DNA of 64,000 nucleotides from Raillietiella orientalis (Eukaryota), in the NCBI GenBank assembly GCA_036172245.1, contig JAYWIR010000008.1, positions 1,116,001-1,180,000 of the forward strand, given 5' to 3'. The position numbers and the translations under genes are program-made. Within the stretch, counting starts at the first letter, position 1. Every line of letters begins with the position of its first letter. The notes below the pieces were generated by a model, which was not told the DNA's origin, did not search any database, and worked only from the letters and a program-made list of their open reading frames with translations. This document shows positions 1 to 64,000 of this stretch, piece after piece.

Positions 1-2692
1 CTTGCGCCCCAGCGCGGCCAGTAAGAAGCTTTCGGTCCTGTTTCCCACTGCCCCAGGGAGGAACGAGACCAGAGCTGCCGGGACTGTGAGCTCCTCGAGC
101 CCGCGGGTCCCTTCCCGGGTCAGTCCCACGGAGAAGGGACCTCTCTGCGTCGTAAAGGAGCTTCCCGTGCTGTCCTTCCATGAGGAAGACCCTGTGACCT
201 CTACCGGTTCTCCCTGGAACGCCCGCAGGAGAAACTTCCATTTTGACCTCCCTGGCTGGTCGTGATCCGTGAATTGATCCTAGGCAGCTGCACGAAAGGG
301 TGGGGCCGCGATGACACTCCGAGTGGCGCTCTGATGTCCCTCCCCTTCCTTCGGCGGCTCCCTCCAACGCCTACGGGCGGCAGCTGACCTCGCTTTGCTG
401 CTGCAGCGCGTGCCCTATCCCCGTGCACCTTGATGACGTGCGCGGGCGAGAAGCCGCCGCCCTTCGTAGCCCCGTCCTTCCCTCCCCAACGTGCCCTCCA
501 CCAGTCGATCGGTTGACCTCATCGCGTTTTCTCTCCAGCTGCCCTTCGGCCCCTCCCTCTGCCGTGATGCAGACGCCTCTTCGAAGTTTGCTCTTTTGCT
601 GCCCGCGGGGGGCGCCTCTATTTCGACTCCCCTCTCGTCGTCGTCGTCCTCCTCTTCGCGGAGAGTCCCTCAGACGGTATACTTTTAAATGACCGCGAAC
701 GACTTCGCTGTGTGTTCTGGACGCCTTCCAGAGAGAGGGAGAGCGATTGCCCCCTCCTCCCGCCACTACCCTCCGGTCCCTTCCGTCTGCTCCCCGGGAG
801 GAAGGACTGCTCCAGAAATCCTTCCTCCGCGTGGCTGCGCGACGCCCTGAGCCCTTTTGGGGAAGAGGGGGGAGGAGCCCGGCAGCCCAGCGTTGGGACT
901 CTCGACACGGGTCGGAACCCAGAAAAAGGACGAGCTGGGAGAGCCTCTCCTGCTGTTGCGCGAGACCCTGGGTGCGGGAAGGACTGGCAACCCTGCTGCC
1001 ACGCAGCCGCAGGGCGACCCCGCTGCGAGGCGTCCTCCCGGCTCGGTCTCGATCGGCCGAGTGCCAGCGCCGCCCATTCACCTCCAAGGAGTGGGAGAGG
1101 AGAAAATGGGGAGTCCTCCCTGCCCCTTTTCCTCCTCCCTCCCATCCCTCTTCTCTTGGAATGCTTACGCTCGCGCACCCATCCAGTCCCAACGCGGGGC
1201 TGGTGAAGGCGCCGGGCAGCTGCCTTCCTCGAGGAACGACCGTCGGTCTGCGCAACCGCGTGCGCCCGCCCGTCCTGCCGTCTGGTGGAGGCGGCTGCGG
1301 GACTCCAGTGCGAGTTTCCCGGAGCCGCAGGAGGGACACCGCGGAGGTCGCGGGTAAAGTAGGCGGACCGGACGCTCGGTCTTCCCTCGAACCTGCGACG
1401 GAAGCCCCACCGGCGAGGCTCCCCCCGCCGCCCGCCCGCCCGAAGGCCGTGCGCGGCGATGAGACGCCCGCCGGCGGCGGAGGCCACCCGGAGCAGCCTG
1501 CCCGGAACGTCCCTGCTTTGGATGCTGTGCGTCTTGGCGGCGGGGAGCGCACGTAAGTGACCCGTCCTGCAGCCGGGTGGCCGCCAGCTCGCTCGCGACC
1601 CTTGTGAGGGAGGGATGCGGGAAGGGGAAGAGAGGACGCGCGCGGGGAGGGCGATTCGAGACCACCTCCATTGGGCTGCTCGCTGCTCAGCTCTTGTCTC
1701 CCCTCCCCCCCTTCTCTTCTCCAGGGTATGCGAGCCCGATCTGCGGGCAAGGAAAGACGCCCGCCCCTGTTTCCCTCCGGCTCCTGCCCAGCAGGAGCGC
1801 CCTTCCATGCGAAAGTTCTCAGGACGCCTCGGCAGGGAGGGAAGAGGAGACCTCTCCCCTTCTCTTCCCCTTCGCCTCCTTGCGCCGGCGCCCGCTGTTG
1901 GGGCGAAGGGCTCAGAGGGCCATCAACGAGCCCATCTTCGCGGGCAGCGGACGAAAGCCATCCTGAGCCGCCCAACCGGCGGGTCCTGTCTCGGAGTTTC
2001 CCAGTTGCCAGCACGATTCCCTGCCCGTCGTCACCGCTCCCTCCGGTCCGTGGACCCCCATGTGGGAGGAGGGTGATTCCCCGCGACCTACGTGGATAGG
2101 GAGACGGGAGCCTCTTACGGGCGTCGACGATGGGGCGATGCGCTAGGGGAGCGGGGGTAACCGACCGCATGAGCAGACCGAGAGGTCCCTCCTCGGTTCG
2201 GTGCTGCCATCTCCACGCGCTCGCGGGAAACAGAAGCCCTTGGCTGCTTCATCCCTCCCCTCCTTCATGTCCCTCTCATCCTGCCGCGCGCAGAGGAGGA
2301 CAGGGGCAAAGGAAAGAGGGAGCGGTACCTTGGTAAGGGGAGGAAGCACCGCTTGACGGGGTGGCTCGTGGCGAGGGGAGAAGGGTTGCGGAGGAATAAA
2401 TAGGGGTGAAATAAATAGGGGAGAGCGGGATGCTGGGCGAGTCGAAAGATTGGGGCTCCTGCACTGGACTCTGCCAGCCCGGAGAAGTGGGACCTGGAGC
2501 GCAGATGCGCGCGAGTGCTGCGGCGAGACTTGTTTGGGAGTGGACGCCAGGGAGGCCGGGACGCGCGCTGATGACGGAGACACGCGGGAACGGGGACTGG
2601 GGAGAAAGGGAGGCCTCCGTTCCTCCCAGCCTCGGGGCCCTTCCCAGGGGGTCCCTCCCGGACTACTCGAGGTGAACGCCTGTTTCTTTCAG

Positions 2693-5600
2693 AAGGCCCC
2701 CCGGTCGTATGGGGCATTGTCGGAGACAACGTCACTCTGCCTTGCACCGTCCTGCCGTCTGTGGAGGAACTGAAGGTCCTCATGGTCTTCAAGGACGACT
2801 CGACGTCCCCCGTGTACACGTGAGTGGGTCTTGCTTTTGTGGGAGGACGGGTGGGAACTTCCTCCCGGCTTCCCGGTGAATGGGGACTTTCGCTCCACCG
2901 CTGTCGCGTGTCCCGGGGAGAAGGGGAGCTTCCTATCGCCCCTCCGGGGAAGAAGGAGAAAATTCGGAGGGAAGGGGAAACCTTCCCGCCCTCCACTCAT
3001 TCTCTCCGAAATAGGGAAGGTCTCGAGGAATCCTGCCGCGGCGACCGACACTCGCGACGCTGCCGAGGGCTGGGAGGCCTCCGGGTGCGAGGGAGAGGGC
3101 TCATTCATCCCTCGAGCGTTTCGCCTTGGTGTTCGGGAAGGGAATCCGCAGAGCTCCCTGAGCTTGGTCATCCGCACCCCTGATGCACCTGGGAGACAGA
3201 CGCCTCAATGCAAGCGCCAACAACCATTCGGGGGGCCACCGAACTGGGTGGTGGGTAACGCTTGGTCTTCAGGGAGGAGACATCCGTCTCTGTTCCCCTG
3301 TCCCCTTCCCCAGCTGCACCTCCTTGAGAACAAAGGAGGCCCATTACACCCTGACTCTATATGAGGGTGGCGCCGTCGTTGGCGTGAGACCCCACGCAAC
3401 AACGCCTGACGCAAACCTTGGTATCCATGTCCCACGACCCTGGCAACGGTTCTCTTTTGCGAAGTGCTAGTGAAAGCTCAGAGGGCCGGCGATCTTCTGA
3501 GAAGAGCACACCTTTGGACTTCCTGGATATCCCTCCTCTACACCCCCTCTGTGCTACCTCCCGCCCCCATTATTCCCCAGCCATCCATTTCCTGAGCAAC
3601 GGTACAGAGAGAGCGGCAACACTCTTGGCTGTGATTGGGAATGGAGACGGAGCTGAGCATGGCCACGTGGTGGGAAACCCTACGTGAGGAATGCTCCCTT
3701 CTTATCCGTCGGATCCCTCCAAGGAAACGTAGGGATCTCGGATGAGATTCAAGAAACGTGGTGGTAACCTTCCCTAGGGAAACCGACAGGCTGCTAGCCC
3801 TCCGCGACGTCCATCCATCGTTCGGGGCAGTGCATCCTTGCAGCCGAGGTGCCTTCCCGTCTCGTCCCTTGGCCCACTTGCCGTTGGTGAAGGCTCCGCG
3901 TGAGGGAAGGGAGGGAAAGGTGCCAGAATGCCGATGCAGCGCCGACACAGGAAGTTCAGCCGGAGCCCTCTCCGCCTTTCCCTCCCAAATCCCATTTTTC
4001 CCTTCCCAAATGAGAACTCGACTGACACAGTTGATGGCTTTGTCCATCCCAGTCCCGTTCGTTGCTCAGAACATAGGGCACTGGGCTCGTGAGGGCCGAC
4101 AGCTCTAGAAACGCTTGTCAGGGGTTGAGCGCCCACTTCGCCGTATCCCCTGCTGCCTAGGGTGTGTGGGGGCCGGCGCCCACGGCCCTATGTCATCTCT
4201 TCAAGAAACGTTTCCTCGGGCGTAGGCAGCAAGCGAGGCGGGAGCCAACCGACTAGTCAGGGAGTCCTGATCTCCCTCGTTCTCCCATCACCAGCACCCG
4301 CAGTACTCTTTTCCTTCCATCCCACCTCTTGGACCGTCTTCCGTCGCCAACAGTCTCAGTCCGCACCGCCGGCTATGAACGAGAGCTTGCCTTGGGCAGA
4401 GGTGACCCTGGCCGCGGGATGGTAGCCGAAGAACGAGCCTCTTTCCCTCTGTAGCTTGCGCTTCGCGCATCCTGGAGCAGCTGTCCCTTTCTCTCATCCG
4501 GGTAAGGCGGGCGTCTTCTGAGAGAGCTCGCCTCCGGCAGGTTTTCTCCATTACCTCACTGCCCCCAAGTTTGATGAGGAAAGCTCAGTTCCAGAGAGCT
4601 GTCAAGGGTTTCCCTTACAAAGCCGCCATCCGATCTCCTATTTATCCCTTGCTTCCATCTCCGCTTTCTTCTCTCCGTAAGATCACGTCGTCTCACGGTT
4701 AAAAAAGGATGTCGTGCAATCTGCAGCTGGACCGCGAGGTCAGTGGCCTCTTAGGATGCTGGAGTAGGGGGCACGCGCTTGCCAGGAGGCTTAGCAAGGG
4801 AGGTGACTGAGTACGGTGGTGACATCAATGCTCCCCACCGTTACCTCCATAGTCATCACTCTCATCGTGAATTCCACAGCCACACCGCCATCAATAAGGT
4901 CACGGGATGTCCATTAAAGGAAAGTGACACGCTGCAGGTCGGGTTGATTGTGAAGGGATGTTTGAGGGTGTGGAGAGTGGAGAGAGATGATGTTTTGGCT
5001 ACAAGATCCGAAGCCAATGGCGCCAGACACGGCGTTCTGTTAGGAAGTGAAGAAGCACGAGACGGGCGAAATAAACAGTGTTTTTTTTTTTGTTCTTGTT
5101 TTTTTTTTAGGGTGGGGGGGAGGAGGGAGAGGGTCTAGCGATTGGGAGCGCGTACAAAAATTGCATTCTGCTACGCAGCGTTCTCTGCATCCGTTGCCGA
5201 AGGAAAGCCATAGTCCCTGATCGGAGTCTAAACTTCCAGCATGGACAAGAGGCTGAGAGAAGACGAAACCGTGGATCTCCCTCACAACAAGGACCACATT
5301 TTGTACGACTTCAGCAGCAATGCACTGAAAATCTCCGGCCTCTTGAAATCGGACACCGGGAGATACCGATGCAGGATGGACTACATCATGCGTCCGACCA
5401 GGAACTTGGAGTTCCAGTTGCTGGTGAAAGGTGAGTGTGATGGCTTTCTTTTTTTTCTTTCGAGAAACGACAGAGAGCTTCGGGGCATGTTGGGAGAGCA
5501 TCAACAGATTCATCGTCTGCAGAACTGCTTCAAAATTCCCGAATCACCAAAGAGAGAAAGCCTGTTTTCCGCATCTCCAAAGAGAACGTTCTGTTCCTCC

Positions 5601-8600
5601 ACCGGAAAGTTGGAACAGAGCTTCCTAGGTTTCGAAAGGTGGAATGGACTCGATCACTTGCAAGGCAACGGTGGCAGTGATGCTGCATGAGTCTCTGTTG
5701 CTGATTCCGCCTGAAAATTCACAACTCTGGAGGGTCCAACTACAGGGACAGAGTTAGTGCGGACTGGATAAAGCCGGAGGCCCCCGATGAAGGCCGGAAC
5801 AATGGGAAATTGATCTTCGGGTCTTCCCAGGAGTAAAGGAGTGGGGAGTTCCCCCTCCGGTCGTACAACGGAGAGCAGACCCCCCTCACCGGGGGACCCC
5901 TACGGTTTCAAAGTGGAGCAGGAGCCCTCACAGGCACCTCTCCAGTTGTTCGGAGGAGCGGACCCCCCCTATTGTGGGGGGACCCTCCGAGTTGTCGCCT
6001 CTTCACAGAGTGCAAGGAAGAAAGCGAGAGCGATTCCCTGCGGGAAGCTACAGTGCCCCTTCTGAGTTTCGGAAGCGTCCCTTCCGGGGTTCTCTTCAGA
6101 GGCGTGAATAGGAGCGGTTCCCTTGCGGTCCCTCCGGAGAAGAAATTCTTACTAGCGGATCCTTTCCGGTTCCCTTCAGAGAAGTTGAAATGGAGAGGAC
6201 AGCCCCTCCCCATCAGAGGGGGGTGTCCCTCCGGAGAGAATGAGGAAGGAGATTTCCTTCGGGTTTCCCCTTCGGCGACAACCAGGGTGGGAGGTGCGAG
6301 AGAGCGTGAGAGGAACGGACTCCGAGCCCTTCCTGGATTCATAGGGCGGACCTCCATCCAGGGGTGCCCCCTATCCTGAAGAATTGTACTGAAGAATTAC
6401 ACGCCCCCCTGCGGGTTGCCGCGGGCGGAGGGGCGTGGAAACAAACCAGTGTGTTTAGTGTTCAAAAAGAGCCACGTGCGCCGCGAGGCACGCGACCGGC
6501 TCTGAGGTACTTAGTGCGGACTGAGACCTGGTTCCTTTCCTTGCTGCCCCGTGGCTAAAAGCACGCGATCAGCCCGTCGACTGCGGTCGCACCGAATTTC
6601 GTTTCCGAAATCGTCCCAATTTTAGCATATGTACCGCCGAAGCAGGTACATATCGTTCCAAGGGAGAGGTGCGGGCGCGGCTGGTGGGACTATTTTCACG
6701 GAAGACCTCGACCCTATTGCAGTCGTCATCGGGGAATCTCTTTATGGGAGACGGCGCGAGAAACGGAAACGACCGGGAGAAACAGAGTCTCGCGTGGAAG
6801 CTGGGCTCTGTTTCAGGATGAGGAATTTGAACACGGCATGGGTGATTGCCTTGACAGTGCAACACGAAGTGTAATGATAGCGCCATACCGAAATTTAATT
6901 TCCATATTGGTGTTCCATACTTGCTACTATCTGTTGCGTGAGCAGGTGCTCCTTTCCTTTTTAATGATACACGAGCTAATGAAACGCACTGATGGACTTC
7001 TTGGCAGGATGGTGATTCATTCGCAGGACGCGGATTACCATTAGATCTCGAAGAGAAAGAATCAGATATGAGCTATGGCCACGCTGAGGGCATAGAGCAT
7101 ATACCGAAATGCATATCGTGATCATTACGCAGCTCCGTGTGAGAAGGACGCAACAGAAGAAAAATCTTCGCCGTTCGGAGCCGGGATGACTTTGGTTCCT
7201 TAATTTGGACTCACTGACGCATTAATCAAAGCTCCCGTTTTCTCGCCCTTCAATTCATTAATAACGAATGGAAATCGTGGAGTGGAAGTGCGTACAGAAC
7301 GTGTCCCTCGCCGAGATCCTCAGCGCAAACAGCTCATCGGTGTTAATTATAGTCAGCAGCAGCAGCAGAGGAAGCCCTTCGTAAAGGAATATTCGATAAT
7401 CGTGGGCAAGTGGGTGTGTTCGCCCCTACGGTTGTCAGCAGCAGCGCAGAACCCGCGACCCTCGGACGGGCACGGTTGCTGCCCTCTGCTGGAGGCGCGG
7501 AAAAGGGCCGGAGTCCCCATTCCGAGACGGCGCCCTCCGGCGCGGGACGTCCCCCCGGGAGGATTTTTTTTCTTTCTTCGCTTTCTTCAGATCGCCGCAG
7601 GAGTGCGGCGAGTGAGGTGGAAGATAGGTGCAAACACCAAAAAAAAAAAAAAAAAAAGAACGTCCCCGAAATCCTGGATGACAGGTTCGATCGATTAATT
7701 TGCAGGCTGCTTCTTCGGAATCGGATTCTCCAAAGTTTTCTTATCACTGGAATTCTTGTGGACGGATGAGCGAAGGAGCGAAATCATCAGACTGGAAACA
7801 AACCGTCGAATTGGAAAAGAACGTAAATCACACTTTGAATTGGGAGGAGATGAGGTGCATCGAGGAGAGGCATGGAAATTCTTTTCCCCGTGACTTCTGA
7901 AATGAACAGCTCTGTAAGCAAATCGCAACACCTTCAGCGGGATCGCACTGCTTTCCCTCCTATCTGGGAAATTCATTACATCCCGTCTGAGAACAGGATG
8001 CTAAGTACGTATGAATAATGCATTTCCGGATCGCGGCAAGCAGAAAAAGAGAAAGAAAAGAGAAAAAAAAAAAAAGGAGGGAAATAAGGGGAGACGAATG
8101 GGGGAGGAGGAGAAAAATGTGGAAGGGATGATCGGAGTGTCGACAGCGACTCCGTTTCGACATCCGCCACCAAATAGTGATAGCTGCGAACGACCCCGGG
8201 AAGTTGAAACCATTCGCAACTGCTGGGAGGAACTTGGATTGGAGACGTACTTTGCTTTGGCGGGCCAACTTTGGGAACCTCCCATCACGGGGAAAAGTCT
8301 CTTCGATTTTTGTTCCCTCGCTATGGTTTCCTGTTCGATTCGGAAACACCCGAGGCGTGCTCTGGAGGAGGAAATGGATAAGAACGATGTGCCGACTGAG
8401 CGAGCATCGCCTGCAAGTTTTGACGTCGCTTCTGCTTCATCGGAGGCCATCGGCTCAACGGGAGTTGCGCTCCTTCACACCCCTCTGCTCTTGAATTTTC
8501 CGGTACCGAAGGGAAGCCGGCATCTGCGAATGAGCTGGGCGAGCCCCCTTCAAACAGCCGGAAGCAGGATGGAAGGACTCTCGTTTCGCGACGGCACCCC

Positions 8601-11600
8601 CTCTTCAAAGAGAAAGCTCGGTCAGGATGAGAGCGCAGTTAGAAGAGCGCATCTCGCAGCTTCAGGAACGGAGAGGCGTCGTCATCGCAACGATGCAAGC
8701 AAGCGCGTAGGGAGGGTCCGGAAGGGAGTTCGTAAAAGGGCAAGCAGAGGGTGGATTGCCTCTCTGTCGAGTGGAGGAGCGTTGCTGGAGGAAGAGCTCA
8801 GAATTCATTGAAAGCGTCTCCGGACAAGGCTTGCTGAGGAGATGGGCAGAGGAGAGATGGAGGAGACGAATCGACTGCAGCTTCAGACTGTGAGCCCAGT
8901 GCTCGAGATCGAATCCGAACGCCTGAGTGAACGGAGCTGGTTTCCTCATTTGACGCAGCATCTGGGGCTGGGAAGTCCAAGCGCGTCGCGCTCCACGGCT
9001 CCTCATCCCGCGTACCCTGGCAACGCAGTCGATTGCCTTCCTTCCTTGTATCGGCCGGCCTTCTTCCCTGATGTCACCTGAGGCTCTCTTACTGGTCAGC
9101 GTTGATCATTCGATGATGTTTGTAGTTCCTGCTGGGAAACCAAAGATCTTGAATTCCTACCTTGCCGAGGACGGATCCCGGATAATAGGCCCCTTCAACG
9201 AAGGCTCGGCTGTGGAGATCACTTGTGAATCTGTCGGAGGTGCGATGATCCGCCCCCGCCAAGCGGTGAACTCATCGAAAATCAGTTTCCAGGATTCCCA
9301 GTGCCGAAATTATCCTGGTACGCTGATGACTTTCTCGTCGATGTGTTCTCGGAGTATCAACGCGAAGACACAGTTCGCAACTCTCTGTTCTTCAGCCGCC
9401 TCCTGAGAACTCAGTTCCGGTCCGTGCTGACGTGCCACGTGTTCAACCACGTCGGGGAGGATTCTAACGTCAGTTGCACCATGGACATGAACCGTAAGTG
9501 CTCCCCCGTTAAGTAGTTGGCTCTCGGCGCCTCGTCTCTTTCCCCGTGCGTGAGGGGAAGTGGGCCCCCATCTTGGCACCACACGCCCAATAAAGTGAAT
9601 CCTGCAATTCTGAACAAGCGTGGAGAAACGGACGTAAATCATCAGCAGATGCGCATGTGGGAGTTGTAGGGCTGGCATGCTTCCTGCAAGAGATCTCATC
9701 GAAATGCGAGGAGACTCATTCATTTCTCTATCGATCATTCCTATTTGATTACAATTACTGCATGAACTTAATTATTCGACTGCTCCTCTTCCCCTGGGAT
9801 CCCCTGTTTGCTCTTCAGGAGCCAGCTATCGATTTTTTCCCTTTCGAACCCCAGTTAAACGTTTTGTTTCTTTCCTCGTTGGTCTCTTTGCTTTTGTACG
9901 GTGGGTCGCCATTGTTTACACCAATTTACGCCAATGCTCCCTTAGTTGTGCATCCATTGGTTCCATTTTCCCGCAGTCTGCGGCTCTTCCTGTTGGTTTC
10001 CTCCTCGAACACAAGAGTGGTGTCCACTGGAACAGTCCACACGCGTGAACTGGCCCGACGGAAAGTTTCGCGGGTTAAGAGCTCATTTTGCGCGACCAGT
10101 GTTCTGCCGTGCTTTTCCATGGCTCCCCCCCCCCCCCAGGCATTCCCGCCCGGGACGTGGGTTTCTTTATCCGTTGGCCCCTCTTTCCGAAGTGGCTCGC
10201 GCCCCGATTCCGAAACGACCCTCCGAGAGGCAAGACGGGTGGATCCGACTGGTGCATTCCGGGCGATGTGCTGGCGCAGGTGAACCCGCCATGTCCTTCT
10301 ATCCCACCTCGTTCCAGCCAGCATCCCGGGACCCCCGGCGTCGCCCGTTCTGCGCTCCCCCAGGGTGCAAAACACTCCGCGTGTTTCGCCCGCAACGAGT
10401 CCCGCTAGCGAGTGAGTGGCATGCAGTCTGCTGCTTCCCGGTGCACTTACCAGTGGGGCGTAAGAACGGCAAACGGGATGCGTTCCCCTGGAGATGAATA
10501 GCTCCCGATTTTCGTGTCGGAAGCACTCACCGCGCTACACTCACTCGACTTCTGAGTGCAAAAAACGTGCGGCTCTGAACTTAACGCTCCCAACCGACAG
10601 CGAAATTTCAATTTCTCCCGGCCCATACAAATTCACGTGAGTAATGTGTCTTCAGTCCCTGAAATTGAATGCAATGATTAATGCTGCTGACATTGGAATG
10701 GAAAGCGGATTCTCCGACCAGGATACAGTTTTATGGCGCCATATCCAATACGTTCAAGTTGGTTAGATAATGTACACTGTACAGCATCACGCGCTATCGC
10801 GGATTATTGCAATGTAGAAGGTACCACAGATGCGCGCGCGCACAAAAAAACTATACGCAGGCACGCAAAGTTTTACGACCACCTTTTTTCCACTTGTGGA
10901 TCCATTGCACTTTAGTTCGAGAAATCGCTTCGCATTTCCTTGCTCATGACAGCTGGCAATCCTCGTTTGGCTCAACCGGGAAGATTTCCCAGCATACGCA
11001 CTCCTCCCGCAATGCCACCTACCTTAATAAGGAAATCCAAAGGTGACCACAGCATCACGGATGCGCTGTTGCAATTGATGCGATAGGTGTGCACATGTGA
11101 CACATATGTATCTGATCACACATAGTCATGTGCATCCTATAGGTGTCCATGATTAAATACACGTATGGATATTAACTAACGTGTGTATGCGTTTATAGAT
11201 ACTATGAGAGCGTGAGCAAACACACTAAATCGTGTTTATCGGTGGAAGTGGATCGCCTCAAGACACTCCGTGTTGCAGTCGCAAAAGTGGTCTCCGTGTG
11301 CCCCACTGCACCCAATCGGTCAAATGTGCACTGTGCTGTTCAGCTCGCAACTTCTCGCAGGCGTGAAGTCACCAGATCTGATCGCACGCGGCAGAGCATT
11401 TGTTGCATTGCATCCCTAGTTGCTGCTTATCACTTTCTCGGAGCCAGCTCCCAACACTTCACCCTACAAATCTCCTCCCGATAAGCACCAGGAGTTCTCC
11501 GTTCCACAGAATGCCATCAGGTTGCTGACAGCATTCTTTCTCCGCAAATGAATCTTCACTCTTTTTCTTTCTTTGCCTTGGATGGAGTAACCATCCACTG

Positions 11601-14600
11601 GATTTCCCCAGTCTTCACGATCCCGAGCACTTTTAATCTTTCTCTTTCTCCAAAGTTAAACCTCTGGACATCCACTTGATCGGCAACGACGGAGCTATCC
11701 AGTCCGGGAAGAACCACACCGTGTCCTGCTATGTCTACGGGTCTCGGCCACCTGCTCGCATCTCGTGGTACAAAGGTTACAAGCAAATATCGGAAGACAA
11801 GTACGTAGTCAAGGTAAATAACCTAGTTGCAGTTCCGGCATGCCACGTTCCCGGTGACTGCTCCTCATCCCGTCCCTCCCGTGAGACCTCCCACGTCCTA
11901 CCCGTAAAACGTTCTGGATTTGTAAACTTGCTTCGAAGACAACCAACGAGAGGAAAATTTTGCCCGCCGGATAATGAGACGGGGCTTCCCAGATCAGCAG
12001 GACAAGAAGGTCGTGATATAGAAGGGGAGTTGCTATGGAAATCAGGTGCAGCTGCTCCTCACCCGCCTCAAGCCGTCGCTACACAAAAAGACGTTCGTAT
12101 GCCAGGGCGCACGCAGCAGGCACTCACACGCCGCATACGAACACTTCCTTCCGCCTTGAGGAAGGGGATCAGCGACTTCGATGCAGCCCACGCCCCTGCC
12201 TTGCAATGGTCTGCTGCTTTCCACCTCCAGGAGGAGAAGGAGCAGTCGGCACGACACGGAATTTCCCTTTTCCTCCCTTCTAAAGTCGCGGTTTGCTGCT
12301 TTTTATCACCCTCCTTCATTCGAATTCCTTGCAGGATTCGAACGCTCGCCTTGTTCACGTGCCTACCCGATCTCTTGCTTCTCCTCTGGGGACATCGCTA
12401 GATTCCACTCACGGGCAGCTGTCTTCCCTTCCAACGGGTTAAGGTCTCTCCGACGCTCCGTGGGGCAGCTGCCAGATTTCTGAAGTCTCTACTGCCACTC
12501 CGCCGCCGACGCTTCCGCGTGCTCGGGAAAGCCGCCATTAGCACAGGATAGTAGGTCGTCCGCAAGCAGACACTGGACCACGGAACCTCTCGGATGACGC
12601 CGGTTCCCCAAAGCTGCTGCTACCTGTCTGAAAAACCCAAGGTTTACAGCAGGCTTCTTCCCGGACCGACTCCACTGGTCGTCTTCCTCCCGAGGCCGAG
12701 CAGGCTCTTGGAGCTGGAGAGATCGTTGGGGGACATCCGCGCCAAATCTTACGCATCTTCGGCTGGCTAGAAATAAGCTCCCGCCACTTCCACGCAAGGA
12801 GGAGAATTCGGAGGATGAGATGGGGGAGACCGGGAATAAAGGAATGTGCTGCCATCGCCGGGTTGCTCCGGAAAGCAGCAGGAGACAATCCGGTAGCGAA
12901 GACGTTCCTTCGCTTCCCGCAGTCTCTTCTCCCGCAGACCACGAAACCTCAGTCATTCCTGGTACTGATCACAGGGTTCTTCTGGAACGGTGATCCTGGA
13001 CCCTCTCATTCCACGGGAAGACTTTGTAAAAGGAGAGAATGGATCTCGTCCTATCCTCCTCACTCGACATAGGAACAAGGGAAGGAAACTTTCTCCTCTC
13101 TCCGAAAAGACCTGTGAAAAGAACTGACTCGTGCAAGGTCCTCTTCCTCGCCTGGAGCAACAATCTTTCTCTGTCCTGCGTCTGCGTGCGAGAACGTCCC
13201 TGCTGTTCCGTTCCCCTCTCTACTTCCGTCCGGGAAGGAACTCTGGCACGGCGACGAAGTGGGGAGCCGGCCCGGCGCGAGCGGCACTCTCCTGGCCTGT
13301 TTCCGTGGAACGAGATAAACCCTCCGCGGGATTGTGCTCCTCCAGACGGGGTGGCATGTGAAGAGACTGCCTTGCACTGTACCCCCTTAGCTCTCGAAAA
13401 TTTTCTCCAAGAGCGCGTCCCGGACCCTCAGCATGAGGCGTCCACCCACCCCTTTCGCCTCTTGGAATTTAACCCTGCCAACAGTTTTCAGACGAAGTCA
13501 CTTCGAGCTCCCTCTTCCTGACGGTGACCACCGAAGACAACAACAAGGTCATTGCGTGCGCCGCTCGAAACCCTCTGTTCGAAGAGAATACCTTGCGGAA
13601 TGAGTGGAAGCTGAGTATTCTGTGTAAGTTCTTTTGTATTTGCTCGGTGTGGGCGCAGTTTCTCCGAACGTGACTGAGGAGCGGCATCGCCCATGGTGCA
13701 CGATCTCGTGTCGGACGGAGCTTGAGGAATGCGAGGGAGCGAATCGGAGGATCGCAGCTGCACCCGCGTGGGCACACGAGACGTTCTTAAGTGCTCGTCT
13801 ACGGGATCATATCTGGGGAAAATTCCCAAGATTCCCTTGATTCCCAAGAAGCCGTCGTCACGGTTTCGCAAGCGCCTCCTCCGCTTGCTTCGTATAATTA
13901 AGCCGACCATTTCTCGTGAAACCTCGCTTCCCACTGATGAGGCTGCAAAGAATCCACAATCTCGGAAAAGTCTTTAAAGCCTCGAGTCCGTGCCTGATCC
14001 TCTCTTATAGAAGCAATTTTTTTTTTTTTCCTTGCAAATCCCGAGGGCACTTGATCTCCGAAATTGCAAAGCTACTCCACTTTTCCTTTTCCCGAAATCA
14101 TAACGTTTTCGGCTGTAATCCCCCTTGAAAAATGGTAAGGTACGTGACAGTACACACTTGATTACATAATTGCAAGGCTAAGAAACGGCTTACAGTAACT
14201 GAGCTTCTTTTTCACACTTCCTGGCTGAAAACTTGCATCAGAACAAAGCATTAAGGCTAATGGAATGACACTGGCTGTTATGGAGCACAATAGCGATCGA
14301 TGGAATTCCCAACAATCACAGGTAGAACGGTCCTTTGAAGGAGGATGCTGCGGATGGAACGCGGAACACCGCTCTGCCTTGCGCGGCTCCGGAAACCGGC
14401 AGCAGCGGTGGGCCGTTAATGATGCAAAATGGCGTCCTGTCCCGATACAGTCCGCGGAGCGAATTTATTCCGAAAACCAATTTGAGGGGTCCAGAATCTC
14501 GACGAGGAGCTAAACAAACCTCCACGACAAGCACTGTCAATAAGCGTTGGCTGGACAGAAGAACATGATTGCATTCAAGGAGCCATAAACAGTGAGGCAC

Positions 14601-17600
14601 CCGACTGCTGTCTCCATGAGGAAATGGACCAGAATCGATGAGCACAAAGAGGCATGAAAGGATGTTTGCACTCGTTTTGCTGCTCTGAAAGATCGGGAGG
14701 GATCGCGATTTCGGGCAGAGATTTCAGAGGGCACTTAAGTCGGTGAAGTGGTGCTGCGACGAGATCCCGGAGAAGCTTTCACGATGGAGCAGCAGCCTTG
14801 TTGATCTGCGGGGAAAAAAGAAAAAGGAAGAAAAAAAAAAAAAAAAAAAAAAAAAGGAGGAAAAGAAATTTGCGCGGGAAGATTCCCTCGGAACTCTTGA
14901 ATAGTGTCTCATTTGACCACTTCTGCCCGCTGGAAAAATCCCTTCGTTTGCCGTTTTGCCCGTTTCGCTTCTCCACCGCCGCATTTTGTTGCAATTGCCG
15001 ACGTGGAGAATAATCTCAGGTGACAAAAAGAGGAAGAAGAAGAAGAAGAAGAAGAATTCCGTGACCATATAACGGCTCCGTTGCGTTGTCTCCTCCTGCC
15101 CCACCGTTGCCATCTTTTCCCCTTGACTGCAGGGAAGTTCGCGCGCCTCCTGATCTGCGGCGTCTTCCACCGTTTCGCCCTCATTCCACTCGCTCGCCGC
15201 GTCCCGACACCGGCCGCGCATTCCCATCCGGATCGGACCCCGGAGGAAAGTTCAGTGCTTCCCCGGTGGGGGGGACCCAGAGCCGCCGACCCGACCCGAG
15301 TTGGTTCCTCCTTGCAGGACGTTCCGCTGCGAAAGAAGCGCCTCGGATCTTTGGTGGAACCTCCATCCGTTTCCCCGCAACACGTGTGCCCGAAGCGGCG
15401 AACCTGCACGCAAGGCTCGCCGTCTTTTCCCGACAGCCATCCTTTTAGCGCATTCCGCCGCAGCATCTGCAGGGAAGGAAGGGCTCCCGAAGACGCCACC
15501 CCTCCTCCAGCACAAAGTGCAAGCGCCTCTTCTACGACTTGGACATTTCCCAGCATTGCCTTTCTCGCTCCTATCATCAATGGACGGCGCTTCAGAGGCG
15601 GATAGACGGCGGCCATTTTGATTCACACTACGCTACTCTGCCCTCATCATCGTCACTTCCGATACTTCTGCGTCGCTCTTGTCCTGCAGCTCTACCTCAC
15701 CTTTCACGTACACTCACGCGTACAGCACTACTCCGTAGTCCGTCCTTACCGTGCCACTCTATCCGCTCTGCCCTGTTATTGTATTTTTTCACATGGCTCT
15801 CGATCGCCACCTGCCTAATGACCGCGAGGTCGTGTCATCAAGCGTTGTGGTTGTCACGTTATTCTTGACCTCGTGGCGAGGGTGTGCTCGTTACGATGGC
15901 GCTACCCACAGTCCGGAAGGTGCCACGCTGAGTACAGCACTCTGACGAATGGCGACACGTTCCTTCTCCGCGCCTCCAACGTCTGTGATTCGACAGAAGC
16001 GCCGGCGGCTCGTCCTCGTCGTCGCCTTCTATCCGTGAGAGCCGGCGTGCAGGTCGCGAATGACCCCTGAGGCGGCTTAATGAAGCTGAGCGACTGCCCT
16101 TCTCCCTTGGAACATGGGCGGCATCTCGGCTGCTCGGCTCCTGCGCAATTGCTGGCCCTTCTGTCCGCTGAACCCCCGCCATCCCAGTCTCCTTGACCCT
16201 CGTCGAATAATAAGGACGGGGGGACCTCATCAGCTGCCGGGCGACCTCCCGCCGCTACTGGAGGAGCCGCAGCCCCCTGACTCCTCCTCTTCTATTCCGG
16301 GCAGAGACCCCTTCCCCACAGCTCCTAAGCGTCCCTCACGCAGCCCGGGGCAGGCACCGAGATCGCCATGCACGTTGCCGTGGGAGACCTCAGGACGGGG
16401 GCCGCGCTGTTCGCACCGCCTGGTGGAGAAGCGGAATGAGCGGAGAAGTCCTTCCCTCCCTTCCCTGGCATCATCCCTTCCACCTCTGAGGATGGGGCTC
16501 GTGGAAGAGGGGAGCGGGAATTGGAGCTCGTTTAAATGGTTACCGGCATCCTCACCCCTCTCTGTGTGTTCCAGTTCCCCCGAAGGCGTCCCTGCGCTTT
16601 CCGGACGGCGGCACCCGGTCGTCCGTACTGGAAGGGGAGGACGTGGACCTCCACTGCAGCACTACCGCCAACCCGAAGGTCTACCGGATCGGATGGGTCC
16701 TGAACGTGAGTTGCATCGGAGACGGGAGGGTGGAGGAGGAGGAGCCAGGAAGTAGGGGAAGGGGGAGAGGTGAAGGGACAGAGGTGGGGCTCCCCCCTGT
16801 CTCCCTGGGGAGCGACCCCGTCCTCTAACCCCGCGAACGGGTGATCTAAGGGAGGCGGAAACAGGGGGGAAATCGTGGAAGCCGCCCCTTTCCTACAGGA
16901 GGAAAAAAAAGGGGGGAGGGGGGAAGAGAGAAGGAGAGTGGAAATGTCCGCAAGGCCGAGCTCTGCCTTCCCCCTTCCTCAGCCAGTCCACGCGCATCCC
17001 GGGAAGCAGCGCTGACTCCTCCTCGCCCGGGCGCTTTTTGCCCTTGGCTCTTTGCTCCCACGTGCGTTCGGAGAAGGGAAGGGGATGCGCCGTAAGCGGA
17101 GCAGACGATGGGCCGAAGAGTTGAGAAGATGACGAGGGCACTGCACCCAAGGGACGTTCTCCGCGGAACGGAAGACCGCTCCCCCATTCCCAAGCCTTTC
17201 TCGAGGAGAGGGCACTGGATCCCGATGCGCACTGGGAACCCCCCTTCCCCCGGTGCAGCGTCCAGGACCGTCCTCGCCGAGGGAATCGACGCCCGCCTTG
17301 CTCCCCTCTCGAATCGAGATGGACGCACGGGAAGGGACCCTCCTTACGCCCAACCGGCTCCCGGAAGATGGGACTCTTCCCCTTCAACCTCTTCGTCCGG
17401 GAAGAAGGGGCGGGGCAGAAACGATCGTGCGCGAAACGGACCGGAGAGCATGAGTGGGGAGGATCTCGAGGCTGTCTCACCCCTCTGCTCTTGGGGTGCT
17501 CTCCGCCCCCTCGCTCAGGCTCCCGGAGGACAGGAAGAAGGGTGATTCCCGGATCCTCCTCCCCCTCCCCAGGCGGTCACCGCCTTGCTCCTCCTTCCGC

Positions 17601-19111
17601 CTCCGGATACAAGGAAGGGTGACGGTGGCTTCTCATCCCTCCAGGGCAGGTTCCTGGACCACAACACGTCCGAGGGTGTCCTGCTGGCCGGCACCGCCCT
17701 CCGCCTGGGGCGGGTGCGCAGGCGCTTCGCCGGCCTCTACGCCTGCGTGGCGTCCAACTCCGAGGGCGACGCGGAGAGCAACTCGGTCTCCCTGGCCGTC
17801 CACTGTGAGTGCCCCGTCCCTTGACCCACCAACCCCCGGTCACGCGACCGATGGACGTGACTGCCCCTGGAGGGGAGCAACAGAGTCCCCCGCAGCAGCC
17901 CAAGCGGTGCCCTGCCGTCGCATCAGACGACGCCGGACGACCCTCCTCTCCTATTCTGCCCTTTCCTTTGCCCCTCGGCGCCCTCGCGCTGAAAGTCTGC
18001 AGCGCAATGGCCCGTGAACTCCACTTCTCTCCACAGAAAGAGAACGGAGGCAGGGGCGGCTCCTAGAGCGCAGTCTACTCCCTCCCTCCTTCCCTCCTCC
18101 GGGAAGCGCCCAGTCCCCGCGCGCGTCGAGGAGCAAGCTGTGCTCCCGGACTCGCCGGTTCCTTGCGCGCGCGCGATTTCCCGCCCCTGCCACTCACACC
18201 CTCATCCCTTCTTCTCCGTTCGATTCCGCCTTGCTCCCTCTATCCCTTCCGTTCCAGACGTTCCCGAATGCATCGCTGAGGAGCGTCCCCTGTACCTGAC
18301 CCGGTGGAACCCGGAGGCGTGGGTTTCCTGCGAGGTGGATGCCGAGCCCCCCCCGACCAGCTTCCTGTGGTTCGAGGAGCCCCCCGGGCGTGGCGTGTCC
18401 GTCCTGAGGACCACCTCCGAGAAAAGGACGGTGGTGCGGATTGGTGACCCCAGACCGGCGGTGCCCGGGACGCTGCTCTGCCGGGCGAGCAACGCCGCCG
18501 GCACGCAGGGGCGCCCCTGCGCCTTCCGGCTGGGCGACGGCCGGGCCCTGGAGGAGGCGCTCAACTGCACGGCCGCGGCGGCGCAGGACGGGTCGGTCGA
18601 GGTCAGGTGCGCCGCGCCCGTCGAGATGAGGCGCCGAGGACGCAGCTATGAGCTCGAGGTGCGGGAGGCGGGCGTCTTGGTGGACACCCTGCGGAGCGAA
18701 GCACCCCACTTCCTGGTGAGGAGCCGCGGGCCTCCCCAGGGCCCCGGCGGCGGAACCCGCCCTGAGCTCGTCGTGCGCGTCCTGGCCGCGGGTAAGCTGC
18801 TCTCCCGGCTGACCCCGCACCCGGCCTTCGAGGAGGCGCCCGCGTCCTTCCTCTCCGGGAGGAAGCCGCCCGTGTCGGGAACCCCGCGGCGGCCGCCACC
18901 TCCCCTCCTCCCTCTGTGGTTCGTCCCCATCGCCGTGCTCCTGGCTGCAGGATCACAAGCGGACAATAAAGACAGCTCCGCCGCCTACTCCCTGTGGGGC
19001 CTCGGACCCCAGGAAGGGAGGAAGGGGGAAAGGGGGGAAGGAACGAGGCGCGAGGTGGACGAGAGTGGGCCTCCTTTCCTCCCCCCCGACTCGCACTCGG
19101 GGGCTCCTTGA
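2693..19111 (+). CDS. Sidestep/nephrin-like immunoglobulin-superfamily cell-surface protein (5 Ig domains plus FN3-like region); signal-peptide exon not identified
   Basis: Exons with GT-AG ends and matching phases: 2693-2819 (GPPVVWGIVGDNVTLPC...SPVYT), 5240-5430 (LKISGLLKSDTGRYRCRMDY), 9126-9239 (VPAGKP...GPFNEGSAVEITCESVGG), 9293-9493 (FPVPKLSWY...LTCHVFN), 11656-11813 (LKPL...CYVYGSRPPARISWY), 13485-13623 (EDNNKVIACAARNP), 16575-16705 (EGEDVDLHCSTTANP), 17645-17804 (HNTSEGV...GLYACVASNSEG), 18258-~19111 (YVPEC...CEVDAEP...LLCRASNAAGTQGRPC). GPxxEG, GSRPPA, EGxDV..C..ANP and CxAxNxxGxQxxPC are sidestep-family signatures. The 3' end is uncertain. Confidence 0.88.
3250..4560 (-). mobile_element. 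Heavily decayed Ty3/Gypsy-like gag-pol remnant in a sidestep intron
   Basis: Minus-strand fragments in the expected order: knuckle-like GQGHLC, then IPNHSQECCRSLCTVAQEMDG (cf. I.PS.S.WASP...V.KKDG), VLFSED (cf. FS.LD) and AWGLTPTTAP (cf. MPFGL.NAP). Many frameshifts; resemblance judged by eye only. Confidence 0.3.
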
Positions 19112-19299
19112 CCATTCCTTCGCCCCGAGCGACCGGCGCCTCCTTGACCCGGGGTACAAGCCACCCGTCGGGAGAGACGGCAGCTCCAGGGAGGGACGCT
19201 CCAAAACCGCCTTGTGGTGGGGTGGCGGTGCCTGCAAACCGGCTCTGGTAGATACCAGCGGGAGGCCAAGCAGCCCACGGCCCTGCAAACAGCTGCAGG

Positions 19300-19960
19300 G
19301 ACCGGAGAAGATAGTAGGGGACCGATGAATAGTCCCCAATGAGTCCCGAGTCCACGACCAAGAGACCCTCTGAGGGCTAGTATCCCCCTCTTCTAATTCT
19401 CGTGTTTTCTGCGGGGGTGATAACCTCGTTGAGAGAGAAGGAATGAGCGGCGACGGCTGCCTCCGGAGGTCCATGGTAGGGGAGCGCGAACGAAATTCGG
19501 CAGACGAGGGAAGGGAAGGGTGGAGTGTTCCGGGAGGCGATCTGCGAGGGTTCCGCGGATCGAGGGTGTGAAGTGGGATTTGCGATGGATGGATTCCGTG
19601 AAGCAGGAAAGTCCCGTGCTGGATTTAGGTCCTATTGTGGGGATGGGGTGGGCAGCGGAAGGCTCCAAGATGCTTCCTTCATTCTCTGGGTGGCTCTCTG
19701 GAATCAGAGTTGCCGCGCCCACGGGAGGAGAGCGCCCGCCGAAGCTGGGGAGTCTCCCCTGTGTCTGGGAGCGAGCAGTCCTCCTGAACCAATCGGCAGA
19801 GGGCAGCAACAGTCCTTGGAGAGAGGTGGATCGGCAGATGGGACGAGTCTTCGAGCCCGATGGCGCCGGCAGGAGAGAAGCAGGAAGGACTAGGGTGGAC
19901 GTGGAGTTCGAATGGACAGAGGTCACCATTTGGCTATTTCCAAGATGCGCCACGGGGGTG
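19300..19960 (+). mobile_element. Decayed Gypsy-like RT/connection-domain remnant
   Basis: FRSYCG (cf. LRSFLG) near 19625 and DVEFEWTE...F (cf. K..F.WT...AF) near 19900; no intact ORF. Confidence 0.25.
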
Positions 19961-20242
19961 GGGGCGACGGCTCTCTCGAGGGCACGGTATTCATCGAGGG
20001 AGAGGACGACTACGGTGGCGCGGACGGTTCGGGGGATCGGCGCACGTGGGCGCCGTTCCGATGGACGGATGGCGGGCGTGAGGCGGACCGCTAGGGTCTT
20101 GGAGTATGGAAGCAGGGAGGGGCGCTTAGAGGGGTCTCCCCTCGGGCGTTGGCGTCCGAGGTGAGTGAGTGGTGATGAGTTTTCTTAGTACTAAAGGATT
20201 AGAAAACTGGAAGATTTTTTGATCAGGAAAAGATTGTAAAAT

Positions 20243-20498
20243 GTGTTAGTGGCTGCTCAGGAAAGATTTGAGATGTTAATGGTATTGTTAACTGTGGCGC
20301 TTGTGACGTTGGTTGAGCGTAAAATTTTGGGAGGAGTGCAATGACGGGAAGGACAAATAAAATGGGAATGGGGGTGTTGCAGCCGGTGGTTGATGGGCTG
20401 AAGTTGTTGGGTAAGGGATATTATGAATTGAGTGATAGAAACAAGGTAGGTTATAAGGTGGGTACGGAAATTATGATGGGGGTGATAGTGGGAATGTG
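20243..20498 (+). pseudogene. ND1: NUMT: 5' part of mitochondrial NADH dehydrogenase subunit 1
   Basis: In the invertebrate mitochondrial code it reads LMVLLTVALVTLVERKILGGVQWREG[frameshift]NKMGMGVLQPVVDGLKLLGKG...SN, matching ND1 ERKxLGxxQxRKGPNK...QP..DxxKL. It needs TGA=Trp, has a 1-nt deletion at GP, is truncated, and is strongly G+T rich. The AT-rich ~80 nt upstream may be an rrnL/tRNA remnant. Confidence 0.85.
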
Positions 20499-21199
20499 CC
20501 CTCTACAAGTCCTCGGAGCGCACGAAAACTCGAAGGGTTGAGTCCTCCCAGGATCTCGGAACGAGGCCTCCTTCCAAAGTAGACGTGGACTCCACCCCCT
20601 TGAGGAACCACCTCGTCATCGACCTCCAGTAAACAAGACAGGTCATAAATTGGCCAACCAACCTCTGAGAAGCCTTTTTTCACCTTCCCTCTTCCCCCCT
20701 CCTCCACATAGACCTCTTTCCCGCGCAAACCCGAAGAGGACAACCCCCTGCCACCCCAACGTGAATGGGATGTCCTTCTCGCTTTCTCTGCAATACGCCT
20801 GGCACCGAACAGACCGAGGGGAGCCACCTACCAGGAATTCTAATTTTGACCTTCCCCCCGCTCCGCTAGCTTCCCTCTCTCCCAGCATCACGCTCTTGCC
20901 CATTAGAAGGAAACCCTCCTCCCAACGTGAGCTGCGCCCTCCCGAGTCCCCACATGGCCGGGGCCTCGCGCTGCCACCTCATCTTTCAAGCCCCTTGGAG
21001 AAACGCCATCCCCCTCGTATTCCCTATCCTTTATCTCATCTCCGCAACGACTCCGCATGGCCAGTCTCCTTAACATGGGTTTTGTAAATTGAGGACCAAC
21101 AAAGGTGACCCCGCCCCCTACGTCATGAAGTGGCCCAGATTGGCAATCTCATAAACTCATTCTTAAAAAAACTCCCAATTAATGCTCACCATCGCCACC

Positions 21200-22380
21200 C
21201 CACCCTCACCCACCTCCCACCTCACAACGACGAACAAAACCTATCGGCTGAGTGGAATCCCCCAGCCCACCGTACCGACATCGGGACACCACCAATCACC
21301 CTTCGTCATCTCATACCCACACATACGTGTGACAGTCACACTCGTCACTTTCCTCATTTCACCCCCCGTGAGACCCACCATGCGACCCGTCTCCAGCAAG
21401 CAAGAAATCCACGCTCCGGAGGGAACAGAAGGGAAGCGAACGCCCCCACACATCCCTACTTCCATGCATCCCCGAAAGCCGCCCAGACGCTCCCTACGGA
21501 AAATGCCAAGGCAGTTGGCGAACCTCCGCCAAACCCACTCCCCAACCTACAGAACATGAACCATGCCCCTCTCGCAGTCCCAAGCTACACCTACCTACGT
21601 TTGTCACCACCCTCATCAGTGCGTGGATCACGCACACGTCATACAAAATCATCAGTGCCACAGAACGTCCTGTAATAACACAGGATTACACAAACTCATT
21701 TTGATGTGCATAGTTATTTGTTAACATACATATAGTCATCAGTAGTGTTATTGCAACAGATATGTTTATTAAGATTCAGTGACACACATTTTATTAATAT
21801 AATTAATAAGTTGCCGATATCTAAATTAAGGATGATAAAAAATAAACATATATGCTGATTATATGCATCGATATTTATAGATAATATAAGTTTACATATG
21901 TGTGTGTGTGTAAACATGTATATAAATATATATATCAATAAATAAAATAAGCACATATATTTTTTTTTATAATATCCATGATACATATTGATCCAAATAT
22001 CAGATTATCTGTAATAAGCATGTATGGATGTCAACAACTTAGTAATTATATTAATAAAATATGTGGCACTGAATATTAATAAATATACCTGTTGCAATAA
22101 TACTACGGCTGACGATATGTATGTTGATGAACGTGAATAACTATTCACATTGAAATAAATTTGTGTATTAATATATGTAGAATAAGCACAAGCGTGTTTA
22201 TTCCTGATGATCTTTCGTGATTTTGAACGGGACCCCTGTAATTGCCATTCCTCATCCCACTCACAAACACCGCACGCAAATAATGTACAAACAACGTGAG
22301 CTCCACCGCCACCCTCATTATCCCCGAATCTCTAGGATAAGCTACCCACATCCCTACTATAGCCCCTAACGTAATCATGG
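21200..22380 (-). pseudogene. Probable older, degraded NUMT of ND4L followed by the ND4 5' part, interrupted by a foldback element
   Basis: C-rich plus strand. Minus-strand reads MITLGAMVGMW...VAVELTLF (ND4L N-half, 22378 downward), LMSVVTNVG (cf. LVSMIRTHG) on the other side of the hairpin, then WISCLL and VGWG..QP (cf. ND4 WI..L and GWGYQPER). The ND4L-ND4 order on one strand fits arthropod mtDNA. Several frameshifts are needed. Confidence 0.4.
21677..22234. mobile_element. AT-rich foldback / MITE-like element (long imperfect inverted repeat)
   Basis: 21687-21821 pairs with 22027-22167 (e.g. gtagtgttattgcaacag / ctgttgcaataatactac; cattttattaatataatta / taattatattaataaaata). Inner arms also pair, around the centre gtttaca...tgtaaac at 21890-21915. 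An 8-bp direct repeat cctgtaat lies at 21669-21676 and 22235-22242. Confidence 0.7.
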
Positions 22381-25300
22381 GGTCCGATTTATAACCCGCC
22401 TCGCTGCTACTGATCCCTCCTTCACACCTATTACTTGAACCGAAATCCTACAGGCCTTGTCATGTCCACCCTTGCCTCGTGTGGTCCCTCTTGCCCCTGC
22501 CTGACCAAATCTGCGCAGGCAGCACCACCGCCTCCTCAAGAACACTTCGCGCAACCTCCACCACTTCCCATCCTTCTTCCCGAATAGGCGAATCCTTCAA
22601 CTTTCCCGCACCTTTCTGAGGGAAAAGTCCAGGAGGAGACGGGAGGCGACTTGTTCTGCGCCGATCCAAAGCAGCTCACGTCGCGTGGGACCGAGCTGAC
22701 CGCTGCCGCCGTCTTCTGCGTCCCTCCCGAAGACTCGGACGTCTCAGATCCCTGCATCAGTCCGGGCCCTCAGCAGAAGAGGCGGCACCGCTGTCCTTCG
22801 GGCAGCCCTTCGCCCGACATCTTCCTGACGAATCCTCTGTCCACTAGGATCCGCCCTCCGCCATCCTCTCCCGGGCAGCAGCATCTTCCCGGAATCTCCC
22901 CTTCCCCTGAGGTCTTCTTCCACCTCCGTAGGTCACCTCCTCCCGGGAAGTCTTCCCTCCCCCCCCCCCCCCGACCCATCGCAGGGCGAGGCGGCGGCGG
23001 CAGCAGCAGAAGCCCCTCGCGGCCCGCCTTCAGTCCGCTCCCTCCTCGAGAAGATGCCTGGAGCAAACAGCCACTCCTCTTCGCGCGCGCAATCCCTCTC
23101 TCCGGGCCCCCACCGGCTGGAAGCGCCGCCGACGTCACCTGATCCACCGTAAACAGTTCGATCAGATCCGCGAGGTGGTCTAAAAATAAACCTCGGCTCA
23201 GTGGAGGAGTTCCCGCGATGGCCTCCTGAAGGCTCACGAGGTGCCCTATCACCACCCCACACAGTTACGAGAGAGGGCAAGAGGGGAGAGGACGGGGTGA
23301 CGGGGTGACCTCTTCTCATCTCCATTCCGTGATCCGTCGACGGCTGGAATCCGCCGCCATCCAAGATAAAAGTCCGATCACGCCATGCTGTACGCGGCAA
23401 TTCGAGCAAAGGATTTTCCATGACCTCCTGGCGGCTGGCCTGGTTCCCCCGGGTCCTTCCCGAGGAAGGGGAAAGCCGCACTCGCGGCTCTCCTTCCTTC
23501 GCCACCGTCTGCCGAGGGTTCTCATCCCTCACTCCCGAAGGCCACCTCTCGCTCCACCAAGAATCCACCGGACAGGAGAGGAGACTCTTCGTCTACTGCC
23601 GCCAACCGCCCTGGGGGGGGGGGGGGGAGTCACCGACGCTCCTCCCCGTTCCTCCTGCAGCGAACCCTCGGCTCCGGGAACGACGGTCCCCTCTCCGCAG
23701 GGCAGAGGGGACGAATAGCGGAGAGACATCTACCTCCCCGCCTCACGTTTGGCACCGGGAGCTGCACTCGTTGATGGGTCAGCCACCGGGATAGGGCGCC
23801 GCCGGCTTCACCGAGGGCTGGCGCACATCCCGGTCACTCGGCATTCCTCGGTTCCTGGAATCTTCCCCTCGTCTTCAAGCCAAAAAGAGGGAAAGAAATA
23901 GTTCCGCGGAAATGGTCCAGCCTTTCCGGGACCTGCAGGACGACGGGATCCCTAGAAAAACCAAAGTGGAAGAGGGGCAGATGCTCCTGGGGACTGTCCG
24001 ATGCACCCACTGGGAATGCAGTTCGTGCGTGCACAGGGTTCTTCTCGAACCTCAGGAGCATCTTTCGCCATCTTTCAGCAGCCAGCAGCAAGGAGGTCCG
24101 ATTTGCCACCGCTGGTCGCCATTGCGAGTAGCGAGCATTGTCGGCATCCTTCGCATCCTTTCATTCTCCACATTGTTGCATTTTTCGGATCTCTATTGTT
24201 GAATTGTATCTTTAATTTTTGGTTTCTTATCGCTCGCGACAATGCTCTGCTCCCTACCCATTGTTGAACTTTTTGCCATTTCGGCATCTGATTTCTGTCC
24301 AGATTGCGCAGTCCTCTACGGTCTGTGTAACGCGTCCAGCACTGTGCCACGACTCTGCTCAGCACCGCGCACCTCCAGGATGTCACGCAGTCTGGCTCAC
24401 GCAGGGAGCCTAGATGACGCCATTTTTCCTTTGATGCACCCGCAGTGCGCTCTTTTTTTCTCGTGAGTGCTCTCTAATCCCGCTGGAGACGGCCAAAAAT
24501 CGAAGGGAGCGATTCCCCAAAAGGAAAGGGCCATTCTGCGCGAGGCGCGCTTCCGAGGGTGGGTAACCCATCTCTGCTCCGATGCTCCTGCTCTGCATAC
24601 ATCCGAACAGAGGTTCTCTTCTATCCGTCTGTATTCCGGGAAAAAACTTCTTCCCGGGAGTGTAAGCGGCTCAACTGGGCGCGCGACTTCAACCATTGCT
24701 GCTGGCATCGCCCTCTCCCACCTGTCGCCGAGCGGATGTCCAGCGCACAGCGAAGATTAAAACGTCGAGATGCACACGAGAGGTGGAGCTGCGGGACTTT
24801 CGAATTCAGCCTTCCAGGGGAGGGGGAGGGGAGTAGGGAAGGAGTCCGGGGAAAGAGCTCCAGGATCCACCAAGGAGCCACCGATCACGAGGACGTTAGG
24901 CAGTCCCCATCTGATGGTGATCGCGAGAGTGTAACTCCGAATGGATGATCGAGTCGGAACGAATTGAGCCGGAGGTCACCTGCCAAAAACGGGAGCGACC
25001 CGTTGGGTTTTCGGCTGGCGTCCGCGGAGCGACCGCTTGGCCGCTTGGATGCGCCGATCGCTCGACCCGTTGCCATCACTTGCTGGAGCAGCAAGGTAAA
25101 GCTGGTACGCAGAGCTCCAGACGAACACCTCCGAACGCATAGAACCAAGATCATTGGTGGGTGAACCCAAAGGTGAAAGGTCCGTTTTCCCGCTCATCCC
25201 TGGAGGCATTGTTGAGGAATCCGCGAACTCTTCGACGAATTGGGTTTAAAGGTGCTCCTCAGAGACTGTGGATGCTTGGGACACACTCCCTGGGGAACTG

Positions 25301-26699
25301 ATGGTGGCCAGCTCTTCTGGCAGACCCTCTTGCGATCGCACCGCCGACGGAAGTCCGCTGAGGAATGCGTGCGCCGCTCGACTCACCTTCGTGTCCGAGA
25401 CCGAGAGCATTCTGAGGCTCCCCCACACCGGAAGAAGAACGAGCGTCTTCCTGGATTTGTCGAGCTGCAGGGACCCCGGACGGATGAATCTCCAGAGCAC
25501 TGGTAATTTTCCTTTTTTTCCTTTTTTTCATTTGTTTCTCCTGCGGCAATGTGTCAGCAGACCTGCGGGAGTCTCCGCACGTCTCCCAGATCACGGGAAA
25601 TTTGTTTCTGAGCCCGACGCTTTGTTTTCCCGTTTTCCTCCTCCCAAGTACCCACGTGCATCCGAGTCTGCAGCGGAGTCTGCAGCGAAATTTGCTCGCT
25701 CGGTGGAAGGTCCGTTCTTCCAGGTGCTCATTTGCTCTGCTTTCTCCTTTAATAGGCGCCGTTACTTTCCTTATATTGACGCCCGCCCATTCAAATTTAG
25801 ATAATGAGCAGGCCTATAGGAATTTCATATTGCATGGAAGGTCAATGTATCACTGCGGTGCCGCGGCGCGCTGACAGTAATGGCCGCGATGCAATCTCTA
25901 CGGCGCTTCTGTGCTGAGCCGCGCTCTACCGGTCGCACGCACGCACGGCGAAGACGCGCTCCGTCCCCGAGCCTTGGATTCATCGATAAATCACGAGCCG
26001 CGTGCAACCATTGTTGACAAACGTCTAAATATAGCCTACGCCCGAAGGATTATTAATACTTCAGGAGCGTACAAATCAGATCGAGCCGGCCGGGGGAGCT
26101 GCGCAGCATTCATGGTGCCGGAGGCCACTGGGGCGCATTAAAAACGTCCCGTCGGTGAATGCGCCGCTTGATGGAACAGCAACGCATGATTTATTGGCAG
26201 GGGAAAGAGGAATTTCATCGAAAATAACGCGATGGGCTCTCGATAACAAGGTAAGGACATTTTTTTCTCGCTGCCTCCGTGGGGAGTCTGGATATCCAGA
26301 GCGCGCGCGCGCTCCTCCCCCCGAAGGCGCCCAGGATTTCGTCGTGCGCCGTGCGCGTGTGACCCGTCTGCAAGCGCGGGCGAGTCACGCGTGCGCGAAT
26401 CCAGCTTGCGCTTGTGGGTGGCCTTTGGCGGGTCGCTCTCCCCCCGAGAGACATCCGCGCCAACCCTCGCGCGAAGCGCGCGGCCATAAATCCGGGGACG
26501 ACGGTGATCCCGAAAGGAACGTGTTTCCCTAGGAAAGGAGGTCGTTCGTAAACGTTCAGAGGTCCCACAGCATCGTAGGGAATCTTCACGGCCGAGCGTC
26601 CTGTGGAGCGAGAGCCTAACTCACCAAGGAAGGGTTCATCTAGCGTGGATAGGGATATCCCAACGACCTCCTCCGTGCCAGGAACGCCGAAATCAATGC

Positions 26700-27200
26700 A
26701 TTGAGGGATCGAGGAATGAAAGACGACGCGTCGAGTATCAACATATTGTGTACCCCTCGAGGAACCCACGATAGGAGCCACAAGATCGGATTGGATAGGG
26801 AAAGAGAAGCGTCGTTCCTCAAAGAAGATGGGCAAGACGACCGCTCCTCCGAGGGAAATTGAGCTGTCTGAGAAAGGAGGGATGGGACGGGACGGGCTCT
26901 CTGCTCCAACTGGAAGATCTCTGACCGATGGTGGTTTCCGCAGGGTTGGGACGAGCCCTTCGATGTTACGCCGCGCGCCGCACGTACGACGGCGGTGCAG
27001 TGCGCAGTGGACTTTAAGGTGCTGGGGGGACAATGGTAGGGGCGCGTCGCTGGAAGGGGCACGCTCGCCAGCAAGGAGGCACCTGCAGTGGCGCGGAAGG
27101 TGAGCAGGAGGTGAGGTCTCTCCTCTCCGGGAAGGATGAGGCGTTCCTTCGCGCCTGCTAACACGGAGGCTTTACCACGAGGTGGTCGAAGGGTGAGAAA
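26700..27200 (-). mobile_element. Decayed Gypsy-like integrase remnant
   Basis: KERLILPGEERPHLL...RPYHCP (cf. integrase Zn-binding R++P..R..++..H...YWWP), followed by RRFSFPIQSD (cf. rve RFG+P..I+SD); frameshifted. Confidence 0.35.
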
Positions 27201-30200
27201 GACGACGGTTCCAGGGGCCGCCAAAGCCTCCCAACTCGTCTGCAAGGTTGCGGAGGGTGCCGGCGCATCTTCCTAACCCTTCCCTGACTACTGCCGAGCA
27301 CCTCTTCCTCCCTGAATGGGGAGAGCCATCTTTCGCTTCCAGAGAGGCTAGGAAGGCGCTCCGTTTGCCTGGACAAGGAATTTCGCCCCGCACCGTCCCG
27401 GACCACGCGTTGCCCGAAGTGGGCTAGCGTGCGCTCCTGGCATTGCCAGCAGATTTGCTGAATCGCCTGGAGCAGTGAGGTGACCTCGCAGCTCTCCTCC
27501 GGAGGTCTTCAAGTAGGAACGTCTCTTTCGATGGTTCAGCTAAGACCGATGGTGCTCCAAGCAGCAGCTCGCCCTCTTCTTCCCCCCTTCCCTTCCAGCT
27601 CCTCTATGCCAGGGGGGAGGAACAGGGGCAAAGCGGATTATCCTGGACACACCGGCAGGAGCCGTCCCCGTTCAACGGGAAAGGTGCGCTCTCCCTATGA
27701 AAAAGGGAGAGGGGGGCAGCTGGGATTGAAGGGGGACGGAGCGGCCGACGGGAATTCCCTTTCCCAGGAGGAGTTGAAGGAACGAATCGCTCCCGGGTGT
27801 GTCCCGCGGCACGCGGTACCGCCTCACCCAAAGGAAGGCGCGCAGTAGAATCCCTTCCGCCCAGGAAGCGACGCGGAAAACACGGTCCGTTGCCATGGCG
27901 ATGAGACCGTCTCCTTTCCAGCCGCCTCCTCCTCTGCATCTGGACCCCTAGAGATCGATCGCCGACAAGGAGAAACCCGGGAGCAAGGAAGCGTCCGAGT
28001 GGCGGACTCCTCCGCGCTCCCGAAAAGGGAGAGGGCAGGGAGAACGGGGACTGAGTGGCGACGCGAGGGGGTGAGGGGTGCCGAACGGCGAACTCTTCGC
28101 TCCCTTTCCGAGTTCGGGAGGGCGATCCGCAGCGTCCGCTGGCGACGCCCTCCGAGGGCACTTCGTCGGACCCCCCCGCCAGCGGCTGGCGGATCGCCAC
28201 CCCATTCCGTGCCTCCTCCGTCGACCCCCTCTCGAGGGCGGTGGGGAAGGAGGAGGACCCCGACCCGACGGCGATCTCTCCCTTCCTGATGAGGGAGGGG
28301 ACGCGGAGCTCTCCAGACATACACACATCCATCTCCTTCCGCGCCCCTATAGGATGGGTTCCGCGCGCTCCTGAGGACAGAAGAATGCGGGGGTTCCTAG
28401 CTGTGGCCCTCCTTGGGGCGGGAGCAGCCGCTAAGTCCTCGGGACCGCTCCTGCTTCCCAGGATCACCGCAATCTCCTCCTCAGTCTCCCCCGAGCCGGA
28501 GCCAAGAAACCCTCAGAGACTGGAGGACGAAGGGGACCCCCTTGACCTCCCCCGCTCCTCCCACTGGACATCGGACAGGATAAGGAGGAACATTCCATCC
28601 CGGAGCCCAGCTGCTGGGGAAAGCGAGGGGATGACGCCCCCCAAACGAGCGGCAGCAGATTTCGGGCATAAACCCCGAGCAATGCGCGTCCCCAACTCCC
28701 GTCCAGCCACGCCCCGGGCGTACCCGGTGGCAACTCCCGTCCAGCCGGTCCGTTCCCCTCCCGGCGTCCCTCCCGAGAATGTGTTCCTCAGGAGCGCCCA
28801 GGAGCGGTCCGAGGGTCAACGGCCTCGCTTGCTCGCCGCCGAAGAGCGGGCACTTGCGTATGCCTTTCCCCTTCCCCTCTCGGTTCACCCCTATCCCAAT
28901 CCCCCTCGGGAAGTAAAGCAGTGGTACCGCAGGTCCCTTCTGGGCATGGAGGCACTTTTCTAGTGCTCTCCCGCGCGCGGACGGGGCGGCGTGTCGAAGG
29001 ACAGGGCAACCCGCCGTGTCAACCCTCCCCTTCCACGCCTACTTTCCTCCGGATGACCTGCAGGGGGATTCTCCGCCTCCTCCCGGAAGCTGCCCCCTGG
29101 CCTGGAGCGAAGCGCTGGAGGCCGAGTTGCATCGCGAGGTGACCTCAGAGGACGACACCCCGGAAGGGATGGCGGCCACCCGTCCTTCGCGTCTATGAGA
29201 GAACGGGGAGCTGTTGACCTCTCCTTGGCACATCCTCCCTCTGCCCCCCGTCCTTCCCCTAGTCGAGGTCGTGGCCTTGAACCCACCACTTCCGGAGAAT
29301 CCAACAGCGTGGATCGGGGAGCGCTGGCGCTACCCCACCCCCCAAGGGACACGGGAGGGGGAAGGAGCGCATCCATCAGACATCCCGCGCTTCCTGCGGA
29401 AACGTCCTTCGGGGGGCATCCACCAGCTCGGAACGCGGGCATGGTCCGAGACAGGGCCGAAGCGCGCCTTTCCTCCAGGCGGAGGGGCCTTTTGCCCTTC
29501 CTCACCGGGAGTCCCGACGACTGTCCCCGCCCCCTAGCCATGCAGGAGGGTGATGGCCACCGAGCCCAGAAACCGAAGGAGAAGCGGGGAGGATGAGCGG
29601 AACGCGGGGGAGTGACCTGCCCTAAGGGATGTCGAGGAGTCGAACGGAGGGCAGGAAAGGAGATTCCAGGAACAGCAGGTCAACCGACCCTAGGGGAGCA
29701 AAGAGGGATGAGCGCGCCGGGACGGCGGACACCGGCGGCAGAAGGCGCTTACGGTTGTGGTCCGGGACGGTGGCGTCCTGGTGGTCGGGGCCCGCTCGCG
29801 CCGGCCCCACCTGCTGCTGCAGGAGAAAGGGCGAGGGAGGGTGCGCTCCACGACAGCTGCCCTTTGCTCCCGTCCTTAGCTTACCGAGCTCTGTGAGCGC
29901 GAGGTTTCCAGTAAGGGCGGCTACGATAGCTGGTGAGGGCCCCTCAGGGTCCCAGCCGTTCCCTCCCTCCGGAGAGCTCAACCCTGGAGTGCGGCGAGGG
30001 GACGTCCCGTCCTTTGGCGGGAGTTTGCCAAGGACCCCCTGGAAGGGCAACAAAGAAGGTGAGGGGAAACAAAAGCAAAGAGGGAGAGGGGCGATCTCTG
30101 GTGAAAAGAGGAGGGCAGGAGTCGCGCGAGCATGGCGACGTCTCCCTTCTCTCGGAGACCGGAATGACTGGGAAGTCCACGAGCACTCCCCAAAAAGAAA

Positions 30201-33200
30201 GAGACCGAGTCGGCAGGAGGAAGGGAGGGGAAGGGGGGACATGAGTTTCGTGAGAGGGCGTCGCCACCGGGAGCCTACTCCTCCGGAACCGCGAAGTGAG
30301 ACTGCTGCTGCCTCACCTGCCGGTGGGAGCCAAAGGACCGAACGGCCCCTCCTTGCTTCTTTCTGACTCTCCCTCCCCCCTTCCCCAAGAGGACGCCGGC
30401 CAGAAGGCAGCAACCGCTTTCCGAAAACAGGAGCCGGAGACGGCGTGTCTCACTGACCTCTGTCGCTGTCGCTGTTCTCACTGACCAGCAACGCGAGCGA
30501 ACGTCCGGGCGCGCTCACCCCCCTCCGCAGCCCGCAAGGGATCGCCCGTCCCGGAACCTGAGGGTGCATGCATGCCCGGTGAGAGGATCCTCCGAAGACC
30601 CCGTTGGACTCGGGGCCGTCCAAAAGACGGCAGGGGGGAGGGGAGGAGAGGGAGCGTCGCTGCGCGAACTCGGCGACTGCGCATGCGCGATCGAAATCCG
30701 CGGAAGGCGCACGATGGCTGCGTCTCCCCCCTCTCCCCTTCCCTCTGCAGCTCCCCTCCGTGCCCGGACCTCCCTCGTCTTTCGTGCCCCTCTTCAGGGG
30801 CGCTTCGTTTTCGCCTTCTTGCCGGGGGAGGTAGGTTTTTCGCACGCGCGAGCTTTCCGTTTCAGAGACACGAGCCCCGCTCGGCCAAGGGAGCGAGCGC
30901 GTCACCCGTTGCCACTGGAGATGCGTCCAATGCCTGATGGAGGGCAGGGGGGCCTGATGGGGCACTACGTTCCGCCGGATCACGCCAAGAGCAAATCATG
31001 AGCGCAACGGAAGCGACGACTACGGCGGCGGCGGAAGGGGCGCTTGCCCGCTCTCTACTGGCGACGTGTGCGGCTTTCGCCGGTTTTCGCGCGGGGTCAG
31101 CCGGTGCTCCTTGGCGAGGGAAGCCGACGATTAAACCGTTTTGTTCGAACGGGTGTCATTCAGCCAGTATCAGTGGGCCACATTTAGGGGAACGCTCTTA
31201 TCTGCTACCGGTAGGCCCGATCCGTCCGTCGGAGGCACTCAGTGTGGTCTGATTTATGGATGGCGCATGCGTGCGGTCCATGCTGGGAAGCTCGTTATCA
31301 GTGGGATGCGTGCCGCAAAGCGTTCGCCCCCTCTAATTTATCGGCGCCTTGTCCTTCGTGTAAACACTGATTAGCATAAAATGCGCGAAATCCGCTTCCA
31401 CACGCCTCTTCGCAACGCGTCTACCGCCGAACTGGCAGTGACATCTAACGGCATCCCACATAAATGCTTTCAACCCTCGTGTGGCTTGCTCCCGGGCGCG
31501 GAACCCCAAGAGAGGAGGAGGGGTTGACAGGAGATGAAAGGCCAAGCTTTCGAAAGAGCGTTCCCTCGCTCGGCGCGGTTCATGCGGGAATCTCCCGCAT
31601 GAACCGTACCGCCCACTGGGACGTGGCACGCGGTGGTTCTCGTGTTTGCACCCGCTCGGAACGGAGGGAGGGGAGAGAGGGAGGAAGAGGGGAGGGGGAG
31701 AGCTCATCGACGAGGGTTCCAGAAGCAATGGGACGGGGAAGAAGGGGACGGGGGGGCAAGCTACCTCCGCCCGCCTGGTTGGAGCTCAGGCCGCTCTTCC
31801 GGGAGGCAGCGGGAGAGCCAAGGCGCACCGATGGCTTCAGCTGCTCGTCACTGCGAGCATCTGCCTCGGGCCGTTCCCCCCCCCCCGCAGAAAGGGCGTA
31901 AGCTGGCTGTTCTCTCCCTTCCTAGGGGAGCCCAGGAGTCGGCTTCTCCCCCCGAACGCAGAGGCGCGCATCTGGCGCTCGAGGGACCGGGGGAAACGGG
32001 GAGGAGGGCGAGCGCGCGACCTGGAGGATAGTCTCTCCGCGCCCGCTCGGGAGCTACCGCCCGTGCCGGGAGGTTCCGAGTCCGAGACAGATGGGGGTGG
32101 GCATGAGCAGCGGGAAGCGTATCCGCGTGCTGACCAGGTGGTGGTGGCAATAGCTTGAGGAGTTCATGCCGAATTGCAATCCGAGCCCCTCGGGGAAGGA
32201 GGGCGGATAGGATGGCCGTGGAGAGGGGCCGCCATCGGGAGCGTAGTGGGGAGGAAAGGCTGCAGGCGGTGTGTGAAGCGGACGAAACCGGCGGAGTCCT
32301 CCGCCGTCATCACCTCCTGCGTGACGATCATCGTAATCGCTTTCGTCACTGCCACGAGTTGCTCAGCGCCGCCACCGTCGGTCTCCATAGCGATCTACGA
32401 CCGCCGCCATCATTCTCGTTTCCACCGCTGCCCCCGCCGATGTCGTCTTGCCGCCACCGTTCTTTTCGCCTAGCGCCCCCGCCGGCAGCCGACATCTTCT
32501 GCGCCTCTCAGCGGTCGGAGTCCGCAGGCAGAGCAGTGGCTGGGTGGAGAAGGCGCTGCCGACGCTGGAGGGGAGGGGGAGGAGGAAGAGGACCACGCAG
32601 CTCTTCCCTCCTTCTTGCATCGATCCCGATCCGCAGCCTCTTCCTCATCGGCTGCCTCCTCCTGGGTGAATCCCGGCTTCCTCCCGGGATTCCGGGAGCC
32701 CCGCTATCGCGCTTGCTTGGGGGAGGCGGCAACGGAGGGGGGAGGAGGGGAGAGACCTCCTTCTCTCTTCCCCGCAAGGTCTGGCAGGAGAGTTCTCAAA
32801 AGAAACCTCCGGTGGGGATGACGGTGGCGCTCCTCCTCCTACTCTTCCCGTTATTGAAGGTTCTCCATCCCTCTCCCATCCCCTCATTCAGCGGAACTCC
32901 CGTTAGGGTCGTGCAACCTCCCCGGAAGTTCCTCTTTCGGTGGACGGGTTCCTCCCCCCTTACCCTCGGGTTTACACGAAAAGAGGGCTACTTTTTTCCG
33001 GGACTTTCCCGTGGACCCTGATTAGCGACACTCCAGGGACTGCACCGTTCCTTCGGAAAGGAAACTTGGAGATTGTTGTCCGGGAAACACGGGACTTCGT
33101 TTCCTCCTCCGGGGCCGGAAAACTTTCTGCGGGAGGCAGCTTCCAGTCGGCGGCGGCGCTCCGGGACTAGAAGGGCGCGGGAGCGCATCTACTCGTTCGG

Positions 33201-34826
33201 CCGTCTCCAAAGTTTCGCCTCTCCCCTTCCTCCCCTCCGCGAAACCGCTCCCGCTCCGGAGGTGGATCAAACTTTCCAAGTTTCAGCGGCGGCCTGGGGT
33301 TCCAAACTTCCGCTTCCGTTGTACCACCGGGTACTTCCAACCTTCAGCACTCCAGGTCCCTGAAGCGGGAAACGGGGAGGCGTAAGGGTCACGGCCGAAA
33401 CTCATACACCCTTCTCCTTCTCGGACCGCTGACCGACCTGCCGCCCCCATCCCATAGACGCTCGACGGTGACCGGAAGCGGGGTGTCCAGCGGTGAACTG
33501 GATGTCGGGAAACTTAGAGCTCCAAAGGCAAAGACGGTCCGTGCTCGAAGCTGCCACGGCAGGGCCGGCACGATCCAGAAGAGTCCGCTCGAACACGTCC
33601 CGCCATTTCGGGAGGCTGCGTGGCAGGGTCGTGCGTCGAGCGCGGATGCTGCTTCCCGACGTCCACTGCGTCGAACGTGGCCGGGTGAATTCCAAGAAAA
33701 CTGCGAAGATCGAGAAGCGGAGCGGGGGATTGAAGAAAGAAAAGATCCTTCCACGGTCCGTCGTCAGGGACCGGACTTGAATGATAGAGGAGTTTCTTTT
33801 TCCTTAATGCACGCACGAAGGGACCACGCCTCAGAACCGGACGCTGGATGCTCCCAAGCAGACTCCCTCGTGCAAGTCGTCGGGCGGAAAAACTCCACCC
33901 GGAAACAAAACCAACTCATGAGGGGGCCATCCCTCACCGCTGCGACGCGGTGCACCTCCACGCTCCGATGCGTATTTGAATTCCATCAAGGAAGAGTGCA
34001 CTGTCAACGCGAAATGCAGAAAGTGTCCCGTCAAAAGGTCACTCGGGAAACTCAACTTTCCGTCGTGAATAAGCGTGCGCATCCTGAAATGCACACAGCT
34101 TGAGTTGGCGGACGTGAGGCATACCCGTTCGAACCCAGCGTGACCTAGGACGACTTGGCAAGCTTGCAAGCTGCACACTTCAAATGAGCCCGTAGAACAA
34201 CGCGCGGTCTTTTCAAAGGCCTTCCACTTGCACTTCACCAAACTTGAGCTGACACAAGGCAACAGGTAGCAATTACTGGCTTGGACTTTTGCACCCATCG
34301 CCGCGATTTCATGGCGAGCAATGTGATTTCCCACTTGCAAGGTCGCTACTGTCATCAGCAAGCATCCACACACCTTGTGGTGACGAAAACTTTGCCCGAT
34401 GGCTGATGACCTGTGATGGAACAAAATTTCTTTCGGGTGCACAATGGAACAGCTGCTTACTAGCTTTGCCTATTCCAAACTGCTATGCTTCGATGCCTGC
34501 CTGCATGATATCCCACACACGAGCTTGTAGGGGTGGGGGGAGAAAAAGGGGGGAAAGGAAATGAAAAATCTTCCTTTAAGAAAACTCCAGCACCAAAATT
34601 TATTGTTGAATTCCTAAGGCGAAAAAAATCACAAGCAAACATGACTCGTATATTATGACATTCACAAGGCCACTATGCACTGGCTGATCTCATCAGTACT
34701 GTTCACAGCAATGTGGTTCCTGGATTTCAAATGACAACTCCGAATGCATGTTCTCCATGGAAGCACTCAATTGGATAAATTCTGCGAGATCCACAATCTT
34801 TCCACAGTCGGTACATGCTAAAGGCT

Positions 34827-37800
34827 TCAGGAAACATGTGTTGAATCAACATCTGCTAAGCTCTCCTGGCTGCTCAAGGTAAGGATCGTCTGCCTGCTGA
34901 GCAGCTGGATTGTGACCTGACTCATGAAACCAGGGATGGAATGACGCAGTCCAATGTACAGCTCGAATTCATCAGGGAAATGCGTGGTGAAGTTCGTTTC
35001 CAGCATCTGTAACTCGTCGTTGGGAAGGAGCTGCAATGAATGTGAGCTCAGAACTCTATGCAGTGTGATCACCTCAAACAAGAAGTAGTCTTCTGGAGAC
35101 TCAGCATACATGGATGCCACCTTGTAAGTGTGGTCGACCTTATCTACACGATACCCAGTAAGCAAATACACAAGGAGCCGCCATTCCTTTCCAATTTTCT
35201 CGAAGGAGTCCAGCATCAACTGATTTCTCTTTTTCAGGGATGCATTACGCTGTTTCAATTCTACAAAGGAGCAACAACATATCGAGAAATTGAATCCCTT
35301 TCAAGCACAAACCTTCCAGCTGTTCAGATGTGCTCTCATTAACTTTCTGACCAACCAGCAGAGTTAAATTGTCCATGTGGCCTTTCTCCATCAGACGAAT
35401 ACGATCTCTCAAGGCCTGGTTTTCCTTCTGCAATGACTGCATTTCCTTGTGTTGTGCCTGCAGTGCTAAAGAAAATGGATTTTTCCTGCAAGAAATAACT
35501 GAGCAGCCTTTCATGGATGAACCTACTTCCAGTGGAATGTATAAACGGTTTTTTTTCCGAGCTGCACGCCAGATGGGATGGAAGCACTTTGCTCTTGTAC
35601 ACATTCCTCACATAAGAATTACATAACATTCGATTCTTCCCTCTCATCACTTACTTGCTCTGCTTTGATTAGGACTAGTAGTTGCTCCTGGAATTTGTCC
35701 AATTTCTGCAGCAAAGCCTGATCTTCAGCATTGAAATTGACAGTCATCTGATTTTCGTACCTCTGTACCAAATCCCGGTAGATGTCTCTTTCCTACCAAT
35801 GTATCATGCATCACTAGCTATCCTTACGCTTCCCTCACCATCTCTAAACGAAGCATTTTATTGTTATTTTTTCTATCACATCTAGACTGCTGTTGCAGGA
35901 GCGAATCTTTCTGCTGCAGCTCAGCTTGCTGCACCTCTAGCATCTGCTTCATTGAGCGCTCAGTCTTTTCTGCCCGCTCCAATCTACAGACTCAACATGT
36001 GTTCCTCAATCACTCAACACAACTCTTACTTCTCATGCAGACTCAAGTTGGCTTCCCTCGTCAGCAGTTGTTCCCGCTGCAAATTGCCAACATACTGCAT
36101 GACAACAAGATGACTGGGGACTTTCTCATCCTCCTGCCAATTGGCAGCCATTTGTCTCCAAGTGTGCAATTCTTCCAAGAGAGAGAGCCTTTCTCGATCA
36201 ATGCGTTCTCGATCTTGGCAGCGCTCATTAGCACGCTGAAGCTGACCTTCAAGATTACCCACCTGCTCTTTCAGTAGCAAAACCTGATCATACATTCGTC
36301 TACAAAGGGACACAACAAATGGATGAACGAACAACGAATATGTCTTCCCAATACCTAAAGCTGTTATTCTGCCTCCTCAACTCTACTACCTCTTTTTGTA
36401 GCTGGGGCAATTCAATGATGCTTGTTTGCATCAAACGACTGAAGGCAGCTGCTTCCTTATCTTTTGAGAGTTCTTGCTCCAATTTCTTCACATAACTATT
36501 TATCAACTAATTGCATGGTTGAAATACCTGAATTTTCTGTTTTGCTTCCTGTAATTCCAAAGCAGCTGCTTTGCTGTTCTTCACTTCAACTAATAACCAT
36601 TCTGTTTTTTGCTTCTGCAGCTCCAGACTCTTTTCTGCAGCCAAGAGTTTACTTTCTGCCTGACTGACATCATCTTTCAACTGCAAGATTTCCAATCCAG
36701 ATGAGTACCTCAATTCACTCAGCTGCTGCCTGACCTATCAATCAATCATCTCCCAGTTAACACATCATCTTATTCCTCATTGCAAATACAGAACTTTTTG
36801 CAATTCCTCCTCTGTTTTGTGCCTACTGTCATATGCATCCCGTTGTTGCATTTGAAAACGTTTCACTGCTTCTGATGATTCATCCCTCAACTTGGCAAAT
36901 TCAGCAGCCATCACTTCATGCTCAACTTGTAGTTTCTTGAAATTTAGTTCTAGCTTAGATAACTAACTGAATTTAAAACTGTTAATGGGAATTTAAAATC
37001 ACTTTTTCTGTAAGATGTGTTTTCTCCATCTTCAGCTGCTCTTGTTTTGCATCATGTGTTGCCTTCATTTGTCTTTTTTCCCTGTCCATCCTCGCAAGCT
37101 GAGAGTTGAGCTCAACAATGGTAGATTTTGATGATTCTAGTTCTATTTGTATTTCATTAAGTTCAAAGGAACCTGGTGGGAATACAAATCAGTAATGTAG
37201 TTACCCAAAATGATATTACACAGCATTCACAGAATTCTCAGTAGGATTGCGAAAATAACCAGGATATCTTACAATTAATGGACTAATAATGGTCATTATT
37301 GTACAGTGTTGTATGCATGATGATTGTATGTATAATGCAGATTTGTGTAATCCATTTCAACAAATTGGATTCTGAGACTGCAAGTAGCTTTAGGTGGTGA
37401 AATCTGTTTGCAAAAAGTCTTGAAGTAAATCAAATTGCACAGTTTTACTACTAAAAAAGTGGATATCACGCCCATGGATGTCAGTACCTGTTCAGAGTTT
37501 GGAGCCCACAGGCATTTGAAATTGCAATGCAATATCAGCGACGCCGATAATAGTTTTAAAGGCAAACCCTCAATTAACATAAAATCGGAAATGTCAAAAT
37601 CTCACACTGCAACAACAAAACATGAATATGTCATGGAAATGAATGTAAGTCCACAAATAGGTACTTGAAGAAATTTGATTTCCGACAATTATGATTAAAT
37701 TTGAACTTTTAATGTATAAATGTGATCATTGAATTGGGTTATTTGTACTGGTGCACAGCGAAGAATCCATGAACGAATTTATAGGGGGCTTTTAACGTCT

Positions 37801-38088
37801 ACAAGCCTCAGATACGTGAAAACTATACCCCAAACTTCCGGAACACTAAATGTATTTCACACATTCGGACTCGCAAGTTTTAAGGCAATTTGCATCATTA
37901 CGATCACACGGAAAAGTTCTATAAGTATAGTTACGATTTCTGTTGACTTCAGTTTCCTGTAATTCAAATTTTCTTTTTTTTGCTGTAGGTGCAAAGAGCT
38001 CCGTAAGCATGGTTGTAAACACCATTGGTTTTTCGTCACAACCTTCACTCGACAAGTACGAATCTCTCCGTGTATCGTTAATTTCCAT
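34827..38088 (-). CDS. MAD1: Mitotic spindle assembly checkpoint protein MAD1 (~670 aa)
   Basis: Exons (minus): 38088-37935 (gccATGg start, tentative), 37172-37003, 36962-36795, 36734-36528, 36485-36355, 36299-36030, 35983-35839, 35792-35655, an ambiguous junction within 35654-35523, 35522-35313, 35260-35073, 35030-34827. Long coiled coil with ERDIYRDLVQRYENQMT (cf. ERDGMRAILGSYD) and an RWD tail YLLTGYRVD...YKVASMYAESPEDYFLF...LQMLET...SIPGFMSQVTIQL typical of MAD1. Confidence 0.92.
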
Positions 38089-39999
38089 GGCTGAGGCATT
38101 CGATGATGTTTGTTTGCACAGAATAATGATTTTTAATTCTTGTTTCAAATCTCACTTCACAACGTGCAAGTGATCCTCATCTTTTTACGAAAGCAACCGT
38201 CCTGGACCTTTTTCTGGTCCTAAGAGGCGCCAGTTTCCAGCCATCAAAAGAAAGAAAAAAAATAAGTAAAATAAAACACTCTATCTCAACTGTGTAGAAA
38301 ACTTAAGCTGCTTCTGTTTCTAAAAATTGATTGTCACAAAAATAAAATGCACTTCACGTTCTGAAAGATTCATACATTCGGACATTACGAACAATCCAAA
38401 CGACCCATCTTCCGGACACAATTGGGATTAAACTTTTAGCTCATTCGTGCTATTCGTAGTTTTGACTACTGAGTTAGAAAGATGGATAGTTGTACAGTGT
38501 ATTAAGAGTGAGAAAATAATTTACTTCAAAATGATCAGCCTTTAGTGTAATCCAGAAACGGGAACTCATGACTTCTGAAAATGAACTGATAATCCAGACG
38601 ATAACCTGAATAAAGATGCACATAAAATGTTGAAACATCTAATTAGATTGCATTTAAATTAAAAAAAAAAAAAAGACATGCATCAATTAAATGATGAATT
38701 TTGAATGTTTTACCGTGAATTTCAGATGGGAATCCACAGTAAAACATGGAACTCCCGAAGAAACACATTTCGGATTTCATAATTACAAAATAGTTGATAT
38801 GTGTCATCAGCCACAGGCTTCTTTATTTCTTAAACATAAATTCTCACACATGCACGCAAATTTTTACAAAACATGGTATTTTTGTCCATCAAATAATTGA
38901 AAATTCAATGCAGATTATAACAAAGAAGAGTGAAAACACCAGAAAAGATATGGAAAAATAAAGAAAGTTCTCGAGCACTTTCATTGATTAAATTTCATTG
39001 ATAATATCATCTTCAAGTAGATTTTCACAAATTGCTGACATGAAATATAGTAATTACTTAGCGATTAAACCTTGTAAAAGTTTCAATTTATAGAGAACAC
39101 TGGAAGCGGAGAACAAGTTAAACATACAATAAATCGATAAGGACGATAGTATGGATTTTGGAAGTAGTTTCAGTGGACCCTGTTTTTCTTCAAAAAGATT
39201 TTAGTTCCTTGGATGTGATGACGAGGAGCTCAGTTCTTTCTTCAAGATTCACGAAATACAACAAAAGAAGTCTTCTGTTTATCTTGGGGCCAAATGGGAG
39301 CAGATGCCGTTTGTGTAGGGGCTCAATGTTCTAACTCATCAAGCACACTGAAATGGTACAGTTGGGTAAACTGCTTTTCAATAAGAGAGAGAGCTGGACA
39401 ACTGAAACTGAAATTGCCGGGTAACTAGGGGATTCTCAACGAGCCTTTGGAAATACAATACATAGGCGGGTGTAAACTATCATTTTAGTATACATCCTTT
39501 AGGCTCTTCATCTACTTGTTTTCGAAGACAAATGAATGCCTATCGGAAAATGGGAAAAATCATTTTCTCGAAATCATCAAAGGCATAGACACACATCGGA
39601 TTTCAGATGCAACTTACGTAAAACAAAAACATAATAGCCGACGTTTGAGAAAAGGAAAAGATTCTTGCAAATAAATCTTCCTTCGGGCTCACTTGATGAC
39701 AAAAAGAATATCGTCATTACGATCTAGAACCTTCGCATTGCTGTTTCACTGCATTAGGAAGCATTTTTTGTCCTTCTTTCAAAGCCGTTAAGAAGCAAAT
39801 GCAAACAAGAGCCTTTGGCAAATGTTTTGAAACTATTCAAATAGGCTTATCCTTCACTTTTCCTTTTCTGTTCATATTTATAACAGATACACTCAACTGT
39901 CCCGTTATGTTTGCATCGAAAATTGCGAAAGTAAATCAACAACTGGGAAAATGTAAATTATGTAGGATCGAAGAATACTTCCAGGGTTTTGCAAACGGT

Positions 40000-41300
40000 T
40001 AAGAAAAAAAAGTGTTGCCGACTCTCCGATCGGAGTCTGGGAGTCCTGAAATCACGGACTTTCCTCACAGATAGCTTGCAATTTGCTGATAAGTGTTGCC
40101 GATAATGTTTTTAAACGCCATCTCGAATCAGTTAAGCATTATTGCCTTTGCGATTTTAATTCCTGATAATTCCACTGCGGAGTGCTCTCCAGAAATGAAG
40201 AAGCACATTTCAAAGGTATTTCAGCGTCCTGCCTAAATCGTACATCTGTTCATCGTACAAAGTAAAGTTTATTCATTCCTCATTGGATTATCAATTCCCG
40301 TTTTGTTCTCGTGGATCCCATGGGATAGAAAACGTTTTCGAAATTGCTATGTTCGTCGTGTACTCCAATGCAGCTTTCGACTCTCAAAATCTCTTCGTCC
40401 GTCCTGAAAGAAGTGGCCCTTCTATAATAGTTCGGTTCCATAATCACTTCAGCTATAAAAGATCCAGGCAGGGGATTCTGGATGCATCGTGCTCATAAAT
40501 GTTTGACGCTTGTACAGAATGCTTTGCCCAACACACATAAATCTCGGTTACAAATCATGTGTATGCCGAATTCATACAGATCCATACAACCACCACCTCC
40601 TCTTTGCTCTCACAACACTTCCAGCTGCTTTCCTTCCAGAACATTTCTTTTATGAAATGGCTTGTTTTTAAACGAACTTTTGAAATGAAATTTTGATCCT
40701 TTTGAATAAAGCTGAACTGATACACTTTTATACACCTTTATGGAAACACAGAGGTTTTTATTCCTTTGCGTAATTTGCATTCCGTTTTTATTCCAACAGA
40801 AGGTTGGTGTGCTTTTTTTTTTTTTTTCTTTTTCAAATTGCGGAAACAGATTTTGGAAATTTGTGAATACAAGCAGAAAACCAAAATGAGCCAGGATACA
40901 CTTCCAGAGGAATTCCGGATACCAATATTCCAAAGGAATAATAGTAATCAGCAATGAGAAAGAGGATGCTGGGGCTCTGAATTGTGTGCTTATGCCCACA
41001 ATTCACCCTTAATGCTCCTTTTGCAGTACAATCTAAATATCATCCTTTGCAAAATAGATACGCTTAGGCAAAATCAAAGTGGGTGCTGTTTCCACTTGAG
41101 AGATATTTCGCTCTTCCTTTGTGATTTTGATAATTTTGACACAAGAAGGCTAGAACGATTTCTTTTCATCTCCATAACCTATTTGAGACCAAAATCCGGT
41201 TTCGGAAACAGAGGTTTTCGATCTTTCCAGATGCCTTTGAGTGAGGAAAGATTCGTTTTGAAAGGCTTTCGAAACCCACCTCCAAAATGCTTTTGTTTAA
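40000..41300 (-). mobile_element. Highly eroded AT-rich non-LTR (L1/Tx1-like) reverse transcriptase remnant
   Basis: Ordered, roughly correctly spaced relics: FRKPF (cf. DF.KAFD, ~41270), KQHPL (cf. RQG.PL, ~41090), LIADY (cf. YADD, ~40955), KKKS...KNLCV (cf. N..KS...KYLG, 40820-40745), MFW...RGGGCMDL (cf. FLW...GGLG..D, 40640-40580), GESATLFF (cf. zf-RVT E+..HLF, ~40020). Confidence 0.4.
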
Positions 41301-42049
41301 TGTCTCACCGCATCTTTACTTGAGATGCACGCAATGTCCCATGCAGTGTTACCTCCTCGCACGCTATCTCTACTTGTGACCAAATCGAAGTGATGTTCAC
41401 AGTCATCCAAATTTTCATGGCCGCTTGACTGGTCCATTAGAAATCAGCCCCACCGGAAGAACTGTTATCCCATATGGGAGCGTTGATCTGGCTAATAGTA
41501 GTGTTCTCGAATATTAGGTTACCAAACAACCACAAGACGCCGTCCTTGGAATCAATGTTTCTTCTGAAACTCGGGGCCCCGGGGCCGTCTCCCCTGCCAC
41601 GCGCCTTTCCCGGGATCTCGGTGGATCTCCCGCAGCCAGCGGTTGTTGCAGGGCCCGTAAAAGTAAGGGCTGCGCTCGTTCCGGGCATCGCTCCCGGTAC
41701 CTCGCCCACGCGCCGACGGTTCCCCGCAACCGGGCGCCAACGTTCGCGGGGACGAGCACCCTGGAGGTCCCTCGAACTCTTGCCGTTCCCTACGCGTTGG
41801 TACGCTTGGCGAAAACGCTGCGCCCCTTTGCTTCGATGACTGCTCACCCTTTCAACGTCACCGTCGCCCCGCGAGCGGATTGGCTGCGCGGATCCGCTCT
41901 GCCGCTTGCGCAGCGCCGGGCGCGATGTCGTGCGATTTATTTATGTTTTATTGTTTTCCTTGCGGATTGAAAGGGGAAAGCGGATGCGGGCTGCGCGGAA
42001 GATTTGAAGCGTTCCTCGGCGAGCAGCAGCTCTTTCAGCAGAGCATCTC

Positions 42050-42500
42050 CAGCGCCTCCGAGCTTTGGGGACCGTGCGAGCTGCCTTTCCGAGTCCGCGG
42101 AGACGAGCCTCTTCCTCCGCGAAGACGCACCGGCTGGGAACATTCAACTTCCGTCTGCCTCGTCACCCATGACGACGCGATCCACCCCAGCTTCGGAGCT
42201 GCCACTCGCGGTGGGGATCCATGGATTTCGTCCGGATCCACGGGATGCGCCAAGTCGGCTCAGCGGGGAATGAGCGCTACCCGCTTTCCTTGCATGGCCT
42301 GCGATGCAGGGACCCTCGGGGGAGGGGGAGGGAGGAGCCTCGAAAGGGGGTCGGTGCTCCTCGATGTCCTGGGAGGACTACGGAGGGTCGACTTCCAGCC
42401 CAGCTCAGCCGGCGGGGATGCCACCAGCATCTGCGGCACGCACACAGAGAGCCAGCGTCATCTTACGGGGGGACTCGAAACCCACGACGCACCTTTCCGT
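42050..42500 (-). mobile_element. Decayed Ty3/Gypsy reverse transcriptase remnant
   Basis: In order: GFESPRKMTLAL (cf. G.+E+..MPFGL), SSQDIEEH (cf. S...EEH after YxDD), RKLNVPSRCVFAEEEARLRG (cf. KLN..KC.F...E+.+LG). Confidence 0.45.
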
Positions 42501-45500
42501 TTTCGGCGTCGATCCTTCCTTCGGTGGGGATTCGGACCCGCGACTCTGGGCATCACGCGGACCACGCGCCACCACACGGACTCCGACGCTGGAGATGGTC
42601 TCCATTCGTGCCAGACAGTGTCCTTTCAGTTCCACGCACGCGCGTGAGACACTCGAGCGGACTGGTGCGACTCGAGGCGGTGGCGTCCGGCGCTTCGCAA
42701 GGCCCTCGAGCCGCGTCGGTTCTTCCGGTTTACTTGCATCCGCGAGGAGGTTCGGAACGGGGTTTCTAGATCGACCACCCTCGTGTGGCTATCCACCCGC
42801 GCGCTGATTCATCCGGGAATGGCGACGAGCAGTGTGACTCGTAACCAGGCGACTTGTAGAGCGGAACCGCGCAGCATCTTCTAACGGGATGGCGAGGGTC
42901 GGGGTTGATCGGCGCGCACACGAGGGTCGGAGTCGGTGCCGCCACTGCTCTTCAACGATGGACAGGTGGAGACGTCGAAAATGGAAACGATGAAAAAGAG
43001 AGGGGAAGGGAAGGAGGGAGAGGAAAAGAGAAAGGGAGCTCCGGACCTCCGAAGTCCTCTTCGGCACCGCCAAAGAGTCGGCAGACCAGCCGTTCGCTGT
43101 GACGATGACGCAGCGGCTGCGGCACGCGGGCTGGGTCAGTGCGATGGATTCTCACCCAGGTACTCCGGGGACAGTTATTTACAAATTAAATAAACATTTA
43201 CAAAGATTGTGGTTAAACCCGTGCTACAACCACGTCCTTTTCAGATCCAACCTGCCGGATTACCGGTTCGCAGACCGATGCAGTCCATCACGGGAGCGGA
43301 GGGAAAGGACCAAACAAAAAGGAAAAAAAAGAAGCGACAAATGGAACAAAATAAATAAATTTGAGGAGGAAGAGGGTGGGAAAGGGTCACATCCCGCTGG
43401 ATGCGGTCCTCTGCATCCTTTGTAGGATGCCGGCAGGGCCTTGCTGGATATGGCTGTCCAGCTGAGGCCATCTCGTTGCCATCTTCATGAAGCGAACAGC
43501 GAAGTGGATGTGGCATCCTGTCGCTCGCTCCTTCTCTGGCATCGCTCCAGGAAGCGACCATCCCGCGTAGGCAGTGCAGGGATGCTAGCGAGGCTGCCGG
43601 CCGAAGGTCGTTGCGTACGTGTGGGGGGATCTCAAAGCGTCCATAGAGTTGCCGCCGGGGGTTCCTAGGGTCGCGGCGAAGCGTTTCCAGTGGGGATGGC
43701 AACACAGTCCACCAGCAAGTGCGGGAGGGATCTACGTTCCCGGTGCGATGAGGGCGCGTGGGTGTCTGCCGATGTGGCCGTCGAAGTGTGGTCCTGTCTC
43801 GATGTCCACTGGGCTGGCGCAACGACGCGGCGTGTGAGTCAGAGGGATTCATTTGTCCTTTCTCATGTCCCTCCACTTTTTTGTTTTTTTTCGGTCCTCT
43901 TTTTAGGTGCGCCAAACACTCGAGGTTCATTGCTTCGCCGCATTGAAGGTACCCAGTGGCTCAACGAGGCCACCACTTGCAAGGTTATTCCGCTTACGCG
44001 CACCCGAGGTGTGCGCGCGAAGCAGATAGGCTGACCGCGAAGTTTCCCGATTCCCGCTGCCGGGTCGACGGGTCACGCGGCTGCGGACGCGAGAGCGCAC
44101 TGCCGTCTCGGCCCACGCGAAACCCGGAGCCGTCCCAGAGTCATCTCGAGGGCAGACTCGAAAACTCACCACCCAGCCCGACTGGACGTCGCTCCCCTTC
44201 ACGGTGAGCCCACGACCCTGGTGCCGGAACCGTGTGAGCGCCGACTCATCCGAGTCTCTCGCAAGCCGGGTGACCCAGAAGGGCTTAAGGGAATTTGGAC
44301 GTAGGGCCGGTCGGTACTCGCACGACTGTTGCCCAAGGGTTCGTACGAGTGCGCGGGAGTGGCGCGGTAGGAAGCGCTAGAGGCTTCCTTCAGTACATGA
44401 AATCCCTCAGCTCGCTCGATCATGAAATGGAGCCGTTTCGCCCACTTTCTTCGATTTTTTTCCCCTCATCTCCCGCAGCACACTATCGTTCCCGAAACAC
44501 CGATGAGCCAGCGGTGATCTCGCGATCCGGGACTCGGGTTCTTCCCGGGAGTGGCAGGGACAAGAAGCGGGTGGCTTTCCCTCTTCTTTCACGCGCCTTC
44601 TTGTACGCTCTCGTAGTGCCTTCGAGTGGACAGCATGCGCTTTGCATTGTTTTGCGCATGCGCGCGTGTATGTATTTTTTTACTCCCTTTTCCAAGCGAA
44701 AAGCCGAAGCGCACACATCGTCTTTTGCAACATTTGTTGTTTTACCATAATCTTTGCACTCGTCCGCCTGCAGCATGGAAGGCGGCAGACACGGATGGGA
44801 AAGGGAAGAAGGAAGTTGCCAATTCGTTCACTCCGAGGGAATAAAGAACGGAAATCGGCTCTCGAAAGAGACTCGTCAGGAAAGGTTGGACCCTGCAGCA
44901 GGCGGACAGAGGGTGGCCCAGGCAGCTCGGTTCTTGCAGCCTGGTCCGGCGACGACGTACCAGCAAGATACGGCGCGCAGCAACGCTTGCTCTCGCCGTC
45001 GCACCTTCTTCCGTCACTCCGGCCCTGCTGGTCCCCCTCCACCGCTGAGACGAGCTCTTCCCTCCTAGCCATCGGCCCGGCAAAACGGCTGACCGAGATG
45101 TTTCTCTCTCGCTGGCCGGACTAAGCCCACGGCAGCGTCCGACCGCTCGGATCAACCGGAGGTGCACCCGTTCTTGCAGCGCACAGTGGAGGACACGACC
45201 GGGTGCACCACGCCTGCTCCTGTGCCCATCCGCAAGCCGACGGCGCCCTTGCCGGCCAGCCAGGCGCGTGCAAGTTTTCCTTTTACGAAAGAAACGTCCC
45301 GGCGTGTCCGGATGTCAAACCAAGTCGACCAGCTCGACGGGACGGGGTAAAGGAAGGCTGCTTGCTCACCCCTTTTGGGAGGCGGGCGCAGTTGCTGTTT
45401 CCATTCCCCCTTTGCTGCCTAGGTGAAACTCGCCGGACTGCCTGCAGCTTACTCGGCAAGTCCCGAACACATTCGAAGGCTGTAAGGCCAATAGCCCTAC

Positions 45501-45898
45501 ACTTTGCATGTTTATTTTTATAATAAACACCCTGGTGAACCCGGGTCATAAACCGATCGGGAAACCCAAGTTTCCAAAAATTTCTTCTAAGGAAACGAGA
45601 ACCCACGATCGCTCTGGGTCAACTCGCAGCAGCGTGGTCGATCGCACGTTTCCGATTTGAACGCCCCGGTGTTCCTGCAGGCATCCTAAGGGAGGGACTC
45701 CGCCCCGCGCACCCAACGGGGTGCCCGCCGAGACTCGAAATTTTCCCACCAGGCATGGAACGCACTCCCCGCAAGACGGTCGGATGAAGCCCTTTCATTC
45801 CCACCTTTTCCAGTTTCGGAGCAGCAACTGGTGGGGAGCACGCGCGCTCGCACTTTGAGGAACGCCGTGGGTTTCTCGCAGCCAAGGGAGGAAGGGAG

Positions 45899-45985
45899 GG
45901 CGACGCCGCCAGTGTTGGAGGCATCTGCGTGGCTGCGGTCACGGCGGGAGTGGCGGGTTCGAATCCCACCCGGGGAAGGATCGAC
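45899..45985 (+). repeat. tRNA-derived SINE head or tRNA pseudogene
   Basis: Perfect Pol III B-box GGTTCGAATCC at ~45956-45966 in a T-arm-like stem, with a weak A-box (cagtgttgg) upstream. The acceptor stem does not pair. A related copy is at ~59327. Confidence 0.5.
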
Positions 45986-48900
45986 GTCGAGAGTTGGGTG
46001 CGCCGCCCGTTTTGAGTCTCCCCGCGAGATGACGTCGCGTGGCCCAGAATCGGGGACTGCATCGGCGGAAATCCGCAAACCTTCGTCCGCCCCCGATGAG
46101 CGGGCGCTGTTCGAAGTGGACCCTCTCCGATGTCCTTCCTGGAATCCAGGAGACCCTCGGGGCTCCCTTCCGGTTGTAAAAATGGGGCCTCCCCAACCCC
46201 TCGGGGCAACCCCATCCATCGCTTGCCATAGAGCTGGCGGATCCAACCCCAAACATGAAGAAGGGGGGAGCTGCTGCCTTCGGGGAGGAAACCAGGAGCG
46301 GTTCGCTTTCGCATATTCACCGGAGAGAATAAGGAAGAGTTGGTTCCCTTAGGGACGTCTCTCTTCGGAGACAACCAGAACGAGGGATCCTTTCCGGGTT
46401 CCCTTGCCAAGAGCGAGAGCACCTCCTGGAACCATAGGCGAACCAGACCGACCGTTTCCAAGGAACGCAAAGGTGGGGCAAAGGGTTGTGTGGCTTGGGA
46501 GGATTCTCCTGGCGCAGGAAGCGTCCTAAATACCAGAGGACAAGCACCTTCTTTCTGTTTTCAAGTATCTAACTTTGTTGCGCTGGAGCGTGCGTACCTT
46601 TTGGGAAAAGAAACGAACCATTCGGGGTTCCATGCGAGCACACGAGCAAGGAGAAAAGCTCGAAAGGGATAAAGAAGTAAACGAGAAAAGTTTGATATTT
46701 GATCGTTTGCAATAGGGAAGGGGCATCGGGAAAGGATCACAGCGCCTCCCGCGTCGTTCCATTCCTCCTTCGCAAGTGCTGGCGACTGGGCACTCGGCGT
46801 TCTCAAATGGAGACAGAACCAACTAGCGGCCATCCACACGAAGTGAATGGCACCCCCGTCCGTGTGCCCCCCAGGAACAGGTCGATCTCCAGCTCCACCT
46901 TCTGGAGACGGACTGGCCAGGCGTCTGAATGGAACAAGTCCCCCCGACGGAACTCACAAGCACTTCAAGTACTTGCGCTTGCGCCAAGCGTGTCCACTCA
47001 TACTGTTCAGCCCAAGTCGCACCCACTATCCGAGAAATCGCCCTGTTTATCCCCTCACCCTCCACACGGCTTCACAACTGCAAGAAGGTCTCGCGCAGGG
47101 CTGGATGTGGGAAACGGGAGCAGGAGATGGTGGCCATGACTTCAGCGCCAACTCAAGGCATGTGCTGAAGAGCAGGAGGCTCAGGCTGCCGCCCTGGCAA
47201 ATGCCGCGCCCCACCGGCAGGTCCACGTACACGTGTTGACCTCTGAAAGAGAGGGTTGTGAGCGCATCGCGCCTGCGGGAGCGCGCATAAGCCGTTTAGG
47301 CGGTTGGAGAACCCATGCGTTCGAAGGGCTCTGCAAGAAACTGCCCAGAAGGTCCACACATTCGAATGACCTTCGCAGGTAAACTGAAACCGCTAGGGCT
47401 CCCTTCCGTGCTCAGAGAACACCGCGACATTCGGGAGGAGGTCAACCGTTTTCTCCATCCCTGTCTCTGCTCCGTGCTCCTGTCCCCGAAACCATGCGCT
47501 CTCGAAAAAGAGGTTGGCAGGCGAACTCATCTCGAAAAGGGCTGAAGTCCATGCTGAATCCTCTCGTGTGGACGGCGCACGTGGCAGGCGCTTCCGAACG
47601 GATCACCCTGAACGACCCGCTTTCCTAGCGGTGCGGTGTCTCCTTCCGCATCCACCCCAAATCCGTCTGCAACTCGGTTGACTCGTAGTACTCGTACGAC
47701 TTTCTCAGTCGGGAAACATGGAACGCCATCCGGGCGTGCCACGATACGATGGAAGCTGGAACGCAAGACGTGGCGCCCGCACATCCCACAGTCACTTTGA
47801 GCGACTGCGTTCCTTTTTCCTGCCCGTGCTGCTGTTGGGCCGGTGAAGTGACGAACAGGCACCGCTCCTGCCCGCAACGGCGGCTGGGCAGCGCACCAGG
47901 GGCAGCCCTCGCACAACTCAAGGCATCAACGCGGGAGGGGCGCTCGAAAAGTGCCACGGGACAGCCGCCCCCCGTGTCGAGTGCCGGTTCGCTGGACGAC
48001 GGGACGCGATCCGTGCCCGATGAGCACGCGAAACAAAGCGTCATCCTGCCGGGCGGACTCGAACGTCTCCGCTCGTTGAAGGCGCTCCAAGCCGCGCTGC
48101 TTCCCTTCCGACGGGGATGGCGGCCGCACCGACGAGGACGCCCGCCCGCCGGCGTGCTCGCCAGGATGCCGGGAACGACATCCATGACGGCATCTCCCCC
48201 AACGAAGCGCGCGCACACAACTGTGGTTCCTCGATTTCCCCTCTTCCCACCCCAACCATTTTCAGTGAGCGGCGGCCCTCCCTCCCGCATCCTGCTGCTT
48301 GGGCCGGTGACTGCCCCCTGCAGATGGTCCCCGGGACAAAAGTTGATTGAGGAGCGCCTCTGCGCCAGACTCTTGGCGACTGCTTCATTCGCTGCACACC
48401 AGCAGAAGGAGGAATCGGCTACCATTGCGGAAAGGCTGCAAGAGCGGACCGCCCCCGCTCGAGCGCCCCCGTCTCGGCGCCGACCTTTGGTGGGCGTGCA
48501 CGCAGCTCAGCCCGCGGGCGCTCTACTGGCCAGCGATCGTCAGAGACCGCATTCGCTCCTCCGGTGGGGAGGTCGGGATGCGGAGTGTACTCCCGACGCG
48601 CACACGCGCCTGCGAGGCGCAGGGAAAACGGGGCAGCGCCCTGGGAGGCCATCTGCGTGCCATGCATTCTCTTCCTTCCATTCCTTTTCTTCCTTCACTT
48701 TCAATGGTTCCTTCTCCACTTTTCGTTTCCAGGGCCCCCCGGTCCCTGGAAACGCACCGGGAAGCTCAGGACGTTCGGAACATCGCGTGCAGCCTCCTCA
48801 AGCAAGCTGGTGCAATGGCGTACACGTAGCATAACGGATTCCGTTTTTTCGGCATCTCTGCTGGCATCCTCTTGCTGCCCAGGGCACAGGTGGTGACGAC

Positions 48901-49329
48901 TCCACGTACCGTCCTTGTGACATCCTTCTTGATCAGGAAGAGCGCCTCCTGCCTCCCCGGGGAACCTTCGGCCTCACGGATCACCACCGCCTTGCTGGTG
49001 ACGTGGGCTTAGAAGCATTCCTTCTCTTGCCAACCCTCCGATTTCGGAGGCACGGAGTCGGCCTCCTCCATCGGACGATGGGGTCAGGAAGGCACGCAGG
49101 AGACGGGGCACCAAGGCAAGGGACGGCAGACGGGAGCGTTGGCCGCCAACCCTTCGTTCCCGTCCGCATCCTGCTCACCCTCCAACATCTCATGCACCGG
49201 GACTTCTTGCTACAGGATGTCACACACTAGGTGTTCTTGGGTTGGGATCTCACGCCTGGGGTCTTCTTGTTCTGGGTTCTCACGTCTCGGATGTTTCCTT
49301 TCCCGCATATCGGGAACGGGATCTTCTTC

Positions 49330-50495
49330 CTAGAGCTCTATCTGCGGTCGCGCTACGCTGTCCTTCAGGTACTCGGCGGCAAGCATCAACATGTACATGG
49401 AGATCTTGAGGTCTTCACTCTGCTCCCGCCTCGCTTCCTCGCTCCGCCGGTAGAGCTCCTGGAAGGGAGCGGGAGTCACAAAGCTGAGGTACGCGGGTCG
49501 GACATCTGGGCCAGCCTGCCCCCATCCTCGATCGGCCGGAGGCGTGGCGTATCGCGGAGCGGACGGGACGTACCTTGTAGCGGTGGGCCTGTCGAAGCGC
49601 CTCTCGGCACTGCTGCCGCAGCTGCAGGTTTTCCTCCTCCAGTCTGGAGACTTTTTCGGATTGGTCCCCGATGGAGGGGAAGGAGCTACCAACGGCGCGG
49701 GACGTCTCTTCAGTAGTCCGCCGGTCCTCCGGGTGCGCGTCCGGCTTCTGCAACGGGAAGCCGTGCAGGAGATGGGAATTAAAGCGGCGCCCAGCCGGCT
49801 CACCCCCGATAAACGCTCGTCCGGACGAGCCCTCTTCGGCAGGGCAGACGCGGCCGTTTCGCAGTCTGCGCAGGAAAACGGTCGTGCCTGAAAAGCCTGG
49901 GGCTCCCACCCCGTTTCCTCGAGAGCCGGGCAACGGGTGTCACCCGCTGTCCCTCAGTCGGCTGCTGGCGTCCCCGTCCGGCAACGGCGGTGAAGCGACT
50001 TCCGCGCAGAGACAACGCGCACGCACCATGCAACACCGACGGCGTTCGGAGCGCCTCGGGCGGCCGAGCTACGAAACCACGTAAGGTACGGCACAGGTCG
50101 CGAGCGGTCTCCTCCGGGGGCCAACGATACACGAGACAACGGGAAACATCCCCTTCTTGCCCTCGTTGCTTCCGGTGCGAGACGATGGCGCGCCGAGGGT
50201 GGCGTCACGAAAGTGACTGACGCCCGCGGCGACAGGGAGAGCAGCATTCGCACACGACGTCACTTCTCCATCCCTATAACCTCCCCCACTCACCTTAGGC
50301 TAATGCTGAGCACGAATGCGGGAAGAGGGCGCGAACCTCCCGACCGGAGCAGCGAGAAAAGGAAAACGTACTTACCTTCTCTGCCGCGTGTTTCCACTTT
50401 CTCGTCCTGTCCCATAGGAGGAGGCATCCCGCGCCCGCCGCCGCCAGGGCGGGCAGCAGGAGCCACTGGGGACGCATCCATGAAGAGGATTCCAT
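49330..50495 (-). CDS. Hypothetical 140-aa protein: N-terminal hydrophobic anchor plus coiled coil (3 exons)
   Basis: Exons 50495-50376, 49747-49574 and 49458-49330. Donors AAG|gtaagt and AAG|gtacgt; acceptors cccgttgcag and cccttccag; both introns phase 0; no stops. Product: MESSSWMRPQWLLLPALAAAGAGCLLLWDRTRKWK...VSRLEEENLQLRQQCREALRQAHRYKELYRRSEEARREQSEDLK...IEL. Confidence 0.6.
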
Positions 50496-53400
50496 CCTTG
50501 CTGTTTCTTCGTTATTATGTTTTCTGGCTCCTTCTTCTGGTCCTTCTCCTTTTCTTCTTAAAGTATGGACAACGGGGAAGTTGGGATAGGATACTGGCGT
50601 ACAATGGTCAGTTGCTACGAGACCACCCTTGGAATAACTCCGCTTTCTCTTCTTCCATCCAGCCTACGTAGCCTGCTCGCCACCCCTCCGCCCCATTCGG
50701 GCCCCACGTCAGGCCGTCGCTTTCCCCCTCTACCGCCGGACGTGTCGCCCGGTAGTTGCCCAGCGCCACCGGCATCGAAGAGGCTCTTCGTCGTGTCCCT
50801 GGCAGGAAGTCGTTTCACCTTCGCCCTCGGAAGCGAGACCAACCACCCCATCGGGCGGGCCGGAGAGCCCTTGCAGCGGTCTTGCCAGCGCTGAACGAAG
50901 CACATTCAGCAGGGACGCCCCAGCCGCCTAATCAAAGCCGTGGGATGCGCACGTGCCAACGGAAGCGGCGCCTTCTTTCGTGATCCCAAGAAGCAAACCG
51001 AAAATAAGATTCGGCATCTCCCGAGAAAGTTCACTTGTGGAGCGCTGGAAATGACAGGAAGAGGAAATACCAAGTTGTTTTTGGTTTTGCTTTTCATTTG
51101 TTGGCTTTTCTATACTTTCCCACGATTTTGAAATGCACGGGCCTGCAATTCCACGGGAAGGGGCAGCACGCTGGACCCGGAGAGTCCACGCATGGAAACG
51201 GTACGCTGAGACCGCTGGTCCACCAATCAGCGCTGTTAGACCGCGGAGTGGACCGGCCGATTGGGAATTCATGCCCTTTCGGCTGACAAAGTGCGTTGTG
51301 CTCCCGCAGCGAGCGCATCTGCAGAGTTCGGGAAGGAGGAGGTTGCTGTCGTGTACCCTATGTCCGATTCCTGAGGGTAATATACATGGATGGGAAAAGC
51401 AGAGTAGGAATTCTTGAAAACAGTCCTATTTCCAAGGACTTCTTGGTCCAGCCATGCAGATGCTGCATGTTTCCGTTGCGATTCGGGCCATTCACGAAGG
51501 GGAGAGAGGTCTGTCGAAGCCGCTTTTGCCTCCGTCGACGACGAGGAACGCGAGCGTCTGGAAGAACCCTGCACGATGGAAGAAGTTTCTTTCGCCGTTT
51601 GAGGGATCCAGGGACGGAGAGCAGCATGCGAGGATGGCTGCACCTGCGTGGACCATTGGGCGCTTGGCAGCAATGCTCGAGGAAGGGGCGGTGAGCATGT
51701 GGACACCTGTCAGCGGGGCGGATGGTTACGTTCAGCAAGGCGGTGCGTTTCCTGGCGGATGGAGTAGAATTGCACCGTCTCGACCACTGGCGTTCCATCC
51801 CCTCGGTGGATCCGGACGCCAAGTTGTTCTGAAAGCTGTCGCTCGCGCGATTAGGGAGTATCGCAGAGTCCCTGGCAAGCCCCGAGCAGGCTTACGCTGC
51901 TCCCGTGAGGTTCGTGGGTGCGAACTTTTCTCTCGCGCGGGGATCACTTCGGTTGCAGCTTCGCGTTGCTCAGGACAGCCACGGCGCAGCGTGAGGTGCG
52001 ACGGGCTGGTTGCGTAGGATCAACGGCGAAACGCCTGGAGTTGCCGCGGTCGCAGTCGATCTTCTTCAGGCGTTCCACTCCAGAGTGGAACGCCTGAGTT
52101 GGAGTGCAAAGGGGGACGAAAGGCGATCCCTTCCTTCCATCTCCCTCCTCTCAGGAAAAGCTTTTTCGTCTTTCCTTTTTGTTTGTTTGCTTTTGTTTCA
52201 AGTTCTCTCTTTCCCTTCGCTGCCGGAGCGGATACCGCCGGTCCTCATACCTGCAGGTTTCATGTTCTTCTCCTCTTTCCTAGGACGTGGCATGTATATG
52301 TTCCCACCACGACGAACGAATATTTATCCATATGATCTTCATAAGAAATGCCCGGGCGAAACCGGGGAATAACCCAAGAACTTTCGCCAGAGCAGAAAGA
52401 GGGAACCCAAACGATTGCTTTCCAAGAATGCCGCAGGGAGACCCCACCGGGAGTCGACTGCGCGTGTCCTGTGGGAACGTCAGCGATCCGCTGGCGACGA
52501 CAGGTTACGGGGTTTTTCACCCGGATAAGCCGGGGCTTTTATGATTAAAATTTTACAATGAACTTTATAATAAAGTCTGGTCTTGTTTGTAGTTTTTTCA
52601 GTCAGAACACATGGTTCTGACTGTCTTGGTGCACTTGTCCTCACCGGCCTGCGGGCCGGTGAGGGGGTATGGCCCACGCATGCGTGCATTCGATCTTGTT
52701 CTCCTGAAGGAGATCTCAGGATTTCTGAGGACGAAGCTTCCGAGATTTATAACCCGCCCCAGCAAGGCGTTCATTCAGAGGAATGCACAAAACGAATCCC
52801 TCCCCTCCCTCCCATTCCAAAAACAAAAAGGAGAAACGAAAAATTCGCAGACAGCTAGGAAAGAACTTCGAGGAGAGTGCGCACCGAGATGCAGATCGGT
52901 AAACTCAGATGACCATAGGGCGACAGATGAAGGAAAGAGCGTGGAGACGGAAGTCACTGGATACGGCTGTCTCTTCCTCCTGGCACCGGCGATGAGTGCC
53001 ACTGATGGCTGCCCCCAATCCTTCCTTCAGTTTTTTCATCCGGGTTTTCCGGGGCGTTCTTCGAAGAGGTAACGAAGCTTCAGATCCTTGCGTGGGACTC
53101 TGCATCCTTCCAGGTCCTATGAAGTAGGAACCTGCCGAGTTGCCGGAACGCAGTCCGGCGAGGTACGTTACCACAGCTAAGGGGGGGGGGGGAGGTACGA
53201 AGAAACAAACAGGCAAAAAATAAAGCAAAATAAGAGGAAAAGACTGCGGAAGAAATTGCTGCACGTTTTTAGGCAATCTCTTCATCTGATCCAGGATGCA
53301 GGCAGATGTTGCTTCGGATGTGGCTCACTCAGGTAAGACCTTGGCGGTCCTGAAAACGCTTCACGGAAAGGAACGCTGGCGCGCGTTTTTTTTTCCGACT

Positions 53401-54939
53401 AGAGCCACCGGGTCCTTCCACACACTGATCGTGTATATCAACTGGTGGCAGCCGTGTCCACTGGTTTCGATCACCCTTACTTCAGGTGTCCCGCCTTGCG
53501 GCAGTTGCCGCGCACTTTATGCTTCCCGTGAGGCTATGCACCCACGCAGTGGGATTCGACCCATTTTGGACAGGGAGGCGGCTTTCCCTCGGGCACGGTG
53601 ACACGCGACGCAGCCAAGTCTGTCGGCGGCCCGTCGAATCCCGGGAACACGCGCAATGTTGCACACTGGGAAAGAGAACGGAAGGCTCCCTTTTTTTCCA
53701 TCGGAAGCAGCTGGTGCCCGTGACATGGACCGCAAGCGACCCGTCCGTCATGATTGGGTGGCACATTCTGCCCTTGATAGTGATGCTCATTCAGCAGTCG
53801 ACCTGCAAGAGCGGATCCTTTGCGACCCTGCTAGGCGGCCCGAATCCCCTCTTCCTCCCCCAACGATGCAAGGTCCCTCCAGCTCTTCCTTGTCCACAAG
53901 AACAGCGCTGAGCTCTTCCGCGGAGGAGGGAGCAGCCGGTGCACGTCCTAAGCGGCCCAGATCATGAAGCAGGTCACGCCAGCAGTTCTGGGCCACGCAG
54001 GCCCTCTGCCTGGCATTCGGGCAAGAGAGTGCCATCCCCCTGTCTCCTCGGCTTTCCGGTACCCATACTGAATTCCTACGAGTCAGCAGCCTCCGACTCC
54101 ACGGAGCGATGTCATCAAAATCCTCCCATCACCAACTCCCCTTTAAGCTTATATTTACAGTCACCACACCTCTGACTACCGCACAAGAGAACATACAAAC
54201 TCCAAGAAACCAAATCACCAGCAAAAATTGGCTTAGCAACGACGAAACACGTCCGTTTCCCTGGAAACGGCAGAGAAAATTGCAGAACGACTTGGAGCTG
54301 TCCTTGCGCTTACTGAAAAGCCGGGATCTATCAGGAAATCTGAAGGACGCCCAGCGGCCCAGCTGACCGCAAGTTGAAGATCGGCGGCGGACCCGTCGTA
54401 CGTAGGGATGCCCCCAATACAGCGGTCACTGCAAAGGCGCGGATGACCTTAGTGGAAAGCAGAAAATTCAGTGCAACCTCTGCAGTGCAAAGGGGAAATA
54501 CCCGGAAGATATGTCCCAGAAAGAACGACGTCCACGGCGCGACTGCTCGGAGCTGCACAAACCGCGTGGCGAAAGGAGCAAACCCTGAAGACCGATCAAA
54601 AAGAAACGCCGGACCAGAGGCCAGCCAGATGTCAGCAACCGAAAAGGGAGAGGAAGGAGAGAATTAGAAGATGGCGAAACGCGTAACCGAAATTGCTCGA
54701 AGCGGAGATCCCTGCGAGCGCCTCCTGGAACCTCCGGCGCGCGCCCGAGATCGATGACGCGACCTCAGCGCCGCCGTCGCGCGGTCTGAGAACGGCCGGC
54801 GACACTCCGCGTCAGACGTGGCGGTGCTCCCCGGTCATTCTCTTCTTGATGCGGAAGCTGTGAAAGGAGAGCAAACCTCCTGTGGAATGGAGAGAGTGGA
54901 AGGTTGAGGATTTTTGGACGCACTTGAAATCGTTTTATC

Positions 54940-55960
54940 TTCGGGAACTGCTTCTGGTGCCATCTTGAGTGGCTGATAAGCCCTTTAGCACTAGTAAATG
55001 TTCCTGTACAGTAGGGGACTTTGCGAAGGAACGTGTTAGGAATTGAAATTCCATTAGGGATGGGCATTTGTCCTAGTTTGAAACGTAAGGGATGGAATAG
55101 AAACATCTTTTGAGCATGATCTTCACTTTGTAATGGTGGAAGGGTAGATCTTGTGCGGAGGCTAAGTGTCTCTTCAGCGATGCAAGGGTACTCCTGGATG
55201 CGAGCATTCTCGAGCCCAATGCCCTGATTCAATTATGCATTTGAGAATCTTTGCAGCTAAGAAACCTGAGAATAGGGTATTGTCCCTCGCAAGTGCCATT
55301 TCCTTGCTAGAGATTGGAGGAATCGGAATCTTGGCGAGCGGCGGGCTGATGGGTGGTTTCGTGCTCGCATGCAAGGATCACTCGTGGGGGTAGGTGAGGA
55401 AGATGTTTGAGGCTACCTCGTTTGAATTCCGGGATCCTTCGCACCAGCTGGGCAATACCAGAAGATGTGGAGGGAATGGGCTCAGGCTTTATTTCTGTAT
55501 ATGGAGGGCTGGCAGTTCATTGGGAATATCGGGATTGCAAGTGGTAGCCATGTTCGTTTGCGGCATCAAGTGGTCATCCCTTGAGGACTTGTTTTCGATT
55601 TTGGAGCACTTCTGGAGCCTTAGAGTTCCAGTTGTTGGAGACTGCCGTTTGAAGCTTCTACGTTGTCTGGACGTCGTCAACTACATCATGTTTGTGCAAG
55701 AAGGAGAGAGCTTCGTTAGCTTGATGGGTGATGGTGGGTTTGTGAGCGGAAGGTGACTTTTTGGTGTCCATCAACGTCTTTCCTGGGATTACTGTTGTTG
55801 AGATTTAAAGGTATGGGAATTACTTGTGGCAGATTCCTGACTGTTTCTGCATATGTTCGATGTAAGGAAAGTAAGGGTGATGAACTTTTGTGGGGCGGAA
55901 GTGATTGCAGGCGATGTGAGTTGGTCAAAAAACACATCCGACAGTAGTTGGAGTGCATTC
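54940..55960 (-). pseudogene. Degenerate multi-C2H2 zinc-finger array, possibly the N-terminus of an R2/NeSL-type retroelement
   Basis: VPYCTGTFTSAKGLISHSRWH (~55020-54960), SNYCRMCFLTNSHRLQ..PH (~55950-55895) and a frameshifted CPA..KRGSLKHL (~55455-55400). Each lacks at least one zinc ligand, and the frames are broken. Confidence 0.45.
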
Positions 55961-56676
55961 CTGCATTTTCCGAAGTTGTCCACTCCTATAAATTCAGGGC
56001 TGTTCCGAATGTAGTATAAGGGAGGCAGAGTGTTATAAAGAACACAGGACCAACTGAAAAAAGTAACATTTATAGTGAGTTCGTGTTTATGGCATATATG
56101 GAATATGGGGTGACCTTCGGGTTTATTTGCGATATCTTCATATACCGCAAAATACTCTTTTGAATCCTTAAACGCTCAGCTTTGTCATGCTGCTTCAGAA
56201 GACTCTGTCGGCCAACGCTTGACCCACAGGTTTTCAGCTGGTAGGCAAAGCATTCCAGAGGTTAGGGCATCTTTTCCTGCCTGCCGAGGCATAGATGTGT
56301 GTTTGAAAAACGAACAAAGTCATCTGACGTTTGAACACGTTTGGGAATGAAGAAAAGGATGCTCCGGGGAGATGCACCACGGGTGCGAATCACATGCGTT
56401 TTTAAGTTTCTTCTTTGGTTTGAGGGTCTGCCAGCAGTATTGAGGAATGCACACTTGAAAATAAGACACGAGCATGGAGAGATTATTGGAATTTGAATAT
56501 ATGATGTCCGTTCACGTTCTAAAAAAGTGGGGGGACTGCGGCTGGTTCGATTGGCTATTTTGTTTGCGTAGTCACACTATTAAAAGATGTGTTACAAAGG
56601 AACGATGAAATAAAAAGGAACACCATGCACTAAAGAGGCACTCATTCTGTTGAGTAAGAGGCTACTTTGGCAGCAG

Positions 56677-58830
56677 TTAGTCTTCTTCCAGTACGACTAG
56701 AGCTTGCGATGTAGTATCCTCGCCCACGCGCTCGATGCTAGTCGTGGGCAGGATGGTCTCGACGACGCGCTGGTACGCAAAACCACTCGGGCATGCAGAG
56801 GAGTGATGCCCGGGGCTCCGCGTGCTCCCTTCGGGAATTTTCGCCTGCACCCGGAACTTCAGCATGGGATGGTCCGAGAGCCCGGTGTTCAGCTCCCGGA
56901 TCCCCTGGATGCAGTTGTTCAGGGCCCGCAAGTGGATGATGTAGTCGATCGGCGTCAGGTTCGCCCCCGTGCACGCGAGGACGAGATCGACGGCCAACCG
57001 CCTGAAGGCATTGGCTACACTCTTTCGGTCGCCTTTCCAGCTTATGTGCAGATCGCCCACCAGGATGAGAAACTCCTTCGCTATGATCTTGCTCTTGACG
57101 AGTTCAGCAAGGGCCCTCGCGAAGGTTCCCTTCCGGTTGTGCGGTCTGTAGACGTTGACCACGAACAGGTGCTCGCGTCCGGCCATGCCATTCGGAGGCC
57201 GAGAACGCGGCCTTCCCATCCGTGGAACACTTCCAGCGGCTCAGCCCCGAGCGGCGGCTGCTGCTGCGACCGACCGATCACCATCGTGGATCACCACGAC
57301 GAAGGATCACCATGACCGACCGATAACCATCGTCTGCCCACGCATCATCTCGGGGACAGCTCGTTCCTCACCAGGATGGCGACCCCTTTCCTGCGCGCTT
57401 CTCCCTGTTGACGAAGACCTGCACCTGCAACTGCTGGTTAAGCTCTGCCTCTGTTTCCGGGAGTCAGGTGATGCGTTTTTTGCGGGGAGCAGATATTCTC
57501 CTGGAGAAGGAACCATTGCTGGTGCCTCCTTTTTCTCAGGTAAGCGCATCCGTTCAAGCCCCAGGATGCGACCCTGATGTTTCCTACGGACGACAGGAAC
57601 TGCGCCATTCTTCAAGGACGGGGGTGAGAGGGTGGGAAGACGCGAGTGGCCGGTACCACCTTCCTCTTCTTCTTGGACTGCTGTGCAGTCGCTCGGGTCT
57701 GTCTGTGATCTGTGCGGCTGGAGGGCCGTTTGGTGGACGACTTGCTTGGGAGTATGTGTCGCCGTCGTCGTCGCCGGAGGTAATGATGGAGCAGTAGCCG
57801 ACCGAGGCGCTGCCCTCGCTCCCAGATGATGCGTAGGCAGACGATGGTTATCGGTCGGTCGCAGCAGCAGCGGCCGCAAGGGGCTGGGCCGCTGGAGTGC
57901 GAGTTCTTGAGCTTCAGTTCGGAGGACACCAGACTTGGCTTCCCCGCCGGGCAGGTCAGGGTGTCCAGATGATTCCTTCGAAGCATAGGGGTGATCGGGG
58001 TTCGAACAGCCAAGGGGTCTTCGCTGGTGGTGGTGGGGAGAAGGAGCTTTTCCTGGGTGAGTTGCTCGCTTTCCTTCGCGCGCAGGAGCTCTCTGCTGAC
58101 GGGCGTCGAGGTGAACGGTTGCGCTTGTTCCTTCGACGGGGTCTTCCTGGATTTCCTGGAGCTGTCGGAATTCGTCTCGTGGGAGGGGGAAACCGGGTAG
58201 GCTGAGGCTGTTGCCGCCTCGCGCTCCTCCTTCGTCTGCTTTTTTATTTTTCTTTTCCTCCTCCTCCTGTTGGCTGGCGGTCTCGAAGCGCAGCTTCTCC
58301 TGGAACGCCGTCCACTCCGCAGTCTTTTCTTTCGTGGCCCGCTGCCTTGCAGAAATAGCAGCGGCTGGGGTGCACAGTCGGCAGCCGAGTGTCCCGACTT
58401 GCCGCACTTCCTGCGCGTGCCTGTGGGGAAGGCCGCTGTGCGGTGTCCGAAGCACATGCACCCTCTGCAAAAGTCAGGTGGCTACCAGTAGATCACCTAC
58501 AGTTTCGTGAAGTGATGGTCGAGGCGCACCATGCTCGGTATTTCGGAGCCCTTGCCCATCCTCAGCTTCAAGACGGCCTGTCCGCTATACGTTTCGTTCT
58601 TGCACATCCTCTCGGTGAGGTCGACCACCAGCCCTAGCTGTTTAAAGTGCTCGTACAGGGTCAGGGTTTGGGTGGCACGCTCGATGCCCGACAGGTGCAC
58701 GGTGGTCGCGGCGTGCTTGCAAAGTCCGCGGATAGTCCTCCCGTTGAGGACGAGCCCGTTGTTGACGAGGTCGTTGACCACGTCGGAGCTATCGGTGTAG
58801 ACGGAGAATCCGCCGACGAACGGCACGCTC
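56677..58830 (-). mobile_element. 5' half of a Tx1/L1-clade LINE: ORF1 (RRM-like plus two zinc knuckles) and ORF2 AP-endonuclease; RT missing
   Basis: ORF1 ~58826-57612 has two TAG stops near 58499/58484, then CRGCMCFGHRTAAF and RRKCGKSGHSAADC (CX2CX4HX4C, each with one Cys lost). ORF2 ATG at 57608, 3 nt after the ORF1 stop: IRVASWGLNG, QKTH, GVAIL, EGR, VNVY, GDLH, IDYI and SDH are the APE endonuclease motifs. Confidence 0.85.
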
Positions 58831-59289
58831 GCCTTGACTCCTGCGGCACGGTGACCTCGCTAGACCGCGTTGCATTTGCCGTGCTCCGAGACGATGGGGA
58901 TCGACGAAGGGTGGAGGAAAGTCGACCCCATACCTCTGCCACGCACCCACGGTCTGTAGGGCCGCTTGGCTTCGAATGGTGCGGATCGCGATGCGCCGTG
59001 GGTGGCCGCAGTCCCGGTTGCCACATCATCTCACAATACCTCGGACGTGTGTGGGACGTCTTTGCTTTCCGTCCGCTGTCCGGCATCCGTTCGGGGAAGG
59101 ACTTGGTCCTTCTGACTCGAACAGCATCTTCCCAGGGCAAGAGCATCTGCGCAGCATCCGCATGTTGTTCGTTTCGCCAACGAGGCAGGGATTCCCGATA
59201 TCTGCTGCTTCGCACCGCTCTGCCTGCGCGGTCACGATCCGTTTTCTTCGTGCCCACTGCCAGCCCACTCCGGAAAAAAAAACACCGCT

Positions 59290-59362
59290 GCCGCGGCTGC
59301 CCTTCTGCGGTTTCCGCGCATGTCGCCGCGGGTTCGAAACCCGCCCGAGGAAAGGTATCGGA
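59290..59362 (+). repeat. Second tRNA/SINE-like head
   Basis: gcgggttcgaaacccgcccgaggaaaggtatcg forms a perfect T-arm (gcggg/cccgc) and resembles gcgggttcgaatcccacccggggaaggatcg at ~45953. Confidence 0.4.
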
Positions 59363-60848
59363 GCCGAAAACGGGGGGACGCTCCGTGAGTTTCGGGTCTC
59401 CTGGCTAGATGATGCCGGTCAGCCTCGGATGTCTGCGGATGCGCCGTTCTGGTTCACGCTGGCGGGATTGCAAGTCGACCCTCCGGGATCCTTCCAGGCC
59501 ATCAAGGAGACCTCCGAGGTGCTCTTCCGGCAGTGAGAATGGAGCTATCCCTCCCCCCCTCCAATGGGTTCATTATCTGGTCACGTCGGGTTACTATGAA
59601 AACAAACGTACAAAGTGCAGTGCCATCGGCCGTACATTACCCTAAGATGCTGGGAACCAACCGAGTAGCCGGCACACAGGCGGGCGAGGATCGCCTGGGT
59701 AGTATAGGTGGGGAGGGGCAGACGAAAATAAAAATAAATCCAAATCAATAAGAAGGACAAAAAAAAGGATCACAAAAAGGCATAGAAAGGGATCACTTTG
59801 CGCTGGGGAGCGTCCTTTGAACAACCTCCAGCACGTTGCAGATTGAGCGCCTACGCCCCCCGGGCACACAGCTTCCTCTTGAGTTCGATCCGAGAAATGT
59901 GGCATTGGTTTTCTGTTATGGATCTTGTCTCGTGCTTGGAATTTCTATGCTATTTTTTTTTTGTTTTACAAGGCAGTTCTCTAAGAAAGCATTCTCTAAG
60001 AAATTCTCACATTTCCACTTAGAAATAAGAGGTAAGAAAGCGAGTTCATCTCAGAAGAGTATGAAACCCCGAACTAAGCAGTGAGGAAGGATAAATGCTT
60101 TCTCCCTGGAGCTGTTGGCATGTTTGATCCATGGTATCCTATTTTATTCATTTTCAGAAAGGATCACACACAAGCAATTTAGGGAACACGACTTCCTTTC
60201 CGCTATCCTGACCCAGATTTTCGTTTCCTGATTCGTGCTCTTTCTTCTGATTTGAAATGCATCCTTCTGGGGGGGTTCATCGAAAGCAGAAGCAGTTTTG
60301 TATTTCTCAGACGTTTTCCATCCGGACCGCTTTTAGAAAATTCCTCACTCGGAGGACTGTCCCTGTAATCCGCACCGACGGCGTCCTTTGAATTTCGTTT
60401 CACACATTCGGAGCGAGAAAAGGAATGCACTGCAATATGGGAGACTTCGCCTCGTCGGCATCCCTCGAACGAAAAGACCCACTTTAGCCAAAACTGATCT
60501 TCTCGTACCGTCGCAAGCTGGACCGTTTGCGGCGGCTGTCAGATGAGTGCCGAGTCCATCTCTCCGGCGAGTTCTGCGAAGAAGGAAGCGAGGAGGAACG
60601 CGGAAATCCCTGGAACCGGGTTCCTTTCACTGCATGGCAGGGAGCGCCATGACCTGGCGTTTCCTCAAATGAGGACAAGCTTTTCTTTGACGTTTATTTG
60701 TACAAAATTCGAAAACTTCGCAGCTCGCAAGCACGCCGAGTGCTTCGCATTCTTCGCAGAGGACGAAGGACGAACACCAACGCATCGGGTCGTAAGGATG
60801 AGGTGCAGATTCAACCGCCTCCGAGAAGACCGCAGCAAGCGAGAAACC

Positions 60849-63800
60849 TCATTCCTTCGCATCGACGATGCCTCCGGCGCCTATGGCAAAAGTCGCTTCG
60901 CTTTCTGGTAAATCGGGACTAAAACGGGAACGGTGTCGGCGCCCTGGTACCTGCTGCTTACCTGTCGTATATCTTGGCGATCCTGATCTCCCCCCTTCCT
61001 TTCCTCAGAGCTATTCTTGTCGTGGAGGCGTGAGCCAACACGTGACCGCCGACAGGCTTCTTCGGGTCAGCCTGAAAGGGGCCTCGCCGTCAGTGCGTCG
61101 GAGCGACAAGCAAGTCAAGGGAGCTGCCCGAGCGAAGCCCGTCTTGAAGCGTTATTCTGGGTTCCATGCCCGCCTCGTGATTCCGTGCAAGAACTACCAG
61201 CTGGCTTGCAACTGATTCGCGTGAGAGGAAAGAAGAAGGGGAGGGGGGGGGGGGGAAAAAAAAAACGCAAGCGTAAACGCAGGGGCGGAAGAGTGCGTAG
61301 GCGGGAACGGGATCGGAGCAGAACGAAGCATCCACTATCGCACGACTGGCACCGCAAGTTCGTATAGGGACCTGAAAAGTCAAGGACGCTCCCGGGTCCG
61401 CTGTCATTTGATTCGTAATAAAGACAGCAACGTTGAATTCCTCGGATATTTTTTGCAAGCGCGAGAGCATCTGAGCTAATTTCTGCTGACGATCTGCCAA
61501 TTCGCCACGGCCACTGAAGTCCACTCGGAAGAGTGCCATGACAGAATCGATTATCTGAAACAGCAGGTGGGGGATCAATGGCTCTCTGAGGCTTCCGGAA
61601 CCCTCGGACACTTAGGCGCGTGATGCTTACCAGGACTTTGAAGATTCCTCCTTCCTCGTGAAATTTAGCGGCTACGTAATCCAAAAGCTCGTACTGATGC
61701 TCGCTGGTGTACGCTCTTGCATACAGTATGTTCTCCAATACCGCCTCTTGATCCAAATTGAAACGATCGGCGATCAATCTTAATCTGTCTGGACGACTAC
61801 CTCATTAAGATTACGGGACAAAACAAAAAAAAAAAAACACTTTCTGGCTTCTTCGATGGGAAAGGCCGGGTCAGACCACTGCTGCGACCAACGGCAGGTA
61901 CGCCTCCAAAGTCACCCGAAGCGGAGAGCATTTTACGCGAGGTTTGCGCATTCAAAGAAAAAGCAACGCACTGCACCTCTCCTCTGGGACTCTGCGAACA
62001 GAAAATTACAGACTTCTGCATAATGAATCATTCTCTGGAAACGCCATCCGAGTTCGTGATGGTCGAAAACACGCCCAAATGCACTTCCCGTGGAATCGAA
62101 AGTGCATCTGTGCATGGCGACCCACCTCGGGTAAGGCGCCCGTGCACCACGGAAGCTGCGCTTCTATACGATTTCCAGTGCACTCGGGGGTCCCGAGACT
62201 TGGATGCAGCAACTGATTAGGCGGATGAGTTTCGGTTGAGAGCAGACGCACAACCGCCAGGAAGAGGACACGGAAGACAATTCCGTGTTTTCGAATTCGG
62301 AAATGAAAAATAATCGCGGTACTTTTTTGATCGGCAGCGATCGGAACTCTCGGAACCATTTGACTGTGTTGTGCACACGAGGAAGATGCTTTATCGGTTG
62401 CAGCTGCTTATTAGGAACACTCACGCGCGCTTTCACCGATTCTTACGGCTGCCGAGGTCGTCGCCTTTCGCAAAACTGATGACAGATTAAACAAACGGGA
62501 ATGAGGTTTGGTGTTTGCCTTTCTTCGGCAATTTCGAACCTCATTCGTGCCAAATATGAGCGTCGGCGTTAGAACAAACGAGCAAAACTCTTTCAGTCAC
62601 ATGCTACAAGTACATTAAATACACCAGCACTCGTACCAGCAAAAGCAACAGGAGAACATCTCGCATACTCGAAGTCATCGCGCTTAAATGACCGCTATTT
62701 ACTTCAAGTGTTGGCAGAATTTTACGAAGCGAGGCTTCAAATGACGTAGACGTTGGAATCAATTTACGATGGGGACTTTTGGAAACTTTGTTCAAACCTT
62801 CAAAGGTTCGAAACTCCAGATTTTATCATTTGCTTTTGGAAAACATTTCCGGCGCAGCTGGCCGAAAGTTTGTTCCGGTGAAGCATCAAAACCGAACAGG
62901 TGGGATACCGAGTCGGGACGGAGTCGGCCTGCATTTGGCAGCCACCACGGGCGAAACATAAAGGATACAACGTATTTTCTGTATCGATGAAAATGACTTT
63001 TCCACCGCTGTATCCATTATCCCCAGGCAACTGAGCCGTGACGCAAATCGTATGAGATAGCTGCGTTTTTCCAGTACGAAATTCACCAAACACTTCCGTG
63101 ATGGACATGCTTTCTATTCCTCCGCCTAACAGTTTGCTACGGAAAAAGAAGAGTTACTGAAAACACAGAGTATTCGCCTTTGGTGATTCAAGTTCAAATT
63201 CAATAAATATACAGACATATAATTAAATAAACACATGTGCAAGATCCCATTTCATGATGCCTACGAAATCAAAATTTCCAATTTTTCGCATTGCTGTTTT
63301 TTTACCATTCATAAATCATGATCAGATGCCTGGGAGCAGAAAGCATAAGATGATTTTCCCAGTTATTGTGAACGACTAATAGCCCCAAGCATCCCGCGGA
63401 CACGCGTGCAGTAATTACTTCCAGTGACACGGAATTCTGACGCTCACTCAGCGAATCGCCATTTCCCAGACGAGCTCGGAACACACAACAGCATCAGAAT
63501 TGCAATCACTTTTTACGTATTCAATAGATTTATTCAGGGTGCTTTTCTTGATGCGATTTCAAGAGTCACAATCAATAGTTTACGTGTCGCAGTTATGTGC
63601 ATGACCAGGAATTCCGGTTGATAATAAGGTAAAATGCCGCTCCAATGGTAACCCTGTTTCCTCACAAGCTCGTAGTTCACTTCCGTGGTTTTCATCTTTC
63701 CCTAAGTACAATGTCACAGGGCTGTGTCTTTCTGAATAGTGTAGTGAACAGTGTGGTATAAAAGTCTACTTTAAAGCACAGATTCATAGCACCAATGTGG

Positions 63801-64000
63801 TGGCAGTGTGTTTATTTTTTGATAACTGAAGCTCAAACTAAAAGAAATGCTCAAATTTCTCAGTCAAGAAGTCCGAGTTTTCTAAATCATTAGAAGCTTT
63901 GATCAGAAGCAACCAAAATATTCGGTTGCTTCTATCAGAATACCTACTCCAATTCTTGGCTGCCTGTTGTAATTCGAAACACCAGTTTTCTCTTATCGCT
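60849..64000 (-). CDS. DMC1: Meiotic recombinase DMC1 (5'-partial; continues beyond the window)
   Basis: Exons (minus): 64000-63948 ([16 protein letters not shown]), 63136-62969 ([29 protein letters not shown]...IDTENT), 61796-61631, 61554-61372 ([45 protein letters not shown]), 61071-60962 ([16 protein letters not shown]), 60918-60849 (DAKE*). [18 protein letters not shown] and GGHVL are DMC1-type rather than RAD51-type. Confidence 0.97.
61797..62968 (-). other. U12-type (minor spliceosome) GT-AG intron in DMC1
   Basis: 5' end GTATCCTTT matches the RTATCCTTT consensus; 3' end aatCTTAATgaggtAG has a branch-site-like motif right before the AG with no pyrimidine tract. Splicing restores TENTF-RPDRL. 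Confidence 0.85.

Follow-up and report, generated by a model that had tools for sequence, protein, structure and literature searches.

The MAD1 gene of the pentastomid Raillietiella orientalis lacks the RLK motif: the three residues corresponding to human R617-L618-K619 read LML (35211–35219, − strand) in an otherwise intact gene. All positions without a contig or locus label refer to the window, a 64,000-nucleotide stretch of contig JAYWIR010000008.1 (positions 1,116,001–1,180,000 of the forward strand; assembly GCA_036172245.1). The three best named matches of the mitochondrial COX1 in this genome, at 72–73%, are to Armillifer and Linguatula, and so point to a pentastomid, a parasitic crustacean. 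Considered together with BUB1 and the remaining checkpoint genes in the same genome, the explanation that we favour—with slightly better than even confidence—is that the contact between RLK and the phosphorylated CD1 motif of Bub1 has eroded on both sides, that Mad1 is recruited otherwise, probably via RZZ, and that the checkpoint has been rewired rather than lost.

MAD1 occupies 34827..38088 (− strand). The gene model, built from sequence alone, consists of 12 coding exons and ~675 amino acids: exon 1 (38088–37935, attached by an in-frame join), exon 2 (37172–37003), exon 3 (36962–36795), exon 4 (36734–36528), exon 5 (36485–36355), exon 6 (36299–36030), exon 7 (35983–35839), exon 8 (35792–35655), exon 9 (35606–35527), exon 10 (35485–35313), exon 11 (35260–35073) and exon 12 (35030–34827). 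Exons 2–12 are separated by ten GT-AG introns of 40–60 nt and give an open spliced frame of 623 aa; two of the acceptors, at 36486 and 35607, are weak. Introns of 40–60 nt, often with weak pyrimidine tracts, are found in the housekeeping genes examined. The gene lies in an AT-rich island: GC content is 0.30–0.45 between positions 34000 and 41000, and 0.55–0.70 in the rest of the window. The identity of the gene is indicated by (i) a profile match to PF05557 (E 1.3e-23), (ii) the best Foldseek matches of its C-terminal part, which are 4DZO and 7B1F (E ~1e-7), and (iii) the MAD1 family architecture, in which a C-terminal RWD domain comes after a long coiled coil, as predicted from the sequence and structural model.

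The segment that contains the substitution (35237–35199, − strand) translates as LKKRNQLMLDSFE, with LML encoded by TTG ATG CTG at 35219–35211. It aligns without gaps to the C-terminal chains of human MAD1 (PDB 7B1F and 4DZO; E 5e-14). This alignment and the open, multi-exon frame bear out the initial annotation, which had read LML as a substitution for RLK, with ungapped flanks, inside an intact gene. Relative to human MAD1, the changes are R617→L, L618→M, K619→L and F629→W; S610, N615, Q616, F622, R630 and the YxLTGY motif are retained.

One conceivable explanation is that LML is an assembly error, or that an RLK-bearing MAD1 is hidden elsewhere in the genome; we consider either highly improbable. 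Converting R-L-K to the LML codons takes several base changes and zero indels, making a simple sequencing slip unlikely, and a near-identical triplet (LMM) is present in one other homologue, P0067. Four genome searches, using the PF05557 profile, lobster MAD1, an RLK-bearing MAD1 and DNA as queries, all returned a single locus and no second MAD1 copy; the sole additional match to the RLK-bearing query (E 0.83) contains two stops. The paralogue that the initial annotation had named as a possible complication was thus not found in these searches. In favour of a hidden copy, such searches may overlook divergent genes: the HORMA family profile (PF02301) matched HORMAD and overlooked both of the MAD2 genes described below. 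Apparently, then, MAD1 at 34827..38088 is an intact, single-copy gene.

Human R617 reads phospho-T461 of Bub1, and the R617A mutation lowers the affinity of MAD1 for CD1 by ~1,000-fold (PMC8391104). Given the size of this effect, canonical phospho-CD1 reading by a MAD1 that carries LML is unlikely. The pentastomid protein has two further features of note. Firstly, a KKR basic patch lies at positions 612–614 (35226..35234, − strand), directly upstream of the lost motif; across the homologue columns, a basic residue at position 614 is the common state, and the E612→K change is unusual (of 141 homologues, 80% have E at position 612 and 4% have K). Secondly, the other CD1-contact site reads W629-R630 (35178..35183, − strand), so that one of the two human residues with published CD1-contact roles, F629 and R630 (PMC8391104), has changed and the other is retained.

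Other functional parts of MAD1 are preserved. The Mad2-interaction motif (MIM; 35476..35546, − strand), which is interrupted by an intron at 35526–35486, precedes the last coiled coil, as expected of the MAD1 family; its H, N and P are retained, its usual K-V-L start is replaced, and it matches at all three columns for which conservation across 46 full-length homologues is 70% or higher. The RWD head domain and C-terminal tail (34827..35170, − strand, with a 42-nt in-frame intron at 35072–35031) are predicted by AlphaFold2 with a mean pLDDT of 87.5, and the RWD domain retains 24 of 32 columns conserved among the 46 full-length homologues. The equivalent of human T716, an Mps1 site that binds Cdc20 (PMC7614552), is also a threonine (34887..34889, − strand), as it is in 40 of the 46. 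The tail that follows (34827–34886, − strand) is 18 residues longer than in human MAD1—which has only two residues there—and is Ser-rich and acidic. The CD1 site, by comparison with the RWD domain, matches at 3 of its 8 conserved columns, a count that no other of the 47 rows undercuts; the difference between the two regions falls short of significance (Fisher p = 0.086), and the CD1 site was picked after the change had been noticed.

How variable is RLK? The initial annotation implied that the motif is conserved and its loss rare, a view that is not upheld by a survey of the best 150 matches among 50%-identity representatives, 141 of which cover the triplet after eight gapped rows and one misaligned row were dropped. 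These are the matches closest to the query rather than a species census. RLK is exact in only 54 of the 141. At position 617, 110 homologues have R and 13 have K, while 18 carry some other residue, such that R617 is absent in 31/141; position 619 is K in 69, and 8 homologues have a basic residue at neither position. Among the homologues without R617 are one spider, one beetle and members of a mite and a dipteran clade. Variability of the motif across arthropods, which the initial annotation had named as grounds for refutation, is thus largely borne out. In a quick tree of 128 rows (RLK motif masked, short rows excluded), a 16-row clade with SH-aLRT 98, in which the only two named rows are from mites, Medioppia (KII) and Dinothrombium (HIM), has R at position 617 in one row, K in eight and other residues in seven. 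A 7-row clade with SH-aLRT 99 has R617 in none of its rows; the two rows with a name come from Lutzomyia (HLK) and from Anopheles (triplet uncertain, owing to a nearby deletion). The spider Stegodyphus mimosarum has FIL, the beetle Agrilus QLK and the oyster Crassostrea gigas RLL. These data suggest that the loss of R617 is recurrent, having occurred several times in arthropods. The pentastomid MAD1 shares with its dipteran, mite and spider counterparts the loss of R617 from an otherwise normal C-terminal domain. It differs in having no basic residue at 617 or 619, whereas the dipteran rows keep K619 and many of the mite rows have K617. It also differs in belonging to a crustacean lineage, the decapod and krill relatives of which (krill, lobster and prawn) retain R617, as RLM or RLL.

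The exceptions to RLK named in PMC8391104 are C. elegans and X. laevis, and reviews likewise describe RLK as conserved except in these two species. A literature search, mostly of papers outside subscription, returned no report on arthropod RLK variation or on the pentastomid checkpoint; part of the variation described here may already be visible in the RLK alignment of PMC8391104 (Appendix Fig S2B) and in the MadBub sequence files that accompany PMC5204127.

The partner of the RLK motif, CD1, is carried by BUB1. The PF08311 profile matches three loci in the genome. The first, on contig G000:C64 (L009 921–4792, + strand), is BUB1: an open frame of ~1,090 aa with two TPR domains, GLEBS, a coiled coil, an STP motif and a kinase, the kinase exon having no second match in the genome. 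The two TPR domains are tandem and are accompanied by an N-terminal KEN-like motif, with a long coiled coil after GLEBS (L009 921–2081, + strand). No S/T-P-T occurs anywhere in the ~1,090-aa BUB1 model, and a search with a simple ABBA pattern found nothing after the CD1 position. Between GLEBS and the kinase, the best score for the CD1 motif is 5/11, a value that 1,074 of 2,000 shuffles also reach; there is no arthropod CD1 profile or positive control behind this score, because a homologue search with the BUB1 kinase exon came back blank. On these sequence grounds, BUB1 appears to be without a recognisable CD1.

A different possibility is that Mad1 still binds a diverged CD1, in one of two forms: either (i) the all-hydrophobic LML, together with W629, holds the CD1 helix without phosphate, or (ii) the new KKR patch binds the phosphate one turn upstream. 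The rarity of K612 and the retention of R630 fit such a contact, as does a CD1-like remnant that straddles a 40-nt intron of BUB1. The remnant sits after GLEBS and the coiled coil, as one of the three best windows, and keeps the T-x-E-x8-F spacing of human CD1, with Ser at the pT461 position. However, it scores at the shuffle level and carries Pro and Ala at the positions of human L468 and F470. In a complex prediction, the 40 BUB1 residues after the intron and a MAD1 C-terminal dimer scored 0.38, against 0.01 for the best control, which constitutes weak support. The runs share at least 75% of their contacts, and the partner pLDDT is 47–48. Of 78 solved complexes, 51 reached the mark used, as did 2 of 108 mismatched pairs; but only 5 of the 78 did so with scores of 0.60 or below, a range into which all 4 passing mismatches among 180 fall. 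The prediction covers only the residues after the intron, its calibration excludes peptides, and a similar complex (7B1F) has already been solved. Helix 1 of Cdc20, moreover, docks in the same Mad1 groove (PMC7614552). The score could therefore stem from a generic groove or from the predictor having already met the solved structure. Overall, we think a compensated contact of this kind unlikely. A second CD1 candidate, spotted by eye just upstream in BUB1, was rejected: it requires an insertion and lies outside the six best-scoring windows.

The second PF08311 locus, on contig G000:C16 (L007 8050–6577, − strand), is a MAD3 of ~330–350 aa with no GLEBS; its motifs are KEN1, TPR, a D-box, KEN2 and an ABBA-like sequence. 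The third (L008, − strand; contig G000:C20) looks like a broken MAD3 copy. MadBub is split here, with BUB1 as one product and a short MAD3 that lacks GLEBS as the other. This split is absent from the 16 duplications listed in PMC5204127, where Daphnia and Lepeophtheirus are each credited with one MadBub gene.

Has CD1 been lost wherever R617 has? Supplementary table II of PMC5204127 (Tromer 2016) scores the CMI motif, which is CD1; its columns were taken from the layout and checked against the human rows. CMI is scored 0 in Stegodyphus mimosarum, Anopheles gambiae, Drosophila, Lepeophtheirus and nematodes, and 1 in Crassostrea gigas, Daphnia, human BUB1 and X. tropicalis BUB. Triplet and CMI agree for the spider (FIL/0), the oyster (RLL/1) and human (RLK/1). 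Dipteran MAD1 proteins without R617 agree with the dipteran CMI score of 0, although the species differ; Diptera also resemble the pentastomid in their BUB/MAD split of MadBub. The disagreeing pair is X. laevis, without RLK, versus X. tropicalis, with a CMI of 1, from which it follows that co-loss of R617 and CD1 is not universal. Moreover, the C. elegans CM1 is scored 0, yet the checkpoint depends on it, even if Mad1 recruitment does not; an unrecognisable CD1 is therefore not the same as an absent one. Within these bounds, the few checkable arthropod cases suggest, at the level of motif comparisons, that R617 and the Bub1 CD1 tend to be lost together.

The remaining checkpoint machinery is largely present. 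A kinase gene on contig G000:C62 (L155, − strand), which we take to be MPS1 from its motifs, has these kinase motifs intact; its activation loop is altered (F for Y after GTVN), and its N-terminal region is apparently short in the stretch examined. Its presence rules out a C. elegans-like loss of MPS1, which had been considered. ROD, Zwilch and ZW10 each have profile matches above Pfam cut-offs in the genome, the last through ZW10_C (the Zw10_N profile found no match there); RZZ was one of the points that the initial annotation had suggested checking. CDC20 is present, with basic and MIM-like stretches that presumably correspond to Box1 and the MIM; their retention matches that of MAD1 T716, which binds Cdc20 in human. 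A p31comet candidate was found with E 0.015.

MAD2 at first seemed lost, PF02301 having matched only HORMAD; this was ruled out by a pattern and protein search, which recovered two MAD2 genes and one REV7-like gene. The MAD2 loci lie on contig G000:C20 (~579,700–580,950; L016, − strand) and contig G000:C17 (~1,664,950–1,665,620; L161, − strand). Both paralogues are intact and strongly diverged, and are 28% identical to each other. The main MAD2 is 31–44% identical to 19 other eukaryotic (metagenome) MAD2 proteins, the pairwise median of which is 54%, and it retains 36 of 53 near-invariant columns; the second is 27–34% identical to the same 19. Dimer-face changes are Q134R, F141I and R184Q in the main copy, and R133K, F141I and R184K in the second. 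Residues 133/134, 141 and 184 shape the Mad2 dimer face and matter for dimerisation (PMC2270309).

Such divergence might indicate a relaxed checkpoint, in which weakened selection on kinetochore-catalysed MCC assembly in this parasite has allowed MAD1, BUB1 and MAD2 to drift together, the genes persisting for timing or other roles. Consistent with this are the state of both MAD2 proteins, the missing ABBA-type match in BUB1, and the MAD1 branch, which is among the four longest of the 128 in the tree. A gene outside the checkpoint, DMC1 (60960–63150, − strand), is by contrast well conserved, with one exon identical to human at 46 of 57 residues. DMC1 is a weak control, being a slowly evolving protein everywhere. 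Arguing against relaxation, MAD1, BUB1 and MAD2 all retain open frames; the MIM core and T716 of MAD1, both KEN boxes of MAD3 and the MIM- and Box1-like stretches of CDC20 are kept; and a p31comet candidate exists. We thus hold a relaxed checkpoint to be doubtful. The initial annotation had offered either another recruitment route or a relaxed checkpoint: the first remains plausible given a BUB1 without recognisable CD1 and the matches to ROD, ZW10 and Zwilch, while the second is less likely in view of the retained MCC-building parts and of C. elegans, where the checkpoint works without RLK.

From the unlikelihood of canonical phospho-CD1 reading, the seeming loss of the BUB1 site and the retention of MCC parts, we infer a checkpoint that is rewired. 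MAD1 has lost the arginine needed to read phospho-T461 of Bub1 but keeps the Mad2-binding motif, the RWD fold, R630 and T716; in the rewired checkpoint, the phospho-CD1/RLK contact would have decayed on both sides, as it seemingly has in Diptera, the spider and mites. Mad1-Mad2 would then reach kinetochores via a different receptor, for which RZZ with the corona is the likeliest candidate and a second surface of Bub1, as in C. elegans, the alternative. The link from Mps1 through Mad1 pT716 to Cdc20, together with a separate MAD3 bearing KEN and ABBA motifs, could still build the MCC.

Set against the human and yeast module (7B1F; PMC8391104), the pentastomid system is alike in the family, fold, S610, R630, T716 and MIM core of MAD1, and in having both MPS1 and a BUB1 that carries GLEBS, an STP motif and a kinase. 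It differs in LML and W629, and in a BUB1 without S-P-T, a recognisable CD1, or an ABBA match after the CD1 position. With C. elegans (PMC3941058, PMC8406419) it shares the missing RLK, the division of MadBub between BUB1 and a short MAD3, a CD1 that motif searches do not recognise, and RZZ. In the worm, the checkpoint works without RLK, the MAD-1 coiled coil binds the kinase domain of BUB-1 (PMC3941058), and MPS1 has been lost (PMC8406419), with PLK-1 substituting; the presence of MPS1 sets R. orientalis apart. How RZZ recruits Mad1 is itself a named open question (PMC8406419).

A MAD1 without RLK is already known, and here there is one more instance; taken alone, the loss is modest news. More noteworthy are the pair of MAD2 genes, a MadBub split beyond those listed in PMC5204127, and the indication that arthropods have repeatedly lost R617 together with CD1. 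Such repeated loss would provide natural experiments for CD1-independent Mad1 recruitment. The pentastomid case stands out in that MPS1 is retained alongside parallel changes in BUB1, MAD3 and MAD2. A pentastomid is a poor laboratory organism; the same question would be easier to address in flies and mites. A bolder reading, which we judge quite improbable as a whole, is that pentastomids have rebuilt the entire catalytic scaffold. It would combine (i) a hydrophobic, phosphate-independent Mad1-Bub1 docking in place of RLK/pT461, (ii) Mps1 control exerted at Mad1 T716 alone, (iii) an independent MadBub duplication yielding the GLEBS-less MAD3 and double-TPR BUB1, (iv) two MAD2 proteins acting as an obligate heterodimer that splits the template and copy roles (Q134R/R184Q versus R133K/R184K, with F141I in both), and (v) repeated co-loss of R617 and CD1 across arthropods.

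Several observations were made on other genes. Meiotic genes are present, in the form of DMC1 and a HORMAD with a PHD-like finger on contig C6 (L011). Scattered exons at ~5040–12400 of the window (+ strand) encode immunoglobulin-like sequence, presumably belonging to a cell-adhesion gene of the sidestep/nephrin type. COX1 has 54 matches over many contigs, many of them fragmented, which suggests abundant nuclear copies of mitochondrial DNA; on contig C282, ~550 bases lie between COX1 and COX2.
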